The notes under the pieces: generated by a model
What the model was told of the DNA's origin: nothing
Seen by the model: only the letters and a program-made list of their open reading frames with translations
The model's database searches: none
Position numbers and translations under genes: made by a program
Origin: Candidatus Fervidifonticultor primus
Lineage (GTDB): Bacteria > Sysuimicrobiota > Sysuimicrobiia > Sysuimicrobiales > Humicultoraceae
Reading direction: 5' to 3'
Assembly: GCA_031459855.1 (NCBI GenBank)
Contig: JAVKHP010000001.1
Coordinates: forward strand, 2,702,309-2,766,308
Length of the DNA: 64,000 nucleotides
Part shown: positions 1 to 64,000 of the stretch, in pieces
How positions within the stretch are numbered: the stretch's first letter is position 1
Layout of the letters: each line of letters opens with the position of its first letter

Positions 1-1536
1 CCGAGAAAGTTGTAGGCCATCGCCAGCGACTCCACGTCGTCGAACTGCTGCGCCAGCTCGACCGCCCGCTCGCTGAACGCGATCGCTTCGGGATTCCGGC
101 GGTCCATCATGAGGAGCATCGCCCGCGTTCGGTAGGCGGCGGCGAGGTGCGCCGACGGCGGCCCCGCCTCGAGGATCTCGAGGGCCACCAGGCTCGCCTG
201 CTCCGCCTCGGCGTTGCGTCCGTCCCGCACGTAGGTCCGCGCCAGCCGGAGCAGAGCCACGGCCTCTCGACCGCAGTCGCCCTCTTCGCGCCAGATGCGG
301 ACCGCCTCGGTGTCGGCGGCGATCGACTCCGAGAGCCGTTCCGTGATCCAGCACTGTTCCGCATAGGCTTCGAGAAGCTCAGCATGACGCTGCGGCGAGA
401 GCGCCGCCGAAAACCGTAGGGCGCGCTCGAACTGCGCGGCGGCCTCCCGGTGCGCACCGAGCGACGCAGCACGGCGCCCGGCCTCCGGTGCGAACGCCAG
501 GACCGCGTCCGCGTCGCCCGCGGCCTCCGCGTGGTGTGCCAGCCTGACCGGGTCCTGGGCCGCCAGCGACGACGCTCGCAGCGCCGCCAGCACCGCGCGG
601 TGCAGGGTCAGTGCCCGCTGCGGGGAGAGCGCCGTCAAGAATGCGTCTCGCGCCAGCTCGTGCCGGAAGGTCAGCGACCCCTCCTCGGAGCGCAGCATCC
701 CCCGCGACAGGCACTCGTCTACGGCCTCGGGAGGGTGATGCCCGATCGCCTCGAGCAGCCACGGTTCGATCCGGGGTCCTGCCACCGCGCACACGTCCAG
801 CACCGCGCGGGCATCCGGCGACAGCCGCGCCGCGCGCGCGAGCACCGCGTCTCGAACCGTCACAGGAATCTCCGTGCCGCCGCTGTCCAGGATTTCCGTC
901 AGGAAGAACGGGTTGCCCCCAGTACGCCGGTGGAGGGCCGCCGCGTCCAGCCCGCTGCCTTCCGCCAGCACCCGCACCGCCGCTTCCGTCAGCGGCGGCA
1001 GCGTCATCCGGTGCACGCCTTCGGCGGTCGCGAGGTCGCCCAAAAGGATTCGCAGGGGGTGGTCGGGGCCCACCTCGTCGTCACGGTACGTGGCGATGGC
1101 CAGCGCGCGGGTGCTGGCGATGCGCCGGCCGGCGAAGCGGACGAAGTCGAGCGTGGCCTCGTCCGCCCAGTGCAGGTCCTCCAGTACCAGAAGCGCGGGC
1201 TTCGGGCGGGCGCTCAACCCGTCGAGCAGCAGCCGGAATGTCTGCACCCGACGCTCTCCGGTCTCCAGCAGCTGCGCCGCACCCCCGTCGAGGGCCTGGG
1301 CGATCTCGAGGACGGGGCCCAGCGCACTGGGGGTGGACAGCGGCTCGCACCGGCCCCACGCGATCCGCGCCCTCTCCCGCATGATGTCGCAGAACAGGCG
1401 GGCCAGCGAGGTCTTCCCCACTCCGGCCTCGCCGCCGACGAACACCAGCGCGCCCCGGCCGCGCTGCGCCTCGTCCAGCCGCGCCGTGAGCCCCTGCAGG
1501 TAGGTGCCGCGTTCGAGCAGCCTGGCCATTGACTCA
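1..1536 (-). CDS. Partial (3' end outside window) large ATPase-type transcriptional regulator. N-terminal STAND/AAA ATPase with Walker A GEAGVGKTSL, followed by TPR-like helical repeats. LuxR/MalT-like (LAL) family candidate.
   Basis: Minus-strand frame from ATG at 1534-1536 reads MARLLERGTYLQGLTARLDEAQRGRGALVFVGGEAGVGKTSLARLFCD... and stays open to position 1. The P-loop and the ATPase-then-TPR architecture are typical of LAL/AfsR-like regulators. No stop inside the window, so it is absent from the ORF track. Confidence 0.65.
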
Positions 1537-1624
1537 CCCTACGCCCGGCGCGTGACTTCTGTAGTGCGGCGGGAGGCTCCTCCACCCTACAGGGACGTGG
1601 GGCCCCCCGAGCCGTCCGCAAGAT

Positions 1625-1659
1625 GGGGATCCCATCCTCCCAAGATAGGGGATCTCCCC
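1625..1659. promoter_or_regulatory. Pair of GGGGATC(C/T)CC direct repeats in the divergent intergenic region between the regulator gene and the DUF4242 gene. Candidate operator.
   Basis: GGGGATCCCA at 1625-1634 and GGGGATCTCCCC at 1648-1659, 23 nt apart, inside the 193-nt divergent promoter region. Confidence 0.3.
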
Positions 1660-1728
1660 GATGAGCCGGTGCCGCGGCCCGTGCCATCATCCACTCGACC
1701 GGCCGGGACACTGCCAGGAGGTGAGCCA

Positions 1729-2001
1729 ATGCCCCGATACCTCGTCGAGAGAACCTTCGGTGACGGCCTCCGGATCCCGGTGACCGAAGAAGGCACCGCG
1801 GCCTGCCTGCACGTGGTGGACCGCAACGCCGACCTCGGCGTCACCTGGATCCACTCCTACGTCACCGACGACAAGAGCAAGACTTTCTGCATCTATGACG
1901 GCCCCCATCCGGAGGCGATCCGCCGCGCCGCCGAGCGCAACGGGCTGCCGGTGGACCGCATCACGCGGGTGACCGTCCTCGACCCCTACTTCTATCGATA
2001 G
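1729..2001 (+). CDS. DUF4242 family protein (SCO4226-like small nickel-binding protein).
   Basis: MPRYLVERTF...CLHVVDRNADLGVTWIHSYVTDDKSKTFCIYDGPHPEAIRRAAERNGLPVDRITRVTVLDPYFYR matches the DUF4242 consensus. AGGAGG RBS 6 nt upstream of the ATG at 1729. The ORF-track start at 1504 is too long. Confidence 0.75.
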   Translation: MPRYLVERTFGDGLRIPVTEEGTAACLHVVDRNADLGVTWIHSYVTDDKSKTFCIYDGPHPEAIRRAAERNGLPVDRITRVTVLDPYFYR

Positions 2002-2011
2002 GAGGAGAGCC

Positions 2012-2605
2012 ATGCGTACCGTTGCCCTGACCTTGCTGGTCCTTGCCCTCGCCCTCCCCGCCTGGGGACTCGGGCCGCACGTCACAGCCCTGCCGGCCGC
2101 CGCACCCGCGGCAGTGCCTGCGGACGTCGGGTCCAAGGTTGCGGCCGCGCGAGCGGCCACGGCCAGGTACGCCACCGACCTGGAACGCGCCAAGGCCGAC
2201 GGTTACGAGATCATCACGCCCATGATCCCGAACATGGGTTATCACTTCTTGAATCCCAAGATCGAGGGGTTTGACGTGACGAAGCCGCCGATCCTGGTCT
2301 ACGTACGGGGCGGCGACGCCTGGCAGCTCGTCGCGGTGGAGTGGGTGTGGACGACGAGGCCCGCCACCCCGCCCATCCAGGGAGCACGCTACGGCTCATT
2401 CGGCGCGGCCTGCCACTATAAGGACGGCTCGTTCGTCATGGCGAATGTCCAGGCGAAGTGCGGCCACGCCAACGCCAAGACTGGCGCCGCGTTCAACTTC
2501 TGGCATCCCCCGCTCGTCACACTGCACTTTTGGATCTGGTATCCCAACCCGGACGGCCTGTTCGCGGAGTTCAACCCGCTGCTAACCCCGTTCAATAAGG
2601 ATTGA
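2012..2605 (+). CDS. Secreted hypothetical protein with N-terminal signal peptide.
   Basis: MRTVALTLLVLALALPAWG signal-like N-terminus. GGAGGAG RBS. No family recognised. Confidence 0.55.
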   Translation: MRTVALTLLVLALALPAWGLGPHVTALPAAAPAAVPADVGSKVAAARAATARYATDLERAKADGYEIITPMIPNMGYHFLNPKIEGFDVTKPPILVYVRGGDAWQLVAVEWVWTTRPATPPIQGARYGSFGAACHYKDGSFVMANVQAKCGHANAKTGAAFNFWHPPLVTLHFWIWYPNPDGLFAEFNPLLTPFNKD

Positions 2606-2611
2606 TGCGAA

Positions 2612-2641
2612 CGATGGGGAGGGCCAAATGGCCCTCCCCAT
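2612..2641 (+). terminator. Perfect 13-bp stem hairpin (GATGGGGAGGGCC-aaat-GGCCCTCCCCATC) right after the stop at 2603-2605. Intrinsic-terminator-like, without a U-tract.
   Basis: Inverted repeat read directly from the sequence, 7 nt downstream of TGA. Confidence 0.55.
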
Positions 2642-2877
2642 CGTCCCGCCATGCGTCGCCTCGCGCTTGCGATGCAAGAGCAGAGGCACGCTCCCGGGCG
2701 ACCGGGGGCGCAGCGGTAGAGGCAGAGTTGCTCAAGTCGCGTGCGGGCCTGCGGGCACGGGCAGACACCGGCGCTCAGGCGCTGCTCGATGTAGGGCTTG
2801 CAGGGGTCGAGCCTAGTGGGTGGAACCGCGACCAGGCGCCCTTGCGCGGGCCGCAGCGCTCGCCTATCCTAGGGACC

Positions 2878-3585
2878 GTGCACGCGCTCATCCTTGCCGG
2901 CGGCCGCGGGGAGCGCCTGCGGCCGTTCACCGAAGACCGTCCCAAGCCCATGGTGGAGATCATGGGCGTCCCGATCCTCGCCTACCAGCTGCACTGGCTG
3001 CAGACCCAGGGGGTCGACGAGGTGGTCATCGCCTGCGGCTACCGGCACGAGGTGATCACCGACTACTTCGGCGACGGCGCCAAGTGGGGCATGCGCATCC
3101 ACTACGCGGTCGAAGACGAGCCGCTGGGTCGCGGCGGCGCCATCAAGCACGCCTACCGCCAGCTGCCCGGCGCCCCCGACCTCGTGGTCGCCACCAACGG
3201 CGACGTGATCACCAACCTGCCGCTGCTGCCCGTGGTGGAGCACCACCGGGCGCAAGGCGTCCTGGCCACCGTGGTCCTGACCCCCTACGTGAGCACCTAC
3301 GGCCTCGTCGAGGTCGACGAGCGCAACCGCGTCGTGGCGTTTCACGAAAAGCCGACCCTGCCCTACTGGGTGAACGCCGGCATCTACGTGCTCTCCCGGC
3401 AGGCCATCGAGCAGTTCCCGGACGCCGGCGACCACGAGACCACGACGTTCCCTGCGCTGGCGGCAGCCGGCCAGCTCGGCGCATACAAGTCCACGGCTTA
3501 CTGGCGGGCCGTCGACACCGTGAAGGACCTCTCGGAGGTCCGGAAGGAGCTCGAGCGCCGCCTCCTCACCGCGTTCCTGGCGTAG
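2878..3585 (+). CDS. NDP-sugar pyrophosphorylase (nucleotidyltransferase, mannose-1-phosphate guanylyltransferase / glucose-1-phosphate nucleotidyltransferase family).
   Basis: VHALILAGGRGERLRPFTEDRPKPMVEIMGVPIL... has the G-x-G-x-R-L signature of NTP_transferase. I moved the start to the GTG at 2878; the ORF-track start at 2602 would add about 90 non-homologous residues. Confidence 0.75.
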   Translation: MHALILAGGRGERLRPFTEDRPKPMVEIMGVPILAYQLHWLQTQGVDEVVIACGYRHEVITDYFGDGAKWGMRIHYAVEDEPLGRGGAIKHAYRQLPGAPDLVVATNGDVITNLPLLPVVEHHRAQGVLATVVLTPYVSTYGLVEVDERNRVVAFHEKPTLPYWVNAGIYVLSRQAIEQFPDAGDHETTTFPALAAAGQLGAYKSTAYWRAVDTVKDLSEVRKELERRLLTAFLA

Positions 3586-3630
3586 GGCGGGCCCACGCGG
3601 GACCGGGCGAACCTGCCGCGGACGGCGTAG

Positions 3631-3715
3631 CCTCACCGCGCGCGGGACCGCCGAGCGTCGAGGGCCTGCCTGGGGGCGTTCGTCTCGCATCCTCACCGTG
3701 TGCGCGGGACCGCCG
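3631..3715. repeat. Imperfect direct repeat (about 23-25 nt, CCTCACCG(C/T)G(C/TG)GCGCGGGACCGCCG) duplicating the dtd stop-codon region.
   Basis: Copy 1 at 3631-3653 in the convergent intergenic spacer. Copy 2 at 3691-3715 contains the dtd TGA stop and its last codons. Confidence 0.4.
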
Positions 3716-4163
3716 GCTGTTCCTCGCCGACCTCCAGCAACAGGGTCACCGGCCCGTCGTTGGCGATCTCCACCAGCATGCGGGCGCCGAACCGGCCGGT
3801 AGCGACCCGCAGGCCGCGCGCCCGCAGGCCCGCGGCCACGCGCTCGCACAGGGGCGCGGCGCGCGCCGACGGGGCCGCTCGCGTGAACGACGGCCGGCGC
3901 CCGCGACTGGTATCGCCGTAGAGGGTGAATTGCGGCACCAGCAGCACCTCGCCCCCAACCTCGAGCAGCGAGCGGTTGAGCTTGCCGGCCTCGTCGTCGA
4001 ACAGCCGCAGGTGCGCCAGCTTGTCGGCCATGGCGTCGGCGTCGGCCACCGTATCCCCCTCGCCCACACCGAGGAGGACCACGACACCGCGGCCGATGCT
4101 CCCGACGACCTCGTCGCCGACCCGCACCGCACCGCGGGCGACCCGCTGGACCACCGCGCGCAC
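3693..4163 (-). CDS. dtd: D-aminoacyl-tRNA deacylase.
   Basis: VRAVVQRVARGAVRV...SQFTLYGDTSRGRRPSFT...GRFGARMLVEIANDGPVTLLLE carries the Dtd hallmarks (SQFTLY, NDGPVT). GTG start at 4163-4161 chosen by alignment to the family N-terminus MRAVVQRV. Confidence 0.85.
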   Translation of the reverse strand: MRAVVQRVARGAVRVGDEVVGSIGRGVVVLLGVGEGDTVADADAMADKLAHLRLFDDEAGKLNRSLLEVGGEVLLVPQFTLYGDTSRGRRPSFTRAAPSARAAPLCERVAAGLRARGLRVATGRFGARMLVEIANDGPVTLLLEVGEEQPAVPRTR

Positions 4164-4236
4164 GGCTACCTCGCGTACCGGCGGCACGCCAGAGGACGGA
4201 CGGGGCACCACGGACAGCCCATCGCTCCCGACAGGG

Positions 4237-5445
4237 CTACGCCGGTGCGCCCGCGGCCAGCACGTCGGCGAGGGCTGCCACCACCTGCGCGTTGTCCTCG
4301 GGCGTGTTGTAGAAGTACGGCGAGAGACGCACGATGCCCGGCCGGGCGTCCACGATGATACCGCGCGCCCGCAGCGCGGCCACCACGCCGGGCGGATCCG
4401 GCACCGGCACCGTCACGATGCCGGCGTGCCCGTCCAGGTGGGCCGGCACCCGCGGGGCGAGCCCAACCGTCCGCAGCCGGTCCACCAGGTCGGCCACGAG
4501 CTCCAGCTGGCGGTGCCGCAGGCGCGCCGTCCCCACCTCGAGCACGATCTCCAGCCCCGCGTCGGCGGCGTACGCCGCGGCCACCGCCGGCGTGCCGCCC
4601 TCGAAGCGCCGCGCGTCCGCCGCGGGCTCGAAGCGGTCGGTGCGGAACGCGAACTGGTCGCGGTGGGCGAACCATCCCACCGCCGACGGGTGGAGGCGCT
4701 CATGCAGCTCGCGGCGCACGTAGAGGAACGCGAACCCCGGGCCCCCGAGCAGCCACTTCAGCCCGCCGGTCACCAGGAAGTCCACCCCCAGCGCGCGCAC
4801 GTCGGTGGGGAGCTGACCCGTGGCCTGGTAGGCGTCGATCAGGCACAGGGCACCGTGCCGGTGCGCCAGGTCGGCCAGCGCGGCCACGTCCTGCACGTAG
4901 CCGCTGGTGTAGTACACCTGCGAGGCGACGACCAGCGCCGTGCGGGCGTCCACGGCGGCAGCGTATGCGTCGACGGGCGTCGTGGGCGCCTCCGGGTCGC
5001 CCACCACGACCGGCTCCACGCCGGCCGGCTGTCTGGCCAGCCACTGGTAGACGGCGGTGGGGAAGTCCAGCCGGCTGGTCACGACACGGGGCCGCCGTGG
5101 GTCCCAGACCGCGCTGGCCACCGCCGTCAGCGCCGCGGTGATCGAGGGGAAGAGCGCGATCTCTTCGGGTGCTGCGCCGACGACGCGCGCGCACTTTGCG
5201 CGCAGGGCGCTCAAGCGCTCCCACCAGGGCCCGTACCAGGCCGCGGCGCCGTGCTCGTGCCAGAGCGCGAGGAACTGGCGCACCGCAGCCTCCACCCGCA
5301 CGGACAGCGCGCCCAGCGAGCAGGTGTTGAAGTACAGTGCGCGCTCGAAGATCGGAAACTCCTGGCGCCAGCGCCGCCAGGCCGGCGCGCCGTCGTCCGT
5401 CGCGGGTGGCCGTGCTGCGCTCACCACCGCGGCCACCCACCGCAC
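4237..5445 (-). CDS. Class V aminotransferase-fold PLP enzyme (cysteine desulfurase / kynureninase / isopenicillin-N-epimerase-like).
   Basis: EFPIFERALYFNTCSLGALS..., TGGLKWLLGGPGFAFLYVRRE and SPYFYNTPEDN motifs typical of the class V family. Confidence 0.75.
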   Translation of the reverse strand: MRWVAAVVSAARPPATDDGAPAWRRWRQEFPIFERALYFNTCSLGALSVRVEAAVRQFLALWHEHGAAAWYGPWWERLSALRAKCARVVGAAPEEIALFPSITAALTAVASAVWDPRRPRVVTSRLDFPTAVYQWLARQPAGVEPVVVGDPEAPTTPVDAYAAAVDARTALVVASQVYYTSGYVQDVAALADLAHRHGALCLIDAYQATGQLPTDVRALGVDFLVTGGLKWLLGGPGFAFLYVRRELHERLHPSAVGWFAHRDQFAFRTDRFEPAADARRFEGGTPAVAAAYAADAGLEIVLEVGTARLRHRQLELVADLVDRLRTVGLAPRVPAHLDGHAGIVTVPVPDPPGVVAALRARGIIVDARPGIVRLSPYFYNTPEDNAQVVAALADVLAAGAPA

Positions 5446-5479
5446 GCGTTGGTGTACCTGCTCGGCACGGCGCGGTCTG

Positions 5480-6661
5480 CTACGCCTGTCGCGCGGGCTC
5501 CAGCGCCCGCAGACGGCGGCGTACCTCCTCGAGGGTCTCGCGGCGCTTGGGGTAGGCGAACCGCACGTACCGCCGGCCCGCGGCGGGCTCGTGGTAGAAG
5601 CTGCTGCCCGGCACGACCCCGACCCCGCAGCGCTCGACCAGCATGCGGGCGAAGGCGACGTCGTCGAGGCTCCCGAACCGGCTGGTGTCGGCCATGATGT
5701 AGTAGGCGCCGCGGGGAGCCAGACACCGGAACCCGGCGTCGGTCAGGATCGCCAGCAGCAGGTCGCGCTTCTCCTGGTAGCTGGCGGCCAGCTGGGTGTA
5801 GTACTCCCGCGGGAACCGCAACGCGACGGCGCCAGCCTCCTGGAGCGCCGCGGCCGCGCCCACCGTCAGGAAGTCGTGCGCCTTCCGGATGCCGTCGGCG
5901 ATGGCGGGGTCCCCGGCGATGGCCCAGCCCACCCGCCAGCCGGTGACGCTGTAGGTCTTGGACATGCTGTTGATGGTGACGGTGCGCTCGAACATGCCGG
6001 GCAGCGCCGCCAGGCTGACGTGCACGGCACCGTCGTAGACGATGTGCTCGTACACCTCGTCGGTGATGGCCAGGGCGTCCCACTGCTGGCACAGCGCCGC
6101 GATCTGCTCCAGCTCGCCCCGACTGAACACCTTGCCCGTGGGGTTGTGGGGGGTGTTCACGATGATCGCCCGTGTGCGCGGGCCAAACGCGGCTTGCAGA
6201 TCGTCAGGGTCGAACGGCACGCCGGGGGCATCGAGGTCGAGGCGGACGTAGCGCAGGGTCGCCCCCGACAGCAGCGCGTCGGGCCCGTAGTTCTCGTAGA
6301 AGGGCTCGAACACCACCACCTCGTCGCCCGGGTCCAGTACGGCCAGCAGCGTGGCCATCATGGCCTCGGTGGCGCCGCAGGTCACCGTGATGTGCCGGTC
6401 GGGATCCACCGCCAGCCCGTTGTACCACGCGACCTTCTCGGCCAGCGCTGCCCGGAAGCGCGGCGACCCCCAGGTGACGGCGTACTGGTTCCACCCGTCG
6501 CGCAGCGCCTGGACGGCCGCCTCCACCAGCTCGGCCGGCGCGTCGAAGTCGGGGAACCCTTGGGCCAGGTTGATGCCCTGGTGCTGCTCCGTGATGCGGG
6601 TCATCTCCCGGATGACCGACTCCGTGAACAGGTTCACCCGTGCCGCTGTCGTCCGCCTCAC
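5480..6661 (-). CDS. Class I/II PLP aminotransferase (YbdL / kynurenine-oxoglutarate / methionine aminotransferase type).
   Basis: INLAQGFPDFDAPAELVEAA..., NTPHNPTGKVFS, SMSKTYSVTGWRVGW (Lys of the PLP site) motifs. Confidence 0.85.
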   Translation of the reverse strand: MRRTTAARVNLFTESVIREMTRITEQHQGINLAQGFPDFDAPAELVEAAVQALRDGWNQYAVTWGSPRFRAALAEKVAWYNGLAVDPDRHITVTCGATEAMMATLLAVLDPGDEVVVFEPFYENYGPDALLSGATLRYVRLDLDAPGVPFDPDDLQAAFGPRTRAIIVNTPHNPTGKVFSRGELEQIAALCQQWDALAITDEVYEHIVYDGAVHVSLAALPGMFERTVTINSMSKTYSVTGWRVGWAIAGDPAIADGIRKAHDFLTVGAAAALQEAGAVALRFPREYYTQLAASYQEKRDLLLAILTDAGFRCLAPRGAYYIMADTSRFGSLDDVAFARMLVERCGVGVVPGSSFYHEPAAGRRYVRFAYPKRRETLEEVRRRLRALEPARQA

Positions 6662-6701
6662 CCTCGACCTCCTTGCACGCTTCCGGGGAATGGCCGGCCG
6701 C

Positions 6702-8918
6702 TCAGGTGGGCACCACCCGGGCGACGCTGAAGACCTCGGGCACCTTCTCGATCTTCTGCATCACCCCATGGAGCTGGCCGACGTTGCGAATGTCCAGCAC
6801 GATGTTGGTCACCGCCACCTTGTCCTTGCGAATGCGGGCGTTCACCGAGACCACGTTGGTCTTGGTCTCCGCGATGGCGGCCAGGATGTCCTTGAGCAGC
6901 CCCACCCGGTCGAACGCCTCCACCTCCACCTCCACCTGGTAGGGGCCCTCGTGGGTGCGCTCCCACTCCACCTCCATGACGCGCTCGGGGTGCGCGCGCA
7001 GGAAGGCGATGTTGGGACAGTCGCTCCGGTGGATCGTCACGCCTCGCCCCCGGGTGACGTAGCCGACGATCCGGTCCCCGGGCAGCGGCGTGCAGCAGCG
7101 GGCGAAGTGCATCAGGACGTTGTCGACCCCGCGCACGCGCACGCCGCGCGACGCCTGGGCCGGCGGCGCGGCCGAGGGTACGGGCGCCGCGGGGGCCTCC
7201 GCGGCCGGCGCCTCGCCCCGCAGCGCAGCGACCACCTGCAGCAGCGAGACGTCGCCGTTGCCGATGGCGGCCAGCAGCTCCTCCTCGGACCGCAGCCGGA
7301 ACTGCTCGGCGACCTCGCGCAGGCGCTCGGCCTTCATGGCCGCGGCCACGGCGCCGGTGCGGCGCAGCTCGCGCTCCAGCAGCTCCCGGCCCCGGGCCAC
7401 GTTCTCCTGGTGGCGCTCGCGCTTGAACCACTGCTTGATCTTCGAGCGGGCGTTGCTGGTGACCACGAACGTCAGCCAGTCGCGGCTCGGCCCCGGGCTC
7501 GACTTGTTGGTCACGATCTCCACGATGTCGCCGGTGTGGAGCTTGTGCGACAGGGGCACCAGCCGCCCGTTCACCCGGGCGCCCACGGTGTGGTGGCCGA
7601 CGTCGGTGTGGATGCGGTAGGCGAAGTCGACCGGTGTGGCACCCGCCGGGAGGTCGATGACGTCGCCCTTGGGGGTGAACACGAACACCTCGTTCTGGAA
7701 CAGGTCCAGCCGCACCGACTCCACGAACTCCCGGGCGTCGGCGAGGTCCTGCTGCCACTCCAGCAGCTGCCGCAGCCACGCCAGCTTGCGCTCGACCTCG
7801 CGTTCGGCGGCCGAGCCCTGCTTGTACTTCCAGTGGGCCGCGATCCCGTACTCCGCCTCGTGGTGCATCTGGTGGGTGCGGATCTGGATCTCCAGCGGCT
7901 CGCCCTCGTAGAGCACGGCGGTGTGCAGCGACTGGTAGCCGCTGGTCTTGGGGGTGGCGATGTAGTCGTCGAACTCGCCGGGAATGGGCTTCCACAGCGA
8001 GTGCACCACGCCCAGCGCCGCGTAGCAGTCCTTCACGTCGTCCACCAGGACGCGGATGCCCAGCCGGTCGTAGATCCGGGCGATGCTCTGGCCAGCGTAC
8101 TTGGGCCGCTGCAACTTCTTCCAGATGCTGTAGAGGTGCTTGGGGCGCCCGGTGATGTGCCGGCGGTCGACCTTGATGCCCGCCTTCTGCAGCTCGCGAT
8201 GCAGCACGGCGCACACCCGGTCCACCAGCGCCTGGCGGGCCTCTTCGGCCTGCGCCAGCTCCCGGGCGAGCTCGGCGTAGGTCTCGGGGTGCAGCTCGCG
8301 GAACGCCAGGTCCTCCAGCTCCTTCTGGAGGCTCCCGATCCCCAGGCGTTCGGCCAGCGGGGCGTAGATGTCCAGGGTCTCCTGGGCCGTGCGCTTGCGC
8401 TTCCACTCGGGCAGGGGCGCGATCGTCCGCATGTTGTGGAGCCGGTCGGCGAGCTTGATGAGCACGATGCGGACGTCGTTGGCCATGGCCAGGAACATCT
8501 TGCGCAGGCTCTCGGCCTGGCGTTCTTCGCGGCTCTGCCACTCGATCTTGCCCAGCTTGGTCACCCCGTCGACCAGGCCGGCGATCTCGGCGCCAAATCG
8601 CTCCCGCAGCTCGGCCGCCTCCACGCCGGTGTCCTCCAGGACGTCGTGGAGCAGGGCCGCCGCCACGGTCGTGGGGTCGAGGTGCAGGTCCGCCAGGATC
8701 GTGGCCACGGCCACGCAGTGCGAGATGTAGGGATCCCCCGATGCCCGCATCTGGCCCTCGTGGGCCTGGGCAGCGGCCAGGTACGCGTCACGCACCACGT
8801 CCAGGTCGGCCTTGGGGAACCGCTGGCGCAGCGTCGCCACCAGGCTCTGCACCTCGGGTGGCAGCGCCTGGAAGCTGCGGGGTTGTCGGAACAGGTCCAG
8901 CCACTTCACCGGCGTCAC
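6702..8918 (-). CDS. rel: Bifunctional (p)ppGpp synthetase/hydrolase Rel (RelA/SpoT).
   Basis: HD domain (HCVAVATILADLHLDPTTVAAALLHDVLEDT), synthetase domain, TGS and ACT domains all recognisable. I chose the GTG start at 8918 (VTPVKWL) so the gene does not overlap the recJ 3' end. The ORF-track start at 9095 is also possible. Confidence 0.88.
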   Translation of the reverse strand: MTPVKWLDLFRQPRSFQALPPEVQSLVATLRQRFPKADLDVVRDAYLAAAQAHEGQMRASGDPYISHCVAVATILADLHLDPTTVAAALLHDVLEDTGVEAAELRERFGAEIAGLVDGVTKLGKIEWQSREERQAESLRKMFLAMANDVRIVLIKLADRLHNMRTIAPLPEWKRKRTAQETLDIYAPLAERLGIGSLQKELEDLAFRELHPETYAELARELAQAEEARQALVDRVCAVLHRELQKAGIKVDRRHITGRPKHLYSIWKKLQRPKYAGQSIARIYDRLGIRVLVDDVKDCYAALGVVHSLWKPIPGEFDDYIATPKTSGYQSLHTAVLYEGEPLEIQIRTHQMHHEAEYGIAAHWKYKQGSAAEREVERKLAWLRQLLEWQQDLADAREFVESVRLDLFQNEVFVFTPKGDVIDLPAGATPVDFAYRIHTDVGHHTVGARVNGRLVPLSHKLHTGDIVEIVTNKSSPGPSRDWLTFVVTSNARSKIKQWFKRERHQENVARGRELLERELRRTGAVAAAMKAERLREVAEQFRLRSEEELLAAIGNGDVSLLQVVAALRGEAPAAEAPAAPVPSAAPPAQASRGVRVRGVDNVLMHFARCCTPLPGDRIVGYVTRGRGVTIHRSDCPNIAFLRAHPERVMEVEWERTHEGPYQVEVEVEAFDRVGLLKDILAAIAETKTNVVSVNARIRKDKVAVTNIVLDIRNVGQLHGVMQKIEKVPEVFSVARVVPT

Positions 8919-9006
8919 CCGCGCCGGGCCGCATGTCGCCCGACGCCGCGACAATATCGTAGCAAATTCGCGGTGGACGACCGGCTCCCTGCGCCCTGCG
9001 CCCCGC

Positions 9007-12000
9007 CTACCCGGCGGCCAGGTCGGCCAGCAGCGTGGCGGCGGGCCCGCCTGCCCAGGCGCGCAGGGCGGCCAGGGCCGCTCGCGCGCGCTCACCCTCG
9101 ACGTACCGCAAAGATCGATGCAGCGGCACGCGCCCGGCCACGTCGGCCAGCGTGTAGCGCACCGTCCCCAGATCCTCGCGGGTGAGCACGCCGGCCTCGG
9201 TCAGGATCGCCAGCGCGGCCTCGAGCTGGAGCGGACTGCAGCCACTCCCCTCCAGCACGGGCGACTGGTCCGGTGCGCCCGCGACAGTCCCTCCGGCCGC
9301 GCGGATGGCGCGGTAGCAGCGTACGAGCACGTCCCGCGGGGGAAACGTCTCCGCCAGCGCACCCTCGGCCGCCGCCAGGTGGTCGGGGCCGTACGCCAGG
9401 ATCACCGTCGCGCGCCGCCCGTCCGCCCCGGCCAGGGCCAGCTCCTCGACGGCCAGCAGGGGATCGGGACGGAGGCCCAGCGCGACGACGCGGCGCACAT
9501 CGGGGCAGATCGCGGGCGCGGTCGCGTGCGTCCCCAGCACCAGGCAGTCGAGCCGGCCGGCCCCGAACAGGTCCTCGAGCACCCGGCGCAGGGTCGCGGG
9601 CAGCCCGGCGTGGTAGTACGCGATACGGTCGTCCCGTCCGTCCTGGCGCATCCCTGCGGCGACCGTCACGCTGGTGGCGGGGTCGGCGACGATCACGACG
9701 GTCTTCCCGTCCTTGCCGTTCGCCCTCGGGCCTGCCCAGACGTCGGCCCCGCCGCCACGGCGGTCGACCAGCCTCAGGGTCTCGCGTGCTCCGCCGCCGA
9801 CCGCCACCATCGACAGACCGCGGGCCGCACACCGACGCACCAGAGCGTCCGGCAGCGGGCCCACCACGAGTCGCACGACCTCGCCGGCACGGTCCAGCAG
9901 GCGCTCGAGATCCTCTGCCGCCAGCGCGTCGGCCACGACGATGGCCGCAGCCACGGCGTCGGGGTGACGTTCCACCCACGGCAGCGATGCGATGAGCACG
10001 TCGAGCCGGTCCCCGGCCAGCGCTTCGGCCACCCGGCCGGCGACGGTCGGCGAGGCCGCGCCGTGGATGGCGGCCGCGCGCACGCCAAGAGCTCGCAACC
10101 ACGGCGCGGCGAGCTCCCACCACGCGTCGGCCACCGCTGCGCGCGGCACGGCCAGCACCGTGGGGCGTCGTCCGCGTGCCAGCACCGCAAGGGCAGCGAT
10201 GATCGCGGAGGACACCAGCCCGCGTCCGGGGCCCAGGGGCACCACCAGGCGCTCGCCACGGCGCAGACGCCCCCACGCGTCACGCTGCGCACAGGTGGGC
10301 GCACGGCCGCGCAGCAGACCGGCCACGAGCGCGTCCGGGACGTCGGTCTCCTCCGGCCAGTGCACCCGGCTGATGGTGTCGTCTGCCTCCGGATCGGCCA
10401 CCCCGGTGCGCTCGACCAGGATGTTGAGGCCCCAGGACCGCGCACCGCCGCCGGTCACCGCGGTGGCCGTGGCGACGTACCGTGCGCCGGCGTCCATGGC
10501 AGGGGCGAGGTGCGCGGCGAGGCGCGCCCGCAGAAACCCCAGGTGCGTGCCATCCAGCCGGCAGACCGCGATGGCATACGGGTCGCGCGGGTTGGACGGC
10601 TCGCGTACCAGACGCAGCCGCTCCCCGGGCTGCACCCTGGGCACCACGGCCTGTCGTCCGGCGTAGGTCACCCCCACGACCTTGGTGTGGAATGCGCCGG
10701 CGTGCTCCAGCGGGCGTCGGCCGCTCTCGAGCGCATCGAGGTAGTCGGACGCCCGGGCGAACAACCGCTCGAGCACCTGGCGCGTATCGGTCGCCACCGC
10801 GTCCAGGTCGACCCCCGGTGTGACCATGTCCACGGCGACCAGCCGGAGCGCAGGGGCATCGCCCCAGGTGTCCAGCGCGAGGGTGTACGCAAGGTCCACC
10901 GAGGCCTGGGTGAAGGCCAGGAGTTCGGCCTTCTCGCCTTCCCGGAAGGCGATCACTTCTGCCGTACGGTGGCCGTCGCCGACCACCAGGCGCAAGTGCG
11001 TCCCGTCGCCGACGAGGCGTGTCGCCACCGCCCGCAGCCCGCGGGTAGCGAACACCGGCTCGGGGTTGCCCGGGCCGTGAGGGGCCAGGAGGCCCAGGGC
11101 GTCGACGAGGTCCTGGGAGAGAGCCTCCAAACCCACCTCCGCGTCGATCGCCACGATCGGGCGCAGGTCGTCGGCCGTGACCCTGGCTGCCACGGCGTCC
11201 TCGAACGCGCGGGCGAAGGCGTCGACGGCATCGGCGGCGATGGACAGGCCGGCGGCCATGGCGTGGCCCCCGTAGGCCAGCAGGTGGCTGTCCGCCGCGC
11301 GCAGCGCCTCGACCAGATGAACCGCGGGGACGCTGCGCGCCGAGCCCCGGCCGCTGCTACCCTCCAGGGCGATCAGCACCACCGGGCGGTACAGGCGCTC
11401 TGCCAGCTGGGAGGCCACGATCCCGACCACGCCCGGATGCCATCCTTCCTGCGCCAGGACCACCGCCAGGCGCACCCCCAGCCCATCCCGCTGCACGCGC
11501 TCGAGCGCCTCGGCGAACACGGCGTCACACAGCTGGCGCCGCTGCCCGTTCAACCGATCGAGGGTCTGCGCCAGCGCGCGTGCCTCCTGCGGGTCCTCGG
11601 TGAGTAGCAGGCGCACGGCGTCCCGGGCGTCGGCCAGCCGACCGGCGGCGTTGAGCCGCGGCGCCAGGCCATGCGAGACGTCCCGCACCACAAACGGCGA
11701 CCGCAGCCCGGCGACGTCGGCGAGCGCGGCCAGGCCCGGCAACGTTCGGCGGGCGAGGTGCGCCAGTCCGACGGCGACCAGCACGCGGTTGTCGTCGAGC
11801 AACGTCACCGCATCGGCGATCGTGCCCACGGCGGCCAGCGCGACCAGGTCCGCGGGCACCATATGGCCCCGGCGGGCGAACAGCGCGCGGGCGAGCTGGA
11901 GGGCCAGTCCCGCAGCGCAGTAGTCCCCTGGGCGGGGCGACTGCCGTTTGGGGTTGACGAGGGCGGCAACGGCGGGGAGCTGCTCCGGGGGCTCGTGGTG

Positions 12001-12510
12001 GTCCAGGATCACGACGTCCACCCCATGCGCACGGGCCACGTCGGCAGCGGCATGGGCCGTGGTCCCGCAATCCACGGCGAGCAGCAGCCCGGCCCCGCGC
12101 GTTGCCAGCGTCGCGACCGCCTCCGGGTGGAGCCCGTACCCGTCGCGGCGTCGGTCGGGCACGTAGAAGTCGACGTTGCCACCCAGCGTCCGCAGTGCGC
12201 GCACGAGGATGGCCGTGGCCGTGACACCGTCGGCGTCGTAGTCGCCGTAGACCACGATGGGCCGGCGCGCTTCCAGCGCGCCGGCCACGCAGGCCACCGC
12301 CCGGGCCATGTCCGCCAGCTGCAAGGGATCCTGAAGCCGGTCCAGGTGGGGAGCGAGGAACGCCTGGGCGGCCTGCGGGTCGCGCAGCCCGCGGTTGACC
12401 AGCACCCGCGCCACCAGCGGATGCACGCCCAGGGCTGTGGTCAGGGTGGCTGCCGCCGGATCTGCCGGCGCAATCCGCCACCGGGTCCCCTGCCCCTGCG
12501 TGTGCGTCAC
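9007..12510 (-). CDS. recJ: RecJ single-stranded-DNA exonuclease (DHH, DHHA1, OB) fused in frame to a HIRAN domain and a degenerate RecQ-like helicase core plus RQC-like C-terminus. About 1170 aa.
   Basis: DHH motifs (VVYGDYDADGVTA, VDCG, DHHEP), DHHA1 (GGHAMAAG) and an OB fold, then HIRAN (VVGVTYAGRQ...GERLRLVREPSNPRDPYAIAV...LGFL), then a RecQ-like fold with lost catalytic motifs (GPGRG in place of GGGKS, ADALA in place of DEAH) and a helicase-C-like IAYYHAGLPATLRRVLEDLFGAGRLDCLVLGTHATAPAICPDVRRVVALGLRPDPLLAVEELALAGADGRRATVILAY. It is a single open frame. Start is probably the GTG at 12510; the ORF-track start is 12633. Confidence 0.85.
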   Translation of the reverse strand: MTHTQGQGTRWRIAPADPAAATLTTALGVHPLVARVLVNRGLRDPQAAQAFLAPHLDRLQDPLQLADMARAVACVAGALEARRPIVVYGDYDADGVTATAILVRALRTLGGNVDFYVPDRRRDGYGLHPEAVATLATRGAGLLLAVDCGTTAHAAADVARAHGVDVVILDHHEPPEQLPAVAALVNPKRQSPRPGDYCAAGLALQLARALFARRGHMVPADLVALAAVGTIADAVTLLDDNRVLVAVGLAHLARRTLPGLAALADVAGLRSPFVVRDVSHGLAPRLNAAGRLADARDAVRLLLTEDPQEARALAQTLDRLNGQRRQLCDAVFAEALERVQRDGLGVRLAVVLAQEGWHPGVVGIVASQLAERLYRPVVLIALEGSSGRGSARSVPAVHLVEALRAADSHLLAYGGHAMAAGLSIAADAVDAFARAFEDAVAARVTADDLRPIVAIDAEVGLEALSQDLVDALGLLAPHGPGNPEPVFATRGLRAVATRLVGDGTHLRLVVGDGHRTAEVIAFREGEKAELLAFTQASVDLAYTLALDTWGDAPALRLVAVDMVTPGVDLDAVATDTRQVLERLFARASDYLDALESGRRPLEHAGAFHTKVVGVTYAGRQAVVPRVQPGERLRLVREPSNPRDPYAIAVCRLDGTHLGFLRARLAAHLAPAMDAGARYVATATAVTGGGARSWGLNILVERTGVADPEADDTISRVHWPEETDVPDALVAGLLRGRAPTCAQRDAWGRLRRGERLVVPLGPGRGLVSSAIIAALAVLARGRRPTVLAVPRAAVADAWWELAAPWLRALGVRAAAIHGAASPTVAGRVAEALAGDRLDVLIASLPWVERHPDAVAAAIVVADALAAEDLERLLDRAGEVVRLVVGPLPDALVRRCAARGLSMVAVGGGARETLRLVDRRGGGADVWAGPRANGKDGKTVVIVADPATSVTVAAGMRQDGRDDRIAYYHAGLPATLRRVLEDLFGAGRLDCLVLGTHATAPAICPDVRRVVALGLRPDPLLAVEELALAGADGRRATVILAYGPDHLAAAEGALAETFPPRDVLVRCYRAIRAAGGTVAGAPDQSPVLEGSGCSPLQLEAALAILTEAGVLTREDLGTVRYTLADVAGRVPLHRSLRYVEGERARAALAALRAWAGGPAATLLADLAAG

Positions 12511-12610
12511 CTCGCCACCATCACTGCAGGTCTGAGGCGACGTCGCCCCGCCTCCGTCCTCGTCCGGCGCGTCAGGCGGGACCTGGAACACCACAGCGGG
12601 CCGGGGACGC

Positions 12611-12725
12611 GCTGCACGTCGGTTCCCGCCCATCGCGCGCTGGCACCAAGACGTCGACGACTTCGTGCGTGGGAACGCCGATGGGAACGATGTGCACCTC
12701 GGTTCCCGCCCATCGCGCCGGCACC
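12611..12725. repeat. Two about 26-35 nt direct repeats (TGCAC(G/C)TCGGTTCCCGCCCATCGCGC...GGCACC), 80 bp apart, with a partial inverted copy between them, in the recJ upstream region.
   Basis: Copy 1 at 12611-12647, copy 2 at 12691-12725. GGGAACGCCGATGGGAACG at about 12671-12689 is partly complementary to the repeat core. Confidence 0.45.
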
Positions 12726-12742
12726 GGCGGCCGGCGGCGCCT

Positions 12743-13027
12743 TCAGGCGCCGGGTTCCGGCCGGTCGCCCGGCACGCCCCGCGCCGCTTCCAGTTCGCGC
12801 ACCCGGGCTTGCAGCTCGCGGACGCGCGCGCGCAGGTGCTGCTGGCCCAGCAGGCTGCTGACGAAGACCAAGAGGCCGCCGATCACGGCGCCGCCGACGA
12901 CGGCCAGGGCCACCGTGGTCTGCACCTGCCAGACGAGGAACCGGAGCACGACCGGGTCGGGGTTGTACAGGGCGAACACGGTCACCCCGACCAGCAACAG
13001 CAGCGCGAACAGCGTGAACGCCGACAC
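12743..13027 (-). CDS. Small membrane protein with LapA/DUF1049-like topology (two TM helices plus a C-terminal coiled-coil RxR-ELQ repeat).
   Basis: VSAFTLFALLLLVGVTVFALYN...TVALAVVGGAVIGGLLVFV...LRARVRELQARVRELE. GTG start at 13027 is preceded by a strong GGTGAGGAGGG RBS. The ORF-track start is 13057. Confidence 0.6.
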   Translation of the reverse strand: MSAFTLFALLLLVGVTVFALYNPDPVVLRFLVWQVQTTVALAVVGGAVIGGLLVFVSSLLGQQHLRARVRELQARVRELEAARGVPGDRPEPGA

Positions 13028-13093
13028 GTCGCCCTCCTCACCTGCTGCCGGTCGCACGGCACGTCACAGACGCCACCCCTGGCAGGTACCGGG

Positions 13094-14104
13094 TCAGCGC
13101 CGGCGACTCCGCCGGCGTCCCGGTGCGGACGGCGCGGCCGCACTGACCGCAGCCTCCGGTGCGGGACCCTGCGCGGCCAGCGCCGCACGCCCGCGCCCGG
13201 CCCGCCGTTCGGCCCAGAGGTGCCAGTCGACGAGCAGCGCGCTGGCGTTGAACACGGACGAGTACGCCCCGGTGAGAATCCCCACGATCAGCCCAAACGC
13301 GAAGTCCCGGGTGGTGGAGCCCCCGAAGAGGTAGAGCGCCCCAAGCGCCAGCAGGGTCGTCAGCACCGTGTTGATGGAGCGCACCAGCGCTTCCAGCAGG
13401 CTGCGGTTGACCAAACGGTCGAAGGGCTCGCGCGTCCGCAGGGCCAGGTTCTCCCGGATCCGGTCGAAGACCACGATCGTGTCGTTGATCGAGTAGCCGA
13501 CCACCGTGAGGAGCACGGCCACGAAGCTGCTGTTGACCTCCTTGCGGGTCAGGGCGAAGACCCCCACGACGACCAGCAGGTCGTGCAGCAGGGCGGCGTC
13601 GGCCGTGAGCGCGTAGCGCACGGACCGGAACCGATAGGAGATGTACAGCACCTGCAGGGCCAGGCCCAGGACGACCGCCACGATGGCCACGTTGCGCAGC
13701 TCTCTGCCGATCTTCGGCGAGACCTGCTCGTGCTGCAGCACCGTGACGCGGCCAAACTGCGCGCGTAGTGCCGCCAGCATCCCCTCACGGGCCTCCGCCG
13801 CCATCGGCCGGGTGCGGATGAACAGCAGGCCGTCGCGCTCCTCCTGGCCGCCGCGCTGGATGATGCTCTGCCCCACCGCGTAGCGGTCCACCACAGCACG
13901 CACTTGGTCGAGGGTGAAGGGCCGTTCGACCCGCAGCTGGAAGAAGTCGCCGCCGGTGAAGTCGACCCCCCAGTTGAGGGCACCGCGGCCCTGGGCCGCG
14001 TGCCAGACCAGGGCCACCACCCCGGGCACGATGACCAGCAGCGACAGCAGGTAGCCCCATCGGCGGCGGCCGATGATGTCCCACAGGCGAGGCGCGTCGG
14101 TCAT
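13094..14104 (-). CDS. secF: Protein translocase subunit SecF.
   Basis: Six-TM SecF family sequence. 4-nt overlap with the secD stop. Confidence 0.9.
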   Translation of the reverse strand: MTDAPRLWDIIGRRRWGYLLSLLVIVPGVVALVWHAAQGRGALNWGVDFTGGDFFQLRVERPFTLDQVRAVVDRYAVGQSIIQRGGQEERDGLLFIRTRPMAAEAREGMLAALRAQFGRVTVLQHEQVSPKIGRELRNVAIVAVVLGLALQVLYISYRFRSVRYALTADAALLHDLLVVVGVFALTRKEVNSSFVAVLLTVVGYSINDTIVVFDRIRENLALRTREPFDRLVNRSLLEALVRSINTVLTTLLALGALYLFGGSTTRDFAFGLIVGILTGAYSSVFNASALLVDWHLWAERRAGRGRAALAAQGPAPEAAVSAAAPSAPGRRRSRRR

Positions 14105-15462
14105 CGTCGCGCCCCTCCCGCCATGCGCTCCAGCGCGCCGCCCAGGCCCAGGGCGTCGAGGCCGTCGGCGAGCGCCCGGGTGACCACGATGGCCGTGAAC
14201 ATGCTGACGACGACGCCGACGCTGAGCGTGACGGCGAACCCGCGGATGGGCCCGCTACCCAGCAGGAAGAGCACCAGCGCCGCCAGCAACGTGGTGACGT
14301 TCGAGTCCAGGATGGTGGTCATGGCGCGCCGCCATCCGGCCGTCATCGCCGCCCGCACGCCCTTCCCGCCCCGCAGCTCCTCTTTCATCTTCTCGAAGAT
14401 GATCACGTTGGCGTCGTCCGCCATGCCCACCGACAGCACGATGCCGGCCACGCCCGGGAGCGTCAGCGTAGCGCCCAGACCGGTCAGGACCGCGACGAGG
14501 AACACCAGGTAGGCCGCCAGCGCCAGGACGGCGAGCACGCCGGCGGCCCCGTAGTAGAGGGCCATGAACCCCGCCACGGCCACGGAGGCGATGCCAGCGG
14601 CTTTCAGGCTGGCCTGAATCGAGTCACGGCCCAGCTGGGGGCCCACGGTGCGGTTCTCCACCACCTCGACGGGGATGGGGAGCGCACCGCCCCGCAGCAG
14701 CACGGCCAGGTCCCGGGCCTCCTCGATGGACCGAAACCCGCCGCTGATGACCCCCCGCCCGCCGGTGATGCGGTCGCGGATCACCGGCGACGAGATCACC
14801 TCGTTGTCGAGCACGATGGTGAGGTAGCGGCCGATGTTCTTGCCGGTGAACTCCTCGAAGATCCGGCTGCCGCGGCCGTGGAACTCGAACTGCACGATGG
14901 GCTCGGCGGTGGTCTGGTCGAACGCGGCACGGGCATCCCGCAGGTCCGCGCCGGTGAGCACCACCTTCTTCTCCAGCGCCAGCGGCGCCGGCGGGGCCTG
15001 CCCGGCCGGCGCGGGCAGGGTGACGGTCTTGCCATCAGCGCTCCACCGCGCGCCCTCGGGCAGCTGCTGGGTCCCGGTGTCGACGAACTCCAGCAGCGCG
15101 GTCGTGCCGATGAGCCGGATGGCCCGGTCGGGATCCTCGATGCCGGGCAGCTCGACGATGATCCGCGTCGCGCCCTGGCGCTGGATGGTCGGCTCCACGA
15201 CCCCCAGCTGGTCGATGCGCCGCTCGATCACCCGCATGGCGGCGTCCACCGCTTCGGGTGTGGCCTTCGTGGTGGGCGAGTCGCGGCCTTCGAGCACCAG
15301 CAGGCTGCCACCCTGGAGATCGAGGCCGAGGTTCATGCGCAGGGCGGCGCCCTGCCACGCCGGACGCCATCCGTGGAGACGAACCGGCTGGAAGGCGATC
15401 TGCACGGCGACCAGCACCAGGACGAGGATCAGGAGTAGCCGAAGACCGACGCGCGATCCCAC
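14101..15462 (-). CDS. secD: Protein translocase subunit SecD.
   Basis: SecD periplasmic domain plus TM bundle. GAAAGGGGA RBS before the GTG at 15462. Confidence 0.9.
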   Translation of the reverse strand: MGSRVGLRLLLILVLVLVAVQIAFQPVRLHGWRPAWQGAALRMNLGLDLQGGSLLVLEGRDSPTTKATPEAVDAAMRVIERRIDQLGVVEPTIQRQGATRIIVELPGIEDPDRAIRLIGTTALLEFVDTGTQQLPEGARWSADGKTVTLPAPAGQAPPAPLALEKKVVLTGADLRDARAAFDQTTAEPIVQFEFHGRGSRIFEEFTGKNIGRYLTIVLDNEVISSPVIRDRITGGRGVISGGFRSIEEARDLAVLLRGGALPIPVEVVENRTVGPQLGRDSIQASLKAAGIASVAVAGFMALYYGAAGVLAVLALAAYLVFLVAVLTGLGATLTLPGVAGIVLSVGMADDANVIIFEKMKEELRGGKGVRAAMTAGWRRAMTTILDSNVTTLLAALVLFLLGSGPIRGFAVTLSVGVVVSMFTAIVVTRALADGLDALGLGGALERMAGGARR

Positions 15463-15505
15463 CGGGCAATCCCCTTTCGATCACGGGCGCAGCGCGCGAG
15501 GGCGC

Positions 15506-15526
15506 AAAAAAAGAGGGCCACGGCCC
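15506..15526 (-). terminator. GGGCCGUGGCCC hairpin followed by UCUUUUUUU. Intrinsic-terminator-like element located at the predicted 5' end of the secD leader.
   Basis: Forward strand shows aaaaaaa (15506-15512) then gagggccacggccc. On the minus strand this is a GC hairpin followed by a U7 tract. Confidence 0.5.
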
Positions 15527-15531
15527 GGCTC

Positions 15532-15561
15532 ATTATAGGCGTCTGAGGAATGCAGTGTCAA
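15532..15561 (-). promoter_or_regulatory. Consensus sigma70-type promoter TTGACA-N18-TATAAT for secDF.
   Basis: Minus strand reads TTGACActgcattcctcagacgccTATAAT. Perfect hexamers in a 72% GC background. Shares TTGACACTGCA with the yceD promoter. Confidence 0.55.
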
Positions 15562-15605
15562 ACCACGGGCCCACCGGCCCACCGACGCCGCATGCGGGCA
15601 GGGGG

Positions 15606-16616
15606 ATGGCCGTAGCGCCCACGAACACTGCGTCCGTGAGCCTGTGGCCCGCTGGCGCCGAGGCGACGCCGCGTCCCCTCCGTGTGGACGGCTGCGAGGT
15701 CTTCGTGGGCACCTGTTCGTGGGCCGACCGGGGCCTTCTGGCCAGCGACTTCTATCCGCGCGGCGCCCGCACCGACCCGCAGGCGCGCCTGCAGCACTAC
15801 GCATCCGTCTTCCCCACCGTCGAAGTGGACGCGTCGTACCACGCGCTCCAGCCCGCCGAGCGCGCGCGCCAGTGGCTGGCGTGGACGCCACCGTCGTTTC
15901 GGTTCAACGTGAAGGCCTTCGCCTGGCTGACCGGACACGAGAGCGACCCGCGGCGGCTGCCGCCGGGCATCGCGGCGCTGCTCCCGGCTGCGCTGCGGGA
16001 GGGCGGGCCGGTGGCGGGCACGCACGTGCCCGAGGAGGCGCTCGCGGCCGCCTGGGACGCCTTCGCGGCCTTCGTCGACGTCTTCGCGCGCGCAGGCCGG
16101 CTCGGCTACGTCCTGTTCCAGTTTCCCAAGGGCCGGGGCTTCTCGCCCGACCTGCTGGCCTCGCTTGAGGCCTGGATGCCGTACCTGCGCGCCTGGCCGG
16201 TGGCCGTCGAGATCCGCCACCGGGACTGGCTGTTCCGCCGCCACCGCGAGACCTTCCTGGGCTACCTGCGCGCGCGCGGCTTCGCCTACGTCGTCCCCGA
16301 CCTGGTCCAGGCGCAGTACCTCCCTCCGCCGGAGCTCGTCGTCACCGCCGACTGGTCCGTGGTGCGGTTTCACGGCCGCAACCCTGCGCTGCTGGAGCGG
16401 CGGGCGCCTACCGAGCGGGCCTACGACTACCTGTACTCGCCAGACGAGCTCTGCGCCTGGGCCCGCGACGCCCGCACGCTCGCGGGCCAGGTGCGGACAC
16501 TGTACTTGATGTTCAACAACCACGCGCGGGGTCACGCAGCGCGCAACGCCCGCCAGATGGTCGACCTGTTGGCCGGCGGCTTCGACGATCCCGCAGGCGC
16601 AGCGCGGGCACAGTGA
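15606..16616 (+). CDS. DUF72 (YecE-like) family protein.
   Basis: VFVGTCSWAD...YHALQPAERARQWLAWTPPSFRFNVKAF...YVLFQFP...YLMFNNHARGHAARNA matches the DUF72 hallmarks. ATG at 15606 with a GGGGG RBS. The ORF-track start at 15258 overlaps secD. Confidence 0.8.
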   Translation: MAVAPTNTASVSLWPAGAEATPRPLRVDGCEVFVGTCSWADRGLLASDFYPRGARTDPQARLQHYASVFPTVEVDASYHALQPAERARQWLAWTPPSFRFNVKAFAWLTGHESDPRRLPPGIAALLPAALREGGPVAGTHVPEEALAAAWDAFAAFVDVFARAGRLGYVLFQFPKGRGFSPDLLASLEAWMPYLRAWPVAVEIRHRDWLFRRHRETFLGYLRARGFAYVVPDLVQAQYLPPPELVVTADWSVVRFHGRNPALLERRAPTERAYDYLYSPDELCAWARDARTLAGQVRTLYLMFNNHARGHAARNARQMVDLLAGGFDDPAGAARAQ

Positions 16617-16681
16617 CGCGTCCGAGACGGCCACGCCCGAGATGCCGGTGTGCTGGTGCCGGAAGGCTGCAACCGGCGCGC

Positions 16682-17530
16682 TCAGCGCGGGACCACCCGG
16701 AACCGCAGGTACCACTCGCGGACGTCGGGCGCGCGATACTGGTACTCGCTGACGAGGACGAGCTGCGCCCGCGCGCCGCCCAGCAGACCCGCCAGCACCC
16801 GCGGGTCGGGGACGCCGGCGATCTGCGCGGTGACGGTCACGAACAGCTCGTCGACCAGGCCGGCGTCGGCCAGCCGACGGTTGAACGCGGGGCCGCCCTC
16901 CGCCAGCAGGCGGCGCCATCCGCGCGCCGCGAGCAGCCCCAGGGCAGCAGCGAGATCGACCTCGCCGCCGGGACCGACCGGCGTGACGAGCACCTCCGCA
17001 CCGGCTGCTTCCAGCTGGCGCCGGTCGGCTGCGCGCGCGAGTTCGGTGGTCAGGACCACGGGCCGCACCTCGCCGTGGGTGAAGAACCGCTTGGCCAGCA
17101 CCTCCGGGGCGAACTCCGCCCGCCGCGTAACGACGACGGCTGCGGGGTTCGCCGGGCGGCCGCTGGCGCGGCGGGCGGCCTGCAGCACCGGATGGGTGAC
17201 CGCCACCACGTCGTTGCGACGCAGGGTGCCTGCGCCGCTGAGTACCGCATCGGCCCAGCCCCGCAGGGTGTGGAACAGGTAGTGATCGACCGCGGAGCCG
17301 AGCGTCCACGCCCTGCCGTCGACCGCCACGGCGCCGTCGAGGGTCTGCACCATGTTGACGATCACCGCCGGCCGGTCGGCCGGGACGCGTACGTCCAGGT
17401 CGCGGTAGACCTCGGCCAGCGGCTCGGTCGCCGGAAAGGGTCGGGAGGCGTGGTACACCAGGTGGAGCACGTCGGGCAGAGCGTCCGGCCCGTCGTGGCG
17501 GCGCGGTGCGTCAGAACTCAATGACCGCAC
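16682..17530 (-). CDS. RibD C-terminal domain / dihydrofolate-reductase-like reductase (bacterial bifunctional deaminase-reductase C-terminal domain family).
   Basis: VIVNMVQTLDGAVA...GGPAFNRRLADAGLVDELFVTV is typical of the RibD_C family. Confidence 0.8.
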   Translation of the reverse strand: MRSLSSDAPRRHDGPDALPDVLHLVYHASRPFPATEPLAEVYRDLDVRVPADRPAVIVNMVQTLDGAVAVDGRAWTLGSAVDHYLFHTLRGWADAVLSGAGTLRRNDVVAVTHPVLQAARRASGRPANPAAVVVTRRAEFAPEVLAKRFFTHGEVRPVVLTTELARAADRRQLEAAGAEVLVTPVGPGGEVDLAAALGLLAARGWRRLLAEGGPAFNRRLADAGLVDELFVTVTAQIAGVPDPRVLAGLLGGARAQLVLVSEYQYRAPDVREWYLRFRVVPR

Positions 17531-18905
17531 CGGCGTGCACGAGCCGCCGCTGTACCTCGCGCACCAGGTCGGGCTCTGCAGCCAGCTGGTGCGGGGTCAC
17601 CCCGTGCTCGACCGCCACCGCCGCCGCCACGCCCACGGCCTGCCCCATGGCCATGGTGGTGGGCACGACCCGGGCGGAGCCCGCCGCCTGGTAGGTGGCC
17701 GAGAACGCCCGGCTGGCGACGAACAGCCCGTCCACGCCGGCGGTGACCAGCGCCCGCAACGGGATGGTGTACATCCGCCGTACGGGCTTGAACGGGTAGC
17801 GCTCGCCTTTCCGGTACTGGTGCAGGTCGATCGGGTACGAGCCGACCGCCACGCGATCCCAGAACACCCGGCTCGCGGCGATGTCGTCGGCGGTGAGCGT
17901 GTAGAGACCGGCCAGGTGACGGGTCTCGCGGACGTAGAGCTCCGGCGCGAGTTCCACCAGCCGCGCACGCTCGAATCCCGGCACGTGCGCTCGCAGGTAC
18001 GCCAGCAGCCGCGGGATCTCGGCGCGCGCGCGCTCGTACCCCTCGCGCACCGAGGCGGGATCGGTCCCGTCGACGTCGTGCACCTGCAGGGCGTTGATCC
18101 AGATGGTCCCGTCGGGCAGCCGTCCCAGGTTGAGGTCATGGGCCGAGGTCCGCTCGTCGGCCGCCTGGTAGTTGAACATCAGGTCACGGAACCCCCACGC
18201 GTAGCCGCCCAGCGCGCCGCTGGGCTGGCGGCCGCGCCGGTGCGACCAGGCGTAGTGGACGGCCGCGCGCCAGTCGACGCCGGCCACGCGGAACAGGAGC
18301 GTGGCGGGCATCGCCCGGCGGTCCAGACCCGAGGTCTCCCGCCCGTAGGTGAACCGCACACCGGCCGCCGCCGCGAGGTCGCCGTCGTCGGTGGCGTCGA
18401 TCACCACCGCTGCCCTGGCCGGCCGGACCTCGCCGTCGGGGAACCGCAGGAGGGCGCCCTTGACCCGCGCGCCGTCGCGCAGCGGTCGGACGACCTCGGT
18501 CTGGAGGAGGAGCTGGATCCCCGGCTCGGCCTCGACGAGCTCGCGCAGGACCCGGCGCGCGTGCCGTGGGTCGAACGTGACCCCCCCGAGCCGCCCGTAG
18601 ACCTCGAGGAAGATGCCGCGGACGAGGTGCTCGCCGTTGGGCTTGCGGCTGAGGTCCACCATGTTGAGCATCGCGCCCGTCCACACGGTGCCCAGGTAGG
18701 GCCGGCGCTCGACCAGCAGCACCGTGCGCCCCTGGCGGGCCGCCGCCACCGCGGCGGCCACCCCCGCCGGGCTGCCGCCGACCACGAGGACGTCGGCAGC
18801 GAGCACCGGGGGCCGCAGGTCCCGCCGCAACATCTGGGGACGCGCCAGGACCAGCACCACGCCGCCCAGGCAGGCGAGCAGGGCGGCCAGCGCCCGGGCC
18901 CGCAC
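17511..18905 (-). CDS. FAD-dependent oxidoreductase (FAD_oxidored family) with an N-terminal signal/anchor.
   Basis: VLVVGGSPAGVAAAVAAARQGRTVLLVE Rossmann GxGxxG motif after the MRARALAALLACLGGVVLVLA hydrophobic segment. Confidence 0.8.
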   Translation of the reverse strand: MRARALAALLACLGGVVLVLARPQMLRRDLRPPVLAADVLVVGGSPAGVAAAVAAARQGRTVLLVERRPYLGTVWTGAMLNMVDLSRKPNGEHLVRGIFLEVYGRLGGVTFDPRHARRVLRELVEAEPGIQLLLQTEVVRPLRDGARVKGALLRFPDGEVRPARAAVVIDATDDGDLAAAAGVRFTYGRETSGLDRRAMPATLLFRVAGVDWRAAVHYAWSHRRGRQPSGALGGYAWGFRDLMFNYQAADERTSAHDLNLGRLPDGTIWINALQVHDVDGTDPASVREGYERARAEIPRLLAYLRAHVPGFERARLVELAPELYVRETRHLAGLYTLTADDIAASRVFWDRVAVGSYPIDLHQYRKGERYPFKPVRRMYTIPLRALVTAGVDGLFVASRAFSATYQAAGSARVVPTTMAMGQAVGVAAAVAVEHGVTPHQLAAEPDLVREVQRRLVHAGAVIEF

Positions 18906-18915
18906 GGCCGCGCGC

Positions 18916-19425
18916 CTAGTCCGCGGGCTGCCGCGCTGCCGGTGCTGCTAGCGGGACGGGGTCGCCGGGCGGCTTGAAGCGCTCGATGGGATTGCGGCAG
19001 TCGCGGCAGTAGTAGACTGCCCGGCACAGCGTGGGGCCAAACGCGTTCTCCAGGACGGTGTTCGTCGAGCCGCAGTAGGGGCAGGCCGCGGGCTCGGCCA
19101 GGGTCCGGTGCGGGACGCTGAGCCCGTGAGCCGACAGCCGCGCGCGCGCCGCGGGCGTCAGGCGGTCCAGGGTCCAGGGCACGTCGTACCGGAACTCGAC
19201 GTCGGCGCCGCGCACCCCCGGCAGCTCCAAGACCCGGGCGCGCACCCGCGCGCGGATCACCTCGAGCGCCGGACAGCCCATGAACGTGGGCACCAGGAGC
19301 ACCCGCACCCTGTCGTCGCAGACCTCGACCGTCTCCACGAGGCCCAGGTCCGTGATGGCCACGGGCAGTTCCGGGTCCTCGATGGTCCCCAACGCCCGCC
19401 AGACCTCGTCACGGGTCACTGCCAT
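18916..19425 (-). CDS. paaD: Phenylacetate-CoA oxygenase subunit PaaD (DUF59 plus C-terminal zinc ribbon).
   Basis: ITDLGLVETVEV...PTFMGCPA...CPYCGSTNT...CRDCRNPIERFK. Confidence 0.85.
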   Translation of the reverse strand: MAVTRDEVWRALGTIEDPELPVAITDLGLVETVEVCDDRVRVLLVPTFMGCPALEVIRARVRARVLELPGVRGADVEFRYDVPWTLDRLTPAARARLSAHGLSVPHRTLAEPAACPYCGSTNTVLENAFGPTLCRAVYYCRDCRNPIERFKPPGDPVPLAAPAARQPAD

Positions 19426-19431
19426 GGATAC

Positions 19432-20232
19432 TCACCAGCGCGCGGTGGGATCGGTACGCCACACCGACGTCATCTCCTCCAGGAGCGCCTGCAGCGCGGC
19501 CGTGTGGTGGCCGCGCCGGCCGCCGGTGGCCGCGGCCACCGATGGGGGACGCAGGCCCAGCGTCTCCAGACGCGGTCGCACGGCGGCCTCGAACCGGCCG
19601 CGCTGTGCCACCGGCCCGGCGGGCAGCAGCCCGTCGCCGACCAGGCGCGCGTGATCGTCGGTCTCCTCGAACAGCCCGAGGGCGTCGGGCCAGATGGCGT
19701 CCAGCGCCGCCTGGAGCCGGGCGGTCGCCTCGTCGCCGGCGCGGGCCAGGCGCACCAGCCACGCATCGCTGAACAGGAGGTGGTACTTCTCCTCGCGCTG
19801 CAGCGCTCTGGCCAGCGCCGCGAACGGGCCCAGGGGCGCGTCGGCCAGGTCGGCCAGCCGGACGGCATCGGCGTGATCGTACAACCATGCGCGCACGATG
19901 GTGAAACCCCAGTCGCCGTTGGGGTGCTCGACCAGCACCGCGTTGCCAAACGCTGGCGCGTCCCGCCCGAAGGCGAGCCCGTCGGGTGTCGCCCCGGTCG
20001 CCGCCGCGACCTGCTCGTAGAGCACGCGGGCGTGCCCGAGCTCCTCCTGGGCGATCGACGACAGCGCGACGTCGGACTCGATGTCCGGCGCGAACCCCGT
20101 CCACTCCGCGTGGCGGTGGCCCAGGATCAGCTCGTCGTCGGCCCAGGCCCGCAGCACACCGCACAGCGCGGCCTGGACGGCGTCGTCCCGCAGGGCGACG
20201 GGCGCATCGGCCGCCGTCCACAGCCCGGTCAT
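19432..20232 (-). CDS. paaC: Phenylacetate-CoA oxygenase subunit PaaC.
   Basis: LILGHRHAEWTGFAPDIESDVALSSIAQEELGHARVLYE is the PaaC (PaaI) family signature. ATG at 20232 overlaps the paaB stop (ATGA). Confidence 0.8.
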   Translation of the reverse strand: MTGLWTAADAPVALRDDAVQAALCGVLRAWADDELILGHRHAEWTGFAPDIESDVALSSIAQEELGHARVLYEQVAAATGATPDGLAFGRDAPAFGNAVLVEHPNGDWGFTIVRAWLYDHADAVRLADLADAPLGPFAALARALQREEKYHLLFSDAWLVRLARAGDEATARLQAALDAIWPDALGLFEETDDHARLVGDGLLPAGPVAQRGRFEAAVRPRLETLGLRPPSVAAATGGRRGHHTAALQALLEEMTSVWRTDPTARW

Positions 20233-20531
20233 CGCCGGCGGTAGACCCGTTGCTGCTCCCGGTACGAGCCGCCGAACCGGTAGCTCTTGTCGGTGGCGGG
20301 CGCGAAGAGGTCGGCGTCCTCGTAGCGGGTCGCCGTGATGTCGGTGTAGCGCACGACCCAGAGGTTCACGCACGGGTCGCGCCGGGCGAACTGTTCCTTG
20401 GCCAGCACCAGCGCCATCTCCGGATCGGGCGCGTGCACATCACCCACGTGCACGTGGGGCTCGGCCTTGGAGTCCTGCCGGAAGACGGCGAAGACGGACG
20501 CGGCCTCGGGGACCACGTCGCCCAGGTTCAC
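20229..20531 (-). CDS. paaB: Phenylacetate-CoA oxygenase subunit PaaB.
   Basis: VFAVFRQDSKAEPHVHVGDVHAPDPEMALVLAKEQFARRDPCVNLWVV...DKSYRFG aligns along its full length with PaaB. Start is uncertain (GTG at 20531 chosen). Confidence 0.75.
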   Translation of the reverse strand: MNLGDVVPEAASVFAVFRQDSKAEPHVHVGDVHAPDPEMALVLAKEQFARRDPCVNLWVVRYTDITATRYEDADLFAPATDKSYRFGGSYREQQRVYRRR

Positions 20532-20637
20532 GGCCGCGGCCCGCTGCCGGGAGTCCACCGCCTGGTCGCCTCGCGTCGTGCCGCGCCGCGGCCTGCGGAT
20601 CCGCGGCGTCTGGAGCAGGCCGCCCTCCCCCGGCGCC

Positions 20638-21585
20638 CTACGCGGCCGCCGCCCATCGCCCCAGCGCCTCGCGCACCCACTGGTGCTGCGCGTGGTAGCG
20701 GTTGCGCAGCTCCAACCGGGCCCGCGTCCTGGGGCCCTCGCCACGCAGGATGCGCCGGAACTCGTCCCAGTCGGGCTCGGTGTAGACGTACTGGCCCGTG
20801 GCCTCGTCCCACCGCAGGCCCGGATCCGGAACCCGCAGCCCGTACTCCTGGATGAGCGGCACGAACTGGCGCAAGAACTGCTGGCGCAGCTCGTCGTTGG
20901 TCTTGACCTTGATGCGCCAGCGCATCATCTGCTCGAGGTGGGGCGACGCCTGGTCGCGGGGGCCGAAGAAGTGCATCAACGGCGTCCACCAGCGGTCCAG
21001 CGCGTCCTGCAGCATCGCCCGCTGCGCCGGCGTGCCCTCGGCCAGCGCCTTGAACCCGTCGATCCCCAGCCGGATGTGGAAGTCTTCTTCGTAGCAGATC
21101 CGGCGCAGCACCCGGGCGTAGGGGGCGTACGAGCAGGCGCGCAGCGCCCCCTGGGTCTGCATCGCCGCGCCGTCGACGAACACCTGGATGACCACCACGT
21201 CGGCCCACGTCTCGGCGGGGTAGTGGAAGACGTTGTGGAACTTGGCCCGGCCCGCCAGCAGGTCGTCGATCATGGCCGCACGGGGCCGGCCCAGGTCCTC
21301 GGCGACGCGGTAGAGCAGCTGGGCGTGCCCGATCTCGTCCTGCACCTTGGCGATCAGCGCCATCTTGCGCGCCAGCGTCGGTGCCCGGGGAATCCACTCG
21401 CGCTCGGGCAGCGCGCCCATCAGCTCGGAGTTGGCGTGCATCTGGATCAGCCGGAGGCACTCGGCGCGGTAACGCGCGGGCATCCACTCGCCCGCCTCCA
21501 CCCGTTCGCCGGCGGCGATCCGCGCCTCGAACGCCGCCAGCTGTTCGGGATCGTCCTCGGGCGCTGCCGGCTGGTGATGCATCAT
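20638..21585 (-). CDS. paaA: 1,2-phenylacetyl-CoA epoxidase catalytic subunit PaaA.
   Basis: Di-iron ferritin-like PaaA sequence (EWMPARYRAECLRLIQMHANSELMGA...DEIGHAQLLY...EEDFHIRLG). ATG at 21585 with a GGGGAG RBS. Confidence 0.85.
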   Translation of the reverse strand: MMHHQPAAPEDDPEQLAAFEARIAAGERVEAGEWMPARYRAECLRLIQMHANSELMGALPEREWIPRAPTLARKMALIAKVQDEIGHAQLLYRVAEDLGRPRAAMIDDLLAGRAKFHNVFHYPAETWADVVVIQVFVDGAAMQTQGALRACSYAPYARVLRRICYEEDFHIRLGIDGFKALAEGTPAQRAMLQDALDRWWTPLMHFFGPRDQASPHLEQMMRWRIKVKTNDELRQQFLRQFVPLIQEYGLRVPDPGLRWDEATGQYVYTEPDWDEFRRILRGEGPRTRARLELRNRYHAQHQWVREALGRWAAAA

Positions 21586-21616
21586 CCGGTCACTCCCCGC
21601 CCCACGATCGTGTCCC

Positions 21617-21645
21617 ATTGTACGCACCCGGCGCGTGCGCTTCAA
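21617..21645 (-). promoter_or_regulatory. Candidate promoter TTGAAG-N17-TACAAT upstream of paaA.
   Basis: Minus strand reads gtgTTGAAGcgcacgcgccgggtgcgTACAATggg, about 25 nt before the paaA ATG. The -35 overlaps the stop of the upstream HIT gene. Confidence 0.4.
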
Positions 21646-22172
21646 CACCCTCGGTCAGGGTGTTTCGGATCGAGCTGCACCTGGGCACGCGACGTGGTCA
21701 CCAGCGCAGCCTGCAGCCGATCGTAGGTCTCCGTCAGGTGCTGGGGTAGCACCTTGGTCGCCGCCAGCACCGGCATGAAGTTCGTGTCACCCACCCATCG
21801 GGGGACCACGTGCACGTGCAGGTGGTCCTCCACCCCTGCCCCCGCCGCCCGCCCCAGGTTCAGGCCGATGTTGAACCCCTGGGGGGCCAGCGCGGCCTCG
21901 AGCGCGCGCACCGCCAGCGCGGTGACGGTCACCAGCGCGCCGGCCTCGTCGCCGGTCAGCGCGTCCAGCCGGGCGGCGTGGCGGTAGGGGACGACCATCA
22001 CGTGTCCGCTGTTGTACGGAAACTGGTTGAGCATGATGAACGCGTGGGCCGCGCGGTGGACGATGAGCCGGCCCCGGTCGTCGCCGGCGGCGAGCGCGTC
22101 GCAGAAGATGCAGCCGTCGGGCTTGGGCGCCATGACGTAGACGCCGCGCCACGGGGCCCACAGCACGTTCAT
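21642..22172 (-). CDS. HIT family protein (histidine triad nucleotide hydrolase/transferase).
   Basis: HVMVVPYRH...[12 protein letters not shown] is the HxHxHxx triad. ATG at 22172 overlaps the rnc stop (ATGA). Confidence 0.8.
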
Positions 22173-22930
22173 GGCCCGCCCCGGTCCAGGCGCGCCAGCG
22201 CCTGCGCGGCCGCGGCCTGCTCCGCTTCCTTCTTGCTGCGGCCGCGCCCCTCGCCCAGGAGCTTGCCGCCCGCCTCCACCACCGCCACGAAGACGCGGGC
22301 ATGGTTGGGGCCTTCTTCCTGCGTGATGCGGTAGCGCGGCATCTGCCCCCGCCGCTGCAGGCGCTCCTGGAGCTGGCTCTTGAAGTCCTGGCCGGCGCGC
22401 TGCATCTCCTCGGCCAGGTCGGCGATCCACCGGGACACCACCGCGTGCGCCACGCCGTAGCCGGAGTCCATGTAGATGGCGCCGATCACCGCCTCCACCG
22501 CGTCGGCCAGCAGTGCCGGCCGCTGGCGACCGCCGCCCTTCTCCTCCCCCTTCCCGAGCAGGATGTACCGCGCCAGCCCCAGCCGGCGCGCGATGGAGGC
22601 CAGGGCCGCCTCGTTGACCAGGCGCGCCCGCTGCTTGGCGAGCCCGCCCTCGTCCACGTCGGGATACCGGCGGTAGAGGTCGTCGCTGACCACCAGGCTC
22701 AGCACCGCGTCGCCCAGGAACTCCAGCCGCTCGTAGCTCTTCAGCGGGGCGCCGCGCTCGTGACTGAACGACCCGTGGCGCAGCGCCAGGTCCAGCAGCG
22801 AGCGGTCGCGAAAGCGCACGCCCAGGCGCTCCTCCAGCTGCGCCAGCTGCGCCAGCCGCTCCTGCGAGAGCACCTCGCCGACGGCGCCGGTCTCGTCCGG
22901 CGGGCTCGGGCCGCGCAGGGGTCTCACCAT
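22169..22930 (-). CDS. rnc: Ribonuclease III.
   Basis: [20 protein letters not shown] catalytic signature plus a C-terminal dsRBD ([12 protein letters not shown]...[16 protein letters not shown]). ATG at 22930. Confidence 0.9.
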
Positions 22931-24171
22931 ACGGCCCGGAGCACCAGGGTGGCGTTGTGGCCCCCGAAGCCAAAGGCGTTGGACATGACGGTGCGGAGCC
23001 GCGCCGGGCGCGCGGTGTTGGGGACGTAGTCCAGGTCGCACTCGGGGTCGGCCACCCGGTAGTTGATGGTCGGGGGGATCACCTGATGGCGCAGCGCCAG
23101 ACAACAGGCGATCGCCTCGACGCCGCCGGCGGCGCCCAGCAGGTGGCCGGTCATCGACTTGGTGGAGCTGACGGCGAGCCGGCGGGCGTGGGGCCCGAAG
23201 GCGCGCTTGATGGCCAGCGTCTCCAGGCGGTCGTTGTAGGACGTGCCGGTCCCGTGGGCGTTGATGTAGTCCACCGCCTCGGGGGGGAGCCCGGCATCGC
23301 GCAACGCCGCCGCCATGGCACGGGACGCGCCGTCGCCCTCGGGGTCGGGCTGGGTGATGTGGTGGGCGTCGGTGCTGGTGCCGTACCCGACGAGTTCGGC
23401 GTAGATGGGCGCGCCACGCCGCTCGGCCACCTCCAGGGCCTCCAGGAGCACCACCCCGGCGCCCTCGCCCATGACGAACCCGTCCCGGGTGGCGTCGAAC
23501 GGCCGTGATGCGCCCGCCGGGTCGTCGTTGCGGGTCGTCATCGCCTTCATCGCCGCAAACCCCGCCAGCGACAGCGGCGTGATGGCGGCCTCCGACCCGC
23601 CGGCCAGCATCGCGTCGGCCTCGCCGTACTGGATGAGGCGCGCCGCATCACCGATGGCGTTCCCGCCCGTGGCGCACGCGGTCACCACGCCCTGGCTGGG
23701 CCCCTTGGCCCCGATTAGGATGGCGGTCACGCCGCTGGCCATGTTCCCGATGACCATGGGCACGAAGAACGGCGAGACGCGGTCGGGGCCGCGCTCGATG
23801 AGGGTACGGTGCTGGGCCTCCCAGGTGATGACCCCGCCCATGCCCGAGCCGATGACGACGCCCACCCGCGTGGCGTTGGCGGCCGTGATGGTAAACCCCG
23901 CGTCCTCCAGCGCCAAGCGGGCGGCCGCGTAGGCGAACTGCACGAACCGGTCGTTGCGCCGTGCTTCCTTACGGTCCATGAACGCCGTGGGGTCGAAGTC
24001 CGGCACCTCCGCGGCGATCTGCGTGGCGAACCCCGAGGGGTCGAACGCCGTGATGCGCCGGACGCCGGACCGTCCGGCCACCAGCCCGGCCCAGAAGGCC
24101 TGATGGCCGATGCCCAGGGGGGTGACGACCCCCAGCCCGGTCACGACGACCCGCCGCCGCGTGGGTGCCAC
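22924..24171 (-). CDS. fabF: 3-oxoacyl-ACP synthase II.
   Basis: [15 protein letters not shown]..., active-site ACATG, HGTGT and GHLLGAAG motifs. GTG start at 24171 with an AGGTGG RBS. The 829-aa ORF-track frame is an out-of-frame upstream extension. Confidence 0.9.
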
Positions 24172-24182
24172 CGCATCGCCAC

Positions 24183-24431
24183 CTACTGGGCCTGGTCCTT
24201 CATGTGGGCCTCGATGAACTTCACTGCGTCCCCGACCGTCACGATCTTCTCGGCCTGTTCGTCGGGGATTTCGATCTCGAACTCCTCCTCGAGCGCCATC
24301 ACCAGCTCCACCACGTCCAGCGAGTCGGCGCCCAGGTCCTCGACGAAGGACGACTCCCGGGTGATCGTCTCCTCCTCCACGCCGAGCTGGTGCGCCACCC
24401 GCGCGCGCACACGTTCGAACACCGACGCCAT
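24183..24431 (-). CDS. acpP: Acyl carrier protein.
   Basis: MASVFERV...[19 protein letters not shown] with the phosphopantetheine Ser in the DSL motif. GGAGGTG RBS. Confidence 0.9.
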
Positions 24432-24450
24432 CGTCCACATCACCTCCGCA

Positions 24451-24478
24451 CCGGCCGGGCTGGACGCGCCCGGCCCGG
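24451..24478 (-). other. GC-rich 10-bp-stem hairpin (CCGGGCCGGGC-gcgtcca-GCCCGGCCGG) in the fabG-acpP spacer, immediately upstream of the acpP RBS.
   Basis: Inverted repeat visible in the sequence. Position suggests an mRNA processing/stability or attenuation element for acpP. Confidence 0.4.
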
Positions 24479-24479
24479 G

Positions 24480-25230
24480 TCAATGCATGATCATACCACC
24501 GTCGACGTTCAAGACCTGCCCCGTGATGTACGCCGCCGCGTCGGAGGCCAGGAACACCACGGCCGCCGCCACCTCCTCCGGCGTCCCTGCCCGGCCCAGG
24601 GGGATCTGCTGAAGGTAGCGCGCCCTCACCTCGGGCGGCAGGCGCTCCGTCATGCCGGCTGCGATGTACCCGGGCGCCACGGCGTTCACGGTGATGCCCC
24701 GGGAGCCGACCTCGCGCGCCACGGCCCGGGTCAGGCCGATGAGCCCGGCTTTGGCGGCCACGTAGTTGGCCTGCCCGGCGTTGCCCGCCTGGCCGGCCGC
24801 CGAGGCGACGTTGATGATACGCCCGCTGCGCTGCCGGAGGAACTCGCGCAACGCCGCCCGGATGCAGTAGAACGCTCCCGAGAGGTTCGTGGCCAGCACC
24901 TGCTGCCAGTCCGCGTCCGTCATCCGGAGCACCAGCCCGTCGCGGGTCGTGCCGGCGTTGTTCACCAGGATGTCGAGCCGGCCGAACGTGTCGGTGGCGG
25001 CCGCCACCACGGCTGCGGCCTGCTCGGGCGACGTCAGGTCGGCGGCGACGGCGCGCGCGCGGCCACCCAGCGCGGCGATCTCCGCCACCACCGCCTCGGC
25101 GGCCTCCTGGCGGTGCGCGTAGTGCACGATCACGGCCGCGCCCTCCCGGGCGAGCGCCACGGCGATCCGGCTGCCGATGCCGCCCGAGGCGCCGGTGACC
25201 ACGGCCACACGGCCGTCCAGCACCCCCATG
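24480..25230 (-). CDS. fabG: 3-oxoacyl-ACP reductase.
   Basis: MGVLDGRVAVVTGASGGIGSRIA...NNAG...YVAAKAG. Classic SDR with GxxxGxG and YxxxK. Confidence 0.9.
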
Positions 25231-25234
25231 GCGC

Positions 25235-26190
25235 TTACCCGCGCGCGTCGCCCGCGTCGGCGCCCACAGCGTCGGCCAGGACCGCGCGGGCCGCATCCAG
25301 GTCGGCGGGGGTCGCCACCGAGAGCACACGCGCCTGCGGGAGCGTCCGGCGGACGAGACCGGCCAGGGTCGTTCCGGGTCCGGCTTCGACGAACGTCGTG
25401 GCGCCAAGCCCATGCAGCCGACGCACTGACTGCTCCCAGCGCACCGGGCGCGCGACCTGGGCGATCAGGAGCTGGCGGATGGTCTGCGCGTCCTGCACCG
25501 GCTCGCCCGTGACGTTGGCGACGACCGGGATCGCAGCATCCCGCAGCGGCACCGCGGCGAGGACTGGCGCGAGCCGCGCGGCTGCCGCCTCCATGAGCGA
25601 CGTGTGGAACGGCGCGCTGACCGCCAGGGGCACCGCACGCCGGGCACCCAGGGCCCGCAGACGTGCACAGGCAGCGTCGACGGCCGCCCGGTCGCCCGCA
25701 ATGACCACCTGGCCGGGCGCGTTGATGTTGGCGACCTCCACCACGCCGGTCACCTCGCGGCAGACGCCGTCCACGGTGTCGACGTCCAGCCCCAGCACCG
25801 CCGCCATGGCGGTGGCGCGCCCGGCCACGGCCTCCTGCATGTAGCGTCCGCGGAGCCGCACCACCCGCACGGCATCGGCCAGGTCCAGAGCACCCGCGGC
25901 CACCAGCGCCGTGTACTCGCCCAGACTGAGGCCGGCCGCGTACCGCGGGGCGATCCCGTGGGCGATCAGGACCGCCGCAATGGCCCAACTGCAGGCCAGC
26001 AACGCCGGCTGGGTGTTCTCGGTCTCGCGCAGCACCTCGTCGGGGCCGTCGCGGCACAGCGCCAGCAGGTCCAGGTCGATGGCAGCGCTGGCCTCGTCGA
26101 AGACCCGGCGCGCCTGCGGGAACCGGTCGGCCATGGCGACGCCCATGCCGACGTGCTGCGCGCCCTGGCCGGGAAACACGAACGCGATCA
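25235..26190 (-). CDS. fabD: Malonyl-CoA:ACP transacylase.
   Basis: IAFVFPGQGAQ...GLSLGEY (GHSLG-type active site)...SAPFHTSLM. Start is approximate (GTG near 26190). Confidence 0.85.
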
Positions 26191-27258
26191 CGGCGTCTGC
26201 GGCCGACCTCCCCTGGGCCCTGCCGTCCAGCGCATCGCCGCCGCGCCCCACGTCAATCCCCCGCCGAACGCCACGAACGCCACCAGGTCGCCCGGACGCA
26301 CCCGCCCTTGCTCTACGGCCTCGTAGAGCGCCACCGGGACCGACGCGGCGGAAGTGTTCCCGTACCGGTCCACGTTGATGAAGAACTTCTCCAGCGGCTG
26401 GCCGAGGCGGCGGGCCGCCGCCTCGATGATCCGCAGGTTGGCCTGGTGGGGGATGAAGCAGTCCACCTCGTCGACCGTGTACCCCGCCTGGGCCACCACC
26501 TGCTCCAGCGCCCGCGGAATGGCCCGCACGGCGAACTTGTACACTTCCCGGCCGTTCATCTTGATGAAGTGCTCCCGCGCCGCCACCGTCTCCGGGCTGG
26601 CCGGCCGGCGCGAGCCGCCCGCGGGCAGGGAGATGAGCTGGGCCCCCCCACCGTCGGCGCCCAGGTGAAAGGCGAGAAATCCCTCGCCGGCCGCGCAGGG
26701 GCGCAGTACCACCGCGGCGGCCGCGTCGCCGAACAGCACGCACGTAGCGCGGTCGGTCCAGTCCGTGATGCGGGAGAGGGTCTCGGCACCGATCACCAGC
26801 ACGGTGTCGGCCGTGCCGGCAGCGATGGCGGCGTGCCCCATCGCGACGGCGTACGCCCAGCTGCTGCACGCCGCCGAGACGTCGAAGGCGCCTGCCCGCA
26901 CCGCCCCCAGCTGGTGTTGCACCAGGCAGGCGGTGGCGGGAAACAGCATGTCGGGCGACGCGGTGCCCACCAGGATGAGATCCACGTCACGGGCGTCCAG
27001 CCCCGCGTCCCGCAGCGCGTCCCGGGCGGCCTCGACGGCCAGGTCGGAGGTGGCGACCCCGTCGGGTGCGACGCGCCGCTCGCGAATGCCGGTGCGGGTG
27101 ACGATCCACTCGTCGCTGGTGTCGACCAGCCGCTCGAGCTCGCGGTTGGTCACCACCCTGGCCGGGATGCTCCGACCCATGCCGGCGATGGTCGCGCCTC
27201 GCCGCGTGGCGGTCCGCGTTGCAGCCTGCACCCGCGGAACGGGATGGACCGTGCTCAT
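26188..27258 (-). CDS. fabH: 3-oxoacyl-ACP synthase III.
   Basis: DTSDEWIVTRTGIRERR, active-site Cys in SAACSS, C-terminal GGGLTWGA. AGGAGG RBS before the ATG at 27258. Confidence 0.9.
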   Translation of the reverse strand: MSTVHPVPRVQAATRTATRRGATIAGMGRSIPARVVTNRELERLVDTSDEWIVTRTGIRERRVAPDGVATSDLAVEAARDALRDAGLDARDVDLILVGTASPDMLFPATACLVQHQLGAVRAGAFDVSAACSSWAYAVAMGHAAIAAGTADTVLVIGAETLSRITDWTDRATCVLFGDAAAAVVLRPCAAGEGFLAFHLGADGGGAQLISLPAGGSRRPASPETVAAREHFIKMNGREVYKFAVRAIPRALEQVVAQAGYTVDEVDCFIPHQANLRIIEAAARRLGQPLEKFFINVDRYGNTSAASVPVALYEAVEQGRVRPGDLVAFVAFGGGLTWGAAAMRWTAGPRGGRPQTP

Positions 27259-27421
27259 GGAAGACCTCCTGTGGCGAGGATCCAGATGGGTCGGCGAACG
27301 CCGGCGGTCAGGTGCGTCGCGGCCACACCGGGCATGGGATCACAGTCCGCCGCATCCACCGTCCGGATGCGATGCGGATCGGCCACCCGCGAGGAGCATG
27401 TCTGACACACGGTCACGCATA

Positions 27422-27466
27422 AGGGGACCGGGGTCCCCAAAAATCGCGTCACGACTTTTGGGGTGA
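27422..27466 (-). terminator. Two consecutive hairpins right after the rpmF stop (CCCCAAAA-N12-TTTTGGGG, then GGGGACC-ccg-GTCCCC). Terminator or attenuator between rpmF and fabH.
   Basis: Inverted repeats read from the sequence. They sit in the 210-nt rpmF-fabH spacer. Confidence 0.5.
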
Positions 27467-27467
27467 T

Positions 27468-27677
27468 CTAGGCTTCCTTCCTCTTCTTCTTCGCGCCAGA
27501 CCGCGCGGAGGGAGCGACGACCTCCCGCCCGGCGTAGGTACCGCACGAGGGGCAGACCCGGTGCGGGAGCACGCGAGCCTTGCACTGCGGGCACGTGACG
27601 AGGGTGACGGGCGCAAGCGTCCAGCGGCTCCGCCGGTGTCCGGTCCACGAATGGGGATGTCGTCGTTTCTGCGCCAC
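27468..27677 (-). CDS. rpmF: 50S ribosomal protein L32.
   Basis: (M)AQKRRHPHSWTGHRRSRWTLAPVTLVTCPQCKARVLPHRVCPSCGTYAGREVV has the zinc-ribbon Cys pairs of L32. GTG start with a GGAGGAG RBS. Confidence 0.85.
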   Translation of the reverse strand: MAQKRRHPHSWTGHRRSRWTLAPVTLVTCPQCKARVLPHRVCPSCGTYAGREVVAPSARSGAKKKRKEA

Positions 27678-27711
27678 GTGGTGTCTCCTCCGTCTGGCTG
27701 ACGCCCGTCGT

Positions 27712-28224
27712 TCAGGTCGCGGTGCTCGCGTCGTCGCCCAGCAGGGCCCGCAGCGCCGCCAGGGGCTGCAGCTGCGTCGGCGCGGGCTCGTCGGGACACT
27801 GGCAGCGGCCGTCGCGCCGATCGGCGCCGCACCGCTCGCAGATGCCCTCGCACGCCTCACGGCAGTGCACGACCATGGGCAGGGCCAGCACCAGCTCCTC
27901 GCGGGCCAGCCCCGAGAGGTCCAGCCCGATGCTGCCGCCCGCCGTCACCAGCACCGGGTCGTCCTCGTCCCACGCCAGCTCCTCGTCCACCTCGGCCGCC
28001 AGGTGGTACGGAAACGGCCGCGCACACCGGTCGCACCGAAGCTCCACCTGGGTCCGCACCCACCCGGAAACCTTCAGGACCGCGCCCAGGTTGGTTAACG
28101 TGAACTCGCCGTCGACCGGATCCGTGAACGGCACCTCGGCGATCTGGCTGGCGAGCGTCTCGTGGTAGCTGACCACGAGGACGGCGCCCCGCTCCGCGCG
28201 GAGCCGGTGCAGATCCACGATCAT
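27712..28224 (-). CDS. yceD: YceD/DUF177 family protein (large-subunit rRNA accumulation protein).
   Basis: Typical CxxC...CxxC pairs (CDRCARPF..., CEGICERCGADRRDGRCQC) and position immediately upstream of rpmF. ATG at 28224 with a GGAGGG RBS. Confidence 0.85.
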   Translation of the reverse strand: MIVDLHRLRAERGAVLVVSYHETLASQIAEVPFTDPVDGEFTLTNLGAVLKVSGWVRTQVELRCDRCARPFPYHLAAEVDEELAWDEDDPVLVTAGGSIGLDLSGLAREELVLALPMVVHCREACEGICERCGADRRDGRCQCPDEPAPTQLQPLAALRALLGDDASTAT

Positions 28225-28252
28225 GGTGCCAGGCCCTCCGCCAGGCTGTCCC

Positions 28253-28282
28253 ATTATAGGGAGCGGGTTTTTGCAGTGTCAA
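28253..28282 (-). promoter_or_regulatory. Consensus sigma70-type promoter TTGACA-N18-TATAAT for the yceD-rpmF(-fab) operon.
   Basis: Minus strand reads TTGACActgcaaaaacccgctcccTATAAT. The TSS would fall about 22 nt before the yceD ATG. Shares TTGACACTGCA with the secD promoter. Confidence 0.55.
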
Positions 28283-28722
28283 CGAACCCGCCGGGGCGCG
28301 CGCAGCACCTCCTGCCCCCGCCGGATCGTGGCCAGCACGCGCTCCACCTCGGCTTCCAGCCGCTGCAGCACGTCGGCCGCGTACTCGTCGGCACCACGGC
28401 GAATGCGCTCGGCTTCGCGCCGGATCTCGTCCAGACTCGCGGCAGCCTCCGGCGACGGACCGCCCTCGGCCGCCGCCCGCGCCCGTGCCTGCGCGTCCAG
28501 CACCAGCCGGCGCGCCTCCTCGCGCGCCTGGGCCAGTGCCGCTTCCGCCTCGGCCTGCAGCGCTGCAGCCCGCCGCAGCTCCTGCGGCAGGGCCGCCCGC
28601 GCCATCCGCAGCAGGCCGATCACCTCCTGCTCGACGGCCTGGCGCACGTCGGCCGGCAGGCGCCCGAGGTGACGCCGCAGCACCCGTTCGGCGCGCTCCA
28701 GCATCTCCAGAGCCGACTCCAT
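28279..28722 (-). CDS. Coiled-coil hypothetical protein (Ala/Glu/Arg-rich, ATP-synthase-b/DivIVA-like heptads).
   Basis: MESALEMLERAERVLRRHLGRLPADVRQAVEQEV...AEAEAALAQAREEARRLVLDAQARARAAAE. No family assignable. Confidence 0.5.
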   Translation of the reverse strand: MESALEMLERAERVLRRHLGRLPADVRQAVEQEVIGLLRMARAALPQELRRAAALQAEAEAALAQAREEARRLVLDAQARARAAAEGGPSPEAAASLDEIRREAERIRRGADEYAADVLQRLEAEVERVLATIRRGQEVLRAPRRVR

Positions 28723-28823
28723 GCGCCCCTCCCTTGCTTCCGTCTACGCTCCGTCATCCGCCCTGCGGACCGGTGGCCCGCGATCCCCGCCGGCGCGCCA
28801 CCTGCGGCGCGCCCACCGGCAGG

Positions 28824-29309
28824 TCACCGGCCCGGGAACTTGCTCCGCAGCCGGCGGGCGACGTTGGCGGGCACGATGCTCTCCACGTTGCCGCCGAGGC
28901 TGGCTACCTCGCGGATCAAGGACGAGGAGACGAACGCGTACTCCGGAGCCGCGATCAGCAGCAGCGTGTCCAGCGACGGTGCCAGCCGGCGGTTCATGGC
29001 CGACTGCTTCAGCTCGTAGTCGAAGTCGCCGACAGCGCGCAGCCCCTTGATCAGGCACGTCGCCCCCCGGGCGAGCGCGAACTCGACGGTGAGGCCGCTG
29101 TAGGCGGCCACCTCCACCGACGAAAGGTCGGCGAGGCACTCACGCAACATCTCCACCCGCTCGCCGACGGTGAACACGCCGCGGCCCTTCTCGACGTTCT
29201 CCGCGACGGCCACGATCACCCGATCGAACAGCCGCGCAGCGCGCCGGATGACGTCGATGTGCCCGTTGTGCACGGGGTCGAAGCTCCCCGGATAGACCGC
29301 GATGTGCAC
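28824..29309 (-). CDS. coaD: Phosphopantetheine adenylyltransferase.
   Basis: IAVYPGSFDPVHNGHIDVIRRA is the HxGH nucleotidyltransferase motif, plus ISSSLIRE. GTG start (V3 of the ORF-track frame) with a GGGGAGGGG RBS. Confidence 0.9.
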   Translation of the reverse strand: MHIAVYPGSFDPVHNGHIDVIRRAARLFDRVIVAVAENVEKGRGVFTVGERVEMLRECLADLSSVEVAAYSGLTVEFALARGATCLIKGLRAVGDFDYELKQSAMNRRLAPSLDTLLLIAAPEYAFVSSSLIREVASLGGNVESIVPANVARRLRSKFPGR

Positions 29310-29507
29310 CCCCACCCCTCCCCCGGCGCCCCCGCCTCATGCCCGACGGCAGGGCGTCCGCGCCACGCGTCCCGCCGCATCCCGCCCGTCGCGCAGGGCT
29401 GTCCCGGATTCCGCCGGTGCCGATCCCACGCGTCCACGGCCAGGGATCGAACCCGACGGCACCCGGGCCCTGACCGACGCCGATTTCCTATTTCGTCGCA
29501 CACAGGG

Positions 29508-30101
29508 CTAGGCGTCGCGTGCCCGCAGATACCACAGCGCCGTCTCCCCGTAGCGCGCCTCCCGCTCAAGGTGCCATCCGCCCGCCGCAGGTCGATCGCG
29601 CCAGTGCCCCTCGGCGACGACCAGGCCCCCGGGCGCCAGGATGCCGGCGACGCCGATCGCCTCGAGCGTCCGCGGGATCCATTCCTGCCCGTATGGCGGG
29701 TCCATCAGGATCACCGCGAAGCGCCGGCCGGCCGCCCCCAGTCGTCGGATGGCGGTCAGGACGTCCTCGGCGACGACCTCGGCCCGGTCGGCGACCCCCG
29801 CATCCCGCACGCGTGCGGCCAGTGCCCGCGCCAGGCGCGCATCACGTTCCACAAACACCACGGTCGCCGCGCCCCGGCGCAGCGCCTCGAGCCCCAGTGC
29901 CCCGGTCCCGGCGAACAGGTCCAGCACCGCCGCGCCCCGCACGCGCTCGCCCAGCGCGTTGAACAGCGCGTCCCGCACCCGCGCGGCCGTGGGGCGCACC
30001 TGCCCGGCGGTGCGGCGGCGCTGGGGCGGACCCCGCCGTGCGCTACGCGCATGCGCGGGCCCGCGGGTCCGCCCCTGATCGCGGGCAGGTCCGGGCCTCA
30101 T
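29508..30101 (-). CDS. rsmD: 16S rRNA (guanine966-N2)-methyltransferase.
   Basis: RPTAARVRDALFNAL...VLDLFAGTGALGLEALRRGA...ILMDPPY (DPPY motif). Confidence 0.85.
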   Translation of the reverse strand: MRPGPARDQGRTRGPAHARSARRGPPQRRRTAGQVRPTAARVRDALFNALGERVRGAAVLDLFAGTGALGLEALRRGAATVVFVERDARLARALAARVRDAGVADRAEVVAEDVLTAIRRLGAAGRRFAVILMDPPYGQEWIPRTLEAIGVAGILAPGGLVVAEGHWRDRPAAGGWHLEREARYGETALWYLRARDA

Positions 30102-32224
30102 CCGACCGACGCGAGCCCCGCCCGCTCCCGGAGTCGCTGCCGCACGAGCCGGGCCAGTGGGGCCACCGCGGGGTCTGCGAGGTCCGGATCGTGTTCCAGC
30201 AGGGCCTCGGCCGCGGCGCTGGCCTCCTCCAGCACCCGGGCGTCGGCGACGAGGTCGGCCACCTGCAGTCCGGTCGCGCCGTGCTGGCGCGTGCCCAGCA
30301 CCTCGCCGGGACCGCGGATCGCCAGGTCCTCCTGAGCGATGCGAAAGCCGTCGTGCACCGCCGCCATGACCTCCAGACGGCGTCGGCCCTCCTCGGTGGT
30401 GGGATCGGCAAGGAGCACGCAGATCCCGCGCTGCCTCCCGCGCCCGACACGCCCGCGCAGCTGGTGCAGCTGGGCCAGCCCGTACCGGTCGGCGTTCTCA
30501 ATGACCATGATCGTGGCGTTGGGCACGTCGATGCCCACCTCGATCACCGTGGTGGCCACCAGCACGTCGATGGCCCCGGCGCGGAACGCCTCCATGCGCT
30601 CGGCACGTATCGCGGCAGGCAGCCGGCCGTGCAGGACCTCCAAACGCAGCCCGGCCAGGGGCCCCTCGCGCAGTTCCTGGGCGAGCCGCACCGCCGAGGC
30701 CGCGGCCACCACCTCCGACTCCTCGATGAGCGGGCAGACGACGTAGGCCTGCCGGCCGCCCGCCACCTGCTGCCGGAGCCACGCGTAGACCCGGGCACGG
30801 GCCGCCGTCGGGCGCACGTGCGTCGCCACGGGCTGCCGGCCGGGTGGGAGTTCGTCCAGCACCGAGACGTCGAGATCGCCGTAGAGCGTCAGGGTCAGCG
30901 TCCGGGGAATCGGCGTCGCCGTCATCACCAGCACGTCGGGCGCCGTGCCCTTGGCGCGCAGCCGCGCGCGCTGCATCACGCCGAACCGGTGCTGCTCGTC
31001 GATGACCGCCAGCCCCAGGCGAGCGAATGTCACGCCCTCCTCGAGGAGGGCATGGGTACCGACGGCGACCAGCGGCTCCCCGGCGGCCAGCCGCGCCAGG
31101 GCCACCTGTCGGACCGCGGGGTCGGCACCACCGGTGAGCAGCACGACCGGTACGCCCAGCGGGGCCAGCAGCTGGCGCAACGTGAGGTAGTGCTGTTCCG
31201 CGAGGATCTCGGTGGGCGCCATCAGCGCGCCCTGCGCGCCACCCTCCACGCAGGCGACCAGCGCGGCGGCGGCCACGGCCGTCTTGCCCGAACCCACGTC
31301 GCCCTGGAGCAACCGGTTCATCGGCACGGGCGCGCGCATGTCCCGCAGGATCTCGTCGATCACGCGCCGCTGCGCGGCCGTCAGGGGATAGGGAAGCGAG
31401 GCGACGAAGCGCTCCAGCAACGGTCCCGGCGTCGCGTAGGTCGTACTGCGGGGGATGGCCCGCAGCGCCCGCCGCTGCTCCAGCACGGCCAGCCGCAGGA
31501 CGAGCAGTTCCTCGAACGCCAGGCGGCGGCGAGCGGCTGCGGCGTCGTCGGGATGCTCGGGGAAGTGCACCGCCCACAGCGCGTCGCGCAGGGGCAGCAG
31601 GTGGTGCCGTGTCCGCAGGTCTGCGGGCAGCACGTCGGGCAGGGCGTCGGCGCACGCCACCAGCGCGTCGCGCACCAGCACGCGGAGCGTGCGTTGGGGC
31701 AGGCCCTCGGTCGTGGGGTAGATCGGCACGAGCCGACCGACGTGCAGCGGATCGCTGTGCGGATCCAGGATCTCGAACTCGGGGGCCACGAACTGCAGGC
31801 TGCGACCGGCGCGCTCCACACGCCCGTAGAGACTAACCTGCTGGCCACGGGCCAGCGTCGTCGCCAGGTAGGGCTGGTGGAACCAGATGGCCAGCGCAGC
31901 ACCGGTGGCGTCCACCACGGTGGCGCGCACGATGGGGATCCCGCGGCGGGTCCGGAGCAGCTGTACCCGTTCGATGCGGGCAACGGCCGCCTGCTCGACG
32001 CCCTCCCGCAGGAGCGCCAGCGGCGTGGGATGCCGCCGGTCCTCGTGCCGGCGCGGCAGGTGCAGCACCAGGTCACGGACCGTCCGGATCCCCAGCCGCG
32101 CCAGCAGCGCTGCCCGCGCGGGCCCGACGCCGCGCAGGTACTGCACGGCGTCGTCGGGTCCCAGCCGGCGGGGACGGCCGGCGACCGCGGGCGCGTCGAG
32201 AGGCACGGTGCGGCGCCTGGACAT
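30098..32224 (-). CDS. recG: ATP-dependent DNA helicase RecG.
   Basis: Wedge domain (YLRGVGPARAALLARLGIRTVRDLVLHLPRRHED) and helicase motifs I GDVGSGKT and II DEQHRFG. ATG at 32224 gives 709 aa. The ORF-track start at 32605 is probably too long. Confidence 0.9.
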   Translation of the reverse strand: MSRRRTVPLDAPAVAGRPRRLGPDDAVQYLRGVGPARAALLARLGIRTVRDLVLHLPRRHEDRRHPTPLALLREGVEQAAVARIERVQLLRTRRGIPIVRATVVDATGAALAIWFHQPYLATTLARGQQVSLYGRVERAGRSLQFVAPEFEILDPHSDPLHVGRLVPIYPTTEGLPQRTLRVLVRDALVACADALPDVLPADLRTRHHLLPLRDALWAVHFPEHPDDAAAARRRLAFEELLVLRLAVLEQRRALRAIPRSTTYATPGPLLERFVASLPYPLTAAQRRVIDEILRDMRAPVPMNRLLQGDVGSGKTAVAAAALVACVEGGAQGALMAPTEILAEQHYLTLRQLLAPLGVPVVLLTGGADPAVRQVALARLAAGEPLVAVGTHALLEEGVTFARLGLAVIDEQHRFGVMQRARLRAKGTAPDVLVMTATPIPRTLTLTLYGDLDVSVLDELPPGRQPVATHVRPTAARARVYAWLRQQVAGGRQAYVVCPLIEESEVVAAASAVRLAQELREGPLAGLRLEVLHGRLPAAIRAERMEAFRAGAIDVLVATTVIEVGIDVPNATIMVIENADRYGLAQLHQLRGRVGRGRQRGICVLLADPTTEEGRRRLEVMAAVHDGFRIAQEDLAIRGPGEVLGTRQHGATGLQVADLVADARVLEEASAAAEALLEHDPDLADPAVAPLARLVRQRLRERAGLASVG

Positions 32225-32440
32225 ACGGAACCGACCCGCCGGGATCACGGGTCTGGCCTCTTGTTCGCCACCCTGCCGACCTCTCCTTGCCCGGGGGCCG
32301 GGCCCCGGCATGGCGGTCGCGTTCCGCTGGTGCCGCGGGCCTCCCGCTCCCGCAACGTCTGGCGTCGCCCCCGTGTCGCGTGGTACCCCAGCCGGCGGCG
32401 ACGCACCCGCGCCGGCGGCGCCTGTCCGGTGCGCCCCGTG

Positions 32441-32470
32441 TTGCCCGCCTGCACGGCCGCATGGTACAAT
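32441..32470 (+). promoter_or_regulatory. Candidate promoter TTGCCC-N18-TACAAT with an extended -10 (TGGTACAAT) upstream of rpmB.
   Basis: gtgTTGCCCgcctgcacggccgcaTGGTACAATccg lies 58 nt upstream of the rpmB ATG. The same TGGTACAAT motif occurs upstream of nusB. Confidence 0.4.
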
Positions 32471-32527
32471 CCGCCGGGTTCCGAGAGGACCTATCGGTGC
32501 CAGTCGGACGGAAGGCGGTGTGAGGGC

Positions 32528-32719
32528 ATGGCGCGGCGGTGCGCGATCTGCGGGAAAGGACCGGCGGCTGGGTACAGCCTCAGCCACTCGCACGTGCGCT
32601 CGCACCGGCGCTTCCTGCCCAACCTGCAGCGCGTGCGGGTGGTCATCGGGACGACGACGCGCCGGGCGAGCGTCTGCACGGCGTGCCTGAAGGCCGGCCG
32701 CGTGCGGCGCGCCGTCTAG
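32528..32719 (+). CDS. rpmB: 50S ribosomal protein L28 (zinc-ribbon type).
   Basis: MARRCAICGKGPAAGYSLSHSHVRSHRRFLPNLQRVRVVIGTTTRRASVCTACLKAGRVRRAV read directly from the sequence. Not in the ORF track. Its TAG stop overlaps the hslO stop in the palindrome CTAG. Confidence 0.85.
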   Translation: MARRCAICGKGPAAGYSLSHSHVRSHRRFLPNLQRVRVVIGTTTRRASVCTACLKAGRVRRAV

Positions 32720-33609
32720 GCGCCGTCGTGGGTGGCCACGGCGTCAAACACCGCCGCGACCTCTGCGGTCCCCAGCACGTACCGCTCGCCGCAAAAGCGG
32801 CACTGCACCTCGATGCGCCCCTCCTCACGCAGCAGGCGGTCCGCTTCCGCGCGCCCCAGCGCCACGAGCACGTCTTCGACCTTGCGGGGGCTACAGCGAC
32901 ACGCGAACCGCACGGGGCGTTCCTCGCGCACGGCCAGCGGCAGCTCGCCCAGCGCCATGCGCAGCATGTCGTCGGGCGTGGCGCCGTCGCGCACCATGTG
33001 GGTCACCGCCGGCAGCGCCCGGGCCCGCTCCTCCAGGTACGCCGGCATCCACGCTGGGGCCCCGGGCATGACCTGGAGCATCAACCCGCCGGACGCGAGC
33101 ACGCGTTCGTCCGGGCTGACCAACACGCCCACCGCCACCACCGACGGAACCTGCTCGCTGCGCACCAGGTAGGCGGCGAGGTCTTCTCCGATCTCGCCGG
33201 AGACAAGGGGCACGCTGCCCTGGTACGGATCGCGCAGCCCGAGGTCCCTGGTCACGTGGAAGATGCCCCGGCGGCCGACCGCGCCGCCCACGTCCAGCTT
33301 CCGCGCGGGCGTGGGTGGCAGGTGCGTGTGCGGATGGGTCACGTATCCCCGTAGGGCGCCGTCGGCCGTACTCTCCGACACCACCGGGCCCAGCGGCCCG
33401 TCGCCCAGCACCCGGATCATCACCGTCTGCCGGCCCTTCAGGGTGGCCCCCAGCATCGCGGCCGCCACCAGCGCCCGTCCCAGCGCGGCAGTGGCGGTCG
33501 GCAGGGTGCCGTGGCGCCGCCGCGCCTCCTCGGTGCTCTGCGTGGCCACCACGGCGCAGGCGAGCACTGTGCCATCGGCGGCCGTCCCGCGGACCAGCGT
33601 ATCGTCCAT
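32716..33609 (-). CDS. hslO: Redox-regulated chaperone Hsp33.
   Basis: Hsp33 N-domain plus C-terminal zinc centre (FACRCSPRK...CRFCGERY). ATG at 33609 (MDDTLVRGTAADG) with a [10 protein letters not shown]. Confidence 0.9.
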   Translation of the reverse strand: MDDTLVRGTAADGTVLACAVVATQSTEEARRRHGTLPTATAALGRALVAAAMLGATLKGRQTVMIRVLGDGPLGPVVSESTADGALRGYVTHPHTHLPPTPARKLDVGGAVGRRGIFHVTRDLGLRDPYQGSVPLVSGEIGEDLAAYLVRSEQVPSVVAVGVLVSPDERVLASGGLMLQVMPGAPAWMPAYLEERARALPAVTHMVRDGATPDDMLRMALGELPLAVREERPVRFACRCSPRKVEDVLVALGRAEADRLLREEGRIEVQCRFCGERYVLGTAEVAAVFDAVATHDGA

Positions 33610-33640
33610 CGCCCTCAGGCTCCTTCGACTGGTCTCGCCT

Positions 33641-34453
33641 CTAGGAAACGTCGAGGACGGCCTGAACCTGCCCGTGCATCGGATTGGCCGGCCCGTGCCC
33701 ACGGCCCAGCGGTAGCGCCGCCCGAATCGCCGCCGTGACGAACGTCTTGGCCCTGCGGACCGCCTCCTCGACCTCCCGGCCCTTGGCGAGCTCGGCAGCG
33801 ATCGCCGACGCGAAGACGCACCCCGTGCCGTGCGTGTGCGGCGTGGCGATCCGTTCCGCGCGCAGGTGGACCAGGCGCCTGCCGTCGTAGAACACGTCGA
33901 CGGGCGCTTCGGCCAGGTGTCCGCCTTTCACCACCACGGCCCGCGGCCCCAGCGCGTGCAGGCGGCGGGCCGCGTCCTCCATCTCGCGCACGGTGCGGAT
34001 CTCCTGGCCCGTCAGGGCCCGCGCCTCGTGCAGGTTGGGCGTGACGACCAGGGCCAGCGGCAGCAGCAGCGTCCGCAGCGCCTCCACCGCGTCGGGCCGC
34101 AGCAACGGCGCTCCCGACTTGGCGATCATCACCGGATCGACGACGAGCACCTCCAGCCGATGGGCCCGCAGGCGGTCGGCCACCGCCTCGATGATGCCGG
34201 CACTGGCGAGCATGCCCGTCTTGACCGCATCGACGCCGATGTCGGTCACGACCGTGTCGATCTGCTGCGCCACGAACGCCGGCGCTATCTCCACGACGCC
34301 GAAGACGCCCGTGGTGTTCTGGGCCGTCAGGGCCGTGATGGCGGTCATGCCGAAGACCCCCAGGGCCGAGAAGGTCTTCAGGTCGGCCTGGATGCCCGCG
34401 CCGCCGCCCGAGTCGCTGCCGGCGATGGTCAGAGCTCGCGGAATGGTCGTCAT
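33641..34453 (-). CDS. thiD: Hydroxymethylpyrimidine/phosphomethylpyrimidine kinase.
   Basis: ALTIAGSDSGGGAGIQADLKTF...THGTGCVFASAIAAELAKG is the ThiD family sequence. Its ATG overlaps the thiL stop. Confidence 0.9.
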   Translation of the reverse strand: MTTIPRALTIAGSDSGGGAGIQADLKTFSALGVFGMTAITALTAQNTTGVFGVVEIAPAFVAQQIDTVVTDIGVDAVKTGMLASAGIIEAVADRLRAHRLEVLVVDPVMIAKSGAPLLRPDAVEALRTLLLPLALVVTPNLHEARALTGQEIRTVREMEDAARRLHALGPRAVVVKGGHLAEAPVDVFYDGRRLVHLRAERIATPHTHGTGCVFASAIAAELAKGREVEEAVRRAKTFVTAAIRAALPLGRGHGPANPMHGQVQAVLDVS

Positions 34454-35442
34454 CGCGCCTCCCGTCGCACGAAGTGGTCCCACCCTCCCGCCAGCGGGCG
34501 CTCCGCGCCGTCCGGCGTGCGCACCATGACGCCGTCGGCCGCCGGGCGGACGACACCGACGGCCGTCAGGGCCGTCCCGGTGGCCGCCAGGGCGTCGACG
34601 AGCACCGCGAGGTCGGCAGGAGCCGCGGCGAGCAGCAACTCGTAGTCCTCGCCGCCGTACAGCGCCAGAGCGAGCGGGTCTTCCCCCAGGCGGGCGGCCG
34701 CGTCGCGCACGGCCCGGCTCACCGGCACCTGGGCCGCATCGATCAGGGCGCCCACTGCGCTCTCTTCCGCCAGGCGGTGCAGGTCGCTGCCCAGGCCGTC
34801 GCTCAGGTCCAGGGCGGCCCGCACCCGCCCGGTGGCCGCCAGCGCCTGCCCCTCGTGCACGCGCGGGGTCGGCGTGCAGTAGGCCTCGACGAGCGGACCA
34901 TCGGTCACCCCCGTACGCAGGAGCCGCAGGCCCGCCGCCGCCCGGCCCAGGTCGCCGGTCACCAGCAGCAGGTCGCCCGGACGCGCCCCCGACCGCCGCA
35001 GCGCCCGCGCTGGCTCGACGTCGCCCAGCACCGTCACGTCGATGACGAGCGGCCCCGGGGTGCTGCTGATGTTGCCGCCGACGACCACGAGCCCCCAGCG
35101 GTCTGCCTCCGCCAGCAGGCCGTCGTACATGCGCTCGAGCCAGGCCACCTCCAGCGCCGCCGGCAGCAGCAGCGAGACCAGGGCGTACGCCGGGCGGCCG
35201 CCCATGGCCGCGATGTCGCTCACGTTCACCGCCAGGGCGCGCCGGCCGACCTGTTCCGGGGTCATCAGGTCCCGGAGGAAGTGCACGCCGTCCACCTGGG
35301 CATCGACCGTCGCGAGCACGGCCCGGTCGCCCGGCGCTGGGAGCAGCGCGGCGTCGTCACCCAGGTACGCCGACCCGAGCTGGCGCCGTAGCCGCGCCAG
35401 CAGCGGGAACTCGCCCAGGTCACCGACGCGTTCGGGCGGCAT
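34450..35442 (-). CDS. thiL: Thiamine-monophosphate kinase.
   Basis: LLARLRRQLGSAYLGDDAALL...VDGVHF...DISDIAAMGG-type ThiL motifs. Confidence 0.88.
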   Translation of the reverse strand: MPPERVGDLGEFPLLARLRRQLGSAYLGDDAALLPAPGDRAVLATVDAQVDGVHFLRDLMTPEQVGRRALAVNVSDIAAMGGRPAYALVSLLLPAALEVAWLERMYDGLLAEADRWGLVVVGGNISSTPGPLVIDVTVLGDVEPARALRRSGARPGDLLLVTGDLGRAAAGLRLLRTGVTDGPLVEAYCTPTPRVHEGQALAATGRVRAALDLSDGLGSDLHRLAEESAVGALIDAAQVPVSRAVRDAAARLGEDPLALALYGGEDYELLLAAAPADLAVLVDALAATGTALTAVGVVRPAADGVMVRTPDGAERPLAGGWDHFVRREAR

Positions 35443-36049
35443 CGACCTGAGCGCGCAGGGCGCGGGCGGCGGCTGCGATGTCGGGCTGCGCTACCACGGC
35501 GGAGACCACCGCGACCCCTACGGCTCCGGTGCGTATGACCGCCGCGGCGTTCTCGACCGTGATCCCACCGATGCCGACCACGGGGATGCGCACCGCCCGG
35601 ACGATGCGTGCCAACCCCTCCAGGCCGATCGCCTCCCCCGCGTCGGCCTTGGTGCCGGTGGGGAACACCGCGCCCACCCCGAGGTAGTCGGCACCCTCGG
35701 CCTCGGCGCGCCGGGCGGCCTCTACGGTTCCCGCAGACGCCCCCACGATCTTGCCCGGCCCGAGCAGCCGCCGGGCTGCCGCGACCGGCAGGTCGTCCTC
35801 GCCCACGTGCACGCCGTCGGCACCACAGGCCACCGCGACGTCGGCGCGGTCGTTGACGATGAACACCACGCCGCGCGCGCGGCACAGCGCCGCCAGGCGC
35901 TCGCCGACCTCCACCAGCACCCGGGCCGTCGCGGTCTTGTCACGCAGCTGGATGACCGTGGCGCCGCCGGCGATCGCCGCCTCGGCCTGGACCTCGTGGC
36001 TGCGGCCGGACAGCTCCCGGTCGGTGATCACGTACAGGCGAAGGTCCAC
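35420..36049 (-). CDS. thiE: Thiamine-phosphate synthase.
   Basis: LYVITDREL...VIQLRDK...ADYLGVGAVFPTGTK...VGIGGI. Confidence 0.9.
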   Translation of the reverse strand: MDLRLYVITDRELSGRSHEVQAEAAIAGGATVIQLRDKTATARVLVEVGERLAALCRARGVVFIVNDRADVAVACGADGVHVGEDDLPVAAARRLLGPGKIVGASAGTVEAARRAEAEGADYLGVGAVFPTGTKADAGEAIGLEGLARIVRAVRIPVVGIGGITVENAAAVIRTGAVGVAVVSAVVAQPDIAAAARALRAQVDAARTRR

Positions 36050-36070
36050 GGGGCCCCGTCGGCCTCCTCG

Positions 36071-37030
36071 CTACTGGGCGCGCACCAGTTCCTCGAGATC
36101 GACGCCCAGCAGCCGCGCCACCTCGCGGACGGGCGCGAAGAACTCGTCCAGCGTGCGCAGCTTCAAGCCGTGCGCGGTCCGCAGGATCTCCACGTCGGCG
36201 AAGCCGTGGATGCGGTACAGGCTGTCCAGCGTCTCGCGCCCCGGGGCGGTCTGGGCGATGCGCAGCAACGCCAGGGCCGTACGGGCCTTGACCTCCTCGG
36301 GCAGGTCGCGGCGGAACGACACGGTGTCGGCGGGAATGGGGTCGGTGTAGGCCAGCACCCGCACGCGCTCCTTCACGTCCGGGTACAGGCGGATCACCCG
36401 GTCGCGGGCGTCGTTGCCGAACTCGTCGCCGAACGTCGCGCCGGCGTCGACCGAGCCCGTGTAGACGGCCAGCACCACCTTGTCGTGGCCGCCCGCGAAC
36501 ACCACCTGGCTGAAGTGCCGCGTCGGATCGATACCGTGGCGCTTCAGCAGCGCCGCGGGGAAAAGGTATCCCGACGCCGACGCCGGGTCGACGAACGCGA
36601 ACCGCCGCCCGCGCAGGTCGGCCACCGTGCGAATGGGCAGTCCCGCCCGGTAGAGGATCTGGGACCGGTAGTAGGGCACGCCGAACCGCACGCTGACCAG
36701 ACGCACGTCGGCGCCGCAGCGCTGGCGGGCCAGCACGTAGGCGAAGGGGTGCAGGAACGCCACGTCGACGCGGCCCGCGCACATCGCCTCGATGGTGGCC
36801 GCGTAGCTGGTGGGCACCTCGGCTCGCACCGTATAGCCTGTGGCCACTTCCAGCATGCGCGCCAGCGTGCTGCCGGTGGCCAGCACGCGCTGGGCGTCGC
36901 TGGAAGGCGTGAACGCCAGCGTCAGGGCCGGGGACGGCGCCGCGTGTCCGGCGGGGATGCCCGCCGCCACCAGGGCCGCCGCCGCGCACAGCACCGCCAG
37001 GCGCAGTCGCCGTGCTCCACGTGGTATCAA
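36071..37030 (-). CDS. PhnD-family (phosphonate/phosphite/phosphate-type) ABC-transporter periplasmic substrate-binding protein with a signal peptide. First gene of the TPP-riboswitch-controlled thi operon.
   Basis: YAATIEAMCAGRVDVAFLHPFAY...FVDPASASGYLFPAALLKRHGIDP...VVFAGGHDKVVLAVYTGSVDAGAT is the PhnD-like (TIGR01098 / Phosphonate-bd) pattern. TTG start at 37030 is preceded by a GCGAGGAGG RBS (9-nt spacer). The signal peptide reads IPRGARRLRLAVLCAAAALVAAG. Confidence 0.8.
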   Translation of the reverse strand: MIPRGARRLRLAVLCAAAALVAAGIPAGHAAPSPALTLAFTPSSDAQRVLATGSTLARMLEVATGYTVRAEVPTSYAATIEAMCAGRVDVAFLHPFAYVLARQRCGADVRLVSVRFGVPYYRSQILYRAGLPIRTVADLRGRRFAFVDPASASGYLFPAALLKRHGIDPTRHFSQVVFAGGHDKVVLAVYTGSVDAGATFGDEFGNDARDRVIRLYPDVKERVRVLAYTDPIPADTVSFRRDLPEEVKARTALALLRIAQTAPGRETLDSLYRIHGFADVEILRTAHGLKLRTLDEFFAPVREVARLLGVDLEELVRAQ

Positions 37031-37130
37031 GGACGTGAACCTCCTCGCGCGTGGTCGATCGGCCGACGCGCACCGCGACGCCGTCTGACAACACGACAGC
37101 CGCCCCGTCCACGACGACTGGCGGCTGCGT

Positions 37131-37250
37131 CGGCCTGCACTCCCCACGCCAGCATTACCTGGATCGGGTCCAACGGGTCGGCGAATATCCCGACCGTCGT
37201 GGCCGGGCGGTTCGCCCTCTCAGCCCGCCTGGTTTCGAGCTCCCCCACGC
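37131..37250 (-). promoter_or_regulatory. TPP (thiamine pyrophosphate) riboswitch, the THI element.
   Basis: Minus strand reads GGGGGAGC...GGGCUGAGAGGGCGAACCGCCC...ACCCGUUGGACCCGAUCCAGGUAAUGCUGGCGUGGGGAG. It contains the CUGAGA Thi-box and ACCC, and a segment with 26/31 identities to the thiM consensus GAACCUGAUCUGGAUAAUGCCAGCGUAGGGA. It lies about 100 nt upstream of the PhnD-like gene start. Confidence 0.8.
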
Positions 37251-37268
37251 TGTAGAGTTGTCAAAATC

Positions 37269-37297
37269 ATGATACCCTGCGGATGCGTGCGACGCAA
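37269..37297 (-). promoter_or_regulatory. Candidate promoter TTGCGT-N17-TATCAT driving the TPP riboswitch and thi operon.
   Basis: Minus strand reads TTGCGTcgcacgcatccgcagggTATCAT. The predicted TSS is about 10 nt before the first riboswitch stem. Confidence 0.45.
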
Positions 37298-37303
37298 GCC
37301 GCC

Positions 37304-37331
37304 GAATCACACCGGAACCCGGTTGTTCCGG
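37304..37331 (-). terminator. Hairpin CCGGAAC-ccgguu-GUUCCGG followed by UGUGAUU, immediately after the NIPSNAP stop codon.
   Basis: Inverted repeat at 37312-37331. The TAA stop of the NIPSNAP gene is at 37333-37335. Confidence 0.5.
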
Positions 37332-37332
37332 A

Positions 37333-37638
37333 TTACGCGGGCAGCGGGGAGAGCCAATACGTCTGGGCGGCGACCAGGAGCTCGGCCGGATCGGGCCGGA
37401 GGGCTTTGCGCTCCGGTGATGCGTAGTAGGCCGCGTCGGCCTCCTCGAACGAGCCGGGACCGCGGTACGAGAGGATCCAGACGAACCGGTGCTGGTCGGG
37501 GATGGTCCACGCGCCCTCGATGACGAACCCGTACCGTTCCCGAAGCGGCCGGACTCCCGCCCTCCACCGTGCGACGAACTCGCCGAGTGCGCCCTCGGCG
37601 ACGGTGTAGATGCGGAGTTGCGCCGACCGCTCGCTCAT
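37333..37638 (-). CDS. NIPSNAP family protein.
   Basis: MSERSAQLRIYTVAEGALGEFVARWRAGVRPLRERYGFVIEGAWT...HRFVWILSYRGPGSFEEADAAYYASPER. The overlapping 211-aa ORF in another frame is rejected. Confidence 0.75.
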   Translation of the reverse strand: MSERSAQLRIYTVAEGALGEFVARWRAGVRPLRERYGFVIEGAWTIPDQHRFVWILSYRGPGSFEEADAAYYASPERKALRPDPAELLVAAQTYWLSPLPA

Positions 37639-37920
37639 CGAGCCGTGCTGCACGCTGCACAGATTGCCCGCGAATCTGCAGGCGCCATCGCCCATACCCG
37701 CCGGTCACTGCCTGCGGCCGCAGCAGCCACACAGAGTGGCCGCGCCTCCACAGGCCCCATCGAGAACCCTGGCGCCCGTTGGCCCTCGACGCCCTGTACG
37801 CGGCCCTCCCGGGCGAGTCCTGCTGCTGAGGACGCGTGACGGGGCTACGTGGAAGCCGTAGACGCCTGGCACAGCGGTGTCGACCGCGGCACGCCGCCCT
37901 GCAGTTGGTGGTGGTGCTGC

Positions 37921-38901
37921 TTAGCCCTCCAGCACGCGCCACAACTCGTCCCGCTCAAGGGGCGCCAGTGCACTGGTCTGCCCCGCCCGCACGACCTCCC
38001 GGGGCCCCGCGGTGAGCTGACCGATGACGGCCGCCGGAATCCCTGCGTCGGCCAGCGCGGCCAGCAGCGGCCGGGGATCGGCAGTCGCCATGAGCATGGC
38101 GCCGCTCCCGATCAGCCCCAGCGGGTCGATGCCCAGGACTCCACACACCGCGCGGGTCTCCTGCGCCACCGGCACGGCGTCGGCGTCCAGGCGGACACCG
38201 CATCCGGACGCTTCGGCGAGCTCCCAGGTCCCCGTGAGGACGCCGCCCTCGGTGACGTCGTGCATCGCCGAAACGCCGGCCCGGGCGCCGATACGGCCCT
38301 CGGGCACGACGCTGATCCGGTCGATGAACCCGCGCGCCCGCGCCAGGGTCGCCTCGTCCACCTGCGCGCGCAGCTGCGCGCCCAGGTCTTCTGCGAGGAT
38401 CGCCGTGCCCTCGATCCCCGCGCCTTTGGTGAGGACCAACCAGTCGCCCGGCCGCCCGCCCCCAGACGACACGAACCCGTCGCGTGGCGCCCGGCCGATG
38501 GCCGCCGTGACCACCAGTGGTCGGTCGATGCCCGCCGTGACTTCCGTGTGCCCGCCCACGATCTCGACGCCCACGCTGCGGGCGGCCTGCCCGGCGTCGT
38601 GCATCAGGCGGTCCAGGTCGTCCTCGCTCGCTGCCTGCGGCAGCAGGAGCGTCAGCAGCACAGCCACGGGCTCGGCACCCGTCGCCGCCACGTCGTTGCA
38701 CGCCACGTGGACCGCCAGCCGCCCCAGGTGCGCGGAGGCGCCCGTGATCGGATCGCAGGTGACCACGCAGGCCGCGGGACCGAAGTCCAGGACCGCGCAG
38801 TCCTCGCCGACGGCGGCGTGGACGAGCACGTCCGGCCGGCGTCCCAGGTGCGGGAACACGCACTGGCGCAGCGCCAGCGGCGAGAGCTTACCGACCCGCA
38901 T
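37921..38901 (-). CDS. AIR-synthase-related protein (PurM-like fold, HypE / ThiL / selenophosphate-synthetase superfamily).
   Basis: MRVGKLSPLALRQCVFPHLG...AVLDFGPAACVVTCDPITG...GAEPVAVLLTLLLP...VGGHTEV. ATG at 38901 with an AGGTGA RBS. The N-terminal 170 residues of the ORF-track frame are non-homologous. Confidence 0.8.
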   Translation of the reverse strand: MRVGKLSPLALRQCVFPHLGRRPDVLVHAAVGEDCAVLDFGPAACVVTCDPITGASAHLGRLAVHVACNDVAATGAEPVAVLLTLLLPQAASEDDLDRLMHDAGQAARSVGVEIVGGHTEVTAGIDRPLVVTAAIGRAPRDGFVSSGGGRPGDWLVLTKGAGIEGTAILAEDLGAQLRAQVDEATLARARGFIDRISVVPEGRIGARAGVSAMHDVTEGGVLTGTWELAEASGCGVRLDADAVPVAQETRAVCGVLGIDPLGLIGSGAMLMATADPRPLLAALADAGIPAAVIGQLTAGPREVVRAGQTSALAPLERDELWRVLEG

Positions 38902-39061
38902 GCGCGTCACCTGGCCGCTACCGGGTCGGGCGCTCCAGGGCAGCGTGCCCGTCCCGGGCGCATGCCGCAAGGCCTGGCCCGGGAGTGCGGTGCGGGGGGC
39001 CGGCCGACGCCAGGGCGGGCGAGAGGAACCTGCGCCGCGACACCGAAGCCCACCTCGGCGG

Positions 39062-39295
39062 ATGAGCGAGACGGCGTACATCCTGATCCGGCTCGACCGC
39101 AGCACCCCCGCCGAAGTGGCCAGACGGGTCCGGCGCGTGCCGGGCGTGACCGAGGCCGCGGTGACCATGGGCGAGGTGGACGTGCTGGCGATCGCCCGCG
39201 GCGACACCACCAAGGGCCTGGCAGAGATCAGCCACCAGATCCAGGCCATCGAGGGCGTGAAGAGCGTCTCGGTCTGCGTCGTCGTCCGCCCGTAG
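39062..39295 (+). CDS. Stand-alone Lrp/AsnC C-terminal (RAM) ligand-binding-domain protein. No HTH domain.
   Basis: MSETAYILIRLDRSTPAEVARRVRRVPGVTEAAVTMGEVDVLAIARGDTTKGLAEISHQIQAIEGVKSVSVCVVVRP is the AsnC_trans_reg fold pattern. Divergent from the AIR-synthase-related gene. Confidence 0.7.
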   Translation: MSETAYILIRLDRSTPAEVARRVRRVPGVTEAAVTMGEVDVLAIARGDTTKGLAEISHQIQAIEGVKSVSVCVVVRP

Positions 39296-39523
39296 CCAGA
39301 CGCGGACGGGTCGTCGGGCGATCCGTGGCGCCACCGGCGTGGTCGTGGCGCGTCGGCGCGTGCCAGCGCCACCGCGACCTTCGGGGCACCGCACGTGGGC
39401 TTCGTGGTTCGACCCCTCGACACGCACGAGTCCTACTACCATCGCGCTCTTCGGAACGGCCGCGCGGTCTTCGCGCTCGCGTGCAGGGGATACGAGCACC
39501 GGCTGCCGCGCACCGCCGTGGGC

Positions 39524-40462
39524 CTAGACGGGCACGCGGGGGGTGATACCGACCATCGCGCGGAGCAGGCGGTGGCTGACCTCCAGCGCCCGCAGGCCGT
39601 CCTCGCCCGTGACCCGCGGGCGCTCCTCGCCCCGGACGCAGGCCACGAAGTGCGCCAGCTCGGCGCGCAGGGGCTCCTCGCCGTCCAGCGCCAGGCGCTG
39701 CTGCTCCCCGGAGAAGTGCCGAATGCTCAAGGTCTCGCGCAGGAAGTCCAGGTGCACCGCGCGGTCGGCGGTGGTGATCTCCATCTCCACGGCCTTCACC
39801 GCCGAGACGCGGCTGGCGGTGAGCGTGATCCGGCAGCCGCTGGCCGTCACCAGGTGGGCGACGGCCAGGTCCTCGTGGCTGTTGTGGACGCACACGCCGA
39901 CACCCGTCACGTCGACCACGCGGCCGGGCGCCAGCGCCAGCACGATGTCGATGTCGTGGATCATCAGGTCCAGCACCACGCCCACGTCCATGACACGATG
40001 GGGATCGTAGGGCCGCACCCGTCGCGCCTGGATGAGCAGCGGCTCCCGCGCCAGCGCGGGCAGACGCTGGACGGCCGGCTTGAAGCGCTCCACGTGCCCG
40101 ACCAGCATGACGACGCCCCGGCGCGCGGCCAGGTCGACCAGCTGCCTGGCCTCGTCGAGGGTCGCCGTCATGGGCTTCTCCACCAGCACGTGCACGCCGG
40201 CTTCGAGGAAGTCCCGGGTAATGGCGTAGTGCAGGCCCGTGGGCACCGCGACGCTCACGGCGTCCACCTGGCCGAGCAACGCCAGGTGATCGGTGTACCC
40301 TGCTGTGCCATGGCGCACCGCGGCAGCTTGCGCCTCCCGCGCGTCGCGGTCGACGACGCCCACCAGGCGGACGCCGGGCAGCGAGGCGAACACCCGGGCG
40401 TGGTGCCGTCCCCACTGCCCCAGCCCCACCACGCCCACGCGCACGGGCGTCGGGGCGCTCAT
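39524..40462 (-). CDS. Gfo/Idh/MocA family NAD-dependent oxidoreductase (sugar-nucleotide dehydrogenase type).
   Basis: VRVGVVGLGQWGRHHARVFASLPGVRLVGVVDR Rossmann N-terminus plus EKPMTATLDEARQL. Confidence 0.85.
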   Translation of the reverse strand: MSAPTPVRVGVVGLGQWGRHHARVFASLPGVRLVGVVDRDAREAQAAAVRHGTAGYTDHLALLGQVDAVSVAVPTGLHYAITRDFLEAGVHVLVEKPMTATLDEARQLVDLAARRGVVMLVGHVERFKPAVQRLPALAREPLLIQARRVRPYDPHRVMDVGVVLDLMIHDIDIVLALAPGRVVDVTGVGVCVHNSHEDLAVAHLVTASGCRITLTASRVSAVKAVEMEITTADRAVHLDFLRETLSIRHFSGEQQRLALDGEEPLRAELAHFVACVRGEERPRVTGEDGLRALEVSHRLLRAMVGITPRVPV

Positions 40463-41574
40463 CCCGCGCCCCCCGCAAACGCCCGCACGGCGGCCACGAT
40501 GGTGCCCAGGTCGTCTGCGGACAGGCCGGGATGGACGGGCAGCGACAGGACCTCCTGGGTCAGCCGGTGGGCATGCGGGAACGTGCCGCCGAATCCCCGC
40601 CGGCGGTAGGCGGGCGTGTCGGGGATGAGCCGGGGATAGTAGACCCGCGTCTCCACGCCGGCCGCGGCCAGGTGGTGCGCCAGCGCGTCACGCACCCCGG
40701 GCACCTGCACCGTGTACTGGTGGTAGACGTGATGAAAGCCGGCGGGCTCGACGGGCACCCGCAGCCAGCTCAGGTCGGCGAGCCCGTCGTGCAGGCGCCG
40801 CGCGTTGGCCCGCCGCACGGCGTTGCGCGCCTCGAGGTGGCGCAACTGCACGAGCCCGATCGCCGCCGCCATCTCGGTCATGCGGAAGTTGTACCCGACC
40901 ACCTCGTAGGTGTACTCCTGCTCGCCCCTCGGGTCGACCAGGAGGCGGGCCCGCCGGGCCACGTCCGCGTCGCGCACCAGCAGCATGCCGCCCTCACCGG
41001 TCGTCATGTTCTTCGTGGGGTAGAAGCTGAAGATCGCGGCGTCCCCGAACGTGCCGACGCGGCGCCCGCCCACGGCCGCGCCGTGGGCCTGGGCGCAGTC
41101 CTCCACCAGGAACGCCCCGTAGCGCGCCGCGAGGTCGGCGAACGCCGGCGCGTCGGCCGGGAGCCCGTAGAGGTGCACGATCAGGATGGCCCGGATGCGG
41201 CCGCGGCGCAGCAGGGGCTCGACGGCATTGGGATCGAGGTTGCCCGTGGCAGGATCCACGTCGGCGAACACGGGCTCGGCCCCCACGTGGAGCACCGCGT
41301 GGCTGGTCGCGCCAAACGACAACGGCGTCGTCACCACCCGGTCGCCCGGCCCGACACCGAGCGCCGCCAGCGCGACGTGCAGCGCCGCGCTGCCCGACGA
41401 CGTCGCGACGGCGTAGGGCGCGCCCACGTACCGGGCAAACGCCTCCTCGAAGGCGGCCACACGCCGGCCCGCCACCAGTAGCCCCGACCGCAGCACCTCC
41501 AGGACCTGCTGCGCCTCGTCCTCACCGATCTGCGGTCGAGCGATGGGGATCGCCGCCGCGGCCCGCGCGGTCAT
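40459..41574 (-). CDS. DegT/DnrJ/EryC1/StrS family PLP-dependent sugar aminotransferase.
   Basis: VATSSGSAALHVAL...FSFYPTKNMTTGEGGML (PLP-Lys) motifs. ATG at 41574 with a GAGGAG RBS. ATGA overlap with the downstream oxidoreductase. Confidence 0.85.
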   Translation of the reverse strand: MTARAAAAIPIARPQIGEDEAQQVLEVLRSGLLVAGRRVAAFEEAFARYVGAPYAVATSSGSAALHVALAALGVGPGDRVVTTPLSFGATSHAVLHVGAEPVFADVDPATGNLDPNAVEPLLRRGRIRAILIVHLYGLPADAPAFADLAARYGAFLVEDCAQAHGAAVGGRRVGTFGDAAIFSFYPTKNMTTGEGGMLLVRDADVARRARLLVDPRGEQEYTYEVVGYNFRMTEMAAAIGLVQLRHLEARNAVRRANARRLHDGLADLSWLRVPVEPAGFHHVYHQYTVQVPGVRDALAHHLAAAGVETRVYYPRLIPDTPAYRRRGFGGTFPHAHRLTQEVLSLPVHPGLSADDLGTIVAAVRAFAGGAG

Positions 41575-41712
41575 GGTCTGCTCCTCGCCGGGGTCGATGG
41601 CGATACGCCCATCTCCTGTACTAGTGTCCGGGCGCACCGCACCGCGTTCTCCTCCCCGACGTCCCCGGAGCCTCGCCCCACCGGGCGCCACTCCGGGCGC
41701 GGCGCGTGGGTC

Positions 41713-42156
41713 CTACGCGCGGCCGGACTCGGCGGCGGCCTTCAATGCCGCCAGCATGCTCTCGCAGTTCTTGCGCATGAGGACCCGGACGAGCCCCGCG
41801 AGCAACGCGCCGGCCAGGGGGATCTCGATCTCGTAGTCCACCACCAGACGGGTCCGCGTGCCCTCCGGCGTGGCCTCGAACGTCCACGTGCCGGCGTAGT
41901 GCGCAAAGTCACCCGACCGCTGGCGGAACGTGCAGACGCCACGCGCGTCGTCCCACTCGTCCTCCTCGATCCACCGGATCTTGCGCCCCTGGACGCGGCC
42001 CACCCACTGGGTCACGGTGGCGCCCGGCCGGCGCTCGAGCACCGTGACGCTCTCGAGGTCGGGCATGAACTCGGGAAACCGTTCGACGTCCTGGGCCAGG
42101 GCGTAGACGCGGTCACGCGGGGCCCGGATCAGGACCGACGCCTCAACACGGGCCAC
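41713..42156 (-). CDS. SRPBCC (polyketide cyclase / COQ10 / RatA-like) family protein.
   Basis: MARVEASVLIRAPRDRVYALAQDVERFPEFMPDLESVTVLER...WVGRVQGRKIRWIEEDEWD is the START/Bet v1-like pattern. GTG start with a GGAGGG RBS. Confidence 0.8.
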   Translation of the reverse strand: MARVEASVLIRAPRDRVYALAQDVERFPEFMPDLESVTVLERRPGATVTQWVGRVQGRKIRWIEEDEWDDARGVCTFRQRSGDFAHYAGTWTFEATPEGTRTRLVVDYEIEIPLAGALLAGLVRVLMRKNCESMLAALKAAAESGRA

Positions 42157-42186
42157 ACGAGCCCTCCGGTGCGCACATCGTTCTTG

Positions 42187-42215
42187 ACTATACCGACGCC
42201 CTCAGGGGGTGTCAA
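42187..42215 (-). promoter_or_regulatory. Candidate promoter TTGACA-N17-TATAGT for the SRPBCC gene, overlapping the trmI stop.
   Basis: Minus strand reads TTGACAccccctgagggcgtcggTATAGT. The TSS would be about 24 nt upstream of the SRPBCC start. Confidence 0.5.
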
Positions 42216-43107
42216 CGCACGCGCACGCCGGGTGCATACTCGTCGGGTGCATACTCCTCGGGTTCGTAGTCGTCGGGTGCGTACTCCTCGGATCCGCACC
42301 CGTCGGGTCGGCCTGCTTCGCCTCCGGCGCCGGCATGCCCGCTCCCGTGCCCAGGCGACGGCCGACCACGAGAAAGCCGGTGTGCGCCACCATGCGGTGC
42401 ACCGGCCGGACCGCCGCCCCGTCCACGTGCCAGGGCCGGACGAGGGTCTCCTGCGCCTCGACGCGCACGAAGCCCCCGGCCCGCAGAGCTTCCACCGTCT
42501 GCTGGACCTGCACGGTGCTGGGGACGTATGCAAGGAAGATGCCCCCCGGCGGCAGCGCGTCGCGGGCAGCTGCGACGACCCGCCACGGCTCGGGCAGATC
42601 CAGCAGCACCCGATCCACGGGCGCGTCGGGAATTCCCGTGGTGACGTCGTGGAGGCGCAGGGCGACCTGCGGCGCGTCGCCGAGGAACCGGCGGATGTTG
42701 CGCTCGGCCGTGCGCAGGAACTCAGGGCGCACCTCGTAGGAGAACACCCGCCCCGTGGGCCCCACGGCCCGCGCCAGCGTCATGGTCAACGCGCCCGAGC
42801 CGGTGCCGGCTTCGGCCACGCGCACGCCGGGGTACACGTCGGCCAGGAGCAGGATGAGCCCCAGGTCCTTCGGGTAGATGACCTGCGCGCCCCGCGGCAT
42901 GGCCAAAATGTACTCGGCCAGGGTGGGACGCAGGGCCAGCAGCCGTTCCCCGCGCGAGGTGTGCACGACGCTGGCGTCCGGCTGCCCCAGGAGGTCGTCA
43001 TGGCGCACCACGCCGCCGCGCAGGTCGTAGACGCCGCCGGGCTCCAGCCACACCAGGTAGACGCGCTGCTTGCGGTCGACCAGCAGCACGGGCTCGCCGG
43101 CGCCCAA
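42202..43107 (-). CDS. trmI: tRNA (adenine58-N1)-methyltransferase TrmI (GCD14 family) with a repeat-encoded C-terminal tail.
   Basis: Full-length similarity to Thermus TrmI (LLVDRKQRVYLVW..., AEAGTGSGALTMTLARAVGPTG, DLPEPW). Likely TTG start at 43107. The C-terminal 45 residues are encoded by the tandem repeats. Confidence 0.85.
   Translation of the reverse strand: MGAGEPVLLVDRKQRVYLVWLEPGGVYDLRGGVVRHDDLLGQPDASVVHTSRGERLLALRPTLAEYILAMPRGAQVIYPKDLGLILLLADVYPGVRVAEAGTGSGALTMTLARAVGPTGRVFSYEVRPEFLRTAERNIRRFLGDAPQVALRLHDVTTGIPDAPVDRVLLDLPEPWRVVAAARDALPPGGIFLAYVPSTVQVQQTVEALRAGGFVRVEAQETLVRPWHVDGAAVRPVHRMVAHTGFLVVGRRLGTGAGMPAPEAKQADPTGADPRSTHPTTTNPRSMHPTSMHPACACVDTP
42229..42318. repeat. About six tandem copies of a 15-bp unit (CGGGTGCATACTCNT, degenerating 3'-ward) inside the 3' end of trmI.
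   Basis: Units at 42229, 42244, 42259, 42274, 42289 and 42304. In the trmI frame they encode PRSTH / PRSMH / PTSMH pentapeptides. In the +1 frame they encode an acidic EEYAP/DEYAP repeat. Confidence 0.6.
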
Positions 43108-43121
43108 CGGTCCGGTCCGGC

Positions 43122-43532
43122 TCAGACCGTCACCCCGCGCGGCCTGACGTTCTCCTGCACCCAGCGCACGATCTCGGCCAGGGAAGTGCCCGGGAGGAAG
43201 ACCTTGCGGATCCCGGCGGCCTCCAGCCCGGGGATGTCGTCCTCGGGGATGATGCCGCCGCCGAACACCACGATGTCGTCGGCGCCGGCCTCGCGCAGCA
43301 GCTGGACAACCCGCGGGAAGAGCACGTTGTGGGCGCCGGAGAGGATCGACAGGCCCACGGCGTCCACGTCCTCCTGGATCGCCGCGCTGGCGATCATCTC
43401 CGGCGTCTGGTGCAGCCCGGTGTAGATCACCTCGACGCCCGCGTCCCGCAGCGCCCGCGCGACCACCTTGATGCCGCGGTCGTGCCCGTCGAGCCCGGGT
43501 TTGGCCAGCAGGATGCGCAACGGCCGTGCCAT
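43122..43532 (-). CDS. B12-binding small subunit of a split acyl-CoA mutase (IcmB-like, 136 aa).
   Basis: [39 protein letters not shown]... carries the DxHxxG cobalamin His-ligand motif (DGHDRG). Stand-alone B12 domain as in isobutyryl-CoA mutase IcmB and archaeal-type split MCM. Confidence 0.85.
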
Positions 43533-43541
43533 CACCGAGTC

Positions 43542-43570
43542 ATGATACGCACGGGTGCCGGCGGGGTCAA
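43542..43570 (-). promoter_or_regulatory. Candidate internal promoter TTGACC-N17-TATCAT placed 9 nt upstream of the B12-subunit ATG (leaderless start implied).
   Basis: Minus strand reads cgTTTGACCccgccggcacccgtgcgTATCATgactcggtgATG. Confidence 0.4.
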
Positions 43571-43608
43571 ACGGGCGCCCTCGGGCCTGCGGCGACCCCG
43601 GGGATCCC

Positions 43609-45189
43609 TCAGATGACGACCGGCTCGCGGTACTCGCCGTAGACCTCGCGCAGCACGCCGCAGATCTCCCCGAGCGTCGCGTAGGCGCGCACGCACTCGA
43701 GGATGTGCTCCATGGTGTTGTCGTTCCCCGCGGCCGCCCGGCGGAGCGCCTCCAGCCGCCGCGCCACCTGGGTGTTGTCGCGCTCGGCGCGCACACGCCG
43801 GGTCCGCTCGATCTGCCGGCGTTCCACCTCCGGGGGAATGCGCAGGATGGGGATGGGACGCTCCTCGGGCACGACGAACTCGTTGACCCCGACGATGATC
43901 CGTTCCTTGCGCTCCACCTGCTGCTGGAAGCGGAACGCCGCGTCGGCGATCTCCCGCTGCGGGTAGCCGGCCTCCACCGCCGCCACCATCCCGCCCATGG
44001 CGTCGATGCGCTCGATGTACGCCCAGGCGGCCTCTTCCAGCTGGTTGGTGAGCGCCTCGACGAAGTAGGCCCCGCCCAGGGGATCGACCGTGCTGGCCAC
44101 GCCGGTCTCGTAGGCGATGATCTGCTGGGTGCGCAGCGCCACCATCACCGCCTCCTCGGTGGGCAGCGCGTACGTCTCGTCCATGGAGTTGGTGTGCAGC
44201 GACTGGGTCCCGCCCAACACCGCGGCCAGGGCCTGCAGCGCCACCCGCGCCACGTTGTTGAGGGGCTGCTGGGCCGTGAGCGAGACGCCGGCGGTCTGGG
44301 CGTGGGTGCGCAACCACCACGACCGCGGGTTTTGGGCCCCGAAGCGCTCCCGCATGATCCTGGCCCACATGCGCCGCGCCGCACGGAACTTGGCGATCTC
44401 CTCGAAGAAGTCGCTGTGGACGTCGAAGAAGAAGGACAGCCGCGGCGCGAAGGCGTCGACGTCCAGCCCCGCGGCCAGGCCCAGCTTCACGTACTCAATG
44501 CCGTCGGCCAGCGTGAAGGCCAGCTCCTGCACGGCCGTGGCGCCGGCCTCGCGGATGTGGTAGCCGGAGACGCTCACCACGTTCCACTGGGGCAGGTGCC
44601 GCGTGCCGAAGACCAGCATGTCCGCCACCAGGCGCAGGGCCGGCCGGGGCGGGACGATCCACTCCTTCTGGGCGATGTACTCCTTGAGGATGTCGGTCTG
44701 GGTGGTGCCCCGCAGGCGGTCGGGCGGCACACCCTGACGCTCGGCCACGGCGACGTACATGGCGAGCAGCACGTTGGCCGGCGCGTTGATGGTCATGGAG
44801 GTGCTGACCCGGTCGAGCGGGATGCCCTGGAACAGGATCTCCATGTCGGCCAGCGAGTCGACGGCCACGCCCTCGCGGCCCACCTCGCCCTGGGCCCGCG
44901 GATGGTCGGAGTCGTACCCCATCAGCGTGGGCATGTCGAAGGCCACCGACAGCCCGGTCTGCCCCTGGGCCAGCAGGTAGTGGAAGCGCCGGTTGGTGTC
45001 CTCGGCGGTGCCGAACCCGGCGAACTGGCGCATCGTCCACAGCTTCCCGCGGTACATGGTGGCGTGGATGCCGCGGGTGAACGGATACGCTCCCGGACGG
45101 CCCAGGTCGACCTCCGGCGACCACCCCGCCAGGTCCTCGGGACCGTAGACCTCCTTCACCGGAATGCCCGACAGCGTCTCGTAGCGCAT
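43609..45189 (-). CDS. Acyl-CoA mutase large (substrate-binding TIM-barrel) subunit without a B12 domain. Specificity residues match isobutyryl-CoA mutase (IcmA-like) rather than methylmalonyl-CoA mutase.
   Basis: [17 protein letters not shown]...[29 protein letters not shown]...[17 protein letters not shown]. Phe at the MutB Tyr89 position (RQFAGF versus RQYAGF) and Gln at the MutB Arg207 position (YIAQKEW versus FMVRNTY). GGAGG RBS before the ATG at 45189. The 1187-aa ORF-track frame is a read-through artefact. Confidence 0.85.
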
Positions 45190-47180
45190 CAGCGCTCGCC
45201 TCCGGGGCCTGCCGCGCTGCCCTCCGCGCGCAGGCTGGCGGCCAGGAGCTCGGCCACGTCGCGCGGCTGCCACCGCGCCTCGCGCGCCGCCCGGCCATCC
45301 TCCAGCATCAGCATACAAAACGGGCAGGCGGTTGCCACCACGTCCGCCCCGGTGGCCGTGGCGTGGTCGCTGCGCACGTGGTTGACGCGCTGGCCCACGC
45401 GGTCCTCGGTCCAGTACAACCCGCCGCCCGCCCCGCAGCAGAAGCCGCGCTCGCGGCACGCCGCCATCTCCACCACGTGCGCCCCGGGCAGGGCCCGCAG
45501 CACGCGGCGCGGCGCGTCGTACTCGCCGTTGTGCCGGCCCAGGTAGCAGGGATCGTGGAAGGTGATGCGCCCCGCAGGCGCCGTCTGCGGCCGCAGCCGT
45601 CCCGCGGCCACCAGCCGGTCCAGGAGCTGGGTGTGGTGCCAGACCTCGAACTGCCCGCCGACCTGGGGGTACTCGTGGCGCAGGGTGTTGTAGCAGTGGG
45701 GACAGACGGTGACGATCTTCTCGACGCCGTGGCGGCGCAGGGTGGCGATGTTCTGCTGGGCCAGGGTCTGGAACAGGTACTCGTTGCCCATCCGCCGCGC
45801 GGGATCGCCGGTGCACTGCTCGGCATCGCCCAGGATGGCCACGTCCAGCCCCGCCTGCGCCAGCAGGGCTACCAGCGCCCGCAGGGTCCCGTGGTTGCGC
45901 TCGTTGAGGGCCGAGGCGCACCCCACCCACAAGAGCCAGTCGGCCCGCTCCCCGTCGGCCAGGATGCGGATGCCGGTCCCCGCCGCCCAGACGGTCCGGG
46001 TGACGGCGGCGCCACGGAAGGGATGCGCGCGAGCCTCCAGGCTGCGCAGCGCATCGGCCATCGGCTCGGGCACGCGGGCCTGCTCCATCACCAGGTGGCG
46101 GCGCATGCCGACGATCTTGTCGATGTGGTCGTTGGTGGCCGGGCACTCCTCGACGCAGGCGCCGCAGGTGAGGCACTGCCAGAGGAACGCCTCGGAGAAC
46201 ACCTCGCCGACCAGTGCGGGCGGCGATCCCTGGCCGGTGGCGGCTGCTGCGACGCGGTGCAGCTGGCGGCGCAGGTCGGTGTGGAGGCGGCGCGGGTCGA
46301 GCTCCTTCCCGGTGCTGTGGGCCGGGCAGACCTCCACGCAGCGGCCGCACTCCATGCAGGCGAAGGCGTCCAGGTGGTCCTTCCAGGTCAGGTGCTCGAC
46401 GGCCGAGACCCCCAGCACCTCCGCGCGCTCGACGTCCACGGGCTCCAGGGCACCGCGCGGGCGCGCCTTGCGCAGCAGGACGTTCGGCACCAGCGTAATC
46501 AGGTGGAGGTGCTTGCCCTCGGGAATCCAGGTCAGGAAGACCAGGATCAGCGCCAGGTGCCCCCACCACGCGACCTCGAACACGCCGCGGACGACGCCCG
46601 GGCCGGCGCGCTGGAGGCCCTCGGCCAGCCGCGCCGAGAGCACCGCGCCGGTTGCCCACGCGGGCTGCTCGAGGGCGATCTGCCCGGCGCGGGAGGCCAG
46701 CAGGGTGACCATGATGCCGCTGATGAAGCCCAGGATCAGGTAGGCGCCCTTCTGGTCCTGTCCGGCGAGCCGCGCGGGGCGCACCACCACCCGCCAGTAC
46801 AGGGCCAGCCCCACGCCGAGCAGCACCAGCACGATGAACAGGTCCTGCAGAAACGCCAGCCACGGCGACGCGCCGATCCCGGGCAGGGTCCACCCGGGAC
46901 GCACCGACTCGCCCAGCGCCTGGACGATGGTGGTCAGCAGCACCAGGAAGCCCCAGAAGATGAACAGGTGCAGCACGCCCGCCAGTGGCCGGCGCAGCAC
47001 CCTGCGATGGAGCAGCACGTGCACCACGAGGTCGCGCAGCCGCACCGACAGCGGCGCGAGCGGCACCGGGCCCCGGCCGAGCCGGATCAGCCGGTAGATG
47101 CGCCACAGCTTGCGCGCGAACACGGCCCCGGCGGCCAGCGTCAGGGGCCCGACGAGGACCGCGCGCCACCACCAGGGCAT
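45189..47180 (-). CDS. Membrane-anchored Fe-S oxidoreductase, HdrD/GlpC/EtfD-like. N-terminal 5-6 TM helices, 2x[4Fe-4S] ferredoxin motifs and two CCG cysteine-rich domains. Candidate ETF:quinone oxidoreductase.
   Basis: TM region [18 protein letters not shown]...[10 protein letters not shown], then [12 protein letters not shown] and [12 protein letters not shown], then CPHCYN...CCGAGGG and CPFCM (CCG domains). Immediately downstream of etfA. Confidence 0.8.
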
Positions 47181-47184
47181 CGCG

Positions 47185-48165
47185 CTACTGTCCCTTCAGG
47201 GCCTTGACCTTGGCGATGAGCGGGGGGAGGACCTCGCGGTAGTCGCCCACGATGCCCAGGTGCGCCACGCCGAAGATCGGCGCCTCGGGATCCTTGTTGA
47301 TGGCCACGATCGTGCGGGCGCCCGCCATGCCGGCGACGTGCTGGGTCGCACCGGAAATGCCCACGGCGAGGTAGAGCAGGGGCCGCACCGTCTTCCCGGT
47401 CTGCCCGATCTGCCAGGAGATGGGTACCCACCCGGCGTCGGCCGGCGGCCGCGACGAGCCCACGGCACCGCCCAGCACCTGCGCCAGTTCGGCCAGGAGC
47501 TTGAACCCTTCGGGGCCGCCGATGCCCCGGCCACCGCTCACGACGATCTGCGCGTCTTCCAGGCCGACCTCGGCCTGCTCGCGCACAATCTCGCGGACCC
47601 GTGTCGGGAGGGCGTCGTCGGCCAGCTGCACCGGCAGGTCGCGCACCACGCCGGCCGTGGGCGCGGGCGCGGGCGCATCCAGGGCCCGAGGCTTCACGGT
47701 GACCACCGCGGGCGTGCGCCGCACGGCCAGGGTGGCCACCGCCCGCCCGCCGTAGACCTGGCGGTGCACGACCACGGTGCCGTCGGCCACCTCGAGCCCC
47801 GTCGCCTCCGTGGCGAGCGCGGCACCCAGACGGTACGCGAGCCGGGGCCCGATCTCGCGGCCGACGGTGTCGGCGGCCACCAGCACGACCGCGGGCGACG
47901 CCGCGCGAACGCACGCCTCGGCGGCAGCCAGGTAGGCGTCGGACTGGCCCGTCGCCAGCAGCGGATGCACCACGCGGTGCACCACGCCCACGCCGTGCTG
48001 GTGGAGGGCCTCCACCGCGCCATCGGCGGCCTCGGCCGCCAGCAACGCCGCGTCGATGCCGCCGCCGACGGCAGGCGCGATGGTCCGTGCACCGGCCACC
48101 AGCTCCAGGCTCGACCGGCTCAGCGCGCCGTCGGCAACGGTGGCGATCACCAGGACGTTGGCCAT
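47185..48165 (-). CDS. etfA: Electron transfer flavoprotein alpha subunit.
   Basis: [13 protein letters not shown]...[38 protein letters not shown] is the EtfA FAD-binding signature. GAGGGAGGG RBS. Confidence 0.9.
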
Positions 48166-48174
48166 GCGTCCCTC

Positions 48175-48198
48175 CCTCAGAGCAACCCTCAGAGCAAC
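48175..48198. repeat. Perfect 12-bp tandem duplication (CCTCAGAGCAAC x2) spanning the etfB stop codon and abutting the etfA RBS.
   Basis: 48175-48186 and 48187-48198 are identical. The second copy contains the etfB TGA (48189-48191). Confidence 0.5.
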
Positions 48199-48974
48199 TT
48201 GAGGTCGCGCAGGCGCAGCGCCAGGGCCTCGGCCTGCTGCGCGGGCTCCCCCTCGAGGAACTCGCAGCGGGTCGTCCGCTCCGGCACCCGCACGTCGAGC
48301 ACGTCGACGCCGGCGTCGCCCACCGCGACGCCCAGGGCATCCACCGGCCAGGTCTGCACGGGCTTGCGCTTGGCCCCCACGATGTCCTTCACCTTGGGCA
48401 GGCGCGGTCGGTTCGCTTCGTCGCTCGTGACCGAGAGCACGGCGGGCAGGCGGGCCTCGACCACGTGATATCCCTCGTCGGCCTGTCGGTGCGCCACGAC
48501 GCGCCCGTCCTCGACCGTCACGCGGGCGACGAAGGTCACGCAGGCGGCGCCGAGCTCCTCGGCCAGGAGCGGTGGCACCGCGCGCTCCACCCAGTCCGCC
48601 GACTCGCAGCCGGTGAGCACGAGGTCGACGGCACCGAGCCGCCGGATCGCTGCGGCGAGCACTGGTGTCTTGGCAGCGCCCAGCAGGTCGGGCCCGCGCG
48701 GGTCGTCCACCACCACGGCGTCGTCGGCACCCATGGCCAGCGCCAGGCGGATCTGGTCGCCCACGGTCGCCTGGGGCGCGAGCGCCAGCGCCGTCACCCG
48801 GGCGCCCGTGCGGTCCTTGACCTGCAGGGCGACCTCCAGGGCGTTCTCGTCGTAGGTCGACAGGACCAGGGGCCGCCCCTCGCGGACCTGGCGCCGGGTC
48901 TGGGGATCGATGGCGAAGTCCCGGAGCGGGAGCTCCGGGTCGACGACCTGTTTGAGGCACACCACGATGTGCAT
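48189..48974 (-). CDS. etfB: Electron transfer flavoprotein beta subunit.
   Basis: MHIVVCLKQVVDPELPLRDF...VDLVLTGCESAD. Confidence 0.9.
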   Translation of the reverse strand: MHIVVCLKQVVDPELPLRDFAIDPQTRRQVREGRPLVLSTYDENALEVALQVKDRTGARVTALALAPQATVGDQIRLALAMGADDAVVVDDPRGPDLLGAAKTPVLAAAIRRLGAVDLVLTGCESADWVERAVPPLLAEELGAACVTFVARVTVEDGRVVAHRQADEGYHVVEARLPAVLSVTSDEANRPRLPKVKDIVGAKRKPVQTWPVDALGVAVGDAGVDVLDVRVPERTTRCEFLEGEPAQQAEALALRLRDLKLL

Positions 48975-48992
48975 AGGTCCTCCGCCAGGACG

Positions 48993-50132
<1,140 letters not shown>

Positions 50133-50219
50133 GCGCTGGCTCCCGCGGGTAGTTCTCCGGGCGCCCTGGTGCCCTCCTGCAGGCAGGAGCCAGCGCGCCC
50201 GACCGCGGAAGCACCCGGT

Positions 50220-51080
50220 GTGGTGCCCATCCTCTTGCTAGCTGCCACGACCGCCGCGGCGCTGGCTGCCGTGGCGTATCGCCGGGTCACGCGCACCAGA
50301 GCGCGCCTGCTGGCCTATCTGCGGGAGACCGCGCCCGAGGTGGTCGTGACCCGCCTCACCCCGCTGGGGTTCGTCGCCGAGATCTTGGGCGTGCCCATGG
50401 AGGTTGACCTGGCCAGCCTGCTGCGACGTCGCCCGCGCGTGCCGGAGGCCGCGTGGTTCGCTCAGATCCTGGCCGGGATGCGCAGCCGGCTCCCGGTCCC
50501 CGCGCCTCCCCCACTCCCGCTCGTCCAGGACCGCATCATGCCCCTGCTGCGCTCCCAGGCGGACGTGAACGTGTTCGCCCACTACCCGCCCCCGCTGCGC
50601 CTGGTTGTCCGGCCGCTGGTGGACGGCGTGGTGATCACCTACGTCATCGGGAGCACCGACAGGTACACCGCGATCACCCGCGGCGCGCTGGAGGCCTGGG
50701 GGCTGTCCGTCGAGGCCCTCCACGCGCTCGCGATCGAGAACCTCCGCCGCCACACGCACCACGTCCTGGCCGAGATCGGCGGGCCCCGGACGCGCTACGA
50801 GCACCTGGATCGGTACGATGCCACCCGGGTGCTGGCGCCCGACCTGGTGGTGCCAGCCGACGTGCACGACCCTGTGGTGGCTTTCCCGGAGGAAACCGTG
50901 CTGCTGGTCACCCCCGCCGCCCAGGCATCCGCGCTGGCGGCGGAGGCGGCGGCACGCTACGCCAGCGCGGCGCGGCCGCTCTCGCCCCGCCCCTATCGGC
51001 TCACCGCCGCCGGCCTCGTTCCCGTCGGCGCGGTCTGCGACGATCCTTCCCGGGCCATGCCCGACGGCGCGCCGCCCTGA
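50220..51080 (+). CDS. DUF1444 (YtpQ/UPF0354-like) family protein with an N-terminal hydrophobic anchor.
   Basis: ...VVITYVIGSTDRYTAITRGALEAWGLSVEALHALAIENLRR... in the in-frame tail of the 997-aa ORF-track entry. Start estimated at the GTG near 50220. Confidence 0.65.
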   Translation: MVPILLLAATTAAALAAVAYRRVTRTRARLLAYLRETAPEVVVTRLTPLGFVAEILGVPMEVDLASLLRRRPRVPEAAWFAQILAGMRSRLPVPAPPPLPLVQDRIMPLLRSQADVNVFAHYPPPLRLVVRPLVDGVVITYVIGSTDRYTAITRGALEAWGLSVEALHALAIENLRRHTHHVLAEIGGPRTRYEHLDRYDATRVLAPDLVVPADVHDPVVAFPEETVLLVTPAAQASALAAEAAARYASAARPLSPRPYRLTAAGLVPVGAVCDDPSRAMPDGAPP

Positions 51081-51085
51081 GTCGC

Positions 51086-51103
51086 GCGCGGCGCGCCGCG
51101 CAC
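51086..51103. terminator. Perfect 16-nt GC palindrome (GCGCGGCGCGCCGCGC) between the convergent DUF1444 and hbd genes. Candidate bidirectional terminator hairpin.
   Basis: Self-complementary sequence read from the sequence. No U-tract. Confidence 0.3.
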
Positions 51104-51152
51104 CGGTCGTTCCACCGTCCCGGGGCGGGCGCCGCCTCCAGGCCCCGCTCGC

Positions 51153-52007
51153 TCACCGCGTGTCGTACTCGTAGAATCCCCGCCCTGTCTTCCGCCCCCA
51201 CCACCCGGCGGTGACCATCTGCTTGAGCAGCACCGGCGGCGCCCAGCGCGGGTCCTTGGTTTCCTGGTACATGGCCTCGGCGATGTAGTACGTGGTGTCG
51301 AGGCCGACGAAGTCCAGCAGCGTGAGCGGGCCCATGGGATGGTTGAGGCCGAGCGTCACCGCGGCGTCGATGTCCTCGCGGGTGGCGATCCCTGCCTCGT
51401 AGACCCGCACGGCGTCCAGCAGGAAGGGCACCAGCAGCCGGTTGACGATGAAGCCGGGCGCGTCCTTGGCGTGCACGACCCGCTTGCCCAGCGCCGCCGC
51501 CATGGCCTCGACCGCCGCGATCGTCGCATCGGACGTGCGCAGGCCCCGCACGATCTCCACCAGCGGCATCACCGGGACCGGGTTGAAGAAGTGCATGCCG
51601 GCCACACGGTCGGGGCGGTCCGTCGCCGCCGCCAGCTCGGTGATCGACAGCGACGAGGTGTTGCTGGTCAGGATGACCTCGGGACGCGTCAACCGGTCGA
51701 GGGCCCGCAGCACCGCCTTTTTCTCGTCCATCTTCTCGACGACGGCCTCCACCACGAAATCGACGTCGGCGAGGTCCTCCAGGGCCGTGGTGCCGCTGAT
51801 GCGGCGCCGGGCGGCCTGGCGGTCGGCCTCGGACAGCTTCCCGCGCTCGACGGCACGTCGCATCGAGGCGTCGATCCGCTCCAGCCCACGCGCCAGCAGC
51901 TCCTCGGAGACCTCGCGCACCACCACCTCGTAGCCGGCCCGGGCCGCCACCTCGGCGATCCCCGACCCCATGAGCCCGCATCCCACCACGCCCACACGCC
52001 GGATCAT
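51153..52007 (-). CDS. hbd: 3-hydroxybutyryl-CoA dehydrogenase (3-hydroxyacyl-CoA dehydrogenase, NAD-binding).
   Basis: VGVVGCGLMGSGIAEVAA...NTSSLSITELAAATDRPDRVAGMHFFNPVPVMPLVEIV. AGGAGGGA RBS. Confidence 0.9.
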   Translation of the reverse strand: MIRRVGVVGCGLMGSGIAEVAARAGYEVVVREVSEELLARGLERIDASMRRAVERGKLSEADRQAARRRISGTTALEDLADVDFVVEAVVEKMDEKKAVLRALDRLTRPEVILTSNTSSLSITELAAATDRPDRVAGMHFFNPVPVMPLVEIVRGLRTSDATIAAVEAMAAALGKRVVHAKDAPGFIVNRLLVPFLLDAVRVYEAGIATREDIDAAVTLGLNHPMGPLTLLDFVGLDTTYYIAEAMYQETKDPRWAPPVLLKQMVTAGWWGRKTGRGFYEYDTR

Positions 52008-52161
52008 CCCGTCCCTCCTGTGCTCTTCTGTTCTCTTGGGCGGTCAGCAGCCGTCGCGCCGTTCCGCGGGCCGCCCGCGGCCCCGGCGGAGCCACGGCAT
52101 CGCCGCTAGGCCCGGTCGCGCCGACTCTCGTGCCCTTCCTGGGCGCCAGACGATGGCCGCG

Positions 52162-53478
52162 TCAGACACCAGGTGCGCCGACGACGCCCAGCACCAGCGG
52201 CTGCGGTGCGGGCGGGGCGTCGGCCAGCGTGTACGCAGCCGCCACCTCGCGCACGGCGCGCGCTGCCGCCTCGTCGGTGCGGGCGTGCACGACCGCCAGG
52301 GACGCGCCAGCCGTTGCGGGCTCGCCCACGACGCGCGTCAGCACCACGCCCACCGCCGGGTCGACCGCATCTTCCTTGCGCGCGCGGCCCGCGCCCAGGC
52401 GCATCGCTGCCAGCCCCACGGCCTCGGCGTCGATGGCCGCCACCCAGCCCGCGCGCGGCGCCGGGACAGGCACCTGCACCGGCGCCTGCGGCAGCCGGTC
52501 CGGATCGTGCACGGCGGCCGCATCGCCGCCCTGCGCGGCGACCATGGCGGCGAACCGCTCCAGCCCCGCGCCGCCGGCCAGGTGCTCCTGCAGCACGCGC
52601 CGGCCCTCCTCCGGCGTCGCCACCGCACCGCCCAGCACCAGCATCCAGCCGCCCAGCACGAGGCAGAGCTCGAGCAGGTCGGCGGGGCCGCGGCCGGCCA
52701 GCGTGGCGATCGCCTCCCGCACCTCGGGCGCGTTTCCCACCGCGCGGCCCAGCGGTGCGTCCATGGCGCTCAGCACCGCCACCGTGCGCCGCTGCATCCG
52801 CGCGCCGATCTCCACCATCGCCTCGGCCAGCGCCCGCGCCTGCGCCTCGGTCTTCATGAACGCGCCGCGCCCGCACTTGACGTCCAGCACGATCGCCCGC
52901 GCCCCGCCGGCGATCTTCTTGGACATGATGCTGGCGGCGATCAGCGGCAGGCTGTCGACCGTGGCCGTGACGTCGCGCAGCGCGTAGAGCTTCTGGTCAG
53001 CCGGGGTGAGCTGGGGGCTCTGCCCGGCGATCACACACCCCACGCGCTCGGTCTGGGCCACGATCTCGGCGTCCGAGAGCGTGGTGCGCAGCCCGGGGAT
53101 CGCCTCCAGCTTGTCGAGCGTGCCGCCGGTGTGCCCGAGCCCGCGCCCCGACAGCTTGGCGACCGGCACACCCGCGGACGCCACCAGGGGCACCAGTACC
53201 AGCGACGTCTTGTCCCCGACCCCGCCGCTGCTGTGTTTGTCCACGGCGCGCGCGGCCAGAGGGCCCAGGTCCAGGACGGTCCCCGAGCGCACCATCGCCA
53301 GGGTGAGCGCCGCCGTCTCCTCGGCCGTCATGCCGCGGAAGTAGACCGCCATGAGGAAGGCGGCCATCTGGTAGTCGGGGATCTCGCCCCGGGTGAACCC
53401 GTCCACCAGGAACGCGATCTCCTCCGGCCCGAGCGCCCCACCGTCGCGCTTGCGGCGGATCAGGTCGTAGGCGCGCAT
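52162..53478 (-). CDS. deoA: Pyrimidine-nucleoside (thymidine) phosphorylase.
   Basis: [45 protein letters not shown]...[14 protein letters not shown]. Confidence 0.9.
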
Positions 53479-53556
53479 CGCGCACGTCCTCCGGATCGTC
53501 TACCCAGGGCAGCAGCGTCCCGTGCAGCTGTCGTCCGCACCGTTCCGGCCATCGGC

Positions 53557-54381
53557 TCAGCCCGGCAGCCGCCGCAGGAACCCACGCACGAGCGCCGCGC
53601 ACCGGGGCACGGCCCGCGCCACCACCGCCAGCACGTCCTCGTGCGCGGGTCCTGTCGGCGCCGTCCCGGCGGCCACGTTGGCGATGACGCTGAGCCCGAC
53701 CACGCGCATGCCGGCGTGGCGTGCTGCGATCACCTCGGGCACGGTGGACATGCCGACGGCGTCGGCGCCCCAGCCGCGCATCATCCGCACCTCGGCCGGG
53801 GTCTCGTAGGATGGCCCGAGCACGGCCAGGTAGATACCGTCGCGAAGCGCGATGCCGGCTTCGGCGGCGGCGGCGCGCATGGCGGCGAGCAGCGCCGGGT
53901 CGTAGGCCGCCGCCATGTCGGGGAAGCGCGGACCGAACGCGTCCTCGTTGGGGCCCACCAGCGGGTTCGTGCCCATGGCGTTGATGTGGTCGGTGATCAG
54001 CAACAGGTCGCCGGGGGCCAGAGCCGGGTGCAGGCCGCCCGCGGCGTTGGTCACCAGCAGCGTGTGCGCCCCAAGCGCGCGCAGCGCCCGCACCGGGAAG
54101 ACGACCTCGGCCATCGCCACGCCCTCGTAGGCGTGGACGCGCCCCTGCAACACCGCCACGGTCCGGCCCTCAAGCCTTCCCACCACCAGTCGGCCGGCGT
54201 GCCCCGGCGCGCGCGGGGGCACGAAGTGCGGGATCTGGTCGTAGGGCAGGACCGCCTCGGCCTCCACCAGGTCGGCGAGTGCGCCCAGCCCCGAGCCCAG
54301 CACGATGGCCACCTCCGGCCGCTGGCGGATGCGCTGGCCGATGACTGCGGCCGCCTCCCGCGCCCTTGCAGCCCAGCTCAC
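53557..54381 (-). CDS. punA: Purine nucleoside phosphorylase (trimeric PNP / PunA type).
   Basis: VAIVLGSGLG...VTNAAGG...GPSYETPAEVRMMRGWGADAVGMSTVPEV. GTG start with a GGAGGTGGGGAG RBS. The ORF-track start at 54555 is too long. Confidence 0.85.
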   Translation of the reverse strand: MSWAARAREAAAVIGQRIRQRPEVAIVLGSGLGALADLVEAEAVLPYDQIPHFVPPRAPGHAGRLVVGRLEGRTVAVLQGRVHAYEGVAMAEVVFPVRALRALGAHTLLVTNAAGGLHPALAPGDLLLITDHINAMGTNPLVGPNEDAFGPRFPDMAAAYDPALLAAMRAAAAEAGIALRDGIYLAVLGPSYETPAEVRMMRGWGADAVGMSTVPEVIAARHAGMRVVGLSVIANVAAGTAPTGPAHEDVLAVVARAVPRCAALVRGFLRRLPG

Positions 54382-54442
54382 CTCCCCACCTCCGCGACAC
54401 CCTGCGCGGACGCCGCGGCGCACCCGGGTAGGGCCCGCGGGA

Positions 54443-55624
54443 TCACGCCCGCGCCTCCTGCGCGACCAGCAGCGGCCAGAAGGACGTCCCTGCTCCGGTC
54501 CACGTGACGCCCAGTGCCGCGGCCACGGTGGCCGCCACGTCGGCGAACGTCGCACGCACGCCCAGACGCCGCCCGGGCGGCAGCCCTGCCCGCCAGACCA
54601 GGACCGGCACGCGCTCGCGCGAGTGGTCGGTGCTGGGCGTCGTGGGGTCGTTGCCGTGGTCGCCGGTAATGATGACGAGCCCGTCGTCCGCGCACGCCTG
54701 CAGCACCTCCAGCAGCCGGCCGTCCAGGCGCTGCAGGTGGCGCGCCCAGCCCGCGGGGTCGTTGCGGTGGCCGTAGACCTGGTCGAGCTCGATCAGGTTG
54801 GTGAACACCAGCCCGTGCCCAAGCGCCCGGACGGCCTCCACCGTCTGCGTCACGCCTTCGTCGTCGTCGCGGGTGTGGACGGCACGCGCCAGACCCCGCC
54901 CCGCGAACAGGTCGTCGATCTTGCCCACGCCCACCACGGGCACGCCTGCGGCGGCGAGCGCGTCCAGCACCGTGGGACCCACCGGCGCCAGCGAGAAGTC
55001 GCGTCGCCGCGGGGTGCGCACGAAGGCACCCGGTGACCCGACGAACGGCCGTGCGATCACCCGGCTCACGGCGTGCGCGCCCACCAGCACCGCGCGCACC
55101 GCGGCGCACCACGCGTAGAGCTGCTCTACGGGCACGACCGCCTCGTGCGCGGCGATCTGGAAGACGCTGTCGGCGGACGTGTACACGATGGGATATCCCG
55201 TGCGCAGGTGCTCGGGCCCAAGGCGTGCGATGATCTCGGTGCCCGAGGCGACCTCGTTGCCCAGCACCGGCCGCCCGATGGCCGCTTCCACCGCGGCGAT
55301 GACCTCCGGGGGAAAACCCTGCGGGTAGGTGGGGAACGGGCGGTCGACGATCAGCCCGGCCAGCTCCCAGTGGCCGGAGGTCGAGTCCTTCCCCGCGGCC
55401 TGCTCCACCATGAGCCCCACGGCGGCCTGGTGCGCCTCCACCGGCCGTACGCCGGGAATGGCGTCGACCACGCCCAACCCCAGCCGCTCCAGCACCGGTA
55501 GGCGCAACCCGCCCACCGCGCGGGCCGTGTTGGCCAGCGTGTGGCTCCCCTCGTCGCCGTAGGCTGCGGCGTCGGGGGCGCCGCCGCAGCCGAGCCCATC
55601 GAGCACCAGCAGGACCACGCGCAT
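54443..55624 (-). CDS. deoB: Phosphopentomutase.
   Basis: MRVVLLVLDGLGCGGAPDA...GKDSTSGHWELAG...ITGDHGNDPT. ATG at 55624. The upstream part of the 496-aa ORF-track frame is spurious. Confidence 0.9.
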   Translation of the reverse strand: MRVVLLVLDGLGCGGAPDAAAYGDEGSHTLANTARAVGGLRLPVLERLGLGVVDAIPGVRPVEAHQAAVGLMVEQAAGKDSTSGHWELAGLIVDRPFPTYPQGFPPEVIAAVEAAIGRPVLGNEVASGTEIIARLGPEHLRTGYPIVYTSADSVFQIAAHEAVVPVEQLYAWCAAVRAVLVGAHAVSRVIARPFVGSPGAFVRTPRRRDFSLAPVGPTVLDALAAAGVPVVGVGKIDDLFAGRGLARAVHTRDDDEGVTQTVEAVRALGHGLVFTNLIELDQVYGHRNDPAGWARHLQRLDGRLLEVLQACADDGLVIITGDHGNDPTTPSTDHSRERVPVLVWRAGLPPGRRLGVRATFADVAATVAAALGVTWTGAGTSFWPLLVAQEARA

Positions 55625-55643
55625 GCCCGCGTCCCTGCCCGGA

Positions 55644-56633
55644 TCAGCCAGCCCGCGGCGCCGGCAGGCGCATCCGATCCCGCGGGTGCGCACGCCGGTA
55701 GACCTCGCGCAGGTGCCCGCGCGCCAGGTGCGTGTACATCTGCGTGGTGGCCACGCTGGCGTGCCCCAGCAGTTCCTGCACCGCGCGGAGGTCCGCGCCG
55801 CCTTCGAGCAGGTGCGTCGCGAACGAGTGGCGCAGCGTGTGCGGGCCCAGCCGCCGGCGCAGCCCGGCCGCCGCCGCGTAGGCCCGCAGCAGCATCCACA
55901 CGCGCTGTCGCGAGAGGCGGCCCCCGCGGGCATTGAGGAAGAGCGCCGCCGGGGCGCGGCCGCGCGCCAGGCGCGGCCGCGCCCCGCGCAGGTACTGCCG
56001 CAGCGCGCGCACCGCCGCGCTGCCGATGGGCACCACGCGCTCCCGCCCGCCCTTGCCCAGGCACCGCACGTACTCCTGGTCGAGGTGCACGTCGGCCACG
56101 TCCAGCCCCACGAGCTCGCTCACCCGCAGCCCGGCCGCATACAGCAGCTCGAGCATCGCCCGGTCGCGCACGGCCAGCGGATCCTCGCCCCGCGGCTGGG
56201 CCAGCAGGCGTTCGACCTCGTCGACCGTCAGCACGTCGGGCAGCCGCCGCGGTCGGCGCGCCGGTGTCACGTCGAGGGCGGGGTCGTCGGCGATGATGCC
56301 CTCACGGAGCAGGAACGCCGTCCACCCCCGCACGGCCGCCAGCCGCCGCGCGACCGTGCTCGGCGCGAGCCCGCGCCGGCGCGCCGCCAGCAGGTACGTG
56401 GTCAGCGTGGCCCGCCGCAGGTCCTGCGGACTCCGGGCGCCCTGCTGGGCCGCAAACGCCATGAAGTCGTCCAGGTCGCGCGCGTAGGCCTCGATCGTGC
56501 GCCGGCTCAGGCCCCGTTCGGTGAGCCCGTACGCCAGGTAGGCGTCACGCGCCGCGTCCAGCGCTGGAGGGAACGCGGGCCCCCTGCGCGTGGCGCCGGC
56601 ACGCGACCCGGCGGCTTGCGGCCGTCCCTCCAC
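55644..56633 (-). CDS. xerD: Tyrosine site-specific recombinase XerD/XerC type.
   Basis: LSRRTIEAYARDLDDFMAF...RDRAMLELLYAAGLRVSELVGL...HTLRHSFATHLLEGGADLRAVQELLGHASVATTQMYTH (R..HxxR..Y catalytic set). Start approximate (GTG about 56633). Confidence 0.85.
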   Translation of the reverse strand: MEGRPQAAGSRAGATRRGPAFPPALDAARDAYLAYGLTERGLSRRTIEAYARDLDDFMAFAAQQGARSPQDLRRATLTTYLLAARRRGLAPSTVARRLAAVRGWTAFLLREGIIADDPALDVTPARRPRRLPDVLTVDEVERLLAQPRGEDPLAVRDRAMLELLYAAGLRVSELVGLDVADVHLDQEYVRCLGKGGRERVVPIGSAAVRALRQYLRGARPRLARGRAPAALFLNARGGRLSRQRVWMLLRAYAAAAGLRRRLGPHTLRHSFATHLLEGGADLRAVQELLGHASVATTQMYTHLARGHLREVYRRAHPRDRMRLPAPRAG

Positions 56634-56722
56634 ACCACGGCCCGGCTCGGTCCCTCCGCGCCACGCCGACCCCTCCGATGCGCTGCTGCGCGCTGCCCCC
56701 GGTGTCCGGCGTTCCCGTGCGC

Positions 56723-57412
56723 TCACGGGCCCTCCGTCCTGGCAGCGCCCAGCGCGCGCAGGGCCAGCAGCAGCCCCACCAGCGACTTCCCGTCGCGGAT
56801 CCCTCCCGACGCGATCAGGGCTGGCACGCGGTCCAGGGGGACCCGTTCGACCTCCAGCCCTTCCTCGCCCGGGTCGGCCGCCAGCACGTGGGGATGGAGG
56901 TCTTCTGCCAGGTACACCGTGATGGCTTCGGTCAACACCCCTGGCGACGGGAAGTACGTGGCCAGCGGCGTCAGACGGCCAGCCCGCATGCCGACCTCCT
57001 CGGCCAGCTCGCGCTGGGCGCACTGGTCCGGTGATTCGCCGGGCTCGAGCGTGCCCGCGGGGATCTCTAGCAGGAAGGCCTCCACCGCTTTGCGGTACTG
57101 GCGCACCATGAGCACATGGCCATCACCCGTCACGGGCACGACGGCCGTGGCGCCAGGGTGCTCCACCACCTCGCGCACGACAACGCGGCCGCTCCCCAGG
57201 CGCACGTCGTCGACGCGCACCGCGACCACCCGTCCCCGGAACACCAGACGCGAGGCGACCGTGGGCTCGGCGCTGTCTCCAGCGCCGAGGTCGCTCCTGG
57301 CCGCGGGATCGCGGTGCCCTCCGGTGTGGCCGCCGGCCTCGCTGCGCTCCACCTCCTGCCCCCTGCTGCCAGGACCTGCGGGTCCAGACGGCCGCGCTGC
57401 GCCCCCGGTCAC
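56723..57412 (-). CDS. NUDIX hydrolase (ADP-ribose pyrophosphatase-like).
   Basis: Nudix box GTLEPGESPDQCAQRELAEEVG (GX5EX7REUXEEXGU). GTGA overlap with the ilvE stop supports the start at 57412. Confidence 0.8.
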   Translation of the reverse strand: MTGGAARPSGPAGPGSRGQEVERSEAGGHTGGHRDPAARSDLGAGDSAEPTVASRLVFRGRVVAVRVDDVRLGSGRVVVREVVEHPGATAVVPVTGDGHVLMVRQYRKAVEAFLLEIPAGTLEPGESPDQCAQRELAEEVGMRAGRLTPLATYFPSPGVLTEAITVYLAEDLHPHVLAADPGEEGLEVERVPLDRVPALIASGGIRDGKSLVGLLLALRALGAARTEGP

Positions 57413-58308
57413 CGTCGCCCCGGCGCCTCCTCGGCGTAGACCGGCGTGCCGCTGCGGCGCACCAGCTCACGGAACGCCTGCGTGAGGCGACGGGTGATGG
57501 GACCCGGGCGGCCGTCGCCGATCGGCCGCCCGTCCACCTCCACGACCGGCGCGATCTCCGCCCCCGTCCCGGTGAGGAAACACTCGTCGGCGGTGTAGAC
57601 GTCGTGCAGGGTGAAGACGCCCTCGGCCGCGGGCAGGCCGGCCTCCCGGGCCAGGTCCAGCACCGCGTCGCGCGTGATGCCCGCCAGCAGCCCCAGGTGC
57701 GCCGCCGGGGTCTGCACCTGCCCGCCGGTGACGATGAACACGTTGTCGGCGCTGCACTCACAGACGTAGCCGTCGGCGGTCAGCATGAGCGCTTCGTCGA
57801 CCCCCGCGCGGTTCGCCTCCAGGCGCGCCAGGATGTTGTTCAGGTAGTTGAGCGACTTGATCCGGCCGTTGAGCGCATCGGGCGCGGGCCGGCGGACGCT
57901 GGCGGTGACCATGCGCAGGCCGCGGGCGTACGCCTCGGCCGGGTACAGGCGGATCGCATCCACGATGATGACCACCGTGGGCTGCGGGCACTTGCGCGGG
58001 TCGATCCCCAGGTCGCCCACCCCGCGGCTGACCACCGGGCGGATGTAGGCGTCCCGCAACCCGCTGGCCCGGACCGTCTCGAGCACCGCGGCCCGCAACG
58101 CGTCCCGGTCCAGGGGGATCTCCAGCATGATCGCTTTGGCCGAGGCGTACAGGCGGTCGAGGTGCTCTTCCAGACGGAAGATCCGGCCGTCGTAGACGCG
58201 GATCCCTTCGAACACGCCGTCGCCGTACAGGAAGCCGTGGTCGAAGACCGACACCACGGCTTGGTCCTTGGACACGATCCGACCGTTGACGTACACCGCT
58301 GTGCTCAT
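57409..58308 (-). CDS. ilvE: Branched-chain amino acid aminotransferase (class IV PLP).
   Basis: VFDHGFLYGDGVFEGIRVY...FLTGTGAEIAPVVEVDGRPIG. Confidence 0.9.
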   Translation of the reverse strand: MSTAVYVNGRIVSKDQAVVSVFDHGFLYGDGVFEGIRVYDGRIFRLEEHLDRLYASAKAIMLEIPLDRDALRAAVLETVRASGLRDAYIRPVVSRGVGDLGIDPRKCPQPTVVIIVDAIRLYPAEAYARGLRMVTASVRRPAPDALNGRIKSLNYLNNILARLEANRAGVDEALMLTADGYVCECSADNVFIVTGGQVQTPAAHLGLLAGITRDAVLDLAREAGLPAAEGVFTLHDVYTADECFLTGTGAEIAPVVEVDGRPIGDGRPGPITRRLTQAFRELVRRSGTPVYAEEAPGRR

Positions 58309-58490
58309 CTGCTCCCTCCTCAGCCCGTCCGCTCACTCCCGGTCGAAGGCCACGCAAGGACACGGGCCCGCGCGTGGACAGCGACGAGCGATAGCGTCGG
58401 CGGCTACACGGCCACCGCGGGCGCGGGTACGCCGTCGCCGCCTCGTGCGGCCCCGTCGGCAGCATCCAGCGCCGCCGTGCGGCCCCGCCG

Positions 58491-61115
<2,625 letters not shown>

Positions 61116-61119
<4 letters not shown>

Positions 61120-61913
61120 CGCCCGGCCTCCCCCGCAGCCGGCGGCGCCACCACCCGCGCGATCTCCTCGTCCAGATCCTCGGCGGCCTGACCCGGGGCG
61201 TTGTGCACCAGCAGAAAGAACTCGCGGTTGCCCTTCGGACCCACGAGCGGGGAGGCTACGACCCTCACGGGCGACAGCCCCAGTGCCCGGATGCCAGCCG
61301 CCGTGGCGCGCAGCACCTGGGCGTGCACCGTGGGACTGCGCACGACGCCCTTGCGCGCGGCGCGCGGCCCGGCTTCGAACTGCGGCTTCACCAGTACCAC
61401 CAGCAGGCCACCGGGCCGCACGAGCCGGCTGACCGCCGGCAGCACCTTGAGCACCGAGATGAACGAGACGTCCACGGTGGCCAGGTCGGCCGCCTCGGGG
61501 ATGTCGTCGGGGCGCAGGCGCGCGGCGTGCCGCCCCTCCAGCACCACGACCCGCGGGTCCTGGCGCAGGCGCCAGTGCAACACCCCACGGCCCACGTCGA
61601 CGGCGTACACGCGCCGGGCGCCGCGCTGCAGCAGGCAGTCGGTGAACCCGCCCGTAGACGCGCCCACGTCGATCGCCACACGGCCGGCCACGTCGATCCC
61701 GAACGCGTCCAGCGCGGCGGCCAGCTTGACCCCGCCGCGGCTCACGAACTGCGCCCCGGCGCGGCGCTCGAGCACCGCCGTGGGCGCGACCAGCGCCCCC
61801 GGCTTGTCGATCCGCCGGCCGTCCACGTAGACCTCGCCGGCGCGGATCGCTGCCTCGGCCTGGTGGCGGCTGGCGGCGAGCCCGCGGGCCACCACGAGGA
61901 CGTCCAGCCGCAC
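61116..61913 (-). CDS. tlyA: TlyA family rRNA (cytidine-2'-O)-methyltransferase (hemolysin A-like).
   Basis: S4 domain (RLDVLVVARGLAASRHQAEAAIRAGEVYVDG) plus FtsJ-like MTase (DVGASTGGFTDCLL...VKPQFE). The start may lie further upstream in the same frame. Confidence 0.78.
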
Positions 61914-62121
61914 CCGCTCGCGTCGCCGCGGGCTGCCCGCCGCAGCGGGCTGCCCGGTCGCCGCCGCAGCCTCGTCCGCTGCGCGTCGGACTGCGGCCAC
62001 CGCAGCCGGCCCGGTGCCCCTCGCGGTCTGCGCGCATGCCATCACGCCACGGGCTCCAACAAGTCCAACGGGATGCGGGCGAGCCCCTCCACAGTGCGCG
62101 GTCGCCGCGGCGGATCGCCCG

Positions 62122-63018
62122 TCACGCCTCACGCTCCAACAGGACGAGGGCGAGGTCGGTCAGCAGACGCGCCGCCGGCCCCCACCCGGCCAGGGCCGCC
62201 ACCGCCCGGGCGGTTTCCTCGCGCGCGATCGCACGCGAGCGCTCCACGCCGAACGCCGCCGGGAAGGTGAGCTTCGCCCTCGCCGCATCGGTCCGGGTGT
62301 CCTTGCCCAGCCGGGAGGCCTCACCGGCCTCGTCGAGGATGTCGTCGACCACCTGGAACGCCAGCCCCAGGTGCTCGCCGTAGGCGGTCAGGTCCTCCAG
62401 CTGGCGCGCGCTGGCGGCAGCCAGCAGCCCCCCGGCGCGTACACATGCCCGGATGAGGGCGGCGGTCTTCCAGCGGTGGATCTCGTAGACCCCACGCTGG
62501 CGATCCCCGGGCCAGTCGGCCCACCGGGCCAGCTCGGGACGTCCCTCGCCAAGGAGGTCGAGCACCTGCCCGCCGACCATGCCCTGGGTGCCGATCGCCT
62601 CGGCGATCTCCTCGATGACGCGCAGCGCCCGCACCGGCCCCACGCGCTCGGCGTTGCGCGCCAGCAGCTGGAACGCCAGGGCGTGCAGGGCGTCGCCGGC
62701 AAGCACCGCCAGCGCTTCCCCGAACGCCACGTGGCAGGTGGGCCGGCCGCGCCGCCAGAGCGAGTCGTCCATGGAGGGCAGGTCGTCGTGGATGAGCGAG
62801 TAGGTGTGGATCAACTCGACCGCGCACGCGGTCGGCAGGGCGTCGTCGACGCGTCCCCCCGTCGCTTCACACGCGGCCAGGACCAGCAACGGCCGCAGCC
62901 GCTTCCCGCCCGCGAAGACGCTGTAGCGCATGGCGGCGTGCAACGGGGTCGGGAGTGCCGTCTCGGGCGGGAGGGCGGCCGCCAGAGCATCCTCCACCAG
63001 ACGGCCGCGACTGGCCAT
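62122..63018 (-). CDS. ispA: Polyprenyl diphosphate synthase (farnesyl / geranylgeranyl diphosphate synthase, IspA-like).
   Basis: GKRLRPLLVLAA...first DDxxD (IHDDLPSMDD) and second (QVVDDILD) motifs. Start uncertain (ATG 63018 or 63069). Confidence 0.8.
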   Translation of the reverse strand: MASRGRLVEDALAAALPPETALPTPLHAAMRYSVFAGGKRLRPLLVLAACEATGGRVDDALPTACAVELIHTYSLIHDDLPSMDDSLWRRGRPTCHVAFGEALAVLAGDALHALAFQLLARNAERVGPVRALRVIEEIAEAIGTQGMVGGQVLDLLGEGRPELARWADWPGDRQRGVYEIHRWKTAALIRACVRAGGLLAAASARQLEDLTAYGEHLGLAFQVVDDILDEAGEASRLGKDTRTDAARAKLTFPAAFGVERSRAIAREETARAVAALAGWGPAARLLTDLALVLLEREA

Positions 63019-63061
63019 GTAGGCCTGCAGGTCGAGCGTCACCCCAGAAGGCGAGGGCTGG

Positions 63062-63361
63062 TCACCCATCGGCGCCAATGCCAAAGCCGCGCGCGCCCGT
63101 CGGCGGCTCCCACCGTGTCTCCACGCCGGTGACGACTGCGCCGGCCGGTCCCCGCTCGACGAGGCGCAGCAACGTCTCGACCGCGGCCTGTGGCCCCTCG
63201 GCGACCAGCTCGACCCGCCCATCGGGGAGGTTGCGGACCCACCCCGCGAGGCCCAGCTCGCGGGCGTGACGGACCACGAAGAAGCGGAACCCGACGCCCT
63301 GCACCCGGCCGCGCACCCAGACGTGCGCTCGCACCGGCCGGCCCGCAGGCGCCGCGTCCAT
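63062..63361 (-). CDS. acyP: Acylphosphatase.
   Basis: VRGRVQGVGFRFFVVRHARELGLAGWVRNLPDGRVELVAEG is the acylphosphatase signature. Its ATG overlaps the nusB stop. Confidence 0.8.
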   Translation of the reverse strand: MDAAPAGRPVRAHVWVRGRVQGVGFRFFVVRHARELGLAGWVRNLPDGRVELVAEGPQAAVETLLRLVERGPAGAVVTGVETRWEPPTGARGFGIGADG

Positions 63362-63801
63362 CACCGCTCTGGCGGCGTGCCCGCGGCCGCCACGCCCGCC
63401 CGCACCAGGGCGCCCAGCACGCCGTTGACGAACGGCGCCGAGGCCTCGGTCCCGTAGCGCTTGGCGAGCTCCACGGCCTCGCTGATCGCCACGCCCGGCG
63501 GCGTCGCCAGGCTGCGCAGCTCGTACAGCGCCATGCGCAAGATGGTGCGGTCGACGCTGGCCAGCCGATCGATGGTCCAGCCCTCGAGGTAGGGTGCCAG
63601 GAGCGCGTCCAGGTCGGCGGTGTGCGCCGCCACCCCGCGGGCCAGCTGCTCGATGAACGGCCAGTCGGCTCCCGGATGCTGGTCGCGGGCGTTGCGCAAC
63701 GCCTCGTCGATGGGTAGCCGCCCCACGTCGTGCTGGAAGAGCACCTGCAGCGCGACGTCCCGTGCCCTTCGCCGGCGCGCGCGCAGCGGGGGCCGCCTCA
63801 T
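63361..63801 (-). CDS. nusB: Transcription antitermination factor NusB.
   Basis: N-terminal Arg-rich motif MRRPPLRARRRRARDVALQVLFQ as in E. coli NusB KPAARRRARE, then the NusB helical core. ATG at 63801. Confidence 0.85.
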   Translation of the reverse strand: MRRPPLRARRRRARDVALQVLFQHDVGRLPIDEALRNARDQHPGADWPFIEQLARGVAAHTADLDALLAPYLEGWTIDRLASVDRTILRMALYELRSLATPPGVAISEAVELAKRYGTEASAPFVNGVLGALVRAGVAAAGTPPER

Positions 63802-63965
63802 GCGCGCCCCACGCGGCCGCCCGCCTGGCCCAGCCGCGCGCCCGCCGTCCGCACGCCGTCCAAGCCCCCGGCGGCGGGCTCGGGACGAGGACCGCGCCGT
63901 CGGCCGGCGACCCGGCACGCGATCGGCGACGCGGCAACCCGTCGTCGGTGGCCCTGCACGCCGCT

Positions 63966-63994
63966 ATTGTACCAACGCCCTGCGGCGGCGGGAA
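63966..63994 (-). promoter_or_regulatory. Weak candidate promoter TTCCCG-N17-TACAAT with an extended -10 TGGTACAAT, far (about 158 nt) upstream of nusB.
   Basis: Minus strand reads ggTTCCCGccgccgcagggcgTTGGTACAATagc. Same TGGTACAAT core as the rpmB promoter. Confidence 0.3.
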
Positions 63995-64000
63995 CCGATG

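Follow-up and report, generated by a model that had tools for sequence, protein, structure and literature searches.

A housekeeping RecJ carrying a HIRAN domain and a RecQ-like helicase tail with degenerate ATPase motifs

We analysed a 64,000-nucleotide stretch of DNA (the window) from Candidatus Fervidifonticultor primus, in which a recJ gene sits in the housekeeping cluster secD-secF-lapA-recJ-rel. All features described below lie on the reverse strand. The maximal open reading frame, at 9007..12633, has 1208 codons plus the stop, with no stop or frame break inside. Its base composition (GC1 0.83, GC2 0.54, GC3 0.88) is even across all 100-codon blocks, residues 600-800 included. The same uninterrupted frame of RecJ, HIRAN and tail was found in the independent assemblies L001, L002, P0001 and P0003; the L001 orthologue has 1167 aa and is 94% identical to the window protein, and the L002 orthologue has 1161 aa and is 52% identical. 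Translation probably begins at the GTG at 12508..12510 (V42), giving 1167 aa, since the L001 orthologue starts at the equivalent GTG and the sequence upstream is not conserved in frame. Residues 1-41 of the maximal frame are probably untranslated.

A previous sequence-only reading had described one uninterrupted frame of about 1170-1208 codons and had named residues 600-640 as the place where an overlooked stop or frameshift might lie. The long frame held up, and an error at this place is excluded, because the same frame occurs in independent assemblies and the conserved helical linker between the RecJ core and HIRAN (residues 601-645, 10699..10833), which is in frame in all orthologues, shows a dN/dS of 0.07 against L001. 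Long spurious frames do arise in high-GC genomes, a 944-aa antisense frame over rel being an example. Nevertheless, we rejected the idea that the fusion stems from a fault of sequencing or assembly, or from a fortuitous high-GC frame running recJ into a downstream gene: the same collinear protein recurs in five or more independent assemblies and among hundreds of clusters in the databases, GC3 keeps a uniform coding signature, and purifying selection spans the junction between RecJ and the tail. We consider the probability of such an artefact negligible.

The N-terminal half corresponds to a normal RecJ core, as had been proposed from the sequence. The NCBIfam model for recJ (TIGR00644) scored 468.8 bits over residues 71-600, above its cutoff of 396.9. 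Pfam placed the DHH catalytic domain at residues 126-271 (11821..12258; PF01368, E=3.5e-22), the DHHA1 domain at residues 390-482 (11188..11466; PF02272, E=6e-15) and the RecJ OB fold at residues 496-600 (10834..11148; PF17768, E=4.2e-22); these three and the HIRAN match at residues 646-724 all exceeded their gathering cutoffs. The RecJ catalytic motifs (GDYDADG, VDCG, LDHHEP, GTIAD, PRLNAAGR, and GGHAMAAG within DHHA1) are intact, and the PDB RecJ structures 5f54 and 2zxo matched the core with E~1e-78. Canonical RecJ (T. thermophilus 2ZXO, D. radiodurans 5F54, E. coli; TIGR00644) has the same core and the same secDF-recJ-rel neighbourhood. The gene is thus the ordinary housekeeping recJ of this bacterium, and its product is predicted to be a 5'-3' ssDNA exonuclease. 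However, characterised RecJ proteins are 666-757 aa long and lack the C-terminal extension of about 600 residues, which here consists of a linker, HIRAN, a RecQ-like pseudohelicase, a winged-helix-like unit and extra helices.

The HIRAN domain (residues 646-740, 10414..10698), whose position after the RecJ core had also been read correctly, is the best-conserved part of the protein, with 74% identity to L002. The Pfam match (PF08797) reached 52.3 bits against a gathering score of 24.7, and the HIRAN fold was recovered for the window protein. The N-P-x-D motif is kept, window SNPRDPYAI aligning to NNPYDKNAI of HLTF. The HIRAN domain of HLTF reportedly binds the 3'-OH end of ssDNA and directs fork remodelling; by analogy, that of the window protein may bind 3'-OH ssDNA ends, though the residue before the Asp is an Arg here and a Tyr in HLTF, so the 3'-end pocket may differ. 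HLTF, Rad5 and SHPRH likewise carry a HIRAN domain N-terminal to an SF2 motor core in one chain. Their motor is of the SNF2 type, whereas that of the window protein is RecQ-like and apparently dead, and the window protein has no RING domain and is fused to a nuclease.

A poorly conserved linker (residues 741-766, 10336..10413; pLDDT 54-70, dN/dS 0.63-0.93) leads into a tail of about 470 aa with the core fold of RecQ. It comprises RecA-like lobe 1 (residues ~767-940, 9814..10335), lobe 2 (residues ~941-1082, 9388..9813), aligned with RecQ, a helical hairpin in the place where RecQ has its Zn subdomain, with a winged-helix-like unit (residues ~1083-1165, 9139..9387), and two C-terminal helices (9010..9138) with the alignment consensus 'RSLRYxEGxRERA...WAxGPA'. 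RecQ was the closest family by profile (4tmu at 2.8e-64 vs Hel308 at ~1e-33), also when the degenerate clade to which the window protein belongs was queried alone, and the best NCBIfam helicase model for the tail family was recQ_fam. The sequence-only reading had suggested a structure prediction for RecA-like lobes without an ATP site. The MSA-based model of the tail gave a confident RecQ-like fold with two such lobes (pLDDT 90.6; pTM 0.86 for HIRAN and helicase lobes), and the ATPase motifs are lost. The proposed collinearity with the lobes of RecQ is thus borne out by profile and fold; of the proposed RQC winged helix, a winged-helix-like unit is present in the model, but the Pfam RQC match is absent.

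The motifs of the motor are degenerate one after another. Motif I (Walker A) reads GPGRGLVS (residues 801-808, 10210-10233) in place of GxGK[ST], motif Ia reads VPRAAVADAW (10120-10149), and motif II reads VVADAL (residues 899-904, 9922-9939) in place of DExH. The region of the aromatic-rich loop following motif II is deleted. Motif III reads LVVGPL (9853-9870), with TAT lost, and motif V has become GTHATAPAICPDVR (9493-9534), with its core lost. Motif VI has become ELALAGADGRRA (9409-9444; LAGADGRR at residues 1066-1073), where the QxxGRAGR arginine finger is no longer found and both arginines are gone. The loss of Walker A, DEAH and arginine finger that the earlier reading had claimed can therefore be read directly from GPGRGLVS, VVADAL and LAGADGRR. 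With motifs I, II, III, V and VI each destroyed, the protein should not be able to bind or hydrolyse ATP in the canonical way, and by its sequence the motor is inactivated in this lineage with its fold kept. One could argue that the helicase still acts as an ATPase or translocase through non-canonical residues, since the P-loop glycines (GPGxG) are conserved across the clade and motif II still has an acidic residue close by ('VVAD'). But the Walker A Lys and Ser/Thr, the DExH Glu-His, TAT of motif III and the core of motif V were lost together, and the window protein also lacks both motif VI arginines and the region following motif II, which makes a still active motor very improbable.

Other marks of RecQ are missing as well. 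The RecQ core (E. coli 1OYW, C. sakazakii 4TMU; human WRN, BLM, RECQ1 and RECQ5) has the same order of lobes, hairpin and winged-helix-like unit. It differs from the window tail, in which the ATPase motifs, a four-Cys Zn site (only Cys1106 and Cys1132 follow lobe 2), a Pfam RQC match and HRDC (no PF00570 match; the C-terminus lies ~45 residues past the winged-helix-like unit) are all lacking. The Zn-binding domain PF16124 gave no Pfam match in the window protein or in any tested family member, and Pfam DEAD and Helicase_C did not recognise the tail of the window protein. For TIGR00614 the window protein scored 9.6 bits and intact relatives 149-195 bits, with a cutoff of 219.8. Since even the intact members fall below this cutoff and have no Zn cysteines, Pfam RQC match or HRDC, the helicase of the family is, by its sequence, RecQ-like and no bona fide RecQ.

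The window protein belongs to a larger family, which we call long RecJ. An exhaustive profile search with the tail returned 438 cluster representatives at E<=1e-3 and 143 at <=1e-10; many of them are 1100-1300 aa long with the tail at ~720-1200 (profile positions ~20-476). Members come from Bacillota, Actinomycetota and other MAGs, where they occupy the same recJ locus; their only annotation is "RecJ". The locus secDF-lapA-recJ-(apt)-rel-dtd is common to an intact member (L005) and to degenerate members (the window protein and L002). The helicase motifs are intact in about 59 of 73 full-length sequences (about 80%), with GTGRGKS, DExHH, TATA, TSAFGEGxDIPD and QxxGRAGRDG, and degenerate in 13 of the 73; the window protein thus lacks the intact motor that is the majority state. 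Intact members carry DHH, DHHA1, RecJ_OB, HIRAN, DEAD and Helicase_C in Pfam, and in the intermediates P0010 and P0016 the motifs are lost, yet DEAD and Helicase_C are still detected. Intact long RecJ proteins (Peptococcus simiae WP_408977392.1, P0033; Bacillota MAG MEW6724600.1, P0018) are collinear with the window protein end to end; a single tblastn HSP with the P0018 locus covers residues 52-1202 at 36% identity (E=2e-168). They share the upstream LapA-domain gene and the C-terminal signature, but keep all helicase motifs and the DEAD and Helicase_C matches, both of which the window protein has lost. The signature (S-x-R-Y-x-E-G ... W-A; RSLRYVEGERARA...RAWAGGPA in the window protein) is common to intact and degenerate members and does not occur in RecQ.

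A tree of the RecJ core places the degenerate clade as one monophyletic group within the intact proteins; the branch of the window protein consists of Ca. Sysuimicrobiota (ex-CSP1-3) / "Armatimonadota" MAGs. Independent loss of the motor, with the module retained, is seen in three or four more lineages. A free-standing protein of HIRAN and helicase at an unrelated locus indicates that this module is an evolutionary unit. The sequence-only reading had taken the architecture to be undescribed and had asked how widely the fusion is distributed. We found no paper describing a RecJ-HIRAN-RecQ-like helicase architecture, so that part stands, but the fusion is not unique to the window: it is present in several phyla, among the 438 representatives. 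The family is widespread, unnamed and apparently unstudied. As the window protein represents a degenerate branch and the helicase of other members looks active, the unit of interest is the family and not the single gene. We regard the anatomy of the window protein and its placement in this family as close to certain.

Has the tail simply been decaying since the motor was lost? A neutral relic, whose sole role is not to disturb RecJ folding, would fit the disappearance of every catalytic motif, the failure of Pfam to recognise the tail, and its rate, the fastest in the protein, with the linker at residues 741-790 essentially unconstrained (dN/dS 0.63-0.93). Identity to L002 is 45% in the tail, 58% in the RecJ core and 74-81% in SecD, SecF and Rel; this faster evolution relative to the core and the neighbouring genes is compatible with relaxed constraint. 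However, dN/dS against L001 is 0.35 for the whole tail and 0.10 for lobe 2, compared with 0.21 for the RecJ core, and about 470 residues have persisted without stops or large deletions across lineages only 44-52% identical. The confidently folded model (pLDDT as above) and the module kept in the other lineages without motifs also speak against a relic, which we consider quite improbable. The fold of the tail is retained under purifying selection.

What the retained tail does can be approached through known systems. RecQ is known to work with RecJ in resection by the RecF pathway, and intact long RecJ may be a single-chain version of this pair, in which HIRAN would sense 3'-OH ends and the 5' strand would be resected at gaps, ends and stalled forks. 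WRN (DEDD exonuclease and RecQ helicase) and B. subtilis DinG (DEDD exonuclease and XPD-like helicase) likewise join an exonuclease covalently to a DNA-repair helicase, but their nuclease is of the 3'-5' DEDD type, whereas the window protein has a 5'-3' DHH nuclease, another domain order and an inactive motor. For a dead helicase in a resection enzyme, the best functional precedent is RecC (RecBCD) and AddB (AddAB), also helicase folds without ATPase motifs that serve as DNA-handling scaffolds; their motor-dead folds reportedly scan ssDNA. They differ in being SF1 folds in multi-subunit enzymes that have an active motor elsewhere and recognise Chi.

In the reading proposed here, which resembles these cases, the dead helicase and HIRAN of the window clade would form an ATP-independent scaffold for DNA recognition. 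HIRAN would anchor the 3'-OH end and the pseudohelicase and winged helix would bind either the ss/ds junction or the complementary strand, so that both would present the 5' strand to the RecJ active site; unwinding, if any, would be left to breathing of the end or to a separate helicase. The window protein would then most likely be an ATP-independent 5'-3' resection nuclease targeted to ends or junctions, and the earlier description of a self-contained fork/end-recognition nuclease is plausible. Alternatively, the dead module might serve mainly in protein-protein interaction or autoregulation, docking SSB, RecA, RecOR, a separate helicase or the replisome, or gating the RecJ active site. The most conserved tail segments of the degenerate clade, 'IAYYHAGLPxxLRRVLEDLF' in lobe 2 (in the window the strongly conserved IAYYHAGLPATLRRVLEDLF, 9565-9624) and the family-specific C-terminal helices 'RSLRYxEGxRERA..WAxGPA', which intact members share and RecQ lacks, are not classical nucleic-acid-contact motifs, and the pTM suggests that HIRAN and helicase lobes are packed as one body. 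Against such a role, remnants of the ssDNA-contact motifs Ia and Ib ('LPRAxxADAW', 'DVxxAS..W') are conserved within the clade, the winged-helix-like unit is retained, and no interaction partner is encoded near the gene; we therefore consider it unlikely. The scaffold mechanism taken by itself has about an even chance of being right, and the whole account, joining it to the anatomy and family placement, we judge probable.

For the family as a whole, we can only tentatively propose that long RecJ, a single chain of RecQ-like helicase, RecJ and HIRAN sensor, fills the role of housekeeping recJ in several phyla, and that its motor was repeatedly and independently inactivated with the fold kept. 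Such repeated loss would imply that the helicase body has an essential job independent of ATP. If so, a candidate for this job is the guidance of a junction or strand in 5' resection anchored at the 3' end, and the tail of long RecJ would join RecC and AddB as a further pseudo-helicase scaffold.

Because the window is very GC-rich (GC content about 0.70-0.76), long chance ORFs are frequent in it, and the frame of the fusion therefore needed validation. The minus-strand ORF 9007..12633 comprises 1208 codons without a stop or frame break, and its codon-position GC content (GC1 0.83, GC2 0.54 and GC3 0.88) is a coding signature. The pattern was even across every 100-codon block, including the junctions between the RecJ core, HIRAN and the helicase-like tail, in agreement with the single uninterrupted frame claimed by the sequence-only reading. 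The same unbroken architecture was found in several independent assemblies: L001, a near-identical MAG contig; L002, from Ca. Fervidifonticultor tertius of the phylum Ca. Sysuimicrobiota (fusion of 1161 aa); P0001, an orthologue on a JGI metagenome fragment; and P0003, from an 'Armatimonadota' MAG. The window and L002 fusion proteins were 52% identical and collinear over their whole length, and the neighbouring Rel, SecD, SecF and LapA-domain proteins were 73-81% identical. Two antisense ORFs, at 6351-9185 (+, 944 aa, opposite rel) and 8812-11607 (+, 931 aa, opposite the fusion), lacked the GC3/GC2 coding signature and are high-GC artefacts; the other very long antisense ORFs in the window are likewise typical artefacts of this kind, not genes.

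We compared the window protein with its L001 orthologue by the Nei-Gojobori method. The dN/dS was 0.21 for the RecJ core, 0.07 for the linker at residues 601-645, 0.10 for HIRAN (the best-conserved domain of the protein) and 0.35 for the whole tail, with 0.10 for a lobe-2 segment. The sole segment nearly unconstrained in this comparison was the linker at 741-790. Judged from sequence, the dead helicase fold is retained under purifying selection, and neutral decay of the tail is unlikely. A hidden stop or frameshift around residues 600-640 had been a specific concern; it was dismissed, since the frame recurs in independent assemblies and the linker there is under strong constraint. The same recurrence and the dN/dS values exclude a frameshift introduced by sequencing, a hidden stop and pseudogene decay. 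We likewise rejected a chance ORF or an assembly artefact, the latter an unlikely origin of the fusion given the independent assemblies, the coding GC pattern, the purifying selection and the collinearity.

Residues 1-41 of the maximal ORF are probably untranslated, because the L001 orthologue (94% identical, 1167 aa) begins at a GTG matching V42 (window 12508-12510) and the DNA upstream of this GTG shows no in-frame conservation between the two. The probable start at 12510 leaves an unusually long leader of ~233 nt after the end of the LapA-domain gene at 12743. This leader carries a 36-nt direct repeat (12603-12638 and 12683-12718), its copies 86% identical and at a spacing of 80 nt, together with a number of short inverted repeats, and the ATG of the maximal ORF falls within the second copy. 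The repeat core occurs at two places only in the window, where 0.04 would be expected by chance, and an Rfam search of the 233-nt leader gave no match. In L002 only about 15 nt separate lapA from recJ; the repeat in the window leader is therefore a lineage-specific insertion. At the other end, the maximal rel/spoT ORF (6702..9095, minus strand) overlaps the 3' end of the fusion ORF by at most 89 nt (9007-9095), and in L002 the overlap is 47 nt (L002 9277-9323). Either the start of rel lies further downstream, near 'VKWLDL', or the genes do overlap, in which case they may be translationally coupled. The Rel N-terminal extension looks conserved, but this may be a side effect of the overlapping RecJ C-terminus.

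The first half of the protein is an ordinary RecJ. As the sequence-only reading had proposed, Pfam placed DHH at residues 126-271, DHHA1 at 390-482, RecJ_OB at 496-600 and HIRAN at 646-724, all well above the gathering scores. The NCBIfam recJ model TIGR00644 scored 468.8 bits, where the cutoff is 396.9, solved RecJ structures matched at E~1e-78, and all RecJ catalytic motifs are intact. HLTF HIRAN domains matched weakly.

The tail (residues 741-1208) was harder to identify. Alone it gave no Pfam match even at E<=10, and RecQ models matched it only at E~0.03-0.3. A single-sequence AlphaFold model of residues 610-1208 reached a pLDDT of 39, and our fold reading rests on an MSA-based model instead. 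A word-indexed protein search with the tail returned two matches, the orthologue P0001 and P0002, a genuine RecQ-family helicase with 33% identity to the tail over about 190 residues. The rarity suggested by this result was overturned by an exhaustive profile search, which recovered 438 cluster representatives at E<=1e-3, 143 of them reaching E<=1e-10. Many of these proteins are 1100-1300 aa long, with the matched region at about residues 720-1200 and the layout of the window protein, and the earlier impression of a unique architecture did not survive.

By reading and alignment, about 59 of 73 full-length proteins in this 'long RecJ' family keep the complete SF2/RecQ motif set (GTGRGKS, PLRALxxDQ, DE[AS]HH, TATA, TSAFGEGxDIPD and QxxGRAGRDG), while the motif positions are destroyed in 13 of the 73, the window protein among them. 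Pfam read the intact members as DHH+DHHA1+RecJ_OB+HIRAN+DEAD+Helicase_C. DEAD/Helicase_C were still detected in P0010 and P0016, two members that have lost the motifs, and were no longer detected in the window protein and P0003. This graded series ties the window tail to an active helicase. The window protein also aligned with the intact Bacillota member P0018 in one tblastn HSP over residues 52-1202 (36% identity, E=2e-168). The RecQ-like homology proposed earlier therefore stands, but the module is RecQ-like and not a true RecQ: intact members scored 149-195 bits against TIGR00614 (cutoff 219.8), covering model positions 6-346 only; Pfam RecQ_Zn_bind, RQC and HRDC were not found in the intact members searched; and the window protein has two cysteines where RecQ has four. 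Two C-terminal helices with the signature S-x-R-Y-x-E-G...W-A are specific to the long RecJ family.

In the window protein the motifs remain as GPGRGLVS, VVADAL, LVVGPL, GTHATAPAICPD and LALAGADGRR. The reported loss of Walker A, DEAH and the arginine finger is thus confirmed: the Walker A Lys/Ser, DExH and the motif VI arginines are gone. So are the TAT of motif III and the core of motif V, and a deletion has removed the loop that follows motif II. Given these losses and the deletion, the protein should be unable to bind and hydrolyse ATP in the canonical way, and a cryptic ATPase activity of the tail is unlikely. Where motifs Ia and Ib, which contact ssDNA, are positioned, clade-specific residues are kept.

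Of 72 full-length members, 50 carry HIRAN, the entire window clade among them, and 22 lack it; HIRAN is thus optional in the family though kept throughout this clade. In the HIRAN-less members (P0037, P0077, P0121, P0124 and 18 others) a low-complexity linker joins the RecJ core to the helicase, and in P0072 HIRAN appears degenerate. P0049 (L006 632-2533, Logan SRR30413548) is a free-standing 633-aa protein that combines HIRAN with a RecQ-like helicase whose motifs are intact; it is the bacterial analogue of the HIRAN-motor arrangement in HLTF/Rad5. We considered whether such shorter matches are split recJ and HIRAN-helicase gene pairs. For P0049 this was rejected, its upstream gene being unrelated to RecJ; the gene that follows it encodes an alpha/beta-hydrolase. 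The P0014 contig is too short to judge. Given the free-standing P0049 at an unrelated locus, HIRAN-helicase is an evolutionary module of its own, which became joined to RecJ.

The family spans several bacterial groups, with named sources comprising Peptococcus simiae, whose WP_408977392.1 is an intact member, and MAGs labelled Bacillota, Clostridia, Eubacteriales, Actinomycetota and Armatimonadota, and its members are labelled 'single-stranded-DNA-specific exonuclease RecJ' in the source databases. The window locus, all on the minus strand, reads Dtd, two aminotransferases, Rel, the fusion, LapA_dom, SecF and SecD. L002 has the same arrangement, and the locus of the intact P0018 reads SecD-SecF-...-LapA_dom-[fusion]-apt-RelA/SpoT-Dtd-...-HisS. 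By this shared locus the fusion is the orthologue of housekeeping recJ and belongs neither to a defence island nor to the mobile genes. Upstream of secD, window 16682-21648 (minus strand) encodes RibD_C, an FAD-dependent oxidoreductase, a PaaD-like Fe-S assembly protein and two PaaA/PaaC-family proteins, a phenylacetyl-CoA oxygenase-like cluster, with an RNase III gene beyond it at 22169-23104. All are ordinary genes of metabolism and housekeeping without a link to the fusion.

In a BLOSUM62 neighbour-joining tree built from only the RecJ core, crude and without branch support, the window clade (window, L001, L002, P0003, P0010, P0011, P0015, P0016 and P0065) was monophyletic and nested among intact proteins. 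The dead P0102, P0115 and P0146 and the partly degenerate P0122, from Eubacteriales and Bacillota MAGs and three of the four without HIRAN, each adjoined intact relatives. This scatter beside intact relatives suggests, on so crude a tree, at least four independent motor inactivations. P0122 retains GKS and DEcQ and may represent an early stage of motor loss.

RecJ requires a 5' ssDNA tail, which RecQ supplies by 3'-5' unwinding in RecF-pathway resection and at stalled forks; HLTF HIRAN binds a free 3'-OH end; and in RecC and AddB a helicase fold with a dead motor guides ssDNA within a resection complex. The intact members would most obviously be read as RecQ+RecJ in a single chain, an enzyme for resection or fork processing that is equipped with a 3'-end sensor. 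For the window protein we prefer an ATP-independent scaffold, in which HIRAN would hold the 3' end, the pseudohelicase and its winged-helix-like unit would hold the junction or the complementary strand, and the 5' strand would be fed to RecJ, with unwinding coming from another helicase or from end breathing. In the main rival reading, the dead module serves as a protein-interaction or regulatory platform.

Every part of the fusion is a known domain, and the domain annotation of public proteins shows the architecture. In the searchable literature we found no paper on HIRAN joined with RecJ in this architecture; subscription papers may hold an earlier mention. The window gene is neither unique in its architecture nor categorically new, but a motor-dead branch of an undescribed yet common RecJ-HIRAN-RecQ-like family, and the motor-dead fusion is a solid lead for DNA-repair biochemists. 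RecQ and RecJ are a textbook helicase-nuclease pair in the RecF pathway and in nascent-strand processing at stalled forks, studied so far as separate proteins, and HIRAN is the 3'-end reader of the eukaryotic fork remodellers HLTF and Rad5. In many bacteria a RecQ-like helicase and RecJ are covalently fused, with HIRAN, at the housekeeping recJ locus, where the label 'RecJ' conceals a helicase in most family members and a pseudo-helicase in some. The family offers a natural single-chain system for the coupling of unwinding, 5' degradation and 3'-end recognition. The window branch and the other motor-dead branches are its natural separation-of-function variants, and their existence indicates that a helicase body can be useful without ATP.

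What the first reader, a model, noticed from the sequence alone, without database searches (positions are those of the whole stretch)
36071..37300. TPP riboswitch controlling an orphan PhnD-family binding protein fused to the thiE-thiL-thiD operon
A convincing THI element (CUGAGA box, ACCC, and GGACCCGAUCCAGGUAAUGCUGGCGUGGGGA with 26/31 identities to the thiM consensus) sits on the minus strand at 37131-37250. It has its own TTGCGT-N17-TATCAT promoter (37269-37297) placed just after the NIPSNAP terminator. The first gene it controls is not a thiamine enzyme. It is a secreted PhnD-type (phosphonate/phosphite/phosphate family) substrate-binding protein with a TTG start and strong RBS, followed at 21 nt by thiE-thiL-thiD and then hslO. 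No permease or ATPase gene is adjacent. TPP-regulated transporters described so far use ThiB, ThiY (NMT1-like), ThiT, CytX, YkoF or PnuT components. A PhnD-fold SBP under THI control suggests uptake or sensing of a phosphorylated thiamine precursor or analogue (HMP-P, thiamine phosphate, or a phosphonate antivitamin) by an unrecognised route.
Basis: partly seen in the sequence, partly recalled or inferred. Interest (0 to 1): 0.65.

Follow-up and report, generated by a model that had tools for sequence, protein, structure and literature searches.

The report
Thiamine riboswitch controls a PhnD-like binding protein
In a small group of uncultured hot-spring bacteria, a vitamin-B1-sensing RNA switch always sits in front of a secreted binding protein copied from a phosphonate transporter, which suggests an undescribed way of scavenging vitamin B1 or its building blocks.

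Summary
Rfam finds a TPP riboswitch at 37124-37256 (minus strand; 55.6 bits, threshold 54.3). It is followed by a conserved terminator-like hairpin, then a secreted PF12974/PhnD-fold binding protein (SBP, 36071-37030), then thiE-thiL-thiD-hslO. No ABC permease or ATPase lies within about 15 kb.

Comparative data change the picture.
- The SBP is a recent paralogue of the PhnD component of a phnDCE transporter that is conserved in about 100 loci of phylum CSP1-3 (Sysuimicrobiota). That transporter lies next to nrdR-nrdJ and never has a riboswitch.
- The paralogue clade is marked by T41, S44, H94 and R142, at columns where the other ~113 homologues have V41 and A/N/S94.
- All 9 loci of this clade have a TPP aptamer directly upstream, in four gene arrangements. 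One arrangement is a stand-alone riboswitch-SBP unit with no thi genes.
- Two genomes carry both the riboswitch-linked copy and the canonical phnDCE, which is the likely membrane partner.
- The phosphate/phosphonate "head" contacts and a PhnD-like acidic cap are kept, and the pocket wall is changed.

The ligand is unknown. A phosphorylated thiamine vitamer or precursor is plausible but untested. I rate this a new variant of a known kind, of moderate interest.

The parts
37269..37297 (-). Putative promoter (TTGCGT-N17-TATCAT). Weak.
   Evidence: Read from the sequence. It is not called by the sigma-70 scan because the -35 hexamer matches only 3/6. It is conserved in L001 but not in L002 or L003.
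37124..37256 (-). TPP riboswitch aptamer (RF00059), with a 26-nt extension of P3.
   Evidence: 55.6 bits against a gathering score of 54.3, E 3.4e-8. Covariation on 8 aptamers.
37221..37229 (-). GGCGGGCUG segment inside the aptamer (3' strand of P2 and start of the CUGAGA box). Predicted anti-terminator partner of the 5' half of the terminator.
   Evidence: The complementarity to CAGCCGCC can be read from the sequence. This pairing appears in nascent-transcript folds of the L085 and L087 leaders but is less clear in the window's own fold. Inferred.
37097..37128 (-). Conserved hairpin GCAGCCGCC-loop-GGCGGCUG (-20.7 kcal/mol). Probable intrinsic terminator of the expression platform.
   Evidence: The stem sequence is identical in all six SBP leaders and the stem covaries in the L087 thiT leader (AAGCCACC..GGUGGCUU).
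37087..37096 (-). U-poor tail UCGUGUUGUC after the hairpin.
   Evidence: 5 U in 10 nt. It does not meet the U-tract rule of the terminator scan.
37040..37046 (-). Ribosome-binding site GAGGAGG, 9 nt before the TTG start.
   Evidence: Sequence. Conserved in L001.
36071..37030 (-). Secreted PhnD-paralogue substrate-binding protein (319 aa) of the TPP-linked clade (T41, S44, H94, R142).
   Evidence: PF12974 212 bits, TIGR01098 197 bits. AF2 pLDDT 91 with a PtxB/PhnD fold. Clade signature.
35420..36049 (-). thiE (thiamine-phosphate synthase), 21 nt after the SBP stop, with its own GAGGAGG.
   Evidence: TIGR00693 210.8 bits against a cut-off of 145.
34450..35442 (-). thiL (thiamine-phosphate kinase); overlaps thiE.
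   Evidence: TIGR01379 292.6 bits against a cut-off of 184.
33641..34483 (-). thiD (HMP/HMP-P kinase); overlaps thiL.
   Evidence: TIGR00097 357.5 bits against a cut-off of 205.
32716..33609 (-). hslO (Hsp33), close behind thiD and possibly co-transcribed. The start at 33609 is inferred from the first Met before the HSP33 domain.
   Evidence: NF001033 294 bits. The same order is seen in L001, L087 and L092.

Best explanation
This is a TPP-riboswitch-controlled vitamin-B1 salvage operon whose first gene is a neofunctionalised PhnD paralogue.

Shown: the aptamer; a conserved hairpin downstream of it; the SBP's fold and family; its origin as a duplicate of the PhnD of a phnDCE transporter that is widespread in the phylum; and strict co-occurrence of the riboswitch with the T41/S44/H94/R142 clade.

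Inferred mechanism:
- When TPP is scarce, the aptamer segment GGCGGGCUG pairs with CAGCCGCC. The terminator cannot form, and SBP-thiE-thiL-thiD is transcribed.
- When TPP is bound, that segment is locked into P2/J3-2. The GCAGCCGCC..GGCGGCUG hairpin forms and stops transcription.
- The exported SBP captures a thiamine-related compound and hands it to the PhnE permease and PhnC ATPase encoded at the nrdR-nrdJ-phnDCE locus elsewhere in the genome.
- ThiD, ThiE and ThiL then convert the imported compound to TPP.

The P-oxyanion contacts (Y76, Y121, S151, S153, H182) and the acidic cap (D235, D207, S43) are retained. The ligand most likely therefore has a phosphate or phosphonate head and an amino or cationic tail: HMP-P, thiamine monophosphate or TPP. 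The clade-specific changes V41T, S44 and A94H would reshape the tail pocket.
For: Aptamer:
- RF00059, 55.6 bits; covariation on 8 aptamers.

Platform:
- The hairpin is conserved in 6 SBP leaders and covaries in a seventh, the thiT leader.
- No promoter-like site lies between the aptamer and the SBP.

Linkage:
- A TPP aptamer sits directly upstream of the SBP in the window, L001, L092, L002, L003, L087, L088, L085 and L086.
- L085 and L086 are monocistronic riboswitch-SBP units with no thi genes nearby.
- No TPP hit was found in about 105 canonical or other loci.

Paralogy:
- The NJ tree places the TPP-linked SBPs as one clade nested within the canonical ones.
- The signature T41/S44/H94/R142 occurs only in P0001-P0006 out of 120 homologues.

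Partner:
- The canonical neighbours pass the PhnC (320 against 266 bits) and PhnE (242 against 217 bits) equivalog cut-offs.
- The same assemblies hold both copies: JAVKHQ has L002 and L018; JAVKIP has L086 and L009.
- The same metagenome holds L092 and L094.

Pocket:
- PtxB contacts Y55, Y100, S130-S132 and H160 map to Y76, Y121, S151-S153 and H182 (PMC5700983).
- The Ec_PhnD cap T14/E177/D205 maps to S43/D207/D235, and PtxB L20 (the hydrophobic pocket wall) maps to T41.
- PhnT-family SBPs are known to evolve new tail specificities, for example GpxB for glycerol phosphates (PMC12718374).
Against: - No binding or expression data exist.
- The window itself shows no permease or ATPase, and its genome could not be searched. 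The closest genome (L001) yielded no canonical copy among the 80 loci kept.
- The terminator has a poor U-tract and was not called by the scan.
- The anti-terminator pairing is clear only in some leaders.
- Only two or three pocket-proximal residues differ from the canonical PhnD.
- The E177/D207 equivalence crosses a loop insertion.
- The gene context (thiD, thiE, thiL) fits unphosphorylated HMP uptake equally well.
Confidence: 0.6

Rival explanations
1. Same architecture, but the SBP binds an unphosphorylated precursor: the pyrimidine moiety (HMP, FAMP or aminomethylpyrimidine, as ThiY does) or a thiazole (HET or carboxy-HET). The former phosphonate site would then hold a hydroxyl or carboxylate, or a co-bound anion.
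For: thiD (HMP kinase) is in the operon in three of the four arrangements. A weak NMT1/THI5 (ThiY-type) Pfam match of 30 bits is present. HMP is the best-documented environmental precursor, and TPP-regulated HMP transporters are common (PMC11452348). In L002 and L003 the SBP sits beside an SSF symporter and thiM, which suggests two uptake routes for the two moieties.
Against: All P-oxyanion head residues are strictly retained in the TPP-linked clade, which is not expected if no oxyanion is bound. The NMT1 hit is a clan-level cross-match shared by the canonical paralogues. No tenA or ylmB lies nearby.
Confidence: 0.2
2. The SBP keeps the ancestral PhnD specificity (a phosphonate, aminoalkylphosphonate or phosphate). 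It came under TPP control through gene shuffling, or it supplies phosphorus for TPP synthesis. On this view it has no thiamine-specific ligand.
For: It is 65-75% identical to the canonical PhnDs, with identical head and cap residues. Orphan copies of the canonical type also occur without any riboswitch (L011, L019, L082).
Against: The riboswitch follows the SBP in four different arrangements, including a monocistronic one away from any thi gene. The clade is defined by substitutions at columns where the other ~113 homologues have V41 and A/N/S94, one of which is a documented pocket-wall position. A riboswitch that senses a coenzyme is a poor regulator for bulk phosphorus uptake.
Confidence: 0.1
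3. The SBP does not feed an ABC transporter. It might serve the SSF symporter seen in relatives, act as a sensor partner, or sequester a thiamine antivitamin.
For: In L002 and L003 the SSF gene starts 36 nt after the SBP stop. No ABC genes are adjacent in any TPP-linked locus. SBPs that signal to sensors are known (PMC8050422 is listed; I did not read it).
Against: The SSF gene is absent from the window, L001, L087 and L085, so the SBP works without it. SBP-dependent SSF transport has no precedent that I know of. No sensor kinase is consistently nearby.
Confidence: 0.05

Closest known systems
E. coli PhnD and the PhnT family (TC 3.A.1.9): PhnD, PtxB, HtxB, GpxB, AioX, ArrX
   Same: Same fold (the top Foldseek hits are PtxB, ArrX, AioX, HtxB and PhnD). 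Same Pfam and TIGR01098 family. Same Y/Y/S-x-S/H head contacts, and a D/S/D cap resembling the D/T/E cap of Ec_PhnD. Its parent paralogue sits next to phnC and phnE equivalogs.
   Different: It scores below the PhnD equivalog cut-off (150 against 261 bits). It has no adjacent phnCE, C-P lyase or ptxD. It is controlled by a TPP riboswitch and sits in or near thi genes. It carries the clade-specific residues T41, S44 and H94.
ThiY of ThiXYZ (NMT1/THI5-like HMP/FAMP-binding protein) and ThiB/TbpA of ThiBPQ
   Same: These are SBPs of thiamine or precursor ABC importers, commonly preceded by TPP riboswitches (my knowledge of Rodionov et al. 2002 and later work). The proposed role in salvage is the same.
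   Different: They belong to different SBP families. Here PF09084 scores 30 bits against 212 for PF12974, PF13531 is below its threshold, and there is no ThiB model hit. Their permease and ATPase genes are normally adjacent.
Mycoplasma p37/Cypl TPP-binding lipoprotein
   Same: A type II binding protein that binds a phosphorylated thiamine form. It is a precedent for SBP capture of TPP.
   Different: There is no real sequence relationship: NF045838 scores 17 bits against a cut-off of 225, over about 40 residues.
ThiV (SSF-family HMP symporter under a TPP riboswitch, SAR11)
   Same: A TPP-riboswitch-controlled precursor uptake gene (PMC11452348). An SSF-family gene sits right after the SBP in L002 and L003.
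   Different: It is a secondary transporter, not an SBP, and it is absent from the window. I did not test whether the L003 SSF protein is orthologous to SAR11 ThiV.

Membership tests
TPP riboswitch (RF00059) | Covariance-model score at or above the Rfam gathering score | tested here: met
   55.6 against 54.3 bits, E 3.4e-8. Relatives score 51.9-57.8 bits; two of them fall just below the gathering score.
TPP riboswitch (RF00059) | Conserved ligand-contact elements (CUGAGA, ACCC, GCG..GGGA) and the P1-P5 helices supported by covariation | tested here: met
   cmscan alignment. 10 pairs show compensatory change and 90.9% of cells are paired, against 37-51% in the slid controls.
TPP riboswitch (RF00059) | Lies in the 5' leader of thiamine synthesis or transport genes, followed by an expression platform | tested here: met
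   It lies upstream of SBP-thiE-thiL-thiD. The conserved, covarying hairpin is at 37097-37128. The U-tract is weak.
TPP riboswitch (RF00059) | TPP binding and TPP-dependent repression | not testable with these tools
   Needs in-line probing, termination assays or reporter assays.
PhnD / PhnT-family SBP (PF12974, TIGR01098, TC 3.A.1.9) | Family HMM scores above the curated cut-offs | tested here: met
   PF12974 212.5 against 27 bits; TIGR01098 197 against 112 bits.
PhnD / PhnT-family SBP (PF12974, TIGR01098, TC 3.A.1.9) | Type II periplasmic-binding-protein fold with Y/Y/S-T-S/H phosphorus-head contacts | tested here: met
   AF2 pLDDT 91. Foldseek to PtxB at E 1e-26. Y76, Y121, S151, A152, S153 and H182 are present; the middle Thr is Ala.
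PhnD equivalog (C-P-lyase-linked phosphonate binding protein, TIGR03431) | Equivalog score, and a phnC/phnE/C-P lyase gene context | tested here: not met
   150.4 bits against a cut-off of 261.1. No phnC, phnE or phnG-M is in the window.
PhnD / PhnT-family SBP (PF12974, TIGR01098, TC 3.A.1.9) | Binds a phosphonate, phosphite or phosphate ester | not testable with these tools
   Needs ligand-binding assays.
ThiY (NMT1/THI5-like HMP-precursor SBP) | Best match to PF09084, with adjacent thiX/thiZ | tested here: not met
   PF09084 scores 30.2 bits over a partial region, against 212 bits for PF12974. No permease or ATPase is adjacent.
ThiB/TbpA and p37/Cypl thiamine/TPP-binding proteins | Family HMM above cut-off | tested here: not met
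   PF13531 scores 21.8 bits, below its cut-off of 25. NF045838 scores 17 bits against a cut-off of 225.

The most novel reading that the evidence does not exclude
A PhnD paralogue has been retuned, through V41T, S44 and A94H, to bind a phosphorylated thiamine precursor or vitamer (HMP-P, TMP or TPP). It shares the PhnE/PhnC membrane machinery with the housekeeping PhnD. This would make it a previously undescribed, riboswitch-gated route of vitamin-B1 salvage, built by SBP duplication within the phosphonate-transporter family.
Probability: 0.35. Interest if true: 0.65.

Novelty: new variant of a known kind. Interest (0 to 1): 0.52.

Why it matters
TPP riboswitches are reliable markers of thiamine-related genes, so a new protein family that sits strictly behind one is a strong lead to a new uptake specificity.

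If confirmed, this would add the phosphonate-transporter (PhnT) family to the list of B1 and precursor importers. It would also be a clean natural example of an SBP paralogue acquiring a new ligand and a new regulator while borrowing its parent's permease. And it would improve predictions of B1 auxotrophy and salvage for the uncultured, widespread CSP1-3/Sysuimicrobiota.

The two or three signature residues give a direct mutational test. The scope is narrow: one clade of hot-spring and groundwater bacteria.

Tried and rejected
- A strict THI-box regular expression found only 3 aptamers and missed L002. I replaced it with Rfam and a purpose-built covariance model, R1.
- A weak R1 hit in L046 (19 bits), about 3.5 kb downstream of its SBP, was not confirmed by Rfam. 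A second weak hit in L083 (16 bits) was left unchecked.
- The longest ORF in the L003 gap (3465-5066) had no Pfam hit and the wrong GC3 pattern. The real gene is the SSF symporter in another frame, 3481-4941.
- The look-up of P0008 (on a 3.15-Mb contig) returned nothing.
- The sigma-70 scan found no promoter-like site in 35900-37800. Its only terminator-like site lies inside the SBP gene (36570-36587) and is probably chance.
- Literature searches for PhnD or phosphonate SBPs combined with TPP riboswitches gave only irrelevant papers. The Sysuimicrobiota paper says nothing on thiamine.
- The metagenome scan added only one more TPP-linked locus, L092. The other 28 loci were canonical or unrelated.
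I mapped positions through alignments to PtxB and Ec_PhnD instead.
- I considered a THI5-like enzyme role for the SBP and rejected it, because the protein has a signal peptide and the NMT1 hit is a clan-level cross-match.
Full report
**1. The observation**

A scan of the whole 64-kb window against Rfam gives a single hit. It is RF00059 (TPP riboswitch) at 37124-37256 on the minus strand, at 55.6 bits against a gathering score of 54.3 and E 3.4e-8, covering the full model. The score is marginal because P3 carries a 26-nt insertion. The CUGAGA box, ACCC and the GCG..GGGGA pyrophosphate-sensor elements are all present.

Downstream on the same strand lie, in order:
- an ORF at 36071-37030 (TTG start, GAGGAGG 9 nt upstream) that is PF12974 'Phosphonate-bd' (212 bits) and TIGR01098 (197 bits), but below the PhnD equivalog cut-off (TIGR03431, 150 against 261 bits);
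- thiE at 35420-36049, after a 21-nt gap;
- thiL at 34450-35442;
- thiD at 33641-34483;
- hslO, then recG.

In the near-identical locus L001 the SBP start is ATG at the position of the window's TTG. Pfam scans of 20 flanking genes found no ABC permease or ATPase. They found an AIR-synthase-like gene, a GFO/IDH/MocA oxidoreductase, DegT, TrmI and others on one side, and rsmD, coaD, yceD, fabH, acpP, rnc and paaA/C on the other. tblastn with PhnC and PhnE finds nothing in the window.

The proposed promoter fails the sigma-70 scan because its -35 hexamer matches only 3 of 6.

**2. What the SBP is**

An AlphaFold2 model (pLDDT 91, pTM 0.82) has the type II binding-protein fold. Its best PDB matches are PtxB (E about 1e-26), ArrX, AioX, XAC2383, HtxB, PhnD and GpxB. 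Sequence-profile hits to the PDB give the same set. An N-terminal hydrophobic helix of low confidence, ending in AGHA|AP, looks like a signal peptide, and it is present in all close relatives.

I mapped the published ligand contacts of Te_PtxB (Y55, Y100, S130, T131, S132, H160; PMC5700983) through the profile alignment. They correspond to Y76, Y121, S151, A152, S153 and H182. All are invariant or nearly invariant in the family.

PtxB's capping Tyr208 and Asp22, which exclude ligands larger than phosphite, are replaced here by D235 and S43. An alignment with E. coli PhnD can be checked against the published mature numbering of T14, Y47, Y93, S127-129 and H157. It gives T14=S43, D205=D235, I12=T41 and G65=H94. 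It also gives E177=D207, across a loop insertion, so that equivalence is less certain.

The family therefore has the phosphorus-oxyanion 'head' site plus a PhnD-like acidic cap. In E. coli PhnD that cap binds the amine of 2-aminoethylphosphonate (PMC5700983; PMC12718374).

**3. Relatives and their contexts**

The SBP has several hundred close homologues (517 with E <= 1e-10 among the scored candidates; the 120 listed are 50-97% identical). They come mostly from MAGs labelled Armatimonadota, Firmicutes or 'bacterium'. The named ones (Ca. Fervidifonticultor, Tepidifontimicrobium, Geohabitans, Calidihabitans) belong to phylum CSP1-3/Sysuimicrobiota (PMC11604079). More distant relatives occur in Chloroflexota and Nitrospinota.

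In about 100 loci the arrangement is nrdR - class II RNR - SBP - ABC ATPase - permease - ... - yggS - sepF. The ATPase and permease pass NCBI's equivalog cut-offs for PhnC (320 against 266 bits) and PhnE (242 against 217 bits). The parent system is therefore a PhnCDE-type transporter in a housekeeping neighbourhood, with no C-P lyase nearby.

**4. The riboswitch-linked clade**

Only a small clade departs from that arrangement. A neighbour-joining tree places the window, L001, L002 and L003 as one clade nested inside the canonical SBPs. Across 120 homologues, T41, S44, H94 and R142 occur together only in P0001-P0006. All the others have V41 (M in two) and A, N or S at position 94.

Every locus of this clade that I could examine has a TPP aptamer immediately upstream of the SBP.

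| Loci | TPP aptamer score |
|---|---|
| window | 55.6 bits |
| L001 | 54.4 bits |
| L003 | 56.8 bits |
| L002 | 51.9 bits, E 1.4e-8 |
| L087 / L088 | 57.8 bits |
| L085 / L086 | 54.1 bits, E 6e-8 |
| L092 | 131 bits with my model R1 |

No TPP aptamer was found in about 105 canonical or other loci. That rests on Rfam at gathering threshold for 24 of them and on R1 for all of them. R1 does detect the divergent thiT aptamer of L087 at 78 bits, so its sensitivity within this phylum is adequate.

The gene arrangements differ:
- (i) TPP-SBP-thiE-thiL-thiD-hslO-recG in the window, L001 and L092.
- (ii) TPP-SBP-SSF symporter-thiM-thiE-thiL-thiD in L002 and L003.
- (iii) TPP-thiT-TPK followed by TPP-SBP-thiE-thiL-adh-thiD-hslO-recG in L087.
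- (iv) A stand-alone TPP-SBP unit between a rhodanese gene and a tRNA plus luciferase-like gene on the other strand, with no thi genes, in L085 and L086.

Arrangement (iv) shows that the riboswitch belongs to the SBP itself. It is not merely the leader of a thi operon into which the SBP was inserted.

Two assemblies contain both copies. Ca. F. sextus has L002 (TPP-linked) and L018 (canonical). Ca. F. secundus has L086 (TPP-linked) and L009 (canonical). One metagenome has both L092 and L094. The likely membrane partner is therefore the canonical PhnE/PhnC. This is inference: sharing of a permease by paralogous SBPs is well known, but I did not test it here.

**5. The riboswitch mechanism**

On eight aptamers the Rfam-type fold has 10 pairs with compensatory changes, mainly in P1 and P3. 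It has 90.9% of cells paired against 37-51% in the slid controls, and none of 500 shuffles reaches the observed covariation score. The alignment was fitted to the model, which favours that structure.

Directly after the aptamer, all six SBP leaders share the hairpin GCAGCCGCC-loop-GGCGGCUG, of about -21 to -23 kcal/mol, at window 37097-37128. The inner loop-stem varies but stays paired. The L087 thiT leader has a covarying version, AAGCCACC..GGUGGCUU. The tail is only weakly U-rich, with 4-5 U in 10 nt in the SBP leaders, so the simple terminator scan does not call it. From my own knowledge, this is common in very GC-rich genomes.

The 5' half of the hairpin is complementary, with one bulge, to GGCGGGCUG inside the aptamer (37221-37229). 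That pairing appears in folds of the nascent L085 and L087 leaders. It is the classic anti-terminator arrangement of an OFF switch. No promoter-like site lies between the aptamer and the SBP. The mechanism is inferred, not shown.

**6. What it most likely does**

The shown facts are:
- a TPP aptamer;
- a conserved downstream hairpin;
- a secreted PhnD-fold protein;
- a recent duplication from a phnDCE system;
- clade-specific substitutions;
- strict riboswitch linkage;
- repeated association with the salvage genes thiD, thiE, thiL, thiM, thiT and TPK.

The best explanation is a TPP-repressed binding protein that captures a thiamine-related compound and delivers it to PhnE/PhnC for conversion to TPP.

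The nature of the ligand is open. Two things argue for a compound with a phosphate or phosphonate head and an amino or cationic tail: the full retention of the oxyanion site, and the acidic cap. HMP-P, TMP and TPP all fit.

The substitution V41T falls on the residue equivalent to PtxB L20 / PhnD1 I11. That residue is described as the hydrophobic surface the ligand packs against (PMC5700983). S44 neighbours the cap residue S43. H94 lies at a strand-to-helix junction facing the cleft; this last point rests on fold knowledge and was not measured.

Precedents exist. [quoted passage not shown] From my own knowledge, ThiB and p37 bind phosphorylated thiamine.

The rivals are an unphosphorylated pyrimidine or thiazole ligand (0.2), unchanged ancestral specificity (0.1), and a role outside ABC transport (0.05).

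**7. Comparison with known systems, and novelty**

The described TPP-regulated uptake components that I know of are ThiB, ThiY, ThiT, YkoEDC/YkoF, CytX, PnuT, ThiV, ThiW and ThiU. None is a PF12974/PhnT-family protein. Full-text searches that combined TPP riboswitch with PhnD or with phosphonate substrate-binding proteins returned nothing relevant. The library is incomplete, so this does not prove absence.

The protein is a member of the PhnT/PF12974 family by sequence and fold. It is not a member of the PhnD equivalog, nor of the ThiY, ThiB or p37 families. I class it as a new variant of a known kind: a riboswitch-gated vitamin-precursor uptake component, built on a new SBP scaffold and apparently borrowing its parent's permease.

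Interest is moderate. It is a clear, testable lead with a defined mutational test, but it is confined to one clade of uncultured bacteria and the ligand is unknown.

Noticed in passing
L005, L009, L018, L081, L083, L089 and about 90 other loci (e.g. L089:4033-13052): The canonical phnD-phnC-phnE cluster of CSP1-3/Sysuimicrobiota is embedded in a conserved housekeeping block (ftsA-ftsZ ... nrdR - class II RNR - phnDCE - Cu-oxidase_4 - yggS - sepF). There is no C-P lyase or ptxD nearby. That is an unusual home for a 'phosphonate' transporter. It may be a constitutive phosphorus importer, as has been proposed for picocyanobacterial PhnD1.
   Followed up: partly
L003:3481-4941 and L002:2424-3881: A 486-aa sodium:solute symporter family gene (PF00474, 59 bits) followed by thiM lies between the SBP and thiE in Ca. 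Fervidifonticultor sextus and octavus. It is absent from the window. It resembles the TPP-regulated ThiV class of HMP symporters, but I did not test orthology.
   Followed up: partly
L087:250-1539 and L087:1633-6332: Two TPP riboswitches control adjacent units in one locus: TPP-thiT-TPK (thiamine uptake and pyrophosphorylation) and TPP-SBP-thiE-thiL-adh-thiD. A zinc alcohol-dehydrogenase-family gene is inserted between thiL and thiD.
   Followed up: partly
window 37921-38898 (-): An AIR-synthase-related protein (PF00586/PF02769) lies two genes upstream of the riboswitch. It scores below the cut-offs for HypE (110 bits), ThiL (108 bits) and SelD (90 bits). It is conserved at the same place in L001. 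Its function is unknown.
   Followed up: partly
L083:3191-6865 (also L114, and the split RNR matches in L004, L008, L043, L046, L050, L052): The class II ribonucleotide reductase upstream of the canonical SBP carries an intein (Hint and LAGLIDADG domains) in several lineages.
   Followed up: no
protein P0006 (2.9-kb contig, 'Firmicutes bacterium' MAG): It looks chimeric. The N-terminal two thirds are nearly identical to the TPP-linked clade, including T41, S44 and H94. The C-terminal third resembles the canonical paralogues. This could be recombination between paralogues or an assembly chimera.
   Followed up: no
L011:5780-6637, L019:4524-5459, L082:7001-7936, L074:10001-10846: These are orphan copies of the canonical-type SBP (V41, with A or S at position 94), with no adjacent phnCE and no TPP riboswitch. 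SBP-only paralogues are therefore recurrent in this family.
   Followed up: partly
window 36570-36587 (-): The only terminator-like site called in the region lies inside the SBP coding sequence (CCCGGCGTCGGCGTCGGG followed by ATACCTTTTC). It is probably a chance match.
   Followed up: no
window 43122-47180 (-): A B12-binding-domain protein and a 663-aa Fe-S/CCG-domain protein lie upstream of an ETF / acyl-CoA dehydrogenase / 3-hydroxyacyl-CoA dehydrogenase cluster. They are unrelated to this finding.
   Followed up: no
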